A stretch of 64,000 nt of DNA from Mustelus asterias. Its lineage: Eukaryota. Of the stretch, positions 1-64,000 are shown in pieces (the first letter of the stretch is position 1; each line of letters opens with the position of its first letter). The notes under the pieces are model-generated. The model was not told where the DNA came from, ran no database searches, and was given only the letters and a program-made list of their open reading frames with translations. The translations under genes and the position numbers were made by a program. The stretch lies in assembly GCF_964213995.1 (NCBI RefSeq), contig NC_135824.1, forward strand, positions 33,418,001-33,482,000, given 5' to 3'.

Positions 1-2
1 CT

Positions 3-395
3 GACAGGGTATTCAGGACTCTTAGGGGGGAGGGAGATAAACCACAAGTTATTGTACATGTGGGGACACACGACATAGGGAGGATAGGGGAAGGGGATAT
101 TAGGCAGGGATTTATGGAGTTGGGGTGGAAACTAAAGGCCAAGACTGACAGAGTGGTTATCTCTGGACTCTTGCCTGTACCACGGGATAGTTTAGAGAGG
201 AATAGGGAGAGGGAAGGTTTGAATTCATGGCTGAGGGGATGGTGCAGGAGGGAGGGGTTCAGGTACTTAAGCAATTGGGGCTCGTACTGGGGAAGGTGTG
301 ACCTCTATGAGAAGGATGGTCTACACCTTAATCAGAAGGGGACCAATATCCTGGGGGGTAAATTTGCTAAGGCCATGCAGGGAGGTTTAAACTGA
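3..395 (+). CDS. CR1 ORF1p C-terminal SGNH/GDSL esterase-like domain (5' end outside window)
   Basis: Frame is open from nt 3: DRVFRTLRGEGDKPQVIVHVGTHDIG...ISGLLPVPR...LNSWLRGWC...DGLHLNQKG...GGLN*. Shows block III (GTxD) and block V (DxxH) esterase motifs. Confidence 0.85.
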   Translation, partial: DRVFRTLRGEGDKPQVIVHVGTHDIGRIGEGDIRQGFMELGWKLKAKTDRVVISGLLPVPRDSLERNREREGLNSWLRGWCRREGFRYLSNWGSYWGRCDLYEKDGLHLNQKGTNILGGKFAKAMQGGLN

Positions 396-445
396 TTCGG
401 GGGGGGGGAGGGATCCTGAGTAGTGGGGCTGAAAGTGAGGGATGC

Positions 446-3265
446 ATGGATGGGGACTGCAATGCACGGCATTGCAGAGGTGGGGTGGAGCAGGGTTTGA
501 AATGTGTATACTTCAATGCCAGGAGTATTCGCAATAAAGTGGGTGAACTTGCAGCGTGGATCAGTACCTGGGACTTCGATGTTGTGGCTATTTCAGAGAC
601 ATGGATAGAGCAGGGGCAGGAATGGATGCTGCAGGTCCCGGGGTTCAAATGTTTTAGTCGAAGTAGGGAAGGAGGTAGAAGAGGGGGAGGGGTAGCATTA
701 TTGGTCAGAGATTGTATCACAGTGTCAGAGAGGAGGTTTGATGAGGACTTATCTGTTGAGGTAGTATGGGCGGAGATTAGAAATAGGAGAGGAGAGGTCA
801 CCCTGTTGGGAGTCTTTTATAGACCTCCTAAAAGTTCTAGAGAGGTTGAGGAAAGGATTGCGGAGTCAATCCTGCTTAGGAGTGAAAGTAATAGGGCAAT
901 TGTTATGGGGGATTTTAACTTGACTAATATTGACTGGAATTGTTATAGCTCTAGCTCGTTAGAGGGGTCAGTTTTTGTTCAAAGCGTGCAGGAAGGTTTT
1001 TTGACTCAGTATGTAGACAGGCCAACTAGAGGTGAGGCTATATTGGATCTGGTGCTGGGAAATGAGCCAGACCAGGTGCTAGACTTGGAAGTTGGTGTGC
1101 ATTTTGGTGATAGTGACCACAATTCGGTTACGTTCACCTTAGTGATGGAAAGGGATAGGCATGAACCTCGGGCCAATGGTTTTAGCTGGGGGAAGGGTAA
1201 TTATGAGGCTATTAGGAGAGAATTAGGAAACATAGGTTGGACTAGGAGATTACAGGGACTGGGAACGTCCGACATGTGGAGTTTTTTCAAGGAGCAGCTA
1301 CTGCGAGTCTGTGATAGGTATGTCCCTGTCAGGCAAGGAGGAATTGGTAGGGCTAGGGAACCGTGGTGCACCAAAAAAGTTTCTTTGTTGGTTAAAAAGA
1401 AAAAGGAGGCTTATGTTCGGATGAGACGTGAGCACTCGGGTAGTGCACTAGAAAGCTTTAGATTGGCTAAGAGGGAGTTGAAGAGCGAGCTTAGAAGGGC
1501 TAAAAGGGGACATGAGAAGACTTTGGCGGATAGGGTTAAAGAGAATCCTAAGGCGTTCTATAGGTATGTCAAGAACAGAAGGTTGGTTAGGGCAAGTTTA
1601 GGGCCAGTTATAGATGGCAGAGGGAAGTTATGTGTGGAACCGGAGGAGATTGGTGAAGCATTGAACCAATATTTCTCTTCGGTGTTCACGCAAGGGGACA
1701 TGAATATAGCTGAGGAGGACACTGGGTTGCAAGGGAGTAGAATAGACAGTATTACAGTTGATAAGGAGGATGTGCAGGATATTCTGGAGGGTCTGAAAAT
1801 AGATAAATCCCCTGGTCCGGATGGGATTTATCCAAGGATTCTCTGGGAGGCAAGAGAAGTGATTGCAGAGCCTCTGGCTCTGATCTTCAGGTCGTCGTTG
1901 GCCTCTGGTATAGTACCAGAAGATTGGAGGTTAGCGAATGTTGTCCCATTGTTTAAGAAGGGGAACAGAGACTTCCCCGGGAATTATAGACCGGTGAGTC
2001 TCACTTCTGTTGTCGGCAAGATGTTGGAAAAAATTATAAGGGATAGGATTTATAGTTATTTGGAGAGTAATGAATTGATAGGTGATAGTCAGCATGGTTT
2101 TGTGGCAGGTAGGTCGTGCCTTACTAACCTTATTGAGTTTTTTGAGAAAGTGACCAAGGAGGTGGATGGGGGCAAGGCAGTGGACGTGGTATATATGGAT
2201 TTTAGTAAGGCGTTTGATAAGGTTCACCATGGTAGGCTTCTGCAGAAAATGCAGATGTATGGGATTGGGGGTGATCTAGGAAATTGGATCAGGAATTGGC
2301 TAGCGGATAGGAAACAGAGGGTGGTGGTTGATAGTAAATATTCATCATGGAGTGCGGTTACAAGTGGTGTACCTCAGGGATCTGTTTTGGGGCCACTGCT
2401 GTTTGTAATATTTATTAATGATCTGGATGAGGGTATAGTTGGGTGGATTAGCAAATTTGCTGATGACACCAAAGTCGGTGGTGTGGTAGACAGTGAGGAA
2501 GGGTGTCGTAGTTTGCAGGAAGACTTAGACAGGTTGCAAAGTTGGGCCGAGAGGTGGCGGATGGAGTTTAATGCGGAGAAGTGTGAGGTAATTCACTTTG
2601 GTAGGAATAACAGATGTGTTGAGTATAGGGCTAACGGGAGGACTTTGAATAGTGTGGAGGAGCAGAGGGATCTAGGTGTATGTGTGCATAGATCCCTGAA
2701 AGTTGGGAATCAAGTAGATAAGGTTGTTAAGAAGGCATATGGTGTCTTGGCGTTTATTGGTAGGGGGATTGAATTTAGGAGTCGTAGCGTTATGTTGCAA
2801 CTGTACACAACTCTGGTGCGGCCGCACTTGGAGTACTGTGTGCAGTTCTGGTCCCCACATTACAGGAAGGATGTGGAGGCTTTGGAGAGGGTGCAGAGGA
2901 GGTTTACCAGGATGTTGCCTGGTATGGAGGGGAGATCCTATGAGGAGAGGCTGAGGGATTTGGGATTGTTTTCGCTGGAAAGGCGGCGGCTAAGAGGGGA
3001 TCTTATTGAAACATATAAGATGATTAGAGGTTTAGATAGGGTGGATAGTGATAGCCTTTTTCCTCTGATGGAGAAATCCAGCACGAGGGGGCATGGCTTT
3101 AAATTGAGGGGGGGTAGTTATAGAACCGATGTCAGGGGTAGGTTCTTTACCCAGAGGGTGGTGAGGGATTGGAATGCCCTGCCAGCATCAGTAGTAAATG
3201 CGCCTAGTTTGGGGGCGTTTAAGAGATCCGTAGATAGGTTCATGGACGAAAAGAAATTGGTTTAG
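446..3265 (+). CDS. CR1 ORF2p, APE endonuclease plus reverse transcriptase, 939 aa, uninterrupted
   Basis: EN motifs YFNARS, ISETW, FYRPP, MGDFN, SDHN. RT motifs KSPGPDG, NYRPVSLTS, QHGF, DFSKAFD, GVPQGSVLGP, FADD. No stops or frameshifts. Same frame is open upstream to nt 371. Confidence 0.96.
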   Translation: MDGDCNARHCRGGVEQGLKCVYFNARSIRNKVGELAAWISTWDFDVVAISETWIEQGQEWMLQVPGFKCFSRSREGGRRGGGVALLVRDCITVSERRFDEDLSVEVVWAEIRNRRGEVTLLGVFYRPPKSSREVEERIAESILLRSESNRAIVMGDFNLTNIDWNCYSSSSLEGSVFVQSVQEGFLTQYVDRPTRGEAILDLVLGNEPDQVLDLEVGVHFGDSDHNSVTFTLVMERDRHEPRANGFSWGKGNYEAIRRELGNIGWTRRLQGLGTSDMWSFFKEQLLRVCDRYVPVRQGGIGRAREPWCTKKVSLLVKKKKEAYVRMRREHSGSALESFRLAKRELKSELRRAKRGHEKTLADRVKENPKAFYRYVKNRRLVRASLGPVIDGRGKLCVEPEEIGEALNQYFSSVFTQGDMNIAEEDTGLQGSRIDSITVDKEDVQDILEGLKIDKSPGPDGIYPRILWEAREVIAEPLALIFRSSLASGIVPEDWRLANVVPLFKKGNRDFPGNYRPVSLTSVVGKMLEKIIRDRIYSYLESNELIGDSQHGFVAGRSCLTNLIEFFEKVTKEVDGGKAVDVVYMDFSKAFDKVHHGRLLQKMQMYGIGGDLGNWIRNWLADRKQRVVVDSKYSSWSAVTSGVPQGSVLGPLLFVIFINDLDEGIVGWISKFADDTKVGGVVDSEEGCRSLQEDLDRLQSWAERWRMEFNAEKCEVIHFGRNNRCVEYRANGRTLNSVEEQRDLGVCVHRSLKVGNQVDKVVKKAYGVLAFIGRGIEFRSRSVMLQLYTTLVRPHLEYCVQFWSPHYRKDVEALERVQRRFTRMLPGMEGRSYEERLRDLGLFSLERRRLRGDLIETYKMIRGLDRVDSDSLFPLMEKSSTRGHGFKLRGGSYRTDVRGRFFTQRVVRDWNALPASVVNAPSLGAFKRSVDRFMDEKKLV

Positions 3266-3468
3266 GTTGGAGGGTCACAGTTTTTTTTTTAACTGGTCGG
3301 TGCAACATCGTGGGCCGAAGGGCCTGTTCTGCGCTGTAATGTTCTATGTTCTATGTTCTATGACTCGGATGATGATGACCCCTTCCCATGAACTCGAAGC
3401 CTTTGACTATTACTGATGTCCGCAAGCTTAGAGAAGTGACAAAAGTTAAATGTTTTATGATACCCTAT

Positions 3469-3820
3469 GGGGAGGCAATGGCCTAGTCGTATTATCGCTA
3501 GACTATTAACCTAGAAACTCAGCTAATGTTCTGGGGACCCGGGTTTGAATCCCACCAAGGCAGTTGGTGGAATTGAATTCAATAAAGAATATCTGGAATT
3601 AAGAATCTACTGATGACCATGAAACCATTGCTGAGTGTGGGGAAAAACCCATCTGGTTCACTAATGTTGTTCGGGGAAGGAAATCGTGATGTCCTTATCT
3701 GATCATGTGACTCCAGGGTCATGGCAATGTGGTTAATTCTCAACTGCCCTCCTAGGGCAACAAGGGATGGGCAATAAATGCTGGCCAGCCAGTGGTGCCC
3801 ATGTCCCATGAATGAATTTT
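3469..3820 (+). mobile_element. tRNA-derived SINE (family 3), 3' tail shared with the second CR1-clade LINE; other copies ~4888-5239(+), 20422-20778(-), 32190-32530(+), 53003-53560(+)
   Basis: Head has A-box (TGGCCTAGT) and B-box-like GGTTTGAATCCC. Tail GGGATGGGCAATAAATGCTGGCC...CCCATGAATGAAT matches the LINE 3' end at ~34910-34970. Confidence 0.8.
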
Positions 3821-4419
3821 TTTAAAAACCCTAAATTAAAAACACCCTCATTTATAAAACTGTTGCTATTCCCCTTATGTCATTAGGATCGCACCAGAGG
3901 GTTCAAAGCATTGAGTGCTGAAGGTGCGCACATGCTCATTCTGCTCCCTCGCTAATCATTTCAGATCTTGCATCATAAACAAGTTTAATTATATGAATAG
4001 TGAGTGCAAAGTGTAGCTGACAGGACTAGATTTATGTTGCAGGCAACATTCTGTCTGCCAGACAGTTCTGCTACCTGCCAGCTATTTTGTTAATCGAGGG
4101 AGACAGCAGGTGGCAGCAAGGTACACTTTCTGAGCATTAAAAACAAATCTTACACAAAAGGCACAATACCTTGGATGAGCGAAAGCTGAAATCAAATCAG
4201 AAAATGCTGGAGGATACTCGAGTTTAGCAGAGGGGAAATAATTTTAATGAGAGTTCACCGACATTGAGACTTTGGCCCAGGTTTTCACTCCTAGGTTTAC
4301 TCCGCAGGGATGAGAATTCCCGGCTTCTGTCGACCTCACCTTGGAAACTGGGAGCGTGCAGATCCAATTTTTGCTCCAGGGTGGGCAGTGGGCTGAATTA
4401 GAAGTCAAACCCGCCCCCC

Positions 4420-5755
4420 TCTCAGGAACAAGTGCAGCTGAGGAAGTGTATACGTGGAGCTTGGTGAGTGAGGGAGTTCGGTGAAGGGGGTGGGGGAGGA
4501 GGAGGTCTTTGTTTTCTTTTGATTTTTTTTTGTCTTTCTCTCCCTGAACTGGTTCTTACCCTACTAGAGGGATAGGAGCTGGCTGTTTGGTGAGTATCTG
4601 GTAAGTGAAGTGGCACAGTGGTTAGCACTGCTGCCTCATAGCGCCAGGGACCAGGGTTCGATTCCCGGCTTGGGTCACTGCCTGTGTGGAGTTTGCATGT
4701 TCTCCTCGTGTCTGCATTGGTTTCGTCCGGGTGCTCTGATTTCCTTCCACACTCCAAAGATGTGCGGGTTAGGTTAATTGGCAATGCTAAATTGCTCCTT
4801 AGTGTTCCAAAATGTGTAGGTTAGGAGGATTAGCAAGATAAATACGTGGAGTTACAGGGATAGGGCCTGGATAGGATGTTCTGTTGGAGGAGGTGATGGC
4901 CAAGTGGTATTATCGCTAGACTATTCATTCAGAAACTCAGCTAATATTCTGAGGACCCGGGATCGAATCCCACCACGGCAGATGGTGGAATTTGAATTCA
5001 TTAAAAATATCTGGAATTAAGAATCTACTGATGGCCATGAAGGCCATGGTCAGAAAAACCCATTTGGTTCACTAATGTCCTTTAGGGAAAGAAATCTGCT
5101 GCCCTTAACTGGTCTGGCCTACATGTGACCTCAGAACCACAGAAATGTGGTTGACTCTCAACTGCCTTCGGGCAACTAGGGATGGGCAATAAATGCTGCC
5201 CAGCCAGCGATGCCCAAGTCCCATGAATGAATAAAAAAAGAAGAGTTGGTGCAGACTCGATGGGCCAAATGGCCACCTTCTGCACTGTAGGGTCTCTGTG
5301 AAGTGGGTGTGGTCTATTCTATTCTTAAGGTATAAAATATGCACATTGGTGCTAAAGTTAATAAAGTGTATAAAAAAGCAAGTAACTTAATAACTAAGTA
5401 ACTTAATAATATAACTAAGTAATTAATTAAAACATGATGAGGATAATAGAGGCATTGGTCAGGGAGACTATACTGAACCTTTCTACAGGACAGCTGATGT
5501 GTCAAGGCTGCAGCATTTGAGAGCTTCTGGATGCCAGTGTGATCCAGGGCAATGATATCTGTAGCAAGTGTTTACAGCTCGAGGAACTTCAACGCAAGAG
5601 TTATTGAGCTGGAGGCTGAGCTGCAGGCACTGCGACACAGCAGGGAGGGGGGAAATGACTGGATACTTTGAACCAGGAGGCAGTCACACCTCTTAGGTGG
5701 TGCAAGCTTGAAGGGCTGAATGGCCTATTCCTGCACCTATCTTCTTTGTTTCTAT
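4420..5755 (+). mobile_element. Internally deleted CR1 derivative (5' UTR + degenerate ORF1 N-terminus joined to a CR1 3' tail), interrupted by two nested SINEs
   Basis: 5497-5700 translates MCQGCSI*ELLDASVIQGNDICSKCLQLEELQR/RVIELEAELQALRH (CxxC..CxxC plus coiled coil). It is followed immediately by GAAGGGCTGAATGGCCTATTCCTGCACCTAT, a CR1 3' end. Confidence 0.6.
4610..5300 (+). mobile_element. HE1-like V-SINE (CR1-type tail) interrupted by a family-3 SINE at ~4888-5239
   Basis: Head GTGGCACAGTGGTTAGCACTGCTGCC, B-box GGTTCGATTCC, V-domain. Tail GGTGCAGACTCGATGGGCC resumes after the inner SINE. Confidence 0.85.
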
Positions 5756-6574
5756 CCACCATGGGCAAACCATGCTGTTGCAAAATAAAGTAATGTGTCT
5801 CTTAATGATGCCTGTAATGACTTCAGTGAGGCCCATGACATTGGCCACTTGGAGTATGAGCTCCCTGAGTGAGGTCATAATTGTCTGCCCAATCAGGGAC
5901 CTTCACATGTATATCAATATGGAGGAATCAGGTTCACTGGAATCCATGATTCTGACTTTGTACCTGGAGCGCCCTAGGAGTGGACCAGAGTTTATTTAAA
6001 AATGGGACCTAGTGAAGGGCCATGGACCTCTGAGGAGTTATTTCAGTGCCACTTTTTTAAACAAAAGAAAAACTCACATTGATTTTTTAAAATCTTTCAA
6101 TACATAGAAAGTTCTTCAACTAATCTCCGATGAAAACAGACATTTCTATTCTTTCATCACTTGGAACTGCCAATCAAACACTCACTTAACAGACATCCCA
6201 ATGTGATCATGTTAGTGTGTAAAATCAGTCACAGCACAAATCCTATAATGGTAGCCCTCAGGCTTATGTCAATAGATGGAGTGAAATTTCAAACAGTGAT
6301 TTTCTTTTGAACGACAGACTTTTATTCAATTTGAAGCCAACTTGAGTTAAATCCATTGACAGTTCCAATGAGGTTACGCATTTTATACACAAAATCATGT
6401 TTACTTTGAACAACAATCCAAAAGGACTGAGTGTCTCACCTGCCCCAAAGGGTGCCTCACCTATCCCGAAGATGGCCTGGGATCATACCCAAAAGGGAAT
6501 CTTATCTCTCCAAAGGGGTCCTGACTTTTCAAATCGATCCACAATGTTCAAACATGTTGCTACTTTGCCGAATA

Positions 6575-6875
6575 GGTTAGCTCTGCTGCCTCACAGCGCC
6601 AGGGACCTGGGTTCGATTCCTGTCTTGGGTCACTGTCTGTGTGGAGTCTGCATGTTCTCCCCGTGTCTGCATGGGTTTCCTCTGGGTGTTCCGGTTTCCT
6701 CCCACAGTCCGAAAGATGTGCTGGTTAGAGTGCATTGGCCGTGCTAAATTCTCCCTCAGTGTACCCGACCAGGCGCCGGAATGTGGCGGCTAGGGGATTT
6801 TCACAGTAACTTCATTGCAGTGTTAATATAAGCCTACTCGTGTCGCTTGTGACAACAATAAATAAACTAAACTTT
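6575..6875 (+). mobile_element. V-SINE with alternative tail (tail 2); other copies ~15316-15575(+), 46457-46755(+), 48917-49205(+), 52560-52860(+), 53166-53434(-), 58778-59045(-), 60300-60577(-)
   Basis: Same head and V-domain as HE1-like SINEs, but ends ...TTTTCACAGTAACTTCATTGCAGTGTTAAT...TTGTGACA.(T)AATAAATAAAC. Confidence 0.85.
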
Positions 6876-6919
6876 AATTTGCTAACGGCGGGTTTCGCAC
6901 CCCTTGCCTTCCAAAATCA

Positions 6920-7187
6920 CTGGTCACTGTCTGTGTGGAGTTTGCACATTCTAATCGTGTCTGCGTGGGTTTCCTCCGGGTGCTCCGGTTTCCTCCCACA
7001 GTCCAAAGATGTGCGAGTTAGGTTGATTGGCCAGGTTAAAAATTGCCCCTTAGAGTCCTGGGATGCGTAGTTTAGAGGGATTAGCGGGTAAAATATGTGG
7101 GGGTAGGGCCTGGGTGGGATTGTGGTCGGTGCAGACTCGATGGGCCGAATGGCCTCCTTCTGCACTGTAGGGATTCTATGAATCTAT
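6920..7187 (+). mobile_element. HE1-like V-SINE, 5' truncated
   Basis: V-domain plus CR1-type tail ending GGATTCTATGAATCTATG. Confidence 0.85.
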
Positions 7188-7939
7188 GAAAATCTCACTT
7201 CAGCAGAGACAGCTGGTGATTTAATTGGCCAGCTGCTTCTGGACAGCCTACATCCACATGAACCCTGACCCGACTCTACTCCCACCCATAGGAGATAGGA
7301 AATGCCATGTTTGGGGACAGGTCTTGGGATTTTCAGCCATATCCGCAATTTTTGCCTCTCCGGCGTGCCAGAAATCCGGGCCATTAACTCCGTTTCTCTC
7401 TCCACAGACCTTTCCTATTCTGCTGAATATTTCCAGTATTTTCTGCCTTTATCAAACATACCCTGTTAAAGTGATAACATTCGCAGAGGATCCCTGGGCA
7501 TTTTTTAAGAACCTGGTTTCACACCAGGCCAGAGTTATAATCAACCCAGTGTGGCGCCCAAGCTGTGTAAGGTGGTTCGCTGCAGTGCACTCGGGAAACG
7601 GGTGTCTGGCTCTCGATTTATGCTGCCATTTCAGTGATATTCAATACCTATAAGTGCTTTGCATCAATGCCAGATGGAAAATGTAACCTCAGCCTTTATT
7701 CTACAACTAGATATGTGCTGCTACACTTAGAGAAATATACAACTTGGAACACTCCCTCGACTATGGGTGGGAACATCTCATTTCTGATGCCAACAATTTT
7801 CACTTTTCTGTCAGCTGTGGCGGGCAGCAATTTCACCACTGACTCGGAACGCTCTTCAAGTTCCAGAGCATGACGGGACACCTGGCCTCCTCCTGTGCTA
7901 TAACAATTCTGTGTGAAATCCTGCCTGCCACTTCATGTA

Positions 7940-9185
7940 GTACTGGGGGAGTGCTGCACTATTGGATTTCAGAGTAGACATTGAACTGAGGTGCTGTCAG
8001 CTGTCTCAGGTCGATGTGTAAGATCTCCTGGCACTACATTGCAACAGAGCAGCAATGTTCTTCCTGGTGTTGCTCGATATCCGTGAACAAACGCCTAAAA
8101 ACAGAACTTCCTCGGAATGTTCCTAAGTGAAGGATCGCCACTCTGTGCCCAATTTCTGAGCTGATATTTTTCCCAGCCTCTCCCGCTCGACATTCCGACT
8201 CTGGCCGGGTGAGATCCAACGGTGCAGCACACCCAATTTGAAGTGCAGCTGAGTCAAAAGGAAGGAGATCACTCCCCCTTTTTTTACAGCATCAGCGGCT
8301 GTGAACCAGGTAAGTTTATAGGTCCATCGAAATCTGAAGGTCATTGACAGGTCAGGGAGAAGGGAGGTATCTCAGGTAAGCGGATGGGATTTTGGGGATC
8401 GGGGCTCAGAGGTCGGGAGAGTCAGAGGGAGGAAGGTTGTGGTGTGGGTTAGGTCGGGACTGTGTGGAGGGGGCGTCAGGCCTTGGGTCAGGTTAGACCT
8501 TGGGTAGGATCGGGGCAGGGGCAGTGTAGGGTTGGAGGGGTCAAGCCTCAGGTTGGGCCTGGCCAGGAGGGACTAAGGAGGTGTGCAGTGAGAAGATGGG
8601 AGGGGTGGCAAGGGTGGGGAGTGAACCGTGGGATGGGGAGTGATCCCTGGGGCTTCATTGGGGTTGATGAATCAATCAAGTGTCCTCTGAGGAGCTCAGC
8701 AGTTTGGTGGAGACCTTAGAATGGGGTGGGTGAGAGGAAGACTCCTGGGGGTTTGGGATGTCAGTCTGGGTTTGTACAACAGCTACCCAGTTCGAAGTTA
8801 GAAGTGGTTTTAGTCCTTCTAACTTTTCCCAGCTATCTATTGGTGTAACCCAGGTGGAACCATCCGAAGTTTGCGATTTAAACCGCATTTTCAGATAATT
8901 CCCAGAAGAGGGCAATCACCCAGGGGAGGTTTGCACTTCTGGGCAATTGCCATGCAAACCCTTAGCTGGGAAACTCTGAAGAGGATACCCCAGCGAATCT
9001 TTGGGGTAGCTCCTAATACGACGCTGGGGAGCCTGGGCCAGTATCTGCTCATTGTGACTTTGCTGCACTTGGGAGCTTGTTGGATGGAAATCAATGCAGC
9101 ATTTCCTAAAACACATCTTTCAAAAAGTACTTCATTGGCTGTACTTGTGATGCAAGTTCTGAAAGGTGCTATCTAAATGTAAGTT
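7940..9185 (+). mobile_element. Old DeuSINE (SacSINE1/AmnSINE1-like) remnant split by a GC-rich insertion (~8100-9040); further remnants ~23700-23875(+) and ~48405-49460(-)
   Basis: Degenerate Deu-domain-like CTCAGGTCGATGTGTAAGATCTCCTGGCACTA and tail TTCAAAAAGTACTTCATTGGCTGTA...GAAAGGTGCTATCTAAATGTAAG. Recognised from memory of the family. Confidence 0.55.
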
Positions 9186-9514
9186 TTCCAATGTTTCTTG
9201 ATGAAGCAATGTTAGGAAGAGCAGGTCATTCAAAGGGAAATGAAATCCAACTCAATTAACATTAATGGAAATGATTAAATTGTCGCACTGCTTGATTTTG
9301 ATTTGTTGGAGTCACCAATGACTATGTTTTCACTCAGAAATATATTTTTCACCAATTCACAAACAACACTTACCTCCAACATCATAAAAAAACAACTATT
9401 GAGTCTTCGGGCAGCAACACAAACATCGGAACAGCTCCTTACCTAAGGAAGAGAGGGAATGTAGTAAAGGTTCACCAAACTAATTCCTGGGTTGTCTTAT
9501 AATAATAATAATGG

Positions 9515-10242
9515 TAGGACACTAGGAAGTTCTGTGGAACAAAGGGACCTTGTCCACAGATCTCTGAAAGCGGAAGGGCATGTTAGTAGGGTGGTGGAAA
9601 GCCCTATGAGACACTTGCCTTTATCAATCGAGGCATAGATTACAAGAGCAGGGAAGTCATGTTGGAGTTGTATAGAACTTTGGTGAGGCCACAGCTAGAC
9701 TACTGTGTGAGTTCTGGTCGCCACATTATCAGAAAGATGTGATTGCACTGGAGAGGGTGCAGAGGAGATTCACCAGGATGCTGCCTGGGATGGAATATTT
9801 AAGTTATGAAGAGAGGTTGGATAGGCTAGGGTTGTTTTCATTGGAGCAGAGAAGACTGAAGGGCGGCCTGATTGAGGTGTACAAGATTATGAGGGACATG
9901 GACAGAGTGGATAAGGAGCAGCTGTTCCCCTTAGTTGAAGGGTCAGTCACGAAGGGACATAGGTTCAAGGTGAGGGGCAGGAGGTTGAGGGGGGATGTGA
10001 GGAAAAACGTTTTTACCCAGAGTGTGGTGACAGCTTGGAATGCGCTGCCTGGGAGGGTGGTGGAGGCGGGTTGCCTCACATCCTTTAAAAAGTATCTGGA
10101 TGAGCACTTGGCACGCCATAACATTCAGGGCTATGGGCCAAGTGCTGGCAGATGGGAGATGGCAGGTGGGAGTTCAGGTGTTCCTAATGTGTCGGTGTGG
10201 CCTTGATGGTCTGAAGAGCCTCTTCTGTGCTGTATGCTTGTT
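9515..10242 (+). mobile_element. 5'-truncated CR1 (ORF2 C-terminal region)
   Basis: ORF 9739-10206 ALERVQRRFTRMLPG...YEERL...WNALP is homologous to the C-terminus of ORF 446-3265. Confidence 0.9.
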
Positions 10243-10243
10243 C

Positions 10244-12300
10244 TGAGGAGAGATTGAGAAAACTGAATCTGTATTCTCGAGAGTTTCGAAGACTGAGAGG
10301 TGATTTTATTGAAACATACCAAATTCTTACAGGTTTTGACAGGGTAGATGCAGGAAAGATGTTTCCCATGGTTGGGGGGGGTGGCGTGGGGGTGAGAGGG
10401 GTCCAGAACAGGGGTCTCAGTCTCAGAATAAGAGGTAGGCCACTTGGGACTGAGATTTAGAGGAATTTCTTCAGTCAGAGAGTGATGAATCTTGGGAATT
10501 CTCTACCTGAGAGGGCTGTGGAGACTCAGTCATAGAATCATAGAATCCTACCGTGCAGAAGGGGGCCATTTGGCACAATCCCACCCAGGCCCTATCCCCA
10601 TAACCCCATGCATTTACCTTAGCGAGTCTCCCTGACACTAAGGGGCAATTAAGTATGACCAATCCATCTAACCCACACATCTTTGGAGTGTGAGAGGAAA
10701 CCGGAGGAAACCCACGCAGACACGGGGAGTATGGATTCATGGATTCATGAAGGGAAAGTCGTGTTTGACGAATCTACTGGACTTTTATGAAGATGTCACT
10801 AGTGCGGTTGACAGAGGGGAACCGGTGGATGTGGTGTTTTTAGATTTCCAGAAGGCGTTCGATAAGGTGCCTCACAAAAGGTTGCTGCAGAAGATTGGGG
10901 TACACGGAGTTAGGGGTAAGGTGTTGGCGTGGATTGGAGATTGGCTATCTAACAGGAAGCAGAGAGTTGGGATAAATGGGTGCTTTTCTGGTTGGCAGTT
11001 GGTGACCAGTGGCGTGCCGCAGGGATCGGTGCTGGGGCCTCAATTGTTTACCATTTACATAGATGATCTGGAGGAGGGGACTGAATCTAGGGTATTCAAG
11101 TTTGCTGATGACACGAAGGTGAGTGGGAAAGCGAATTGCGTGGAGGACGCGGAAAGTCTGCAGAGAGATTTGGATAGGCTGAGCGAGTGGGCGAGGATCT
11201 GGCAGATGGAATATAACATTAGCAAATGTGAGGTTATCCACTTTGGAAGAAATAATAGTAAATTGGAATATTATTTAAATGGAGAAAAATTACATTGTGC
11301 GACTGTGCAGAGGGACCTGGGGGTCCTTGTGCACGAATCGCAAAAACTCAGTCTGCAGGTGCAGCAGGTGATCAAGAAGATGAATGGAATGTTGGCCTTT
11401 ATCGCGAGGGGGATAGAATATAAAAGCAGGGAGGTCTTGCTGCAACTGTACAAGGCACTGGTGAGGCCGCAACTGGAGTACTGTGTGCAGTTTTGGTCCC
11501 CTTATTTGCGAAAGGATATATTGGCCTTGGGGGGAGTGCAGAGAAGGTTCATCAAGTTGATACCGGAGATGAGGGGTGTAGTTTATGAGGAGAGATTAAA
11601 CAGATTGGGTCTGTACTCGTTGGAGTTTAGAAGGATGAGGGGTGATCTTATAGAGACATATAAGATAATGAAGGGGCTGGATAGGGTAGAGGTGGAGAGA
11701 TTCTTTCCACTTAGAAGGGAAACCAGAACTAGAGGGCACAGCCTCAAAATAAGGGGGGGCCGGTTCAGAACAGAGTTGAGGGGGAACTTCTTCTCTCAGA
11801 GGGTAGTGAATCTCTGGAATTCTCTGCCCATTGAAGTGGGCTTCCTCGTTGAATATGTTTAAATCACGGGTAGATAGTTTTCTGATCGATAAGGGAATTA
11901 GGGGTTATGGGGAGCAGGCGGGTAAGTGGAACTGATTCGCTTCAGATCAGCCATGATCTTGTTGAATGGCGGGGCAGGCTCGAAGGGCCAGATGGCCTAC
12001 TCCTGCTCCTATTTCTTATGTTCTTATGAGCTAACTCCACACAGACAGTGGCCCAAGCCGGGAATCAAACCTGGGTTCAATTATGGAGCTGCGAGGCAGC
12101 AGTGCTAACCACTGTGCCACTGTGCCGCCCACAGTCATTGCACATGTTTAAAGCAGGGGTCAATAGATTTCTGGATCCCAATGATATTAAGGAATATGGG
12201 AAAGTGCAGGAAGGCTGGTGTTGAGGTAGAAGATCGACCATGATCTAGTTAAATGGCAGAGCAGGCTCGAGGAGCCAAGTGATCCACTCCTATGTTCCAT
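10244..12300 (+). mobile_element. Old CR1 3' fragment (10244-10533 + 12132-12300) hosting a minus-strand HE1-like SINE (10534-12130), which itself hosts a younger CR1
   Basis: CAGTCAT is duplicated at 10527-10533 and 12132-12138. The SINE halves join across the inner CR1. Confidence 0.8.
10737..12028 (+). mobile_element. 5'-truncated CR1 (RT region to 3' end)
   Basis: HGFMKGKSCLTNL, DFQKAFD, GVPQGSVLGP, FADD in ORF 10690-11862. Tail (TTCTTATG)2. Confidence 0.93.
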
Positions 12301-12970
12301 TCCTCTGAGTAATTCCCCTCATTAGCTAAACAGAATATCAATTTGGATTTTTGAACCAAAATATAAAGATTTACTCGAATTAAAAAGCCTGATTATAGTG
12401 ACTCTGGAAAGTTAGTTCTTGCAAAGCTAAAATCTGACATTTTATTTTGGCTTCAGTTATATTTTGATGTTCCGGTCTCAGAATAGTCTGTCTCTTGTGG
12501 GATAACGTTTTACAAAAGTCTATTGAGAACAATTGCCAGCAGTTCAGAAGTCAAGATATCGCCCCTTTTCCATTAATGTCTTAGAACAATGCTGAGTTCC
12601 TCCTCAGCACAGCTGCGACAGCTTAGAACAGGGACAAGGGAATTTTTTCAAAACAGGAATTCAGGATCTGAGTTCCTCTTCCGTGATTTAATCTGAGATC
12701 CAAAGTGATCTTTTTTTAACTGGCTGAGTTTGAACTCAGGCCCCCAGTTAGCCATGGTTACAGACTGTTGGCCAAGGAGCACCACCCAGATTTTCATTTT
12801 GTTCCCGGACTGTAGCTGATTAGAGCTTCCATCAACAACCCATTAAAGTAAACCAGAGTTTAATTAAACCTGCATCAACTAAGATTCATGCTGTGGTATT
12901 GTATTCCAAATAATGTCCCTTCCAACTGTCTCCAGCTCCTTAATCTGTCATTCTTTTTTCACTCCATCAG

Positions 12971-13181
12971 ATGGGCCACAAGATCATGGAGACCGTGCAG
13001 TGCTACTTGTGGAGTTGGCATACAGACACGAGATGTTTACTGTAAACGCCCAGTGGCCCACGTTGTTGAGGAGTCCGTCAAGGTTGCTGACGAGGAGTGT
13101 TCGGATCCGAAACCCCCCGAGTTACAGGCCTGCAACCAAATTGACTGCCCTCCTTCATGGCATGAGGGAGAATGGCAACCG
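12971..13181 (+). CDS. ADAMTSL3: ADAMTS-like protein 3, internal exon (TSR repeat), phase 2-0
   Basis: Acceptor ttttttcactccatcag| and donor ccg|gtaggt. Encodes (R)WATRSWRPCSATCGVGIQTRDVYC...QACNQIDCPPSWHEGEWQP, matching my recollection of ADAMTSL3. Confidence 0.93.
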
Positions 13182-14196
13182 GTAGGTGATATCCCATCAA
13201 GTTGCCAAGAATAGACTGTTGTCGCCATAATCTTGCTCCTTCGGACCCTGCCAAGATTTAAATACTTGGTTTCTCCATGGACCAATGCAGATTTATTGAC
13301 AGTATTTCACACAATCTGCATGCATTCTAAAGGAAGTACTAAACTAAGATTATTGTAACCCTGGTGACACATGGGGCCGGATTCTGCAACCTCGCTCGCA
13401 GCTGGGATTCTCCCGTCCCGCTGCAGTGAACGAAGATTTGGCTGAGCGCCAAATTCTCCATTCTCGCTGGCAGTAGCAGTGGGGCATGAACGGGGTGAGT
13501 TGGGGGCCTGACTGGATCAGATTCACCACTGGTTTTGCACCACGTTGGAATTAACAGAGAGTAACATTGGGCAGGGTGTACAGAGCAGCATTCTACCTGA
13601 TCCTGTGGTGTATCCCACCCAGTGAGTTAGGTTAAGTAACCCTCCCTGTCGTCTCAGCCTGCAGAACGAGTCCATTTACACAAGATGGTTTGCAGTCAGA
13701 TCAAGTTGATTTGGGCTGAATGCAGGATCTTCGAATGAAGCAATCAGCTCTGCTGGAACCAAGTACACTTGCCAGACGCTATCAGGTTGCCAATGCAGCG
13801 CTTTTCTTCTGGGAAGGAATGGCTGGGGATTTGGTTCAGACTGTTTACACCAGTCTGATTCAAATTGCACTGGTTCACAGCCAGCAGCAGGAGGTGATAG
13901 TTACTCGAAACTAATCTAGGAGTAAATAACTCCACTGCCTTTGCACTGAGCACGCTGACGTGAAGCAGCTGCAGGTTTAGAATGGACATGAGTTTGAAAC
14001 TGAATCAGAAAAACAAAAACCTGAATCTGAGATAGCATTTCAAAAAGAGAAGCGTCGCCCTGAAAGACAGTGAGCATGGAAATTCCAAAGTGACCCGGAG
14101 AGAATGTTATGATGTGAAATGATGTCAAGAAACAAAGCGTTTGAAGCAATCCCAGGGTTCTTTATGCTCAGCACACCATAGGCTACACTATAGTTC

Positions 14197-14533
14197 ATCG
14201 AATCTCTACAGTGCAGAGGGAGGCCATTCGGCCCATCGAGTCTGCACCGACCACAATCCCACCCAGGTCCTATCCCTGTAACTCCACATACTAACTCTCT
14301 AATCCCTCTAATTTACGCATCCCGGGACACTAAGGGGCAATTTAGCATGGCCAATTCACCTAACCCGCACACCTTTGGAGTGTGGGAGGAAACCGGAGCA
14401 CCCGGAGGAAAATCACGCAGACACGAGGAGAATGTGGCAAACTCCACACAGACAGTGACCCAAGCCAGGAATCGAACCTGGGTGCCTGGCTCTGTGGGGC
14501 AGCAGTGCTAACCGCTGTGCCACCGTGCCGTCC
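14197..14533 (-). mobile_element. HE1-like V-SINE, full length
   Basis: Reverse complement of head, V-domain and CR1-type tail. Confidence 0.9.
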
Positions 14534-14822
14534 CTTGTTGAAGAAATTATGTAACATGCCATACTGCCATTGGCAGATTTTTTCAGAATCTTTTGTGTGA
14601 GGTGCACTCGAATAGTGTAGCGGACATTTCATGAAATATTTAGTCTGAATGGAGACCACATATTGAGGCCATTTGGAAACCCTTTTCCAGGCTAGAAGTA
14701 GAGTTGTCTTCAATGTCAGAATTTGGTGGGCAGATTGTAGTTTTTAAATAACACTGAGACTGTTAAATCGAATGTTGAAAGATACTCCATTCCTTTTGTT
14801 TAATATATTGATCTTTATATAT

Positions 14823-14959
14823 TGGCTGGAACTTTCTGGCCATTCACGCCCCACCGCCGCTGTAAGCGAGGACGGAGAATTTGGCGCTCAGCCACATCTC
14901 TGTTCACTGCTGCGGGACTGGAGAATCCCGCTGGCGTGAACGGCCGGAAAATTCCACCC
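14823..14959. mobile_element. Short GC-rich palindromic MITE-like element; related copies ~13373-13490, 16301-16494, 16674-16810, 55168-55292
   Basis: Imperfect TIRs GGCTGGAACTTTCTGGCCATTCACGCC / GGCGTGAACGGCCGGAAAATTCCACCC. Internal sequence is shared with the 13373 and 16674 copies. Confidence 0.6.
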
Positions 14960-15058
14960 ACGCTCTTTAAGGTTCCTAACATAGAGCAAGCAAATTCGGA
15001 AATGTTAATGTACCCCTGCTGACAAGTTAATGTTCTCTTGTGACATCTCTCATTGCAG

Positions 15059-15238
15059 TGCTCACGAACATGTGGAAGAGGAGTACAATCTCGCAAAGTC
15101 ACATGCAAACAGCTTCTGACCGATGGTAGTTTTCTCAGCCTTGCTGATGAGCTTTGCCTCGATCACAAGCCCCAGATGCAGCAGGCTTGTGCCAATACCG
15201 ATTGCCCACCACACCTGGCATTAGGGAAGTGGTCCAAG
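15059..15238 (+). CDS. ADAMTSL3: ADAMTS-like protein 3, internal exon (TSR repeat), 180 nt, phase 0-0
   Basis: Acceptor ctctcattgcag| and donor aag|gtaaac. Encodes CSRTCGRGVQSRKVTCKQLLTDGSFLSLADELC...TDCPPHLALGKWSK. Confidence 0.94.
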
Positions 15239-16964
15239 GTAAACAGGTTTGGAATGACTCAACAAAGAACGAAATTGATGCCTGATTATTGTGCCTCTGT
15301 GTATACATGCTTTTTAGGGACCTGGGTTTGATTGCCGGCTTGGGTCACTGTCTGTGCGGAGTCTGCACGTTCTCCCCGTGTCTGCATGGGTTTCCTCCGG
15401 GTGCTCCAATTTCATCCCACAGTCCAAAAGATGTGCTAGGTACATTGGCTATGCTAAGTTCTCCCTCAGTGTACCCGAACAGGCGCCGGAGTGTGGCAAC
15501 TAGGGGATTTTCACAGTAACTTCATTGCAGTGTTAATGTAAGCCGACTTGTGACACTGATAAATAAACTTTAACTTCAAGACTTTTTTATTTGACATGTG
15601 GATTATGTACAGGCTTGCACCTTTTGCAAAGTTCATCATCTTTATGTCTTGCTGAATCCTTCGACAAAAAAGCTGAGTACTCTCGTATTCTGCTTACAAT
15701 ATCTAACAATTTTTTGGTTCAGTAATCATACAACCCCATTGGCATTGACCTGGGCTGTAGAAAGAAAGCATTCTGCTGGTACCTGTTGAAATAGTGTATC
15801 CATTAGATGTCTTAACCAGTAATATTAACAAGGCAAAAGATGATAACAAAGAACAAAGAAAAATACAGCACAGGAACAGGCCCTTCGGCCCTCCAACCCC
15901 CTGCCGAAAAGACACCCCACCGGCGCTCCGTCAGCCAAACTTCACAGCTCTCTGTTGGGGAATTGAACCCCAGTCTCCTGCATGACAGGCGGGGACACTA
16001 ACCATTACACTAGTGAGGAACTGCCACAGGTGCCACACTGTGGGTTTTGAACCAACTCGACGCAGATTTATTAACAAGGTGTTACCTGATTGAAATCCAA
16101 ACATGGAAGAGAGATAAAAACCCACGAATATCTCTGGTGGTGTCACAGCACGTCATGTGACTAATCACACACAGATGCGTTGCGTTACAATACACAGCAG
16201 ACAGTAAGCTCGATTATATCACACAGGAAGGGAAGCAAAAAGAGTTGCCATGCAGTACAAGGATGTTTATTGGAGGTGATTGAATTATGGTCAAAGAATA
16301 GGGGTCGGAATTATCCGGCTGTTCACACCGGTGGGATTCTCCAGTCCCGCTGGCAGCGCACCCTTGCCTGTGGGGTTTCCCGCAATGGGAATTCCTATTG
16401 ACAGCGGCAGGGCCAGAAAATTCCGCCGCTAGCAAACACTGCGCCACCTCCCTCCGGCGGAAAACGTGCGGCTGAGGTGTCGGAGGATCCCACCCAAAAT
16501 GCTTGAGGCATTTGAAAGTAGAATGTGATACAGACAAGTTGGTTGTTTCGGGAAGCGTTGCAGAGAGCAGGGCCATGATGACTTGAAGGTTGTCTCAGTG
16601 AGGGAGAAACAGTGGGGAAGCCGGAGATGGATGACCAGAGAAGGACCTGTTGGAGGGATCACAAGAAAATACATTGGCCGCTATTCTCCGGTTTCGTATG
16701 CCCTGCCAGTGCTTCCAGCGAGAATGGAGAATTTAGCGTTCAGCCAAATCTCCATTCACTGCAGCGGGACCGGAGAATCCCAGCCGCGGGCGAGATTGGA
16801 GAATTCCGACTATGGTAACATGACTCGGGTGAGAGGAAAGCTGATGTGAACTGAGGCTGTGACAACAAGACAAATAATCTCATCATTGGGATGCAAGAAT
16901 CGGTGCACTCCTCTCACAAGTTCAGCAATTTAAAATAATGATAATGTACGGTATGATGATGATT

Positions 16965-17292
16965 GGGCAGCATGGTGGCACAGTGGTTAGCACTGCTGCC
17001 TCACAGCACCAGGGACCCAGATTCGATTCTGGCCTCGGGTCACTGCCTGTGTGGAGTTTGCACATTCTCCCCATGTCAGTGTGGGTTTCCTCCGGGTGCT
17101 CCGGTTTCCTTCCACGGTCCGAAAGATGTGTGGGTTCGGTGGATTGGCCATGCTAAATTGCCCCTTATTATCAGGGGGACTAGCTGGGGTAAATGCATGG
17201 GATGATAGGGATAGGGCTTGGGTGGGATTGTGGTCGGTGCAGATTTGATGGGCCGAATGGCCTCCTTCTGCACTGTAGGACTCTATGATTCT
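16965..17292 (+). mobile_element. HE1-like V-SINE, full length
   Basis: GGGCAGCATGGTGGCACAGTGGTTAGC head through CTCTATGATTCT tail. Confidence 0.9.
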
Positions 17293-17445
17293 ACATATCT
17301 ATTTCAGCTGAACGAACCCTTCATATATAAATTTAACTCAGTTTTAATTGTGTGTAATTTGAGTATTCTTCCCATGATTTCTGGCAGTGAAAATTTAGAT
17401 GAATGATAGCTTAGAAATAATTTTTATGTTGTCATTTCTTTCCAG

Positions 17446-17599
17446 TGCTCTGTAAGCTGTGACGAAGGTACCCAGAGCAGAGAATGGGTCTGTCAGAAAC
17501 TCACAACAGCTGGCCGGTTGGTCCCAGTAAATCGCGATCTCTGCAATGTCCTCGCCAAACCATCCGTAATCCAGGCCTGCAGAATGCCTACCTGTAAAA
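17446..17599 (+). CDS. ADAMTSL3: ADAMTS-like protein 3, internal exon (TSR repeat), 154 nt, phase 0-1; absent from the ORF track
   Basis: Acceptor catttctttccag| and donor aaaa|gtaagt. Encodes CSVSCDEGTQSREWVCQKLTTAGRLVPVNRDLCNVLAKPSVIQACRMPTCK. Phases fit both neighbours. Confidence 0.92.
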
Positions 17600-17665
17600 G
17601 TAAGTCCACTCAACACCCAGAATCATTTTACACCCAAATTAACACCTTGTGCTACTTGTAGACAA

Positions 17666-17905
17666 AATACAAAAGAACAAAGAAAATTACAGCACGAAAA
17701 CAGGCCCTTCGGCCTCCACTGACCATGCTGCCCATCTGAACCCCCTATCCTTCGGGGGATCGTATCCTTCTATTCCCATTCTATTCATGTATTTATCCAG
17801 ATGTCCCTTAAGAGTCACTATCGTATCTGCTTCCACTACCTCACCCCCCAGCAGCGAGTTCCAGGCACCCACCACCCTCTGTGTTTTTAAAAAAACTTGC
17901 TTCGT
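17666..17905 (-). mobile_element. CR1 3' fragment
   Basis: ORF 17687-17875 VGAWNSL...LDKYMNRMGIEGY with a CR1 tail (GTTCTTT repeats on the minus strand). Confidence 0.8.
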
Positions 17906-18495
17906 ACAATGACAAATAAATGTAACAGCAGAAATAACTGATATTGCAACTAGCCCACTGTAAGGTGCGAGGATTTCTAGGCCCGGCTGACTGATGTTTC
18001 TCTGGGAAGCAGAGTGTTTCGAGCTTGATATATTCCTACAGAAGGATGGATTTGTTTCACAGACTCCCTCATTTGTTCGTTATAAGAATCATATGCAGAT
18101 GTTAAAACGTTCACATTTATGAAAATGTTTTTTTCATTAAGTAAAACAGATTTGTGTTGCTTGACAATTATTTTCCTGGCAAATCACCAGTGTTCAAATG
18201 CCAAACGTCTGCAAGCTCCAACTCTTGAAGCAGGTCCAATAGATTTTAAGAGCTATTGCTTACATTTTAAAGGAAATACGTGAATAACTAAACGTGCGTA
18301 GATTCCAGACGTACACATTTGATACTTTCCAAGTTGTTCATGTATCTTGTGTTTATCAAGGTGACCTTTCTCAGTCCTGGGAAACACATTACTATCTTTC
18401 CTTTCCAGCCACCACAGTGCATTGTCAAGTCAGGTTTAATAGAGACTCTGTCCACGTTAGAATTTCCACTGCATCTTTTGCCATGCTCTCAGTTT

Positions 18496-18845
18496 AGAAA
18501 TCTTAGAAATCTTAGAAACCCTACAGCACAGAAAGAGGCCATTCGGCCCATTGAGTCTGCACCGACCACAATCCCCACCCAGGCCCTACCCCCATATCCC
18601 TACATATTTACCCACTCATCCCTCTAACCAACGCATCCCTGCACACTTAAGGGCAATTTTAGCATGGCCAATCAAACTAACCCGCACATTTTTGGACTGT
18701 GGGAGGAAACCGGAGCACCCGGAGGAAACCCACACAGACACGAGGAGAATGTGCAAACTCCACACAGTGACCCAAGCCGGGAATTGAACCCAGGTCCCTG
18801 GAGCTGTGAAGCAGCAGTGCTAACCACTGTGCTACCGTGCCGCCC
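18496..18845 (-). mobile_element. HE1-like V-SINE, full length
   Basis: Reverse complement of the complete SINE, with tail repeat (TTAGAAATC)2. Confidence 0.9.
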
Positions 18846-19186
18846 ATAGATTGAGGGAATCTAACCTACAGATATTCTTTGACAAAAAGCAAGATGCTCT
18901 CACATGCTCTTTTTACCCTGAAGCCAGCAAAACAGAGGGATGATTTTATATGTTTTGTTTACCTAATGAAATTAATTGCCTCGAGACAGGCAATTGAGAA
19001 GCTGATGTATTTAATGCTCGATAGGCTAATACTGTGCTCCCATCTCAGAGAATCAGGACTGTTCTGACAGAGCTCTGACAAAGGGTCATCCAGACTTGAA
19101 GTGTTGGCTCTATTCCCTCCCCACAGATGCTGTCAACCTTGCTGAGTTTTTCCAGCATTTTCTGTTTTTGTTTCAGATTCCAGCAT

Positions 19187-19600
19187 TTGATTTGATTTAT
19201 TATTGTCCCATGTATTAACATACAGTGAAAAGTATTGTTTCTTGCGCACTATACAGACAAAACATACCGTTCACAGAGAAGGAAACAAGAGAGTGCAGAA
19301 TGTAGTGTTACAGTCATAGTTAGGGTGTAGAGAAAGATCAACTTAATGCAAGGTAAGTCCATTCAAAAGTCTGACGGCAGCAGGGAAGAAGCTGTTCTTG
19401 AGTCGATTGGTACGTGACCTCAGACTTTTGTATCTTTTTCCCGAAGGAAGAAGGTGGAAGAGAGAATGTCCGGGGGGCATGGGATCCTTAATTATGTTGG
19501 CTGCTTTGCCGAGGCAGCAGGAAGTGTAGACAGAGTCAATGGATGGGAGGCTGGTTTGCGTAATGGATTGGGCTACATTCACAACCTTTTGTAGTTTTGT
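19187..19600 (-). mobile_element. Rex1/Babar-like LINE 3' end; other copies ~31120-31470(+), 31962-32085(-), 37620-38442(+, interrupted), 47480-47548(+), 53615-53841(+)
   Basis: ORF 19343-19582 ...IIKDPMPPGHSLFHLLPSGKRYKSLRSRTNRLKNSFFPAAVRLLN. (ATCAA)n tail. AGCAT duplicated at both ends. Confidence 0.7.
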
Positions 19601-19629
19601 AGCATCCGCAGTAGGTTGCCTTTATCAGG

Positions 19630-20079
19630 ACTATTGTGTTTGGTCCTCTCGCCAGCTCACTTTCCCCGCAGAGTGTCTCTTCCCAGGAGAAGGGAATGGG
19701 TGAATTTTCCATCCAACACATCTCCTTTTCCTGTTTTTATTTCCCCTCCTTTTTATGGCTTCCAGGGATGAAAATGTGGTCAGGTAATCTGCGAGCAACT
19801 TTTCACAGACTCCACACTGTTGATCATTTCAAAGGTGCCACAGAATTGTAGATGGGCAATAAATGTTGGCCAGACAGTGACGTCCATTTCTCACAATTGA
19901 ATAAAAAACATCAACCCACTGTAGCTAGCACAAGGATCATTTATGCCACATAAATTGAACTAAATGTTTTGGGAAAGGGTGGAAGAATGAGATCTCTTGA
20001 TAAAATTCACCCATTCTCCTCTCCTGGGAAGAGATGCTTGGATGGAAAGTGAGTTGGAGAGAGGGCCAAACACAATAGT
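19630..20079. repeat. Element with ~80-bp imperfect terminal inverted repeats (MITE-like)
   Basis: 19630-19708 ACTATTGTGTTTGGTCCTCTC...GGGTGAATTTT is the near reverse complement of 20002-20079. Confidence 0.7.
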
Positions 20080-20176
20080 ACTAATTCTCTGAAATGAAAG
20101 CACAGTTAATGCAGCCAGCATTAACTACATCAGCTTCTGAATGGACATGCCAGTCTCAAGGCAATTAATTTTATTA

Positions 20177-20975
20177 GAAATATAGAAACTAGAAGCAGGA
20201 GTAGGCCATTTGGCCCTTCAAGCCTGCTTCACCATTCATTTGATCATGGCTGATCATCAAATTCAATATCCTGATTCCCCTCTTCCTCTCATATCCCTTG
20301 ATCTCTTTAGCCCCAAGATTTTCTTCTTGAAATCACTCACTATTTTGGCCTCATCTACTTTCTGTGGTAGTGAATTCCACACATTCACCACTCTCTGGTT
20401 GAAGAAATTTCTCCTCACAGTTTTATTTATTTTTTTATTCATTTGTGGGACATGGGCATCACTGGCATTTGTTGCCCATCCCTAGTTGCTGGAGGGCAGT
20501 TGAGAGTCAACCACGTTGCTGTGGCTCTGGAATCACATGTAGGCCGACCGGGTAAGGACGGCAGATTTCGTTCCCTGAAGAACATTAGAGAACCAGATGA
20601 GTTTTTCTGACAATCAACAATAGTTTTCATGGTCATCAGTAGATTCTTAATTCCAGATATTCTTTACTGATTTCAAATTCCACCATCTGCTGTGGCGGGA
20701 TTTGAACCCAGGTCAGAACATTAGCTGAGTTTCTGGATTAATAGTCTAACAATAATACCACTAGGCCATCGCCTCCCCTTAAAGGTCCTAAAAGGTTTAC
20801 TCCTTATCCTCAAACTATGACTCCTAGTTCTGGACTCCCCCACCATTGGGAACATTCTTTCTGAATCTACCCTGTCTAACCCTGTTAGAATTTTATAGGT
20901 TTCTATGAGATTCCCCTCTCACTTTTCCAAACTCCAATGAATACAATCCTGACTTAGTCTCTCCTCATATGACAA
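20177..20975 (-). mobile_element. CR1 3' fragment interrupted by a family-3 SINE (20422-20778)
   Basis: Minus-strand CR1 tail (ATAGAAAC...GGAGTAGGCCATT). CR1 sequence continues after the SINE. Confidence 0.75.
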
Positions 20976-21113
20976 AACGTACAATACTAAAAATATATCT
21001 TCAATTTTTGCCATTCTTCTTTAAAAGATACATATTCTTTATGACAAGTTACTTAAATATGCTGCTTCATATTCTGGAGTCCTTTGTTAATGTTTATTTG
21101 TGTACATTTTTAG

Positions 21114-22230
21114 AGTTTGCAAAGAAAGCAAAACCAAAAGTTCCACAAAAGCAAGCTACTCGTGACCCTCAGATTCTCAGTGTCCACCGAGTCTACATTC
21201 AAACCAGACAAGAGAAACGCATTCACTTTAGCATTGGTGGTCGGGCGTATTTACTCCCAAAGACCTCCATTGTGATTAGATGCCCCGTGAGAAGATTCCA
21301 GAAATCATTGATCAGATGGGAGAAAGATGGACACCGTCTACAAAATACAAAACAGGTTGGAATCACTAAATCGGGATCCCTGAAGATTCATAGCCTGGAG
21401 GCGAGGGATATCGGCGTGTACAGTTGCATTGCGGGTCCTACTCGAGACACCTTTGTCCTCAAACTGATCGGCAATGATAATAGATTAGTTGAGCCACCCT
21501 CTTTCATCAGAGCAAAAACGAGACAAAATATTGGACCGGAGAAGGTGAGTCACAATGAATCCAACAGGCTAGAGGAGAAATGGGCTCAAATGAGCAAGAT
21601 GTGGCAAAGTTGGAGCAAAAAGAATGAATTCTATGTGGATGATAGCCAAACTGCTGATCACGTTTTCCTGCGCCTACTTGGAAATCATTTGGTTTCAAAG
21701 GCAAAGACTAATTTTGCTGAGCTGTATGGTTCTCAAGAGCTTTATGATAAACATCTTGAAAGCTCTAGTTTCCAAGGAGCTTATAGTATGGATACTATGC
21801 AGTTTGAAGAAATCTTACGGAATATAAGTCTCTGGATCGAGTCTGGGGAGCTACCTGAAGACTTTGCTTCCCAGCTGATGTATCAATTAGCAGCGGAAGT
21901 GTCTAGACCGCAACCGACTCTAGAGAAATGGAAGGCACCACTTGATGATAACGCAACCAACTCAAAATTGTTAGACAAAGCTCCCAACACATCAGAAACT
22001 TCTTTCCATAAAGATACATATCAACAGACGGAGAAACAAAAACCTCCAATTATTTTGCGAAAGAAACAAGCTCCTGTGCTGCCTCAGAGAAATGTCAGTG
22101 TAACAATTGGAGCACTGGCATATCTGACGGATAATACCGACCGTGTGACACTAGTTTGTGAAGCTGCTGGAATCCCTGAACCAGAAGTAACTTGGACAAA
22201 GGACGGTGCGCCAGTGAAATTTAATGAAAG
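21114..22230 (+). CDS. ADAMTSL3: ADAMTS-like protein 3, large 1117-nt exon (Ig-like domain, spacer, first half of the next Ig), phase 1-2
   Basis: Acceptor tacatttttag| and donor gaaag|gtatgg. Encodes PQILSVHRVYIQTRQEKRI...CPVRRFQKSLIRWEKDG...GITKSGSLKIH...QGAYSMDTMQF...ASQLMYQL, diagnostic of ADAMTSL3 rather than ADAMTSL1 as I recall them. Confidence 0.95.
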
Positions 22231-22720
22231 GTATGGCAAGCGAATGTCTATTAATATCAGTGAGAGCTTTATTTCAACAGGTGAACTTGTGTTAATGTAA
22301 CATTTTCTAATGCGTTCATCTTGTGCATCAGTGATTTTGCACACTATTGTACAAACCAAATGTGCAGAGGCAGAGCTGTTAGTCAGAGGCCATTTGTTGG
22401 AACAAGTCCTAAACTCCATGGCTTTCATTGTAAGACCTACAGAGCTTTTCTAATAGACAAAAACGTGCCTTTTTTAGTTGATGGAGGTCACATATATAAT
22501 CAGAATGTTATTTAAATGTGGCTCTATAATGTAAATGTTGAGAGAGATAGTTCAGTAATTGATATTGCGAATTTTGTCGTAAGTTGTACTCTCCATCTAT
22601 GAATTTCAGTGAACAATGTAGCAGAGAATTTTCAGTCAACCAACAGCATTTATGGTACCTTCCACACATATAAAACTTTATGTCAGGGTCCGTTTTTAAA
22701 TCAAGCATCATGTTGTACCT

Positions 22721-22846
22721 TGTGTGTGTGCGTGTGTGTGTGTCTGCTTGTGTGTGCATGTGTCTGTGCATGCATGTATGTGTGCTTGCATGAGTGTGTG
22801 TGTGTGTGTTGGTGCGCTGATGTACGCATGCATGTGCGTGTGCCTG
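22721..22846. repeat. Degenerate (TG)n / TGCA compound microsatellite
   Basis: About 125 nt of mostly alternating purine-pyrimidine sequence. Confidence 0.9.
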
Positions 22847-24240
22847 TATTTGCAATGTTATTGTTATTTTTCAGTGTGTGGAACCATTCAACCCATGGGA
22901 AAGTGTGGAAGCTTGGAACGTTTTGATTAAAGATTGAACTTTAAGCTATTAATCTGAAACGCATTAATAATTGTTGATAAGATGCAGGTGTCATGGGCTA
23001 ACATTGTTAATTGTACATGTGAAGGCAACAAACTGTTGATTATTTTCTAGATTTGTGGGGTCTTTTTGTCCATCGATGTTAGTAACCGTCAGTGATTGCT
23101 GAACTGGAGCAAAGGACATTCAAACCTCGGATGCGATGTGTAAAAAGGACAGGCTTGAGGATCCTAATAGATATTAGAGTCCAGTCCGACTGGGGGTCAA
23201 CTAGTTTTCTGTGAGAAACATGTTACATCTCGTGCATATTGCCAAGTCGCATTAGAAAACCTGCTGCATACAAGTTCACTGCAAGGTTTAATAGTTAGCA
23301 GGCTGCCAATATTCGACTTTCTGCAATACATTATCTTCCTTTGGACATGATTCTGCTGTTTGAGGAATTTCAGTGGGTGCATCAGAGCAGCTATAAAACT
23401 TTTTTCAACTGTTCTCTTACTTGGTACAAAAAGATATTTCTTCATTTAGTTGTGCAGTTTTCCCCTCGATATATCCAGGCTCTGTGGCCTCCCCCAATAT
23501 GCAATTCAAACAAGTCTGTGCTTTGGTAAACAGGAGGTGGATCAAATATAGGGGAAGATAAGTGTTCACCATTCTATTTAGCTGGGGATACTCCAGACCC
23601 CTCAAACCTCTTTTCCTCTCTCGTGTTGGCAGTATAATCTTATATATGGAAGAAACATTAGAAGGAGGTTAAGGCACCTGATTTTTTATTCATTGACAGC
23701 TGTGGCTCAGTGGCAGGACTGTCACCTCAGTCAGATAGTTGTGGATTCAAATCCCACTCCCGGCACTTGCGCAGAAAAACTAGGCCTCATTCTAGAACAG
23801 CACTGAAAGAAGACTGCACTGTCAGAGGGTGCTATTTTTAAAAAATAAAACATTAAACTAAGCCCCTGCCGACCCTCCCTTGGACGATCAGCCATGATCG
23901 TGATGAATGGTGGAACACGCTCGAAGGGCCAAATGGCCTCCTCCTGCTCCTATCTTATATGTTCCTATGCTATGTTTCTCTGATCCTCTGAACCTTCTAG
24001 TGTCAAGGAAGGGAGGCCTAAAATTCCCATGATGCATTTCTCACTTGCTTGGCCAAAATGTAACTGCAGCAGCTGGAAATCTTTCACCATCGTCACCCCG
24101 TCCCTCCCCAAGATCCCGTGGCAAGATCCCGGTGAAATTTCCAACTGAAGCCTCAGCCTCCAGTCAAAAGGACAGGTGCATACACCTGTCTTGATGTCTT
24201 GAACCAACATTAACCCGTGCCAGCGTACAGAGCAATATCC

Positions 24241-26961
24241 TGTAAAGAGTGTGAACATAAGAAAAACTGCATTGGTTTAGTGGCTTTTTTTTCAAAATTG
24301 TACAACCTGTTTTTACGTTGCCATCAGATAGGTTGCTGGTGTTACAATTATGAGGTTTAAAATATTATTTTTGAGGATTGTATCTTTAAATTGGGGGTAA
24401 CATGAAAGGGGTCAGTCAGTCTGACAATAAGCCTGGGTAACTGTCAGCGATCAAAGGAGAAATTATATTGTTTTACTGGGAAGAAAGTGTAAGGCACAGA
24501 AGCTTGGAGACCATAGAACATAGAACAGTACAGCACAGAACAGGTCCTTCGGCCCACGATGTTGTGCCGAGCTTTATCTGAAACCAAGATCAAGCTATTT
24601 CACTCCCTATCATCCTGGTGTGCTCCATGTGCCTATCCAATAACCGCTTAAATGTTCCTAAAGTGTCTGACTCCACTATCACTGCAGGCAGTCCATTCCA
24701 CACCCCAACCACTCTCTGCGTAAAGAACCTACCTCGGACATCCTTCCTATATCTCCCACCATGAACCCTATAGTTATGCCCCCTTGTAATAGCTCCATCC
24801 ACCCGAGGAAATAGTCTTTGAACGTTCACTCTATCTATCCCCTTCATCATTTTATAAACCTCTATTAAGTCTCCCCTCAACCTCCTCTGCTCCAGAGAGA
24901 ACAGCCCTAGCTCCCTCAACCTTTTCTCATAAGACCTACCCTCCAAACCAGGCAGCATCCTGGTAAATCTCCTCTGCACTCTTTCCAGCGCTTCCACATC
25001 CTTCTTATAGTGAGGTGACCAGAACTGCACACAATATTCCAAATGTGGTCTCACCAAGGTCCTGTACAGTTGCAGCATATCCCCAAAGCTCTTAAACTCC
25101 AACCCCCTGTTAATAAAAGCTAACACACTATAGGCCTTCTTCACAGCTCTATCCACTTGAGTGGCAACCTTCAGAGATCTGTGGAAAAGGATCCCAAGAT
25201 CTCTCTGTTCCTCCACAGTCTTCAGAACCTTACCTTTGACCCTGTAATCCACATTTAAATTTGTCCTACCAAAATGAATCACCTCACATTTATCAGGGTT
25301 AAACTCCATCTGCCATTTTTCAGCGCAGCTTTGCATCCTATCTATGTCTCTTTGCAGTCGACAACAGCCCTCCACCTCATCCACTACTCCACCAATCTTG
25401 GTGTCATCAGCAAATTTACTGATCCACCCTTCAGCCCCCTTCTCTAGGTCATTAATAAAAATCACAAATAGCAGAGGACCAAGCACTGATCCCTGTGGCA
25501 CTCCGCTAGCAACCTGCCTCCAGTCCAAAAATTTTCCATCCACCACCACCCTCTGTCTTCGATCAGATAGCCAGTTACCTATCCAATCGGCCAACTTTCC
25601 CTCTATCCCATACCTCCTTACTTTCATCATAAGCCGACCATGGGGGACCTTATCAAACGCCTTACTAAAATCCATGTATATGACATCAACTGCCCTCTCC
25701 TCATCAACACACTTAGTTACCTCCTCAAAAAATTCTATCAAATTTGTGAGGCACGACTTGCCCTTCACGAATCCGTGCTGACTGTCCCGGATTAATCCGC
25801 ATCTTTCTAAATGGTCGTAAATCCCATCCCTAAGGACCTTTTCCATCAACTTACCAACCACCAAAGTAAGACTAACCGGTCTATAATTACCAGGGTCATT
25901 TCTACTCCCTTTCTTAAACAGAGGAACAACATTCGCCACTCTCCAGTCCTCTGGCACCATCCCCGTGGACAGTGAGGACCCAAAGATCAAAGCCAAAGGC
26001 TCTGCAATCTCATCCCTTGCCTCCCAAAGAATCCTAGGATATATTTCATCAGGCCCAGGGGACTTATCGACCTTCAGTTTATTCAAAACTGCTAGTACAT
26101 CCTCCCTCCGAACATCTACTTCCTCCAGCCTATTAGCCTGTAACACCTTCTCTTCCTCACAATGGCAGGAGCTTGTGTGTTGGCAATGGAGACCGAGTCT
26201 CAAAAATCCCAAAAAAGTGTTGAGAATGTTGGGTTATAAACAACTGTGCTTTAAACTGTCCATTTAGTTCCAAGGTGAAAGAGGGTCTCAAGGATAGCTA
26301 ATTAGCATTTCTACGGAGATACAAACCTATGTGATTCACATTACCATAACAGAGGATGCAAAGAAAGCCATTATAAAGCTCAGGTTATAGGCGTTTTCGA
26401 GAATATCGCTGAATATCATATGGAGTGTTTTTAGTTTGCTCAGATCTAGGAGAGAAGAAACAACTAGAGGCCAAATAAAGTCTCCCAAATAGGTGTGCAA
26501 GTGGAAGCTTGCACTTGGATTAAAATGACTAAATTCATTGGAAGTTAAAACAAGCCTGGAAGAGTCACCTAGCTTGGGCTAGAGGACAGGTCTCCAGTAA
26601 AAGAAAACTTCACTGTGTAAGACAGTTCTAAGATTGCAAGGTACCAAGTTGAAAATAGAAAACAACAGGAAGCTAAAAATCACTTTGGATTGATTCTGGG
26701 GAAATATGTAAAAGGCAGTGTAAAGCATACCTCTGAATTGCTTATTTTCTTGTTAGGCTCGGAATAAGATGGGGATATTTTGTTCTGTGGCTTAAAGTAT
26801 AAGTTGACTACAAAGATTGTATTTAGTTTTTAGTATTTTACTCATTTGTTACAGTAAATATCTTCAGACATAAAATATTGATGTGTCATCCGATCAGCTA
26901 TTTAACTGGGAGTTCACATTTCTTTTTTAAAAAGTTATTAGTCTCTACGGGGATCGTAACA
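24241..26961 (+). mobile_element. Probable solo LTR (~1.07 kb) interrupted by a CR1
   Basis: Ends TGTAAAGA...TCGTAACA (TG...CA, 6/8 inverted match). No coding capacity outside the CR1. No clean TSD; orientation is uncertain. Confidence 0.45.
24512..26160 (-). mobile_element. 5'-truncated young CR1 with an uninterrupted RT-to-stop frame
   Basis: ORF 24590-26212 has KSPGPDE, NYRPVSLT, DFSKAFD, FADD. Minus-strand tail GTTCTATGTTCTATG. Confidence 0.95.
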
Positions 26962-27317
26962 TTTCTAACTCTATACGCTGGCATGAGTTAATGTTGGTTC
27001 AAGACAGCATGAGTGAATTATTTGAGCAATTTGTTTCACTTTGTGGCATGGACAGGTTCCAGATTGGTGATGCTTGCTAGCTGGAAGCTCTCTTAGCTGG
27101 ATTGTTTTTGGGTCTGACTTTTGACAGGCTGTGATATCCTACAGCAGGGACCCTGGGCGAGGGAGGTGGGTGGGTTGTCCAAGTTGTTCAAGCACCATCC
27201 AAAATTTTTGTTCTTTTTAAATTGGACCACATCTGCTTTCATATAAACATGTCCAAGATGCCCTTATTAAACACAACAACATTGGGTGTTCCTCCAAAAC
27301 ATTCAGTTCAGCAATCT

Positions 27318-27630
27318 GGGGTGGCACAGTGCCACAGTGGTTAGCACTGCTGCCTCACAGCGCCAGTGTCCCAGGTTCAATTCTGGCCTCGGGTCACTGT
27401 CTCTGTGGAGTTTGCATGTTCTCTCCGTGCCTGCGTGGCTTTCCTCCGGGTGCTCCCACAGTCCAAAGATGTGTGGGTTAGATTGATTGGCCGTGCTAAA
27501 TTGACCCTAGTGTCAGGGGGACTAGCAGAGTAAATGCATGGGTTGCGAGAATAGGGCCTGGGTGGGATTGTGGTCGGTACAGACTCGATGGGCCGAATGT
27601 CCTCCTTCTGTACGGTAGGGATTCTATGAT
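27318..27630 (+). mobile_element. HE1-like V-SINE; further copies ~30408-30752(-), 35765-36260(+, two tails), 37773-38107(-), 38662-38938(+), 39707-40021(-), 42880-43202(-), 45163-45465(+), 46357-46885(-, interrupted), 48503-48838(-)
   Basis: Conserved head, V-domain and CR1-type tail in each copy. Confidence 0.88.
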
Positions 27631-30600
27631 CAATAGAAAACAATTATTTGAGCTTGTGCTTCTAACTGTCACAGGTATAGGTTGAGAGGCAATAGATTTA
27701 AAACTGAAATGAAGAGGAACTACTACTCGCAGAGGGTGGTGAATTTGCGGAACTCGCTGCCCCCTAGCATGGTGGAGTCTGGATCATTAAATGGTTTTAA
27801 GAAGGAGATAGAAATATTTCTAATTTTAAAAATGGGATAAAGGGATATGAGGAGCAGGAGGGGAGGTGGAACTGAGACCAGGGATCAGCCCTGATCTGAT
27901 TGAATGGCGGAGCAGGTTGAAGAACTGAATTTGCTGACTTCTGCTCCTAATTCTTATAACTGTTCACTAGGGATATTACAATGAATAATAAATGTTTTAA
28001 TGGACCCCTGACATATTACCGCTGCATGATAATTACGCTATAGAGTTTTTATCTGACATGACTGTTTGACTTTTCTTTCATTTTATTTTATTTGAAGGGA
28101 TAACTTAACGAATGTATTAATGTTTTTATTTGAACAATATTTTCAAATTCTTCCTTAAAAGTGAAATCATTCTGGCAACTTTGTATCCAAACATTCTCCA
28201 AAAAACATTCCTGCCCAAATCGCTGGCCCTCGTTGGCCAAATATCATTAGAACAACTAGGCTCGCATTAGGTACAAAAACAGAAACTGCTGGAAAAACTC
28301 AGCATGCCTGACAGCATCTGTGGAGAGAACCGTGCGAAGATTTCAACTTTGGATGACTCGGGTCTATCATCCAGACCCTTTAAATCATCAATAACAAAAA
28401 CCACAAACCCCTGAAACCACTTTACTTGTGCTAACAAACATTGTGTGGTGGATTCTACGTACCCCCAACGGACGCGTTTCCCGAGGGTGGGGGCATGTAA
28501 GATAGGACAGACACCAACCCCATCACCTTCCCACCCACCCCGAGCTCACTGCCATAATACAAAGGGTGGGTCAGTATTCCGCCTGCCATATATGAATAAA
28601 TATTTAAGGGTCAATTAGACTTGTTATCAAGCCAATTAACCTATGATAAAGCTACCCATGCCATAAAACAGTTGGCATGGGCAGCCAGGCAGGAGCAGGC
28701 TTTATTCCCTGAGGTGATGGAGGTGTCGCACTTCAAGGTCTGTCCTTTGCCAATTGCAGGGAGGCCCCTCTAAGGTCAAACCCATTCCTTCCTTCATTCC
28801 TGCTCCTTCTCTTAAACCTACCGTCTCTCCTCTGCCCCTTTCCCTAACCTACCCAAACCCTCCCAGCCCAAAACCTGCTCCAGGTATCTATCTATCTTCT
28901 ACCACAGTCCCGACAACGGCCTATGGTGTCTTCATAATGGTGCTGTGTTACTTGGCTACAGATCATGGGGTGTCCTCCCCAGTGAGGTCATGTGATCAGC
29001 TCTGAAATCTGCTTAACAACAAGCCTGGGTGGCTTTCTTACCACGGGAACAGATCGAGACTTATAGCGAGCAAGAGAGAGGATTCACAGAGACAAAATGC
29101 TGGTATAGTCAGCAGAGAGGAAATGGTTGTAATTCCTTGGTGAGCTGCTAGTTAGAACACAAAAGGAAGGGTAGTCTCTGGTCAAAGAGACACATCCAGT
29201 GACGATAAAGTCTCTGGAAGATTTGCCCTGGTGAAGCCAGGAGGTGAAACCAGCGGAGTGGGCCTTACGACTGGTGGTTGGTTTGGAAATTCTTCAAAAA
29301 CAGTGTCTCGATATTATGACTTAATGAAACAGTAAGACCTAAGCCCATTGGAAGCTGGGTCTTACTGTGGAGTGTTTCCTATGAAAACTATAATCCTCTG
29401 GAGAGTGTGCTGTAATATAAATACCGTGTGAGCTCATTGGTAGCATTAAGACATGAGTAAGTTGTTTTTTTGCTTTCTTTCACAAGACGTGGTCATTGCT
29501 AGTTAGGCCAGCATTTATTGACCATCCCTAATAGCCCTTGAGAAGGTGGTAGTGAACCGCCTTCTTGAACCGCTGCCATCCATGTGCTGCCCAGGTACAC
29601 CCAGAGTTCTAGGATTTTGACCCAGTGACAGTGAAGGAATGGCAATATATTTCCAAGCCAGGATGGTGTGTGAGTTGGAGGGGCAATTGCAGCTGGTGAT
29701 CTTCCCAATGGTCTGCTGCCCTTGTCCTTCTAGATGGTAGCAGTTGTGGGTTTGGAAAATGCTGTCGAAGGAGCCTTGGTGAGTTCCTGCAGTGCATCTT
29801 GTAGATGCTACACACGGCTACCACTGTGCGGGGGAACGTCCGAATATTTAAGGTGGCGGATGGGGTGCCAGTCAAGCGGGTTGCTTTGTCCTGAATGATG
29901 TCGAGAACAGAGAACACGGAGGATTGAGAATCTTTGGAATTCTCTACCCCAGAGGCTTGTGGAAGCTCAGTCACTGAGTATGTTTAAGGTAGAGTTGGAT
30001 TTCAGATGAACAGTCAGTTAAAGAATTATGGGGATAGTATTGGGTAGAAGTCATTGAAGTGTCTGATCAGTCATGATTGTATTGAATGGTGGAACAGGCT
30101 TGATGGGCTGAATGGCCTACTCCTGTTCCGATGTTCCTGTGACACCCAAATACCATGAAAGAATTTTTGAACGTTTCAATTCAACAGCTTTTGGAATCGA
30201 TCTTTGACCACTAATTCTCAAAACCTTTTATAATTTACGATCGCTTATCAGATCCAGAGCTAAGAGGGTTCAATTAGAAAGACAAATTATACAAACATCA
30301 ATCGGGGATTGGGGGCTTACCTGATTGAGGCAATTAGAATGTTTGAGTTTCCATAGGGTCGAAGAAGAGAAACCATTTCCTCAGAAATGAGGAGATGCTA
30401 TCTTAATTTAGAATCATAGAATTCTTATAATGCACAAAGAGGCCATTCGGCCCATCGAGTCTGCACCGACTCTCCGACAGAGTATCTTACCCAGGCCCAC
30501 TCCGACCCTATCCCCCTAACCCCACGCACTTACCCCCACAATCTACACATCTTGGGACACTAAGAGGTTACTTAGCATGGCCAATCCACTTAATCTGCAT

Positions 30601-33600
30601 ATCTTTGGACCGTGGGAGGAAACCAGAGGGTACCCGGAGGAAACCCTCGCAGACACCAGGAGAACATGCAAGCTCCGCACAGTCACCTAAAGTAGGAATT
30701 GAACTCGGGTCCCTGGTGCTGTGGGGCAGCAGTGCTAACCACTGTGCCACCCTAATTTAGACCTAAGCCATCAAGAGGGAAATTAGGACGCACTATTTCA
30801 CCCAGAAGGTAGTGCATGGGAATGTGGAGCTCTGTGTCTAGCGATCAATAGACATTGGCTGGTTAAGAGGCATCAAGAGATATGTAGAAAGATACAGATA
30901 AATGAAGTGATGATACAGATCAGCAATGAGTTAAATGAGTGTCGGACAGCAGGCTCGGGGGCTGAATGAACTGTTCCTGGTTTGATTCCCGGCTTTATTC
31001 CACACCCCAGAAACCTGAGATGATTCGATGAAAAAGGTTCCACTTTTTCCTTTAAAACTTTAAGCATTTATTGCTGTTTTCATTGACCCAACTTTTAGGT
31101 GTATCTTCAGTATCCTCCTTTAACTCTGTCTATACTTCCTGCTGCCTCGGAAAAGCAGCCAGCATAATTAAGGGCCCCACGCACCTCGGACATTCTCTCT
31201 TCTATTTTCTTCCGTCGGGAAAAAAATGCAAAAGCCTGAGAACACGTACCAATTGACTCAAGGACAGCTTCTTCCCTGCTGCCATCAGACTTTTGAATGG
31301 ACCTACCTTTCACGAAGTTGATCTTTCTCTACACCCTAGCTATGACTGTAACACTACATTCTGCACTCTCTCCTTTCCTTCTCTATGAACGGTATGCTAT
31401 GTATAGCGCGCAAGAAACAATACTTTTCACTGTATATTAATACATGTGACAATAAATCAAATCAAATCAATGGGGTACCCAGAACGGCACACAATCCTGT
31501 ATGATAAGCTCGCAGTTTGCAATAGTCCAGGGCAATATTATGGAGTCGTTATGGTAAGTGTGCACTGTTGGTGGAACCCTCGCTGGCAATGAGCACACAT
31601 CAGAGAAGTGTGTGGGTTCAAGAGTCCACTTCACCAGTGTCAGCTCATTGCTGCTGTGCAGTGTCTTCAGAAGCTGGTTCACATTCAAAATTATCTCAAA
31701 CTCTAATGATGGTGCTGTAAAGAGCTTGTTGTCTATCTGGGCTTCATCCCTTTCCATTGAAGTCCCAGCGTGAGGAGCTGGGACAATGTTGTCAGGTGAC
31801 ATGAATAACATTTAGGTACTGACATGCCCTCTAGTGGCCATTGCAGAGCACTGTCTCTATCTCTCTCCCTCTCTCTTCACACCGCAGTTTTAAACAACCT
31901 TTCTGGTTGTCTTTTCAACCTCAAAGGTTGTCTCAATCTTATCTGCATTTATCTACTTATCTTTGGTTTGATTTATTATTGTCACATGTATTAGGATACA
32001 GTGAAAAGTATTGTTTCTTGAGCACCATACAGATAAAGCATACCGTTCATAGAGTTCATAGTGGAGAAAGAAAGGAGAGGCTGCAGAACCTTCTGGAAAG
32101 TTTGATTTCTTCCAGTTAATGCCTTTGTGCATCTCAAGTCTATTTCAGCTGGAAACCCGTGGGACATTAAATATGCCATTAAATATAATGGGAGAGGTGG
32201 TGGTGTAGTGGTATTGTCACTGGACTAGTGATCCAGAGACCCAGGGTAATCCTCTAGGGTCCCAGATTCAAATCCCACCATGGCAAATGGTGAAATTTGA
32301 ATTCAGTAAGGATCTGGAGTTAAAAGTCTAATGATGGCCATGAGGGCACATTGTCAATTGTTGTAAAAATTCTTCTGGACCACTAATGTCCTTTAGGGAA
32401 GGAAAACTGCCGTCCTTACCTGGCCTGGCCTACATGTGACTCCAGACCCACAGCGATGAGGTTGACTCTTAAATGCCCTCAGGGATAGGCAATAAATGTT
32501 GGCCCAGCCAGCGATGCCCGCATCCCAGAAGGAAAACAATCCAGCAAAATGGCTGTTTAGTGCCCATTTTGCTTTGTCGCGATGACACAATTGAGTCAGA
32601 GGCAGTTCAGAGAAAGTACACTCCACTCATTCCTGCACTGAGGATCTTCTCTTATGAAGAAAGTTTGACCAGTCTAAAGATGTGCAGGTTCAGTGGATTA
32701 GCCATGCTAAGTGTGCAAGGTTACGGGATAGAAAAGGGGGAGTTGGGCTTGGGTGTAAGATGCTCTTTCGGAGAGTCGGTGCAGACTCGATGGGCCTATT
32801 GGCCTCCTTTGCACTGTAGGGATTCTATGGTTCTATGGTTGCGACTGTACCCACTAGAGTTTAGAGGAATACATGGTGGTCTTATTGAAACATATAAGAC
32901 CCTTAGGGGACTTAATTGGGTAGGTATCAGGAGGATGTTTCTATTTGGGGAGTCTAGAACTAGGGGACACAGTTTAAGAATAAGACTTTTAAGGAGAAAT
33001 GTTGTCCTCTCACTGGGTCATTAGTCTGTGGAATTCTTTTCCCCAGAATGCAGTGGATGTTGGGTCATTCAATTTATTCAAGGCAGAGTTAGACAGATTT
33101 CTGATTGACCCAGGAGTCAAGAGTTATGAGGGAGGACAGGCCGGAGCATAGAGTTACCACAACCAGATCAGCCGGGATATTATTGAATGTTGGAGCAGGC
33201 TAGGAGGGCTAAATCTCCTGCTCATAAATCCATGAACGTTGTTGTTCTTCCAAAATGGCATCTGCTGTGCACATGCACATTTTCTGGTACTAGATGCACC
33301 GATATGGTTTTGGTGAAGATATCAGTGCGTACATGGGGAGCATCCACAGAAGGTATGCTGAGGAGGCAGCTTGTGACCTCAATCTGCGATACATCGATTT
33401 GAGGCCAACGGTTCCATCTTGGAGCTTCAGCTAACACCCGCTCTTAACCTGAGACAGCTCAACACACATTCTGTGACAGGTAGGACCCCAGCCGCATTAA
33501 TTAACATGAACTATTTGCTGACTGATCCCTGAGGGGTGTGGTGGTGATTGCAGAAGTGTCCCCAGAGCTGTTGTTAAAATCTGCAGGAAGTGGCGTGATG

Positions 33601-34219
33601 TGCTGAAGGACATTTTTCTGACTTCAAAGATTCTGCATAAACCACTTGCTTCCAGGCCTTGGTACAGCAATATTGATCATTACAGTTTGTACTTGAGAAC
33701 AATGAAGGAAATAATAACCAGAGCAAATTAAGCATTCCTAACAAAATGTATAAATGAAACCATGCTATATTGATACAAACCTCAACTAATTGCCCATGTG
33801 CATTCCCTCAGTCCCAGTGTCTTTGCCAATCCCTTGCTCCTAGCCGGTACTAGCCCAATGGCCGCAGTAGGGCTGATGGAAGGATGCTAACTTTCTCTGG
33901 AAGGCCATTTGCACAGAGCAGCTCTGGGCCTGGAACACATGGATCATCTTGGCTTGGGTGGCAGCAGTCTGATAGCGTGCTGGCAGCAGGGGGAGAGCTA
34001 TCAACCTGAACTCACTGACCTTCACCACTTGCGTGAGGTTATTTAATTTTTGCGGCACTCATCATGGCTACCTGCTCCCACTACCTTTTGCAGAGTTTGC
34101 TTTGTGGGCCACCTGTTGACAGATGATGTCCCTCCTTCTGTGCCAGGGTTTCCCTGCAATGTTCCCAAACCTTGGAACCCACTCTCTGTCAGCTTGTGCC
34201 ATTTTCCCATCTTTTCCAG

Positions 34220-34975
34220 GTCAGCAAGTAACATCTGTGCCACAGAAATGCCAGGCAATGACCATCACCAATAAGAGACAATCTAATCACCACCCTTTGA
34301 CATTCAGTGGTGTCACCGTCACTGAACCCCCACTGGCAGCATCCTTGGTGTTTCCATTGATCAGAAACGCAACTGGACTCACCACATAAACACAGTGGCT
34401 ACAAGAGCAGGTCAGAGGCTCGGAATACTGCGGCGAGTAACTCACCTCCTGACTCCCCAAAGCCTGTCCGCCACCTACAAGGCACAAGTCAGGAGTGTTA
34501 TGGAATATTCTCCACTCAAGAAGTTTGACACCATCCAGGACAAAGCAGCCTGCTCGATTGGTACCATGTCCACAAACATCCACTCCCTCTATCACCGACG
34601 CTCAGTAGCAGCAGTGTGGACTATCTACAAGATGCACTGCAGCAATTCACCAAAGATCCTTAGACAGCACCTTCCAAACCCATGACCACTTCCATCTAGA
34701 AGGACAAGGACAGCAGATTCATGGGAACACCACCACCTGCACGTTCCCCTCCAAGCCACTCACCATCCTGACTTGGAAACATATCGCCGTTCTTTCGCAG
34801 TCGCTGGGTCAAAACCCTGGAATTCCCTCCCTAACGGCATTGTGGGTCAACCCACATGGATTGCAGCGATTCAAGAAGGCAGCTCACCACCACCTTCTCA
34901 AGGGCAACCAGGGATGGGCAATAAATACTGGCCAACCCCAGCGACGCCCACGTCCCATGAATGAATATAAAAAAG
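34220..34975 (+). mobile_element. 3' part of a second CR1-clade LINE; related pieces ~29500-29905(-), 45560-45740(+), 54395-54950(-)
   Basis: RAGQRLGILRRVTHLLTPQSLSATYKAQVRSVMEYSP. 3' end CCCATGAATGAATATAAAAAA. Confidence 0.8.
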
Positions 34976-37666
34976 GAATCAATTGTAGAATGTCTCCCAG
35001 AGTCTGCATTAACCTGTATGCCCCCCATGTTGAGAGGTGCAGGTTGGTTGTAAGTAATGTGGGATAGCTTTAACTCATGTTGACCTCTCCATTTTCAGAG
35101 GTGCAGCCATTCAGCATCTTGCTCAGCCCTGGCTGCAGGGCTGCAGTTACTTAAATTACCAGGAGAGTGGAGATTTGGGTGCTTTCTGCAGCTGAAGCAA
35201 TGAGTGATGGGTAATCTTGCATCACGAGACCTGTGCCTGTTTTTGGTCCATGGCCTTTTACCTATTGTACCAGGCTGCGACTATGTTTGTGTTCCATTCC
35301 ATTTGAGGTACCACTTTGGCACCATTCTCAATGTCAGGTCTGATGCACTTTCCATCCACTTATAACATTGTACTACTGGTCTACACAAAGAAACACAAGC
35401 CCCTAACCTAGGTGGGAAATATTCCAAATTAGAATGTGATAGAATTTCCACAGAAATGTCACTGAATCTTAGACCAGACTCAGAATGAATATCGTGATAA
35501 TGGAGTGAGCGGTACTGCAGGAGCACTCATGCATGCTGAGCTAACGTTGGTCCTGAATCATTGCAAGTATTCAGAATAAACACAGGCAAGGTCAGCTCCA
35601 CCTTACCTACCTCTCCCCGCTCTGTTAGCAGGGAACATCCTGTATTCCAGAGCATGGCTTGCGTGCGCCCACCCTATAAAGGACCCCCAGAGGGAGATAC
35701 TGCATAATCTCTAACATGTGACATAACTGCACCATACCTTTACGTGTGTCCAGTTGCATCATAACACGGTGGCACAGTGGTTAGCACTGCTGCCTCACAG
35801 CGCCAGGGACCCGGGTTCAATTCGGGCTTGGGTGACTGTCTGTGTGGAGTTTGCACGTTCTTCCCATGTCTGCGTGGGTTTCCTCCGGGTGCTCCTGTTT
35901 CCTCCCACAGTCCAAAGATGTGCGGGTTAGGTTGATTGGCCATGATAAATTGCTTCTTAGTGTCAGGGGGATTAGCAGGGTAAATATGTGGAGTTATGGG
36001 TTTGGGTGGGATTGTCGTCGGTGCAGGCTCACTGGGCTGAATGGCCTCGGTATGTACTGTAGGGGTTCTATGATAACATTCTATAATAAATTGCCCCTTA
36101 GTGTCCAAAGATGTGTAGGTTAGATGGATTAACCATGGTAAATGAGCAAGGTTATGGGGATATGGCAGAGGGGAGTTCCTGGGTGGGATGATCTTTTGGA
36201 GAGTTGTTGCAGTCTCAATGGGCTGAATGGCCTCCTTCTGCACTGTAGAGATTCTATGGTTAACACTTTCCAATAGACTGTGGTTTAACTGCATAGATTT
36301 CACAACACAAAAAACATGCTATTTGGCCCAACTGGTTCATGCTGGGTACACGCTATGTCATCTACTTTATCGAACTCCACCAAACATAACCTTCTACTGC
36401 TTTCTTCATCTTGTTTTTAATCTAGCTTTCCATTAAATGTACTTTGCTATTGGCCTCAATTACTCCATGTGCTATCAAATTCCAAACTCAAACAAAACAA
36501 ATGTATCTCAAGTCCTTTACTAGATTTATAAGTGGCTATCTTAATTTATTAGTGACTATCTATCTTAATTTTAAAGACCTTCAACCTTCCCTGCAAAAGA
36601 AAACAGTCCCAGCCCATTGAGTCTTTCCTAATGGTTTTAACCTCCTAGTTCTGGTATCATCATCGTAAATCTTTCTCCTTCCTTCTATATTCTTTTCATA
36701 GTACAACCAGAACTGTACACATTACTCTAAGTCTGGTCTAACCAAGATTCCCCACAAATTCTGTCCTGCCAAGACACAGTTGGATTTTGGAATACGCAGA
36801 CTATTGTGAAACCTCTTGGAACACCATATTTGAGGAATGATGAGGTTTGGTGAAATGCTTAAAAAAGCATTCCTCTGCTAAGTGTTCTGATCCCATATGA
36901 GGTCATGAAACTCAGCTTATAATGTCGCACAGCCAGACACGGTTCCTTTATCAGTGTTTTATGGATAATAACTCGAGCTGTTATCTCATTGTGTTTGTTT
37001 TTGCTGCACTGCTTCCTGTGATGTCCGGCGAGGGAAAAAAAACATTCGGCATTTTGCTTGATTTGTTATCGGGGCCTTGTAAATTATCACTCACTCACTC
37101 TGCCCGTTTCCTTCGTTCCTTTGTCTTGGTCAAACTCCTTTCTTAAAGCAAATAGCAGTTGACCATTTCAATCTATCACATGATTCAGGCAGAAAGGAAT
37201 CTGAAATCACTTCAGTGTGAGAGTGCATAACCGAATCGAGCCAACATTAACATGGGAGTCATAACATACCAATTTAAAAACTCTTTTAGCTCCATCAACA
37301 CCAGCGTGTTATTTTTATTGATGTTTTTGTAGTACGTTACTGCAGAGTAAGCTAATGTACCTTGTGGTATTGGCTTTTCCAACTTTGGGAGAGAGGCAGA
37401 CAATCCTGTAGGTATACCGATGATCTGGCATGTGATCAACCAATGAAATGCTCACCAAACTTTCACTTTGCTTCCAATGTAATCCCAATAATTCCAACGC
37501 CAGTCCGACTGTGCAAATTGATCCAAGATAACACCAGAACGTGGTGACTTCTTGCGAGCTGCGGCCAGTATATCCCCTCATTCTATCTTTTACCCTCGTT
37601 CTATGCTTTTAAAACTCTACTCTCTCTACACCCTAGCTATGACTGTAACACTACATTCTGCACTCT

Positions 37667-38334
37667 CACCTATCTTTTCCCAAAGGTAGGGGAGTCTAAA
37701 ACTAGAGGGCATAGGTTTAAGGTGAGAGGGGAGAGATACAAAAGGGTCCAGAGGGGCAATTTTTTCACTCAGAGAATCATAGAAATCCTACAGTGCAGAA
37801 GGAGGCCAGTCGGCCCATCGAGTCTGCACCAACAACAATCCCACCCAAGCCCTATCCCCGCTTGGTTAACCTGCTAATCCCTCTAACCTATCACATCCTG
37901 GGGCACTAAGGGTTAATTTAGCATGGCCAATCAACCTAACCTGCACATCTTTGGACTGTGGGAGGAAACCGGAGCACCCGGAGGAAACACACGCAGCCAC
38001 GGGGAGAATGTGCAAACTCCACACAGACAGTGACCCAAGCTGGGAATTGAACCCAGGTCCCTGGCGCTGTGAGGCAGCAGTGCGAACCACTGTGCCACCA
38101 TACCGCCGTACCACAGAGGGTGGTGAGTGTCTGAAACAAGCTGCCAGAGGTGGTAGCAGAGGCGGGTACAATTTTGTCTTTTGAAAAGCATTTAGACAGT
38201 TACATGGGTAAGATGGGTACAGAGGGATATGGGCCAAATGCAGGCAATTGGGACTAGCTTAGTGGTAAAAATGGGCGGCATGGACAAGTTGGGCCGAAGG
38301 GCCTGTTACCATGCTGTAAACCTCTATGACTCTG
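37667..38334 (+). mobile_element. CR1 3' fragment inside a Rex1/Babar-like end and hosting a V-SINE; same CR1 subfamily at ~44572-44975(-) and 47077-47480(-)
   Basis: Shared ...AAGGTGAGAGGGGAGAGATACAAAAG...AGAGGGGCAATTTTTT sequence. ACTCT duplicated at the flanks. Confidence 0.78.
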
Positions 38335-40039
38335 ACTCTTTCCTTCTCTATGTACAGTATGCTTTGTCTGTATAGCGCGCAAGAAACAATACTTTTCACT
38401 GTATAGTAATATATGTGACAATAATGAATCAAATCAAATCAAAAAAAGTTTGGAATTTTATATCAAAAAATGAAAGTGACCTTAAGAAGGTTCTCAGTTT
38501 TGAATGGGGGAAGTCCCAAGGCCAGTGCTTGTTTCTCTCGGTTTGTCTCAGTTGGTAGAATACTCACCACTCAGTTAGACAGTTGTGCTCTCACGCTATT
38601 CAAGTATTTACGGCAGGATTCTGAGCCCCTGATGAGAGCAAGCAAGGAAATAGCTGATTTTGGTGGGTGGCACAGTGGTTAGCACTGCTGCCTCACAGCG
38701 CCAGGGACCTGGGTTCAATTCCAGCCTTGGGTGACTGCCTGTGTGGAGTTTGCACCTTCTCCCCATGTCTGCGAGGGTTTCCTCCGAGTGCTCCAGTTTC
38801 CTCCCAGAGTCCAAAGATGTGCAGGTTAGGGGGATTAGTGGGCTAAATATGTGGAAGTTACGGCGATGGGGCCTGGGTAAGAGTCAGTGCAGACTCGATG
38901 GGCCGAATGGCCTCCTTCCGCACTGTAGGGATTCTATGGAACCTTTGCACCACCTGCTGGCGCACTGTTTGGGGGCACCATCCCACCGCCAGGCCATTAT
39001 CTCTGAAATGGGATGGAGGAGTGGCAAGATGCCAATGAAGAATCTTTAAAGATTTATTAAGACCTATTGTCAGAGGCGGACTGGAATTCCTTAGCAGCCT
39101 GTGGGCTTCCCGAGGTGTCAGGGGCTGGGTCAGCTGCCTGAAATCAGCCTCCTGGTGGCAGATCAGGGAGCCACCACTCCAGGGAGGCTTTGAGGCCTTC
39201 CCTACCTGTCCAGCTAAATGCTGCAGCCACGGGTTGCCCTTTGAAGGAATTCCCTCTCCACAATAGTGTCCTGGCTGCTGAGTCTAGTTTTTATTTAAAT
39301 GTTTATTAAGTTGGGAAGAGGGCACCTCCACATTGAGGTGCTCTCTTGTCTTCCTACCTGGAGAGGCAGTCTGCTGCTTCTTTAGTGCGGGAGGGCGCCC
39401 ATTCAGGTCCCCAGCTTCAAGAGCACTCCTGGCATCCTTAATTGGATGGTGAGCCCACCCTCTGGTCACAAATTAGCCAATTTGAGGAAAGTCAGTTGTC
39501 GGTGACTATTTCCCACACAGAGTGAGGTTATGTCCCTGACATTGGAATCCCAAACTAAAGGACAAAACGCTGCTCTTACCATTTTATCATCCAACATTAC
39601 CAGGATGGAAGAAGGAGCCCTAGTTGGACACCCGGGGAAGTGCTGTACTCCTGGTTGAGTTGTCCTTCAGCTGAGATATCCCATTTGTCTGATTAGAGCT
39701 TTAACAATCATAGAATCATTGAATCCCTACAGTAGAAGGATGCCATTCGGCCCATCAAGTCTGCACCGACCACAATCCCACCCCTGGCCCTATCCCATAA
39801 CCCCACTTTTTTACCCTGCTAACCCTGCTAACGTTAAGGGGCAATTTAGCATGGCCAATCAACCTAACCAGCACATCTTTCGGACTGTGGGAGGAAACCG
39901 GAGCACCCGGAGGAAACCCACACTGACATGGGGAGAATGTGCAAACTCCACACACGGAATCGAACCCAGGTCCCTGGCACTGTGAGGCAGCAGTGCTAGC
40001 CACTGTGCCACCATGCCGCCCTATCGCCTATGCAATCCT

Positions 40040-41150
40040 ATGAAACAATGGGAATTGGGTGAGGGGGGGAATCTCTCCGCTGGTGGGAGTCATGCCTGGT
40101 ACAGGGAAGATGGTTATGAATTTTGGAGCACAATCATCTCCATTCCAGGGCATCACTGCAGGAGTTCCTCAGGGTAGTGTTCTCGGCCCAACCATCTTCA
40201 GCTGCTTCATCAATGACCTTCCTCATCATAAGGTCAGAAGTGAGGATGTTTGCTAATGATTGCACAATGCATTTGTATTTCCTCAGGTACTGAAACAGTC
40301 TTTGCCCATGTGCAGCAAGGGCTGAACAACATTCAGACTTGGGTTGATAAGTGGCAAGCAGCATTTGTGCCACACAAGTGCCAGGCAATAACCATCTCCA
40401 ATAAGAGAGAATGCAACCATATTCCCTTAACATTGAACATCCTGGGAGTTTCCATGAACCAGAAATTTAACTGGACCATCTGCAGAAATACTGAGGTTAC
40501 AAGAACAGGTCAGAGTCTGGGAATTCTGCAGTCAGTAACTCACCTCCTGACTCCCCAAAGCCTGCCCACCATCCACAAGGCACAAGTCAGGAATGTGATG
40601 GAATACTCTCCACTCACCTGGATGACTACAGCTCCAAGACCACACAAGAAGTTTGACACCATTCAGGACAAAGCAGTCCGCTTGATTGGAATCCCATCTG
40701 CCACCTTAAACATTCACGCCTCCCATTCTCCCCCCCACACTACCACCCCCCCCCCCCCCCCCCCCACAAAACCACCATCAATGCACAATGGCAGCCATGT
40801 ATGCCATCTACAGCTTGCACTGCAGGAGCCCACCAAGGCTCCTTAGACAACACCTCCCAAACCCACCACTTCTACCACCTCGAAAGATGAAGGCAGCAAA
40901 TCCATGGGGACAGCATCATTTGCAAGTTCCCCTCCAAGCCGCACACCATCCTGACTTGGGAATATATTGCCATTCCTTCACTGTCACTGGGTCAAAATCC
41001 TGGATCTCCCTCCCTAACAGCAATGTGGGTGTACCTACACAACATGGGCTTCAGCAGTTTAAGAAGGCAGGTCACCACTACCTTCTCAAGGGCAATTAAC
41101 CATGGACAGTAAATGCTGGCGTTGCCGATGACAACCTCATGCCACGAAGG
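40040..41150 (+). mobile_element. Degenerate second CR1-clade LINE (RT to 3' end)
   Basis: GVPQGSVLGPTIFSCFINDLP, FAND (decayed FADD), WVDKWQ, KAQVRNVMEYSP, with frameshifts. Confidence 0.82.
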
Positions 41151-43427
41151 AACAAAGATACTATTTTAAAGAGGAGGAGGATTCTCTCTGTGTCCTATCA
41201 TTCCCAGTATCGAACAGTTCATTTGACTCCTTATCCAACTATGAAATTAAAAGAGAAAAGATTCCAGATTTCCACTGTGCTTTGTGTGAAAAAGTGCTTC
41301 CCAATTTCACTCCCAATAGCCTAGCACCGATTTAAAAATTATATTCTCGATCTGAATTTTATCGCACTGGAGAAAATAGATTCTATCAACCCCATTGAAT
41401 CCTTCAATCACTTTAAATATGTTGAGCCGAACTTTCCCCCTCTCTTCAGGTACCGTGCCCTAACAGAGCAGCAGTGACCAAGCACCTCCATTGTTAACCT
41501 TGCTCTGGAGGCATGGATCATCTTCATTGGTTGTCCATTCATCCAGTTCGTGAGGCTCTTTAAGAAGATGATCTTTACCGCCATCTCTTTCACCGTTGAT
41601 CTTTCTCAGCCTCAGACTATCTGGGCAGAGTGTCTGGTTCAGACTGAAAACCAGTGTCTCTTTCTCCGGCTGCACAGCTGAGTTTTCAGACCAGATTTTC
41701 TGGCACTCAGTGCACAGAGACGATGGGGGTGTGTTTTGCGTCATCGCTCTTGTGGGGCAGGGCCTGATAGAGGAACCGCCCACAAGCATTGGGGCAACCC
41801 CCCCTCCCCTCCCCCCCCACAACCATGCAACTATCGGGGCCACTCTCCCCCTACCCATACCTCTGCAGAAGTATCGTGGCGCACTCCCCCTCTACAGGCA
41901 TTAGCTTCCCCCAACCAGTGCACGAAAGGGGAAACCTCCCCCAACCCCCACCCCCATGGGGCTCCCCAGAGGGCTCAGCTCTTGGCACTGCCAGGGCATA
42001 ACACTCTCTCCCGGGGATTGTACTTGCCTTGGCACCCCTGGTGGGTTCCCCGCGACTGATTCCCATTTTTATACAGCTGTTGTGAACCTCGCCAGCGTGA
42101 CGTTGATTCTTGGGTGAGCTATTTTGCTGGTTTTAAATTGGAATATTTGCAATGCAGTGAGAAATGTTTGAGAGTGGTTGAAAGGAAGCGAGGAATATTA
42201 GAAATTTAGGAGCAGGAATAGGCCATTCAGCCTCTTGAACCTCCTCCTCCATTTGACTAGATCATGACCGATTATCCACCTCCACGGCACTTACCCGCAC
42301 TGTCCCCATATCCCTTGGTGTCATTAGTATCCAGAAATCTATCAATTTCTGTCTTCAACATGCTCAGTGACAGCCCTCTGGGATTGAGAATTCCAAAGAT
42401 ATATATTATTGTACAAATAGATAGTGTGTGAATCATCAGCTCTTTCTAACTGGATGGTTGAATTGAAGAGGGGATTATAGAAGGTTAAGGGGTTTAAAAA
42501 CAGGCATTAGCATGAAACAGCAGTCTCAAAACATATCATTTTTGAAAGCTTGTTTTCCTGTTCTTTATGCATTTTCCATAACTCGTGAATCAAAACAATT
42601 CAAAATGATGCAATGGACAAAGACTGAGGGAGCTACTTCATCCAAGTAGCGAACTTTAACCCGGTTACCGGTACCTTATACACCTTCCTGGGAATCTATT
42701 AACTAAATGTATTAGTCGGTGCGAATGTTGGCATAACCTCAGATTAGGAAGAAGGGATTAAAACTAATGACACTGTAGGAAGATTTGAATGCAGCCCAGC
42801 AGAGTGAATTGACTTTACTGGTAGGAATCGGACTGTTAAAGAATAACCATTAAAATGAGTTCGGTAATGAAGTTACATTTCATAGAATCCCTACAGTGCA
42901 GAAGGAGGCCATTCGGCCCATCGAATCTGCACCAACCACAGTCCCACCCAAGCCCTATTCTCATAACTCCACACATTTGTGCTAGCAATCCCCCTGACAC
43001 TAGGGTCAATTTAGCATGGCCAATCAACCTAACCTGCACATCTTTGGAGTGTGGGAGGAAACCGGAGCACCCGGAGGCAACCCACGCAGACGCAGGGAGA
43101 ACGTGCAAACTTCACACAGACAGTGACCCAAGACCGGAATTGAACCCGGGTCCCTGGCACTGTGAGGCAACAGTGCTAAGCACTGTGCCACCGTGCCGCC
43201 CTTGTTTCCATGGATGAGGTATATTAAAAATTTCAACAGATGTTTTGGATCGGGTAAGAGGTTAAAGCATTGGAAATCTGAATCCCAACCTCAGCCCATC
43301 TCCAAACTGTCTACTTTCAGTATTAATGCAAGCAGGACAGGGTGGGGGAAGGTGTAGGCAACCAATTCAAGACAGTTTGGCAATTTGAATATTATAATGA
43401 GGCTGTGCTTTATTTTTATGCACCATT

Positions 43428-44207
43428 TGTTAGGGTACAAGATCAGGAACACTGAGGTATATTCAGGTATATATATTAAGTTAGACTAGACCCCAACTAT
43501 TTACTATTTTGGCATTAATGTAAGGATATGATATTTCACTCCAGGTGCGATTCTACTGACACACTAAAAAGCTTTCATCAAAACAAACTTTATTTAACAA
43601 CATAGTTTAACTATGACAAATGAATTAGCTTAACGTTTAACATTTGAACAATACTTAAACATGACAAGATACAATTCTTAACTGCTAATCTATCCCTTTG
43701 AGTTCCAATTCAAGCAATATTCCTCTTATAGACTTAAAACCCCTCTTCAAAATCAGTTAGCCAACACAGGCTTACATGTTTGCACCCAGATCACCAGTCA
43801 TAGAGTTCTTAGAGCACTTCTGCAGAAAGAGACAGAGAGACACGTCTTGCTTCTTTCAGAACCATGACAGAAGAGGCAGAAACTGATTGTTTTTTTAAAG
43901 AAGAAGAAACAGTGCATCTTTCTTGCAAGCTCAGCTCTTCCCCATTAACTCATGAATGTCTCTGTCAATCAACCTAATCAAAACCTTGTTCTGAAACCCC
44001 AGGGGAAAACCCAGGTAAACACAAATGCATTAACTCAGATTAGACAAATATCCCATTAACTAATCCATGATTATCCTGCATCCTTAACATTTGAGTTGCC
44101 TGTTGCCCAAACAAATCAGCATCTTGTAAAACAGAGCTGAATTTTAAACATATCCCTTCCAAGAAACATAATGAGAATACATTTCTTAAAGGCACAGTAT
44201 CATCATA
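43428..44207. mobile_element. Probable solo LTR
   Basis: Begins TGTTAGGG and ends ...GGCACAGTATCATCATA. Non-coding. Possible degenerate 4-bp TSD CATT/TATT. Resembles shark LTR repeats as I recall them. Confidence 0.4.
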
Positions 44208-47200
44208 TATTTAAATTTAATTCTTCATGTACAAGTTCCCCAAACCTGTGACATCTGACAGCTGCAAGGAGAGACGGCTTATTAAATATGGAAGCAAAGT
44301 GCCTTTCCACTGTTGTTGGATTGAAAGTGAATATATCTGCCACATCCCCATAAATGGCCAACATCCTCAACCCCTTCCGATCTCGCACCTATCTATCGCA
44401 GAAGACTCAGATTTCCTTCTTCTCCCACACAGCCCACGAGACCTCTGAGCTTTAAACCTCCTCCTCGCTCTGAGGCCTTTGACCTCTGATCCATTATTTC
44501 TCCAGAGGCCTGTGATCCCTCAGTCCTCCAACCTTCTCCCCACCGCTCTCAATATTTAAGTGACCTTGCCTCATCGAGTCATAGAGGTTTGCAGCATGGA
44601 AACGGGCCCTTCAGCCCAACTTGTCCATGCCGCCCTTTTTTTTAACCACTAAGCTCATCCCAATTGCCCGCATTTATCCCATATCCCTCTATACCCATCC
44701 TACCCATGTAACTGTCTAAATGCTTTTTAAAAGGCAAAATTGTACCTGCCTCTACTACTACTTCTGGCAGCTCGTTCCAGCCACTCACCACCCACTGTGT
44801 GAAAAAATTGCCCCTCTGGACTTTTTTGTATCTCTCCCCTCTCACCTTAAACCTATGCCCTGTAATTTTAGACTCCCCTACCTTTGGGAAAAGATGTTGA
44901 CTATCTAGCTGATCTATGTCCCTCTTTATCTTATAGGCCTCTATAAGATCACCCCTCAGCCTTCTATGCTCCAGGGAAATAGAAGGGGTACTTAACAAAA
45001 CTTTATAGAGAGGTGACGGAGGATTGTAACATTTCCCTGTTGATGTGATGCACGATTAAGGTTGTAATATATTTTGTCCCACATTACGGCATTACATTGT
45101 GTGTTCATGAAAAAAAAAGGTTCAGTCATCTTTCAATGATCTTGGTTTCTCTTTAAATGTTGCGGCAGTGGCACAGTGGTTAGCACTGCTGCCTCACAGC
45201 GCCAGGGACCCAGATTCAATTCCAGCCTCGGGTCACTGTCTGTGCAGAGTTCTCCCCATGTCTGCCTCTGGGTGCTCCAGTTTCCTCCCGCAGTCCAAAG
45301 ATGTGCGGGTTAGGTTGATTGGCCATGCTAAATTGACCCTAGTGTCAGGGGGATTAGCAGGGTAAATGTGTGGGAATTGTACGGGAATTGGGCTTGGGTG
45401 GGATGTGGTCGGTACAGACTCAATGGGCTGAATAGCCTCCTTCTGTACTGTAGGGATTCTATGATTTACAACAACTAGTTGCATTCAGAAAATATTTCTC
45501 ACTTAGACAATGCTTTACAAGGTAGAAAACATGATTGGCTGTAATATCTTCTCCACGTCGCTCACCATCCTGACTTAGAAATATCTCAACATTCCTTCAT
45601 CATCACTGGAACAATATCCCAGAATTCCCCAGCTGGCAACACCATGGGAAAGCAGTCACTCTAATAACTGCTGGAGTTCAGGTCGATGGTCCCTCAGCAA
45701 CACTGTCAGGGCAACTAAATGTGGTCTTGCCCCCATCCTGAGAGCAGCTCTTTAAAAAATGGAACAAAACTCTGCAAAAGAAGATCGATGATCTGCGTTA
45801 TTTTTAATTGGCGTAATGTAGGGAAACTCCCATGTTTGTTTATCAAAATAGTCTTCCATAGAAGTGAATGGGGATGAGTTGGATTTAATGTTGTGTTTGT
45901 CAGAGCCAAACAGCTAGGAACATATGCTCTTGTTAAAAATCACCCAATTTTGTGCTGTGATGATCTCAGAAATAACAAGATATCCATAGAGACCAGAGAG
46001 GTAAACCCCTGCCAGCCCAGCTGTTATTGTCTTACACCATTTCACCCCGACAACATTTGGAGTGGTTTTTCGGAGGACACTTACAAAACCATGGCTACTT
46101 CGTATCGATGTAAAATGGACTTCGTATGTTCCTGAGATCTCAACCCACATTTAAACAGGTTGGCTTAAAGATATCCACAGCAATAAAACCAGTAGGTCAC
46201 TCGAGATCCACTTCGAATGTGGCAGAAACAGGGCTCTTTGAGGTGAGTTGGACATTACTGAAGATCACTCTATTTTAGCTGCTTTTCTGCTAAATAGTCA
46301 CTACCCTTAGAAAGTCTGTTTTTTTCCATTGCCAGCTTGTAAGACCCAATCAGGGTCATAAAATCCTACAATGCAGAAGGAGGCCATTTGGCCCGAGTCT
46401 GCACCGACGACAATCACACCCAAGCCCTTCCCCCACAATTGCACACAATCACACACGGGGCATCACGGAGGCACGATGGTTAGCACTGCTGCCTCACAGC
46501 AGGTTCGATTCCCGGCTTGGGTCACTGTTTGTGCGGAGTTTGCACGTTCTCCCAGTGTCTGTGTGGGTTTCCTCTGGGTGCTCCGGTTTCCTCCCACAGT
46601 CTGAAAGACGTGCTGGTTAGGTGCATTGGCCGTGCTAAATTCTCCCTCAGTGCAACCGAACAGGTGCTGGATTGTGGTGACTAGGGGATTTTCACAGTAA
46701 CTTCATTACAGTGTTAATGTAAGCCTATTTGTGACACTGATAAATAAACTTTAAACATTTATCCTGCTAATCCCCCTGACACTAAGGGGCAACTTACCAT
46801 GGCCAATCCACCTAACTTGCACGTCCTTCGGACTGGGAGGAAACCGGAGCACCTGGAGGAAACCTACGCAGACACGGGGAGAACCTAAATAAGGCCAATT
46901 AAAGGAGGCTGATTGGGATTGTGTTGAAGCACTCTCATCATCTATTACAGTCTGTTGCTCCTCTCATGTTGGAAGGTCACTGATTGGTCCCCCCAGTTTT
47001 GAGAGCCAGCCTACTGTCTGGAGGAGAACCTTCCTCCATGGAGTGCCCATGTGAAAATCCCAGTGAGTGACTGACAGAATTGTACCTGCCTCTACTACTA
47101 CCTCTGGCAGCTTGTTCCAGACACTCACCACCCTGTGTGTCAAAAAATTGCCCCTCTGGACTCTTTTGTATCTCTCCCCTCTCACCTTAAACCTATGCCC

Positions 47201-50200
47201 TCTCATTTTAGACACCCCTATCTTTGGGAAAAGATGTTGACTATCTAGCTGATCTATGCCCCTCGTTATTTTATAGACCTCTATAAGATCACCCCGAAAC
47301 CTCCTACGCTCCAGGGAACAAAGTCCCAGTCTATCCAGCCTCTCCTTATAACTCAAACCATCAAGTCCCGGTAGCATCCTAGTAAATCTTTTCTGCACAC
47401 TTTCTAGTTTAATAATATCCTTCCTATAATGAGGATGAGCTGAACTGCACACAGCATTCCAAGTGTGGCATTACCAATGTATAGCAGGCAAGAAACAATA
47501 TTTTTCACTGTATCCTAATACATGTGACAATAATGAGTCAAATCAAATGATAATCTGTCACGTAAATACAAGCACTTCTTGTATTCACATCATTAGTTAC
47601 CAATAATACTTGATGGTCAGAATTATATTTAGTGTGAGAATTGTAACTGTGTTGACTATTGAATACTTGAAACTCAAGTGTTTGGCATGCATTGACGGCT
47701 GTATTTTCTCTCCTCATTCTGCATGTTTGAGTTGGAAGAGTAAGCTACACGTTAAAGTGTATCGTGCCCGCGTTTTATGATTAGCGTATGTTTTCTTTTC
47801 AGCAATATCCTGGGATACGGAGTCCAAATAAGGCACCGTCTTCAATTCTGATTTGAAGTTCAATCTGATGCCCCCCTGGGGGAATTGTTTAAATAAGTGC
47901 TTGCAGGCTCAAAGAAATGACAGTCCATAAATCATCATTGAAGAAAACTATTGTTACTTTTGCCATCACAATAGTTGAAAAGTGAGCCACTGACTTGCAA
48001 TCTACCAACTTCTTAAATGCACTGTGGATCTTATTTCAGTTTTAAGTATCTCCTTGACTAATCTTATTACACTTATTTTGGTTTCTGTTTCTCGGTAACA
48101 GTGCGTCTGTTCAGTAAGTCCTGTTTGTAATTTTCTTATTCCCAAGTTGCAGCCCCCAGTCATAAGTTCAGTCATTTATAGTGGTTTTTTTGTTCGGGGT
48201 TACATAAACCAGACTTCCACAAGGCTCGTATATCGCATCCATCGATGTTAATAAATAGGATTTTATTAATATGACATCATGGCATTCGGCTGAATTGAGA
48301 TCTGTGCTGGATGTTCTTCTTAGATGGATGATTTCATGGGTATATTCCCTCAAGTACAGGGAGCAGGAAAGTGAGAAAGAAAGAAGGAAATAAACAAGGA
48401 GAAAAAAAGACTTACATTTGTATTGTGCTTTTCATGATAAATGGATATCGCAAAACGCCTTACAGCCAGGGAAATATTTTTTTCCAAATGTGGTCATCGA
48501 AATAGAATCATAGAAACCCTACAGTGCAGAAGGAGGCCATTCGGCCCATCGAGTCTGCACCGACCACAATCCCACCCAGGCCCTACCCCCACATATTTAC
48601 CCGCTAATCCCTCTAACCTACGCATCCCAGGACTCTAAGGGGCAATTTTTAACCTGGCCAATCAACCTAACCTGCACATCTTTGGACTGTGGGAGGAAAC
48701 CGGAGCACCCGGAGTAAACCCATGCAGACACGAGGAGAATGTGCAAACTCCACACAGACAGTGACCCGAGCCGGGAATCGAACCCGGGACCCTGGAGCTG
48801 TGAAGCAGCAGTGCTAACCACTGTGCTACCATGCCGCCTTTCATGATTGTTACAGAGCCATGCAGCACAGAGACAGCCCCTTCGGCCAACCATGTCTGTG
48901 CCGACAGTAACAGTACGGCATGGTGGCACTGTGGTTAGCACTGCTGCTTCACAGCGCCAAGAACCCAAGTTTGATTCCTGGACTCTACACATTCTCCCCG
49001 TGTCCACGTGGGTTTCCTCCGGGTGCTCTGGTTTCCTCCCACAGTCTGAGAGACGTGCTGGTTAGGTGCATTGGCCATGCTCAATTCTCCCTCAGTGTAC
49101 CCGAACAGCGCCGGAGTGTGGCGACTAGGGGATTTTCACAGTGACTTCATTGCAGTGTTAATGTAAGCCTACTTGTGACACTCATAAATAAACTATAAAC
49201 AAATAAACATATACTAATCCCATTTACCAGCACTTGGACCGTAGCCTAATGTAGAAAACGTGGCAGTCAGTTTGTACACAGCAGGCTCCCATGGACAGTA
49301 ATGTTCCAATAACAATGTAATCGGTATTTTTACCATGTCGATTGAGTGAATAAATATTGGTCAGCACTTTGGGGAAAACTCCCCTGTTCCTCTTTATTTA
49401 ACGCAATGGGATCATTCACATCCACATGAGAGACAGGACCTCAAACAAATCACCTGAAAGAAGATAAATAGAAGATTAAGCGATGACCAAATTAAGATAA
49501 TTAAATAATTTGTTAAGTTGGATCAACTTATTTCTTCTGGTGGGAGGATCCAGCCCAAGGAAGCATAACCTCAACATTAGAGCGAGATCCCCTTTAAAGA
49601 TGGCGCCCTGATCTCTGTGTTTTGCTGGCATGCTTAGGCACTGTCTCCCTGCATGAAGGCGTGAAACGCCCCCTTGATTTCTTTTGGCGGGTGTCATAAA
49701 ACCTGGAGAGAAAAACCAACCCAACATGCTGGTTTTCCCACCAGAAACAACACTCTGCCATTTCTGTGGTAAGATTTAGCCCCTCGTTTCAGGTATCTGA
49801 TGACCAGTTATGACAGATTGATGGATACATTTGGTATTTGGTGCCTAAGCACTTGCTGAGAAGGTTAAAATATATATTTAAACAGGGAATCAATCAAAAA
49901 TTGTGGGTGGTCCAAATCTGGCTCCAGCCGTCTCTCGAACTCTTGCCCAGTATCATGTGGTGGTGTATCTGTCTGACTCCATTAATGAGAAGTCACAAGT
50001 AATGGAAAAATGGCACGATATAGCATAAATTTATGAATCACCCTGCGTTCTCCATTGCCTCCCTGTTTTAGCTTCTACAACTTCAAAGGTGTCTATGTCC
50101 CAGGTGGTTGTTCCCAGTCATTTCATTACCATCTGATTTTCCTCAGCAGTAGCTAGTTGATGTGGAGATTTTTACTCCTAGCATGACAACCTAACCTCAA

Positions 50201-51292
50201 TGATTCTGTGTCCCACAATCTGTACTGAAATGGAATACGGTAATTATATCCCTCCCTTCCAGTGCTCCTTGAATCTACTGCTTTCACTGGGCGCTGCATG
50301 TCACATCTGTATCATTTACACCTACCACATGTCAGAAAGAATAACGTGCACTTGCTTATTCTCTTATCACATCCACGCAGCGTTCCAAAGTAATTTGCAT
50401 GCAATAAATTATACTAGAAATACAGTCTCTGTTGCCATGTAAGCAATCTTGCTTTCTGTATCCAATTGCGCGCACGTGTGTGTAGAGGAGTGTTTTGCTC
50501 ACTGTATATCTAGATATAAAGTACTTACGTTATCTGAACTCAGTATTTATAGCCAAATAGAGAACCAAATCAATCCAGACTGTGGAAGTGTAGTCATCAT
50601 CAGTGCTACATTGTTAGCCCTCATCAGGAGTTTGAGGAGAGGGATTTTCCCCCCCAATCACCACCCCCAGCTCCCTCCTTCCTCCCCCACAACCCGGCAA
50701 GACTGACAAATGTATCCCCCAAGGAGTCTGACTGTAAGGGGGAGTGAAGATTATAGCCTGGAGCCAACACTTCAGACATATCTCAGTTAGATGTAAAGCA
50801 CCTTCGGACATACTGAAGTCATGAAAGGAACTATATCCTAGTAAATACAAATTAATTAATTCATTCCCAGTGTGAATTTGGGCCTCCTATTGCATCAGTT
50901 AGCTACTGAATATTACTGGAAAGGCATCTGCTCTAGATTTGATGGAAAGATACAACATGGGACTCATCTTAAACATGTTAATAAAAACAAACTATTGATA
51001 TTAAGTGATCAACTACAAAAGCACGATAGATAACAAATGGTATAGTTTTTAAAATATTACATAATGAAAGTTTTTACTTTGCTGGAACATGTATATTTAT
51101 TAAATGGATACATGAAAGAGAACAGTGCATTCAACCTCATTGAATAGCAGAGCAGATTCAATGGGCTGAATGGCCTACTTCTGCTCCTATGTCTTATTCT
51201 CTTATGGCATTCCTGAAGGACTGAATGTTCAATGATATACTTCATAACGTACCGCAGATAACCCTCAGCAATCGCAGTATTACTCATATTGC

Positions 51293-52404
51293 GAAGATTG
51301 GATCTCATGGGATAAAGGGGGAGGTGGCTAGATGGGTGGAGAACTGGCTTGGTCACAGAAGACAGAGGGTGGTAGTGGAAGGGTCTTTTTCCGGCTGGAG
51401 GCCTGTGATCAGTGGTGTTCCGCAGGGCTCTGTATTGGGACCTCTGCTGTTCGTGATTTATATAAATGATCTGGAAGAAGGTGTAACTGGGGTGATCAGT
51501 AAGTTTGCGGACGACACAAAATTGGCAGGACTTGCAGATAGTGAGGAGCATTGTCAGAAGCTACAGAAGGATATAGATAGGCTGGAAATTTGGGCAAAGA
51601 AATGGCAGATGGAGTTCAATCCTGATAAATGCGAAGTGATGCATTTTGGTAGAAATAATGTAGGGAGGAGCTATACGATAAATGGCAGAACCATAAACGG
51701 TGTAGTTACGCAGAGGGACCTGGGTGTGCAAGTCCACAGATCCTTGAAGGTGACGTCACAGGTGGAGAAGGTGGTGAAGAAGGCATATGGCATGCTTGCC
51801 TTTATAGGACGGGGCATAGAGTATAAAAGTTGGGGTCTGATGTTGCAGATGTATAGAACGTTGGTTCGGCCGCATTTGGAATACTGCGTCCAGTTCTGGT
51901 CGCCACACTACCAGAAGGACGTGGAGGCTTTGGAGAGAGTACAGAGGAGGTTTACCAGGATGTTGCCTAGTATGGAGGGGCTTAGTTATGAGGAGAGATT
52001 GGGTAAACTGGGGTTGTTCTCCCTGGAAAGACGGAGGATGAGGGGAGACTTAATAGAGGTGTATAAAATTATGAAAGGCATAGATAGGGTGAACGGTGGG
52101 AAGCTTTTCCCCAGGTCGGTGGTGACGTTCACAAGGGGTCATAGGTTCAAGGTGAAGGGGGGGAGGTTTAACATAGATATCAGAAGGACATATTTTACAC
52201 AGAGGGTGGTGGGGGCCTGGAATGCGCTGCCAGGCAAGGTGGTGGAGGCGGACACACTGGGAACATTTAAGACTTATCTAGACAGCCATATGAACGGAGT
52301 GGGAATGGAGGGATACAAAAGAATGGTCTAGTTTGGACCAGGGAGCGGCGTGGGCTTGGAGGGCCGAAGGGCATGTTCCTGTGCTGTATTGTTCTTTGTT
52401 CTTT
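51293..52404 (+). mobile_element. 5'-truncated young CR1 with open RT C-terminal frame
   Basis: ORF 51225-52331 has GVPQGSVLGPLLF, FADD. Tail GGGCCGAAGGGC...(GTTCTTT)2. Confidence 0.94.
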
Positions 52405-54954
52405 GAGTCATATGTTTTTACTGCGTAGAGATATCCTGCTGGTACATAACAGGGTAAATTTACTGATCCTGTATAGAACACGCTCAAAGACAGTGTGAGA
52501 ATTGGTGTTACGGTGTTGGGGTTAAATTGGGCACATTAGGGGGTGCTGAGGGATTAGTGAGGGTGGCATGGTGGCACAGTGGTTAGCATTGCTGCCTCAC
52601 AGCGCCAGGAACCCGGGTTCGATACCCGGCTTGGGTGCCTGTCTGTGCAGAGTTTGCACGTTTTCCCCGTGTCTGCGTGGGTTTCCTCCGGGTGCTCCGG
52701 TTTCCTCCTATCGTCTGAAAGATGTGCCGGTTCGGTGCATTGGCTATGCTAAATTCTTCCCCAGTGTACCCGAACAGGCGCCGGAGTGTGGTGGCTAGGG
52801 GATTTTCACAGTAACTTCATTGTAGTGTTGTAGTGTGGCACTAATAAATAAGCTTACAACTTAGTGTACTTACCCTATTGACCCATATGGTATCTTCACA
52901 TGAATACTTGGAAGTAATAATTAAAAACCAGGCATCTAGTAGATTGGATGAAATATAGAGAGCATTATGGGTGATATCACTCGCTCCACAGCTCCAAGTT
53001 GGGGAGCGGATGACATGGTGGTAATGTCACTGTGACATCCAGACATCCAGGCTAATGCTCTGGGAACATGGCAGCTGGTGGAATTTAAATTCAATTGATA
53101 TTAAAAAGCCTGGAATTGAAAGGTTTGAAATTGAAACTTTGCCATCCTTACCTGATCTGGCCTCTAAAGTAAAGTTTATTTTAAAATAGTCACAAGTAAG
53201 GCTTACCTTAACACTGCAATGAAGTTACTGTGAAAATCCCCTAGTCGCCACAATCTGTCGCCTGTGCGGGTCAATGCATCTAACCAGCACATCTTTCAGA
53301 ATGTGGGAGAAAACCCACGCAGACACGGGGAGAACATGCAGACTCCGCACAGACAGTGACCCAAGCCCGGAATCGAACCCGGGTCCCTGGCGCTGTGAGG
53401 CAGCAGTGCTAACCGCTGTGCCACCGTGCCGCCCCATGTGACTCTATGTGACTCTAGACCCATAACAATGTGGTTGACTCTTAACTGCTGTCAGGGTAAT
53501 TAGAGGTGGGCACCAAATGCTGGCCTTGCCAGTGACGTCCACTTCCCATGAACAAATTAAAACAAGGTTTGATGTTTCTCATTGAAGCACTTTGGAGAAA
53601 TGGAATGTTGACTCACGTACCAACCGACTCAAGAACAGCATCCTCCCTGCTGCCGTCCGACTTTTGAATGGACCTACCTCGCATTAAGTTGATTTTTCTC
53701 TACACCCTAGCTATGACTGTAGCACTACATTCTGCACTCTCTCATTTCCTTCTCTATGAACGGTATGCTTTGTCTGTGTAGCGCGCAAGAAGCAATACTT
53801 TTCACTGTAAACTAATACATGTGACAATAATAAATCAAATCCAGTCAGCCCATGGCTGATTTTATTCCATTCATTCGCAGCTTTTGAATGTTTAGTATTT
53901 TAGCATTCACTGTCCTGAGTGAGATGTTTAAAGGTGATTTGATCGACAATTGGCTAAAACTTAGCAAGGCCGATCCTCGGGAACAGCTAGCCGGTTTTAC
54001 TGTTTCTCTGACTGGGCAACGTTCCCCAGTAAAATGATGCACCATATGTGTTAGTTCTGCAAATCATTTTTTCCACTCATTGCAAAGGGCAGTACAGCAC
54101 ATTGTGCTGAACAAAACTAAATTACATTTTGGTATTGTTTCAAATTGAATTTGATTCATCTGCTTCAATCTAAAGATGCAATTTCTCAGATAAGCTTGTA
54201 AATCTTCAGTAAACAGAAAATTCCTGTTTATAACTGCGTAATAATCCTTCATCTCATCGTCTCCCAACGCCAACTGGCCCAGTAGATTTTCTCAAGACCT
54301 AAGCCACTTATATCCATTTGAAATAGTGTGCAATATTTTTTATGGGACCATCTCCGCAACAGATGTTTTTGCGTTCTCATGGGTATCTTTGGAAAGGTGC
54401 CCATCCCTAGTTGCCCTTGAGAAGGTGCTGTTGAGCTACCTTCTTGAACCACTGCAGTCCATGAGGTGTAGGTACACCCACAGTGATGTTAGGGAGGGAG
54501 TTCCAGGATCAGTGAAGGAATGGTGATATATTTCCAAATGAGGGTGGTGAATGGCTTGGAGGGGAACTTTCCAAGTGGTGGTGTTCCCGTGTGTCCGTTG
54601 CCCTTGTCCTTCTAAAGGTAGAGGTCACAGGTTTTAAAGGAACTATCAAAGGAGCCTTGTTGATTTGCTATAATGTACCTTATATATAGTACCCACTACT
54701 GCCACTGTGCATTAGTGCTGAGGGCGTAAATGTTTAAATTGGTGGATGGCGTGTTGAACAAGTGAAGTACTTAGTTCCTGGATAGTGTCAAGCTTCTCGA
54801 GTGTTGTTGAAGCTGTATGCATTCAGGCAAGTGGAGAGTGGTCTTGATTTGTGCCTTTGTAGATGGACAGGCTTTGATGAGTCAAGAGGTGAGTTACTCA
54901 CCTCAGAATTCCCTGTCTCTGACCTGTTCTTGTAGCCAGAGTATTTGTATGGCT

Positions 54955-55051
54955 GACAGAAAAATGCTGGAAAATCTCAACATGTCTGACAGCATCTGTG
55001 GAGAGAGAGTAGATCCAACGTTTCAAGTCTGGATGATCCTTCATCAGAGTT
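54955..55051 (-). mobile_element. Penelope-like 3' remnant with a degenerate minimal hammerhead motif; related decayed pieces ~19070-19186(+) and ~28275-28360(-)
   Basis: Minus strand reads CTGATGA-aggatcatccagactt-GAAA-cg-TT followed by CTCTCTCCACAGATGCTGTCAGAC...TTTTCCAGCATTTT. Confidence 0.5.
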
Positions 55052-55488
55052 CGCGTCCTTAGAATATTTTTAAGTTACTAAAATAGTCAGATGTGCAACA
55101 ATGAAATCTGTGTATGCCTGGTAATGCATTGCTTTATTTTTGTCTATGTTATATCTTTATAAGTCATGGGCCGGAATTCTCCCATCCCACCTGCCACTGG
55201 AAGTGTAGCAGGTCGGGGGCGGACCATGTAAAGGTCCATTAAAGTTGGCGGGGGGGGGATCTCCAGGCGAGTGCAGCTGGAGAATCCTGCCCATGGACTT
55301 TTGCTGATGCACATTATAACTGGTTCTAATTTCTCTTTGCATTTAAACATAGAAAACACACAATTGAAATCCCTAAGTATGTAACAGTGGGTAAATCAAA
55401 GAGAAGTATTCACAAATAATTAATTTGCACTGTGGTTGAAAAGCCTCTAAAGCCCAGTTTCACTGCAGTGCAGAGGACAAAAACACAT

Positions 55489-56082
55489 GGGGACAATCTT
55501 ACCATTGCGCCCCGCCAACCGATGGGCGAGGTGAGCCGGTAAGATTGCAAGAGATCAGGTTCGCACCCAATTTCTTGCCTCTTACTGGCACTGGATATCC
55601 AGCGCGATCAGCCTCGTGTACACTTCCACTGTGAGACTGAATAAATTAATTAAATGTATTGTAAACATCGTTTAAATGGAATTAGTGAGCCGGGGTGGGG
55701 CGTCGTCATGAATGGCTGCGGGGGTGAGGGTGCGAATGTCTACAGGGCCCCGCAGCACGGGGGGGGGGTGCGGGAGGAGAGTAGTGCTGGGTTTAGGCCA
55801 CGCGATTGGCCTGCTAAAGCAACAGAGGCAGTGACAGGTCTCTTCTGCTCTCAGAGCAGAGACCTGCACATGCGCAATTGCACCCTCTGCTGCTATCAGC
55901 CAGCTTTTGGGTGAGCTAGAACCCACCACACCCCCTACAGGCGGAAATCAGATTGAGGGATTTTTTTTCTTTTGCACAGAATGCATAAAATTCGACTGGT
56001 GTCCTCGCCGCAAAAACGGATCTGAAACTCTCCCGTTTTCCTGCCATTCTGAATTTAGAATATTTTTGCTAAGATTGCCCCC
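55489..56082. mobile_element. Non-autonomous TIR element (possibly Harbinger-like)
   Basis: Termini GGGGACAATCTTACCA / TGCTAAGATTGCCCCC are inverted. Confidence 0.5.
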
Positions 56083-56483
56083 AATAAGTTTGAGAGGCAG
56101 ATGGATACTGAGAGAGGGAGATTTGAAAGTTTATGTGTAAGAATGCTTTTGATAGGTGGAATGGTATGGGAAATGGGGAGCGGACATTTCTTTGCAAGGG
56201 TATGCTAATTTGACCAAATAGTTTGAGGAGGGACAAAGTGGACATTTCTGTGGTTGGGTGTGCTAGCTAGGCTGAGTGATGTAGGATAGGAGGTGTAGAT
56301 TTCTACAGAAAGGTGTGCGAGATGTGTTGAATTTTATGGAGTGAGGGGATGAGGTAATTAATTATATAACAGGATATTTATTTATTAACTCAAAGTATGT
56401 GGGTTAGAGTGATTCCTTTGGGAGGATGCGCCATCAGCTTAAATGATCTCCCTCATCTGGACTTCCATTTGTGCTTTTTGCAG

Positions 56484-56611
56484 GATATTATTGCTTGGTT
56501 CTGCAAGACTTCAGATTCAGAATGTCACAAGCCAGGATACTGGTCTTTACGGATGCACAGTGACCAGTAAACACGGAGCAGATACTGAAACCTCATTACT
56601 GTTGTATTCAG
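56484..56611 (+). CDS. ADAMTSL3: ADAMTS-like protein 3, internal exon completing an Ig-like domain, phase 2-1
   Basis: Acceptor gctttttgcag| and donor tcag|gtaagt. Encodes (R)ILLLGSARLQIQNVTSQDTGLYGCTVTSKHGADTETSLLLYS with the DxGxYxC motif. Phase fits exon 21114-22230. Confidence 0.93.
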
Positions 56612-57107
56612 GTAAGTTGAAATTCATAATTGAGTAAATTGAAATTCTAAATTAAAAACCATTTTCAACAATTATTGAACAGAAAATTCTACATGTTTTT
56701 CCAAATAAAAGAAATTTTAGATTCCATGTATTACATCCACACAGAATTTGCACATGATATTTCTATGATCTCTTGTTCAAATTATTTGTTCATTTCATTT
56801 TGCAATCCACAGTGAGGAAATGTGTGATCTTGAAATTGTAAACTTGCCTTTTATTTCTTTCCAATGAGGGGTATTAACAAAAATATTGTCCTACTTAAAC
56901 GATGAGTTATAATTGCTAAATAGGTTAGAATGTATTTTAATTTTAGGAATTGTACAACAACTTGTGCTTGGATAGAGCATTTTCCGAAACTCTTTCCAGA
57001 GAGACCAAGGATGGGAGATTGGGATAAAATAAGAGGAGAGTTTTGACGGGAGGGAGGTAGCTGAATGATGATGTTCCAGAATGCATTGTAAACAAAATTG
57101 GAATGAA

Positions 57108-57781
57108 GGGCTGAATTTTATGTTGGGGACAGTATGCCCATGCCCCGGTTGAAAGCCTGTTTGTTCTCAGCCAGCTCACCCCCACAACTATTCAACGGCT
57201 GCTGGGCCTTTAATTGGCTTGAGGTGGGACTTTCGCACCCCATCCCCACCATCAAAGAGCGGCTGGTCAACCAAATGCCCATCGGTTCTCCTGTCTCAGC
57301 AGTGCCACTGAGAGCAGTGGCCACCACTGGGACTGCGGGCAGTCCCAAAAGGTGAGCAGCATGGAGCCTGAACTTGTAGGTAAATCCGGGGTCTCATTGG
57401 GGCTAGGCTGGCAGGCCCAAATGAGGATTGACGCGGGGTGTGGTGAGGGGAGGGGTGGGGGGGGGTGGTGCTTTCAGCGATAGATCGAGGGAGAGGAGAA
57501 ATGTGGAGTGGGTGAAATATGTGGATGGGGGAAAGGGTTCCAATGAGCACTGTGTGCCCAAAGAGAAGGTAGCTCTGCCCCCCTCCTGCTACCCACCCCC
57601 CAACCTGGATACCAGCCTCCTCTGTTGCAAGTAAACTCTCAGCAGTGGCACAAGGGAGGCTTTGAAGGTCATGGGGGTGGGCAGGTAGGTGGCAGGCACA
57701 ATGTCGCTGCATGGTGCCCAATTTTATGCTCCCTACTCCTCGCCTGCCAACCCAGCCCTCAGGGAGCATGAAATTCTGCCC
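57108..57781. mobile_element. Non-autonomous TIR element (possibly Harbinger-like)
   Basis: Termini GGGCTGAATTTTATGTT / AGCATGAAATTCTGCCC are inverted. GC-rich interior. Confidence 0.5.
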
Positions 57782-57976
57782 AAAGTGAGAAAGGATGCAA
57801 AGGAGACCTGGATCAGAAGAGTGGAACGTAGCACTGAATGTGATTACAGATCTAGGGTGATACAAGAGGATAATGATTTTGAAATTGGTGCGTGGACAGG
57901 TAGAGAACCAGTGAAGGTTGGCAAGAATAGACTGACCTTCACTCACTTCCAATACACCCACAGAACAACTGAAAGG

Positions 57977-58519
57977 TGTAATATGTCTTTAAGGAATAGC
58001 AACATGACATGACTAGAGGGGCAGTGTGTCATGTGATCCAGTTTTAGTTTCACTTTTGCCTGTGGGCAGAACCCAGCACAGCTCGGATGCTGATGTCCTC
58101 AAAACCTGTCTGCACAATCACCATGCTGCTTTCTTAACCCTATCTGACGCTTCAACTCCATTGCAGTCTGACCAAAATACCGAGTATCTTCTCGTGTAAT
58201 GTAGCATGATCAAAGGCTCTTAAACCTGTCATACTTAATCTTGCTGCCACACTCTTTGACCAATGCTGAACACCAAGCCAAGTTTTTATAATGATACGAA
58301 TACACCAATCATTCATGAGGGATTGGGTAAACATGTTGTGGTTTCATTTATTAAGACTAGGAACATAGAAAGATTTAAACAAATGTAGAAAGCTTGAAGA
58401 CATCAGCAGCAGAGCTGTGTTGGGTCCTGCTCACAGGCAAAAGAGAAACAAAGACCAGATCATATGACATGCTTCCCTTCCAATGATGCCATGCTACGAT
58501 CCCTTAAATGCATATTGCA
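57977..58519. repeat. Element with ~130-bp imperfect terminal inverted repeats, TGTAA...TTGCA ends
   Basis: 57977-~58102 TGTAATATGTCTTTAAGG...TTTTGCCTGTGGGCAGAACCCAGCACAGCTC aligns with the reverse complement of ~58394-58519. Confidence 0.7.
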
Positions 58520-59437
58520 AAAAAAGGGACAACATTCATTTCTTTCAGAATAATTCAATCTTGAAAGTTTCTATTCATCCCACCACTAAATATCCTGAAA
58601 GACAGATACATAGCTCTGATAAAATCAAGCTACAGTAAAGATCATTGTATACAAGCATTTACTATGGGGGACTGGAACGATGGTACACAGGACAGAATTG
58701 GACAGGATACAACTCACAACGGGTGGGGACACAGCAAGTGTCAACAATTGAATAATGAAATGGCAAATGCGTGGATAAGTTTAAAGTTTATTTATTAGTG
58801 TCAGAAGTAGGCTTTAATTAACACTCCATTAAAGTTACTGGGAAAACCTCCTAGTCGCCACACTCCGGCGCCTGTCCGGGTACATCGAGGGAGAATTTAG
58901 CCTGGCCAATGCACCTAGCCAGCACGCCTTTCAGACTGTTGGAGGAAACCGGAGCACCCGGAGGAAACCCACACAGACACAGAGAGAATGTGCAAACTCC
59001 ACACAGACGGTGACCCAAATCTGGAATCGAATTGGGTCCCTGGCGAGTGTTTCAACAAGGGTGGGGAGTGTTGTGGAGGATGAAATGAATGGCCTTGTTG
59101 GTGGAAAGAATGAATATAGTTGCATTTGCAATACCTCATATAAACAAGTGTGCAGTAATATTGGCTTAAAACTTTATCATGGCTTGCTCTAATAGTCATT
59201 GCAGAAAACTGTTCTCCCATTGCAGATTATTAACGGCAATAAATTGTAATCTTATGACACTTATGATGATTGATAATAAGACCAGGAATCTTGCCAACTG
59301 ACGCAATCGAATTTATTGTCTACGGGGTAACTCAACAAAATTCATTAGCATCAAGAGTTTTTCTCACAATCCGGTTGGGATAAAGTCTGTGATAGAAATC
59401 CTGTTGTCTGATATGTCTGTACCCTTATGAAAAGAGT

Positions 59438-59598
59438 CATGATGTGGCGATGCCAGCGTTGGACTGGGGTAAACACAGTAAGAAGTCTCACAAGACCAGG
59501 TTAAAGTCCAACAGGTTTATTTGGTAGCAAATTCCTCTGGATTTTGCTACCAAATAAACCTGTTGGACTTTAACCTGGCCTTGTGAGACTTCTTACTG
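59438..59598. mobile_element. Penelope-like terminal fragment folded back into a 56-bp hairpin
   Basis: 59476-59531 and 59543-59598 are reverse complements with one mismatch. The sequence matches the terminus at 61400-61485. Confidence 0.8.
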
Positions 59599-60936
59599 CC
59601 CTTACCAAAAGCCAGCAGAGCTTAAACAAAGGTAGTCATCAACCTATGATGTTCTTTTTGACACAGCGCAGGCAGTGTCTGTAGAGAGAGAGAGAAAAAC
59701 AGGGCAGAGTTTTAACCATTGTCTGGTCGTTCCAGATGGCAGAACAAGAAGTGGGATGGGGGAAGAGAGTTGGAGATATTACGTCCTGGGGAGTGAGAAT
59801 TTGGAGCTGTCCCCAGGTCCGCTGAGGTTTAACTGCATGCACCCCAAACTTAAGATGGGAGCTGGCCTCCCTACATCTGCTGGGAGTTTTGGAAGGAGCT
59901 CCTTGGCTAGCTCAGGGATTGGTGAATACATCCAGATGGGATCAGTTACCTTTCCGTTTTGCTCTATAGGATCAAATAAATCCATTTTTATTTTAATCTT
60001 CATCTCTCCAGGGTTATTGGAGAAGTGAAGTGCCATTCCAAATAATGATAGCACAGCAGGGCTGATACCACTGTTGTGGGCCCGTCCAACCTGACTAGAG
60101 AGATGGCCCAGTTCCCACAATTTAAGATGGGATAAGCAACTTTGGCTTTAGCTTTTACTCCACTTTTCTATCACCATGGGAACTGGTACCCGGAATATTG
60201 AGGTCATTAGTTTTAGAGGTAAAACTTTGGGGTAATTACAAGCTAATTCTTCAATGGAGAGTAAGTTTATTTACACTTCATTTATTTATTAGTCACAAAG
60301 TTTTTAAAAGTTTATTTATTAGTCGCAAGTAAGGCTTACATGAACACTGCAATGAAGTTACTGTGAAATTCCCCTAGTCACCACACTCTGGCGCCTGTTC
60401 AGGTCAATGTACCTAACCAGCACGCCTTTCAGACAGTGGGAGGAAACCGGAGCACCCGGAGGAAACCCACACAGACACGGGGAGAATGGGCTAACTCCAC
60501 ACAGACAGTGACTCAAGCCAGGAATCGAACCCGGGTCCCTGGCACTGTGAAGCAGCAGTGCTAGCCACCGTGCCACAAATTCTGACTCTTCCATGGCTGG
60601 TGGGTTATGTTAAGACTGGCGCCAGCAACGTGATGTGTGTGAAATGGTGCTGATCGTTATTTATTTTGCACATCTCATGGATTCAACAACGCAATGAGTG
60701 CGTGCCAAGTTGTAAATCGCAAGATTTAGAATGGTGGCAACTCGTATTATTCTTTGAGATTTTCCACTTATTTAGCAATGGCAACTTATATTTATATAGC
60801 GCCTCTAATACAGCTTGACAGCCTTTACAGGAGCATTATAAAACATAATTTGACAGCGTCAATAAGGTGGTACTGCATTAGAGCAAAATGTCCAAAGGCC
60901 TGATAAGAAGGCTCTGAACACCAGATTTATTTGGAA

Positions 60937-60973
60937 TCACAAGCTTTCGGAGCACTGCTCTTTCATCAGCTGA
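60937..60973 (-). ncRNA. Minimal type I hammerhead ribozyme motif (degenerate)
   Basis: tcag-CTGATGA-a-agagc-agt-gctcc-GAAA-gc-TT-gtga. One mismatch each in stems I and II. Confidence 0.55.
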
Positions 60974-61362
60974 GTGGAGGTTAGTTCCCAAACACAGTCA
61001 TATATAGGCAAAGACACAACTGCAAGATAATGACAGTTTGGAATGTGAAAAATGGTTGGAAAGCAAGTCTTTACAGGTAATCAAGTCTTTACAGGTACAA
61101 ACAGCGTGTGTGGAGAGAGGGATAATCACAGGTTAAAGAGATGTGCATTGTCTCAAGTCAGAACAGTTAGTAGGATTTTGCAAACCCAGGCAGTATGGTG
61201 GGGGTGACATGTAGTGTGACATGAACCCAAGATCCCGATTGAGGCCATCCTCATGCATGCGGAACTTGACTATCAGTTTCTGCTTGGCGATGCTGTGTTG
61301 TCATGTGTCTTGAAGGCTGCCTTGGAGAATGCTTACCCAAAGATCGGAGGCTGAATCTCCAC

Positions 61363-61399
61363 TCACCTGATGAAGAAGCAGCGCTCCGAAAGCTCGTGA
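61363..61399 (+). ncRNA. Minimal type I hammerhead ribozyme motif
   Basis: tcac-CTGATGA-a-gaagc-agc-gctcc-GAAA-gc-TC-gtga. Intact core, 4-bp stem I, palindromic AGCT stem III region, one stem II mismatch. Confidence 0.65.
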
Positions 61400-62714
61400 T
61401 TCCAAATAAACCTGTTGGACTTTAACCTGGTGTTGTGAGACTTCTTACTGTGCCCACCCCAGTCCAATGCCAGCATCTCCACCTCAAAGGCCTGATCAAA
61501 GAGCTAAGCTTTAAGTTGTGACTTATCCTTTTGTTGGTAAGATACAAAACATCTACTTGTACCTCTGCTAAAAGATCCAGTCGTAAATTTACACAACAGC
61601 AACGTTAGCTTCCTGCATGGAAACACTTTGCAATTTGAGCAGAATAATTTAATTTAAAATAATGCACAAAGGGAGTGCTTGCAAACACATGGTATTGTGA
61701 CTTGTACGTAACTTCAAAGTGTCCAGGTAAAGTATATCAGAAAATATTACATCATTTGGCTAAAGGAAAAACAGAAAACGCTGCAACCCCTCAGCAAGCC
61801 ACGCAGCATGTTTGGAGAGAGAAACCGAGTTAATATTCTCTTGGGGTCGATAATCTTTATCTCCACAGGTGCTAAAATGAAATCAAAATACTGCAGATGC
61901 AGAAGTTGTAAAATAAAAACAGGAAGTGCTGGAAAAACCCAGAATCAGCAGCATACGGACTCAAAACATAATCACCGAATTGTGACATCAAGTCTGTACC
62001 AGCAGGGGAGCCCCCTCGGCTCCCCCTCAGTTGGGGGATGCCCCGTGGCATCAAGTACCCTCCGGGCATTTAATTGGCCACCGTCGAACCTTCCTGCAAT
62101 TGAGGTCACCAATGGCAGAAGTCACGCCTGCTAATCAGAGGTTGAAAGCTCCTCATGCTGCCAGTGGCACTGTACCCACCCGATGCTCAGGATAATGGAG
62201 GGACCCCGGGCCACAGCTGAGTGAAGGCTGGTCACCGGAGACGGGAATGCGATGGATGGGGTTAGAGGCAAGGCAAGGTGTGGCTTTCGGCAACCAGCCC
62301 CCTGCCTGATGCCAGGTCCCGCGATGGTGCGCAGAGGGCCTGATGTGAGGGAATCTCTCAGCAGGCCTCTGGCAGGCTCAACAGATTTTACAGGGTGGTC
62401 TTACAAGAATGTGGGAGACCAGTGCGACCTCGATTCAATCCCCGTGTCACCACTAAATTGCAATGCACTCCAGGATCATGGATGTCACGTAGCTCATTAA
62501 TGTGTCTAATTGACATCCTGTCCTTGGAAGCCGGGAGCCTGGGAGGCTGATACAGGGCCTTTCCCATGGCCTGGCCACTACACTTCCAATCACAAAAGGC
62601 TGCAGAAAATCCAGCCCTACATGTAAGTATAAGTAAATATTCATGGTGTTAATCTATTATAATGTTTCAGCTTTGTATTGGTATGCAAATTATATTTCTT
62701 TGATCTGTCACCAG

Positions 62715-62843
62715 AAAGTCCAGTCATCAGATCTTCCAGAGAGAATGTCACAAATCTTACCTCGTGGAATTTAACAGCAGTTGTCGGAAGTGTTTTATTT
62801 GCCAGACTTGGGGCGACAATCACCATTTCCTGTCCTGTTGAAG
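62715..62843 (+). CDS. ADAMTSL3: ADAMTS-like protein 3, internal exon starting the next Ig-like domain, 129 nt, phase 1-1; absent from the ORF track in this frame
   Basis: Acceptor ttctttgatctgtcaccag| and donor gaag|gtgagt. Encodes (E)SPVIRSSRENVTNLTSWNLTAVVGSVLFARLGATITISCPVE(G). Confidence 0.9.
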
Positions 62844-63234
62844 GTGAGTAAAACAGCTGGAGCTCTCTGCAGCATTTTTGTTTCAAGAGTATTGCATTAT
62901 ACGTTCAGGTTATTGGAGAATTTTACAGGACAGAGCAAGGACTACCGAGTGTTTGGTCATCCCCTTCCAAGGGGTGACACACCAGTCTCATTCCTTTCTG
63001 CCATCCCAGTGCTTTGAACGGCTATCACAGACACTGATCTCCCCCCTCACCAAGGGAGCACCATCCCTAACAATTGGAAGAAAATAAACTCTCCTTTCTA
63101 TATGTTCTTCCGCTGTTGATCTTTTAACTTATTCCCTCTGGTTAATAACTCACCAGTCAGTGGAAAAAATGTCGTCCTATGTCCACTACCTAAGAAAAAT
63201 ATTGGGGATCTCTTGTCAGGAGGGAGTGCTGAAT

Positions 63235-63775
63235 ATGGTCAGACCCCATTTGGAGTATTGTGAGCAGTTTTGGGTGCCATATCGAAGGAAGAATGTGCTG
63301 GCCTTGGAAAGAATGATCCCTGGAATGAAGAGCTTGTCGTTTGAGGAACGGTTGAGGACTCTGGGTCTGTACTTGTTGGAGTTTAGAAGGATGAGGGGGG
63401 ATCTTATTGAAACTTACAGGATACTGCAAGGCCTGGATAAAGTGGACATGGAAAGGATATTTCCACTAGTAGGAAAAGCGAGAACCAGAGGGAACAACCT
63501 CAGGCTAAAGGGACGATCCTTTAAAACACAGATGAGGAGGAATTTCTTCAGCCAGAGAGTGGTGAATCTGTGGAACTCTTTGCCGCAGAAGGCTGTGGAG
63601 GCCGGGTCATTGAGTGTCTTTAAGACAGAGATAGATAGATTCTTGATTAATAAGGGGATCAGGGGTTATTGGGAAAAGGCAGGAGAATTGGGATGAGAAA
63701 AATATCAGCCATGATTGAATGGAGCAGACTCGATGGGCCGAGTGGCCTAATTCTGCTCTTATGTCTTATGGTCTA
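63235..63775 (+). mobile_element. CR1 3' fragment
   Basis: VRPHLEYCEQFW...RRMRGDLIETY...WNSLP. Tail TCTTATGTCTTATGGTCT. Confidence 0.9.
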
Positions 63776-64000
63776 ATATGGAAGTACAGAAGTGTCTAGG
63801 GATTGCCAATGTGTTTGCTGTCTTGTGTTAGCAGTAGCTCCATTGGTTGGGTCATGTGAGCAAACTGATGATAGCGTCATCCCCAAAGACTTGCTCTATG
63901 TGAACTTGCTGTCGTCACGAGATCCACAGGTCACCCACACCTGCGATACAAGAATATCTAAAAGTCAGACTTCAAGTTGACCTGGATTGGAGTCGGTGCA

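Follow-up and report, generated by a model that had tools for sequence, protein, structure and literature searches.

Translation of ORF2 in LINEs has been described as an open question (PMC3894237). A CR1 element at the 5' edge of the stretch of DNA analyzed here (64,000 nucleotides, hereafter the window) raises this question in a specific form, namely how ribosomes reach an ORF2 that lies one base back from ORF1 and that often has no start codon in related copies. Based on comparison of sequences, ORF2 is likely expressed by a -1 programmed ribosomal frameshift at a U_UUA_AAC-stop-G-box signal, which would yield an ORF1-ORF2 fusion; we favor this reading because heptamer, stop and G-box are shared by the CR1s compared, which come from cartilaginous fish and birds, ORF2 is one base back, and the start codon is often absent. 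The window element is a young CR1 LINE that is 5'-truncated within ORF1, about 150 nt upstream of the window start, and its features are as follows.

3..395, + strand: 3' part of ORF1, SGNH/GDSL esterase type (from the reading frame)
386..392, + strand: slippery heptamer U_UUA_AAC (TTTAAAC), the final seven bases of ORF1 (from the sequence; identical in 26 of 26 lineage copies)
393..395, + strand: ORF1 stop adjoining the heptamer, TGA here, TAG or TAA in other lineages (from the sequence and the lineage alignment)
393..496, + strand: linker, open in the -1 frame, sequence not conserved (lineage comparison)
399..408, + strand: G10 run, its first four G lineage-specific and its length variable among copies (copy and lineage comparison)
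403..412, + strand: conserved G-box GGGGG-NN-GGG, +11 to +20 from the heptamer, candidate stimulator (25 lineage copies)
446..448, + strand: first in-frame ATG of ORF2 in the window family, not conserved (lineage comparison)
457..477, + strand: perfect 9-bp hairpin, family-specific (27-nt in-frame loss in 2 of 40 copies)
497..3265, + strand: ORF2 core, APE endonuclease and reverse transcriptase, intact (PF03372, PF14529, PF00078)
3266..3362, + strand: short 3' UTR with three 7-bp repeats at its end and without poly(A) (sequence reading)

The element was assigned to CR1 from its domains, its tail, and the match of its junction to consensus cells labelled CR1. The full 309-aa ORF1 of the sister copy L022 matched PF13472 (E 1e-7), indicating an esterase-type ORF1; PMC13343379 gives such an ORF1 as typical for vertebrate CR1 and the CR1 group as the dominant retrotransposon in most vertebrate species. 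The ORF2 endonuclease is alignable to L1 endonuclease and to exonuclease III, and the three tail repeats (3341-3361) form a short-repeat tail as in canonical vertebrate CR1. No relatives were found in the viral contig collection or the genome contig collection searched. The sense strand of the element is G-rich (GC skew 0.43).

The arrangement of frames described in the original prediction was confirmed. ORF1 is read as GGT(384) TTA(387) AAC(390) TGA(393), and the TTTAAAC at 386-392 is therefore in X_XXY_YYZ phase. The -1 frame, claimed to run without a stop from 371 to the ATG at 446 and to be the frame of ORF2, is open from 371 to 3265 (964 aa). The TGATTC spacer and the coordinates of each G-tract (G10 at 399-408, GGG at 410-412, GGGG at 425-428, GGG at 439-441 and GGGG at 452-455) were likewise correct. 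TTTAAAC followed by a stop occurs once in the window when both strands are searched, and assembled contigs of three further public runs (X1, X10 and X8, one of them possibly the source of the window DNA) span the junction without an indel.

Conservation of this junction beyond amino-acid constraint had been anticipated; it was found for the heptamer, the adjacent stop and the open -1 frame, and not for the G10 run and the further G-tracts, which are lineage-specific. Among 26 lineage copies with ORF1 identity down to 24% (chosen after junctions were seen, with L083, L195, L178 and L045 omitted, and not independent because the lineages share ancestry), 3 of the 114 third positions in ORF1 are invariant, and all three lie inside the heptamer. 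The original prediction named free synonymous variation at GGT-TTA-AAC as evidence against itself, and the heptamer wobble positions proved invariant in these copies. The codon preceding Leu encodes seven different residues and always has T as its third base; other conserved Leu, Gly and Phe columns of ORF1 use two to five codons each. Synonymous sites outside the heptamer are saturated, and in the endonuclease, used as a control, 0 of 75 third positions are invariant (17 copies). The comparison supports the conclusion that constraint beyond amino-acid need acts on the heptamer, the adjacent stop and the open -1 frame across the lineages examined.

Counts made on larger sets were consistent with this pattern. 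When the ORF1 protein end served as a heptamer-blind anchor, the exact TTTAAAC plus stop stood at the expected position in 173 of 195 places; the remaining 22 comprised seven with the heptamer kept and the stop mutated, six with the stop kept and one heptamer base changed, four with an intact site off the anchor, four that were damaged, and one without the site. Genome-wide, in a count conditional on stop and G-box, the exact heptamer was present at 18,145 of the 19,257 sites with any Leu/Phe-Asn codons plus stop plus G-box (controls: 6, for the reversed exact heptamer-stop-G-box pattern, and 351). The statement in the original prediction that other vertebrate CR1 ORF1s end in -LN* was accurate for 85 of 89 ORF1s of birds, turtles and rays, and an LN C-terminus was also present in 27 of 35 ORF1 proteins of a second set. 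In published consensus cells, compared over 400 letters each, the heptamer site is visible for crocodilians, lizard, frog, coelacanth, bowfin, elephant shark, sharks and rays. A search of the consensus supplement for six synonymous heptamer variants plus TAG yielded 11 matches, none of them in CR1 rows.

The distance from the heptamer to the endonuclease is approximately 100-270 nt depending on lineage, with the frame kept. The original prediction had also named a family consensus with stops or a variable phase between heptamer and ORF2 as counter-evidence. Among 181 places, the endonuclease motif was in the -1 frame relative to the heptamer in 155 (146 open, 9 with a stop), in another frame in 16, and not seen in 10, so that 146 of 181 are both open and in frame. 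An in-frame ATG before the endonuclease is present in 58 of the 146 open junctions and absent from 88. The ATG at 446 is missing in the related lineages K1 and K2 and is ATA in sister-lineage contigs of three runs, and the presence of a linker ATG requires at least five changes on a tree of 24 copies. In B1, B4, D1, D2 and K2, the first Met falls downstream of the Glu aligned to L1 E43. Family F1 (nine copies, 99.1% identical) has no in-frame ATG before the endonuclease, and one of its copies is open for 977 codons from the heptamer (an intact ORF2).

Past the stop, the conserved element is a fixed-register GGGGGNNGGG box, located 10 nt beyond the heptamer and without a shared fold; each of its G residues is kept in 24 or 25 of 25 lineage copies, including three -1-frame wobble positions. 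The length of the G run was counted by hand in the first 100 listed of 2,628 family copies with a pattern that admitted 6-14 letters: 76 had G10, 16 had G11, three had G12, two had G9, one each had G13 and G14, and one was interrupted. Of the 24 copies deviating from G10, 23 are out of frame, which counts against the frameshift reading. G10 was present in 28 of 30 copies of a top-ranked, biased set, and it is broken at 401 and 409 in sister-lineage contigs in other runs. The full ORF2 from ATG 446 is retained in 11 of the 16 G11 copies. A spreading G11 sub-lineage was considered and rejected, as no private variant occurred in at least 3 of the 16 copies and several backgrounds were represented; this test has low power because the copies are so alike (98.8-99.97%).

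The original prediction interpreted the 6-nt spacer and four G-tracts as a G-quadruplex stimulator, and this part was not supported. With the criterion set as four conserved G3 tracts with loops of 1-7 nt, 6-8 nt past the heptamer, the canonical three-tier pattern was present in only 2 of 25 lineage copies; the window junction fits a three-tier pattern only with a 12-nt loop. A relaxed pattern (loops up to 12 nt) was found in 3 of 25 copies, and 18 of 25 had a two-tier pattern. Folded locally, the window junction did no better than shuffles (z -1.28 to 0.77), and per-lineage z values for +6..+75 scattered from -2.3 to +2.6. The consensus fold of 25 junctions was empty, that of six bird-like junctions reached only -3.8 kcal/mol, and the best long-range partners of the G-box among 15 copies (several broken or with insertions) were at unrelated places. 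A classic stimulator appears to be missing, because the comparison of junctions revealed neither a conserved hairpin or pseudoknot stem nor a conserved long-range partner.

We suggest that most ribosomes would terminate at the ORF1 stop, setting the esterase ORF1p free, and that a minority would slip back with the Leu and Asn tRNAs on UUA-AAC and continue as ...GGLN/LIRGGGG..., producing an esterase-endonuclease-RT protein of ~1,270 aa in a low, fixed proportion. On mammalian ribosomes, U_UUA_AAC ranks with the most slip-prone heptamers (PMC5009743). The pause might, with less certainty, be due jointly to the adjacent stop and to the linear G-box lying 10 nt downstream. We give roughly even chances to the candidate G-box acting via a bound protein, for which hnRNP F/H are candidates; that it has another job is less likely, and action as a G-quadruplex is less likely again. 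A broader proposal, for which we would claim somewhat less than even confidence, is that jawed-vertebrate esterase CR1s make RT only as a Gag-Pol-like fusion, and that the unstructured GGGGGNNGGG box at +11, with a host protein or ORF1p itself as its binder, may be an undescribed natural stimulator that predates the shark-bird divergence. No earlier description of a -1 frameshift signal in CR1 was found in the literature searched.

LINE ORF2 expression is usually explained by termination-reinitiation, which has been proposed for L1 and demonstrated for SART1, where a downstream element is required (PMC3708506, PMC5972666). Applied here, ribosomes would stop at the ORF1 end and resume in the -1 frame, at an AUG or non-AUG codon close by, with heptamer and G-box positioning the post-termination ribosome. 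Overlapping UAAUG in lineage E and in three shark consensus cells, an ATG 2 nt past the stop (at +6) in four bird-like copies, and the frequency of out-of-frame G11 copies all fit this explanation, which we nevertheless regard as improbable. An in-frame AUG lies within 6 nt of the ORF1 stop in 5 of 26 lineage copies and not in the window copy, and in most lineages the stop is overlapped by CUA, which is not a start codon. The ATG-less majority of open junctions argues against a restart at AUG; it is compatible with reinitiation in so far as L1 ORF2 is reported to start AUG-independently (PMC5009743). Several G-boxes contain a UGGGA resembling the TURBS core; however, TURBS sits upstream of the stop-restart site, whereas the G-box sits downstream (PMC5972666). 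Reinitiation also leaves unexplained why the wobble positions stay fixed in what is exactly an X_XXY_YYZ heptamer in slip phase, and why the linker is open from the heptamer on although the ATG is far downstream.

Two further explanations dispense with ribosomal recoding at this site. Frame repair at the RNA level, by a splice close to the end of ORF1 or by slippage of a polymerase on the T/A or G runs, draws on gene predictors, which in 8 of 23 long bird proteins pass from ORF1 into the -1 frame immediately ahead of 'FKL', and on the frequent base gain or loss in the G run; we consider it the least probable of the three. No AG acceptor is kept at the junction, because the stop varies among TAG, TAA and TGA, and positions -9/-8 are variable; contigs spanning the junction (contigs only, their RNA status guessed) contain no joints. 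An indel in the G run cannot bypass the ORF1 stop, because the run lies past it, and a T3-A3 run is too short for transcriptional slippage. It is also very doubtful that Leu-Asn is simply a required C-terminus, or the motif one for RNA packaging, reverse transcription or recombination, with the slippery match an inherited coincidence. The prevalence of LN ends in both protein sets, the common ancestor of all lineages and the G-rich sense strand are consistent with such a coincidence, but protein constraint cannot dictate codon choice: within the ORF1 body, Leu is encoded by TTA in 39 of 302 cases and Asn by AAC in 49 of 131, and the codons of a Leu-Asn pair situated 20 codons upstream vary freely against a background of saturated synonymous sites. 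ATG-less ORF2s would, moreover, be left without an expression route.

If the frameshift reading is correct, CR1 ORF2 annotations that begin at the first ATG would be wrong or would cut into the endonuclease, and whether a CR1 copy is intact would need to be assessed in the frame that continues from the heptamer. Esterase and RT would form one covalently joined polypeptide, antiviral frameshift inhibitors could affect a host transposon, and the G-box would become a candidate for a naturally occurring, sequence-specific stimulator. With a signal of 30 bases, the ORF2 translation question becomes directly testable by reporter.

Retroviral gag-pol and coronavirus 1a/1b have an X_XXY_YYZ heptamer and a structural-to-enzyme ORF order as in CR1; however, their sites have a hairpin or pseudoknot 5-8 nt downstream, whereas the CR1 junctions have none conserved. 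Rous sarcoma virus and equine arteritis virus likewise have a stop directly 3' of the heptamer. U_UUA_AAC itself is the IBV frameshift site (PMC5009743). Dictyostelium TRE5-A and TRE3-A are, like CR1, APE-type LINEs, and they are reported to require a -1 frameshift for ORF2 (PMC5911963), although they belong to a different clade and a different host kingdom and have an unrelated ORF1. SART1 UAAUG coupling and L1 reinitiation also express ORF2 from a bicistronic RNA, aided by downstream sequence (PMC3708506, PMC5972666), but they yield a separate ORF2p and need neither a slippery heptamer nor a frame open back to the ORF1 end. Synthetic G-quadruplexes share a G-rich 3' element with CR1 and give about 7% frameshifting when the spacer is 6-8 nt (PMC3919603); they require four G3 tracts with short loops, with fewer quartets giving less shift, whereas only the 2 of 25 CR1 copies noted above have that pattern, and the CR1 spacer is 10 nt. 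The PRRSV nsp2 signal, like the CR1 G-box, consists of a short linear motif of low complexity whose distance from the shift site is fixed, at 11 nt on the 3' side in PRRSV (PMC5009743); it is C-rich and bound by PCBP and viral nsp1beta, whereas the CR1 motif is G-rich and its binder is postulated.

We located the window at G000:C24:33418001-33482000 in the 3.68-Gb Mustelus asterias genome (G000), and rechecking its sequence bore out all coordinates of the original prediction. It holds one LINE copy with an ORF1/ORF2 junction and five further CR1-like ORF2 fragments (36-70% identity), none of which includes an ORF1 junction:

Window 1-3362: LINE copy, truncated with its 5' end inside ORF1; esterase ORF1 and intact endonuclease-RT ORF2
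Window 9510-11838: CR1-like ORF2 3' fragment
Window 24608-26161: CR1-like ORF2 3' fragment
Window 47078-47615: CR1-like ORF2 3' fragment
Window 51288-52295: CR1-like ORF2 3' fragment
Window 63232-63654: CR1-like ORF2 3' fragment

By protein comparison, the nearest named relatives of the window ORF1 come from sharks and rays. The family of this copy appears very young from its sequences: all 150 scored matches (150/150) show 100% identity across 130 aa, its junction pattern occurs at 2,628 places in the genome, and 40 copies are 98.8-99.97% alike. Contigs from public sequencing runs X1, X10, and X8 read through the junction with neither insertion nor deletion, and X5 contigs break at the G-run. 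A run of ten Gs (G10) is the commonest state of this G-run (76/100 among the matches listed, of 2,628 in all). In a fuller copy (L022, 1-800), the 5' UTR consists of tandem units of ~240 nt. Runs filed under seven organisms and one hot-spring metagenome share 0.78-0.98 of the words of window 1-1200, which may reflect close kin, horizontal transfer, or contamination.

Comparative analysis indicates that the TTTAAAC heptamer (window 386-392) preceding the ORF1 stop is a real and deeply conserved signal. We compared 26 lineages by one natural copy each (19 from G000 and 7 from bird-like metagenome contigs), selected after the junctions were seen and with loci L083, L195, L178, and L045 left out. 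ORF1 identity to the window copy falls from 74% to 24%, and the heptamer is present in 26/26. Across the last 120 ORF1 codons, only three of 114 third positions are invariant, all inside the heptamer. The codon preceding Leu encodes G, A, S, C, T, R, or D, yet it ends in T without exception. A comparison Leu-Asn pair lying 20 codons upstream is encoded in many ways, and in the endonuclease (17 copies) 0/75 third positions are invariant and a single codon is kept at 0/12 invariant residues. A genome-wide search for YTN-AAY-stop followed by the G-box (GGGGG-NN-GGG, +11 to +20 from the heptamer), which is blind to families lacking the stop or the G-box, identified 19,257 places (control, 351), 18,145 of them with the exact heptamer (control, 6); this count, independent of copy choice, agrees with the 26-copy result. 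Among the first 100 of these 19,257 places listed, four carry heptamer variants, no two the same.

We also used five ORF1 queries and one endonuclease query to collect G000 loci, and added direct fetches and one metagenome scan. ORF1 ends were placed by tblastn with queries stripped of their last six residues, so that anchoring was blind to the heptamer. After removal of 21 stretches without an ORF1 end, 2 cut off, and 13 duplicate fetches, 231 stretches gave 195 places, among which a few duplicates may remain. TTTAAAC plus stop stood exactly at the predicted place in 173/195; in the other 22, the stop was mutated behind a kept heptamer (7), one heptamer base was changed before a kept stop (6), the site was intact but off anchor (4), damaged (4), or absent (1, L083).

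Other vertebrate CR1 ORF1s do end in -LN, as the original prediction suggested: this C-terminus occurs in 27/35 protein matches of a first search, the other 8 being partial or reading on, and in 85/89 further matches, birds, turtles, and rays among them. The supplement of PMC13343379, in consensus cells cut at 400 letters, contains 23 heptamer-plus-stop matches (a motif-based search with no denominator), 18 lying by eye at the ORF1/ORF2 junction (17 rows labeled CR1, 1 Crack) and 5 elsewhere; the G-box is weak or shifted in several of these cells. P0011 and P0119, vertebrate CR1 ORF1 proteins recorded as coming from Pseudomonas aeruginosa and Klebsiella pneumoniae, are likely host DNA within bacterial assemblies.

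The conserved signal likely marks a frameshift, and we regard it as highly probable, from sequence evidence, that the ribosome would undergo -1 programmed frameshifting here to give an ORF1-ORF2 fusion. Among 181 heptamer places, the endonuclease motif lies in the -1 frame in 155, in another frame in 16, and was not seen in 10; the predicted open -1 frame between heptamer and ORF2 holds in 146. Constraint on the heptamer unconnected with recoding is very improbable, and RNA-level repair of the frame is the least probable reading. Reinitiation, in which ORF2 would be started anew after the ORF1 stop, is improbable. An in-frame ATG is present in 58 of the open junctions and absent from 88. Upstream of the heptamer, the -1 frame reaches back 1-37 codons before it closes, with a Met in none of the lineage copies. 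Family F1 (9 copies, 99.1% identical) has no ATG ahead of the first endonuclease strand, and in its copy L231 the frame runs for 977 codons with no stop. The window ATG at 446 is missing from related lineages K1 and K2. In contigs of a sister lineage from three runs it is replaced by ATA; these contigs show no differences at 386-395 among 40 of 72 difference rows listed. On a 24-row tree (lineages H and x67 left out), presence of an ATG in the heptamer-to-endonuclease linker requires at least 5 changes.

Counted against frameshifting were G-runs deviating from G10, AUGs close to the stop (≤6 nt in 5/26 lineage copies), and the AUG-independent initiation favored for L1 (PMC5009743). The G-run is not G10 in 24/100 window-family copies among the matches listed, 23 of them out of frame; such copies could be functional if ATG 446 were the start. 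The 939-aa frame is kept in 11/16 G11 copies. No variant is private to the G11 copies, and they are found on several backgrounds; this fits repeated slippage or assembly error, although the power of the comparison is low.

Several junctions are unusual. L032 (G000:C2:68786500-68791800, 667-4065, minus strand), a lone natural 5'-truncated copy that lost the stop and has a G-run longer by one, carries ORF1 and ORF2 in a single 1,132-codon frame. In lineage C (L147-L165), the linker is 270 nt long, and within it a degenerate version of the endonuclease opening motif precedes the real one, with the -1 frame still kept; L146 has a similarly long linker. Public gene models (P0031, P0043, P0045, P0047, P0050, P0054-P0056, and P0058; one stingray, eight stork) already pass from ORF1-like sequence into the -1 frame at "FKL".

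As for a candidate stimulator, G occupies +11 to +15 and +18 to +20 in 24-25 of 25 copies; three of these sites are wobble positions of the -1 frame (GGG makes up 37% of Gly codons elsewhere). The window G10 is this conserved G-box lengthened 5' by substitution, its register unchanged. The G-quadruplex stimulator originally proposed is not supported; a canonical three-tier quadruplex pattern occurs in 2/25 copies, a relaxed one in 3 (the window among them), and a two-tier one in 18. Lineage junction comparisons revealed no shared hairpin or long-range partner. A perfect 9-bp hairpin at window 457-477 is removed by an identical in-frame 27-nt deletion in L252 and L280, whose G-run lengths differ.

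We found no paper proposing frameshifting in CR1 in the literature searched; 1990s chicken/turtle CR1 descriptions, Repbase notes, and primary TRE5-A/SART1/L1 papers lie outside it and may already raise the idea. The proposal does not appear in the sections covered of PMC5009743, PMC11835228, PMC3919603, PMC5006619, PMC5911963, PMC3708506, PMC5972666, and PMC3894237, and the word "frameshift" is absent from the main text of PMC13343379. Frameshifting as such would not be new among LINEs, because PMC5911963 attributes a -1 frameshift to Dictyostelium TRE5-A and TRE3-A. By analogy, the layout of the CR1 G-box resembles that of PRRSV, in which a protein-bound CCCANCUCC lies 11 nt after the shift site (PMC5009743).
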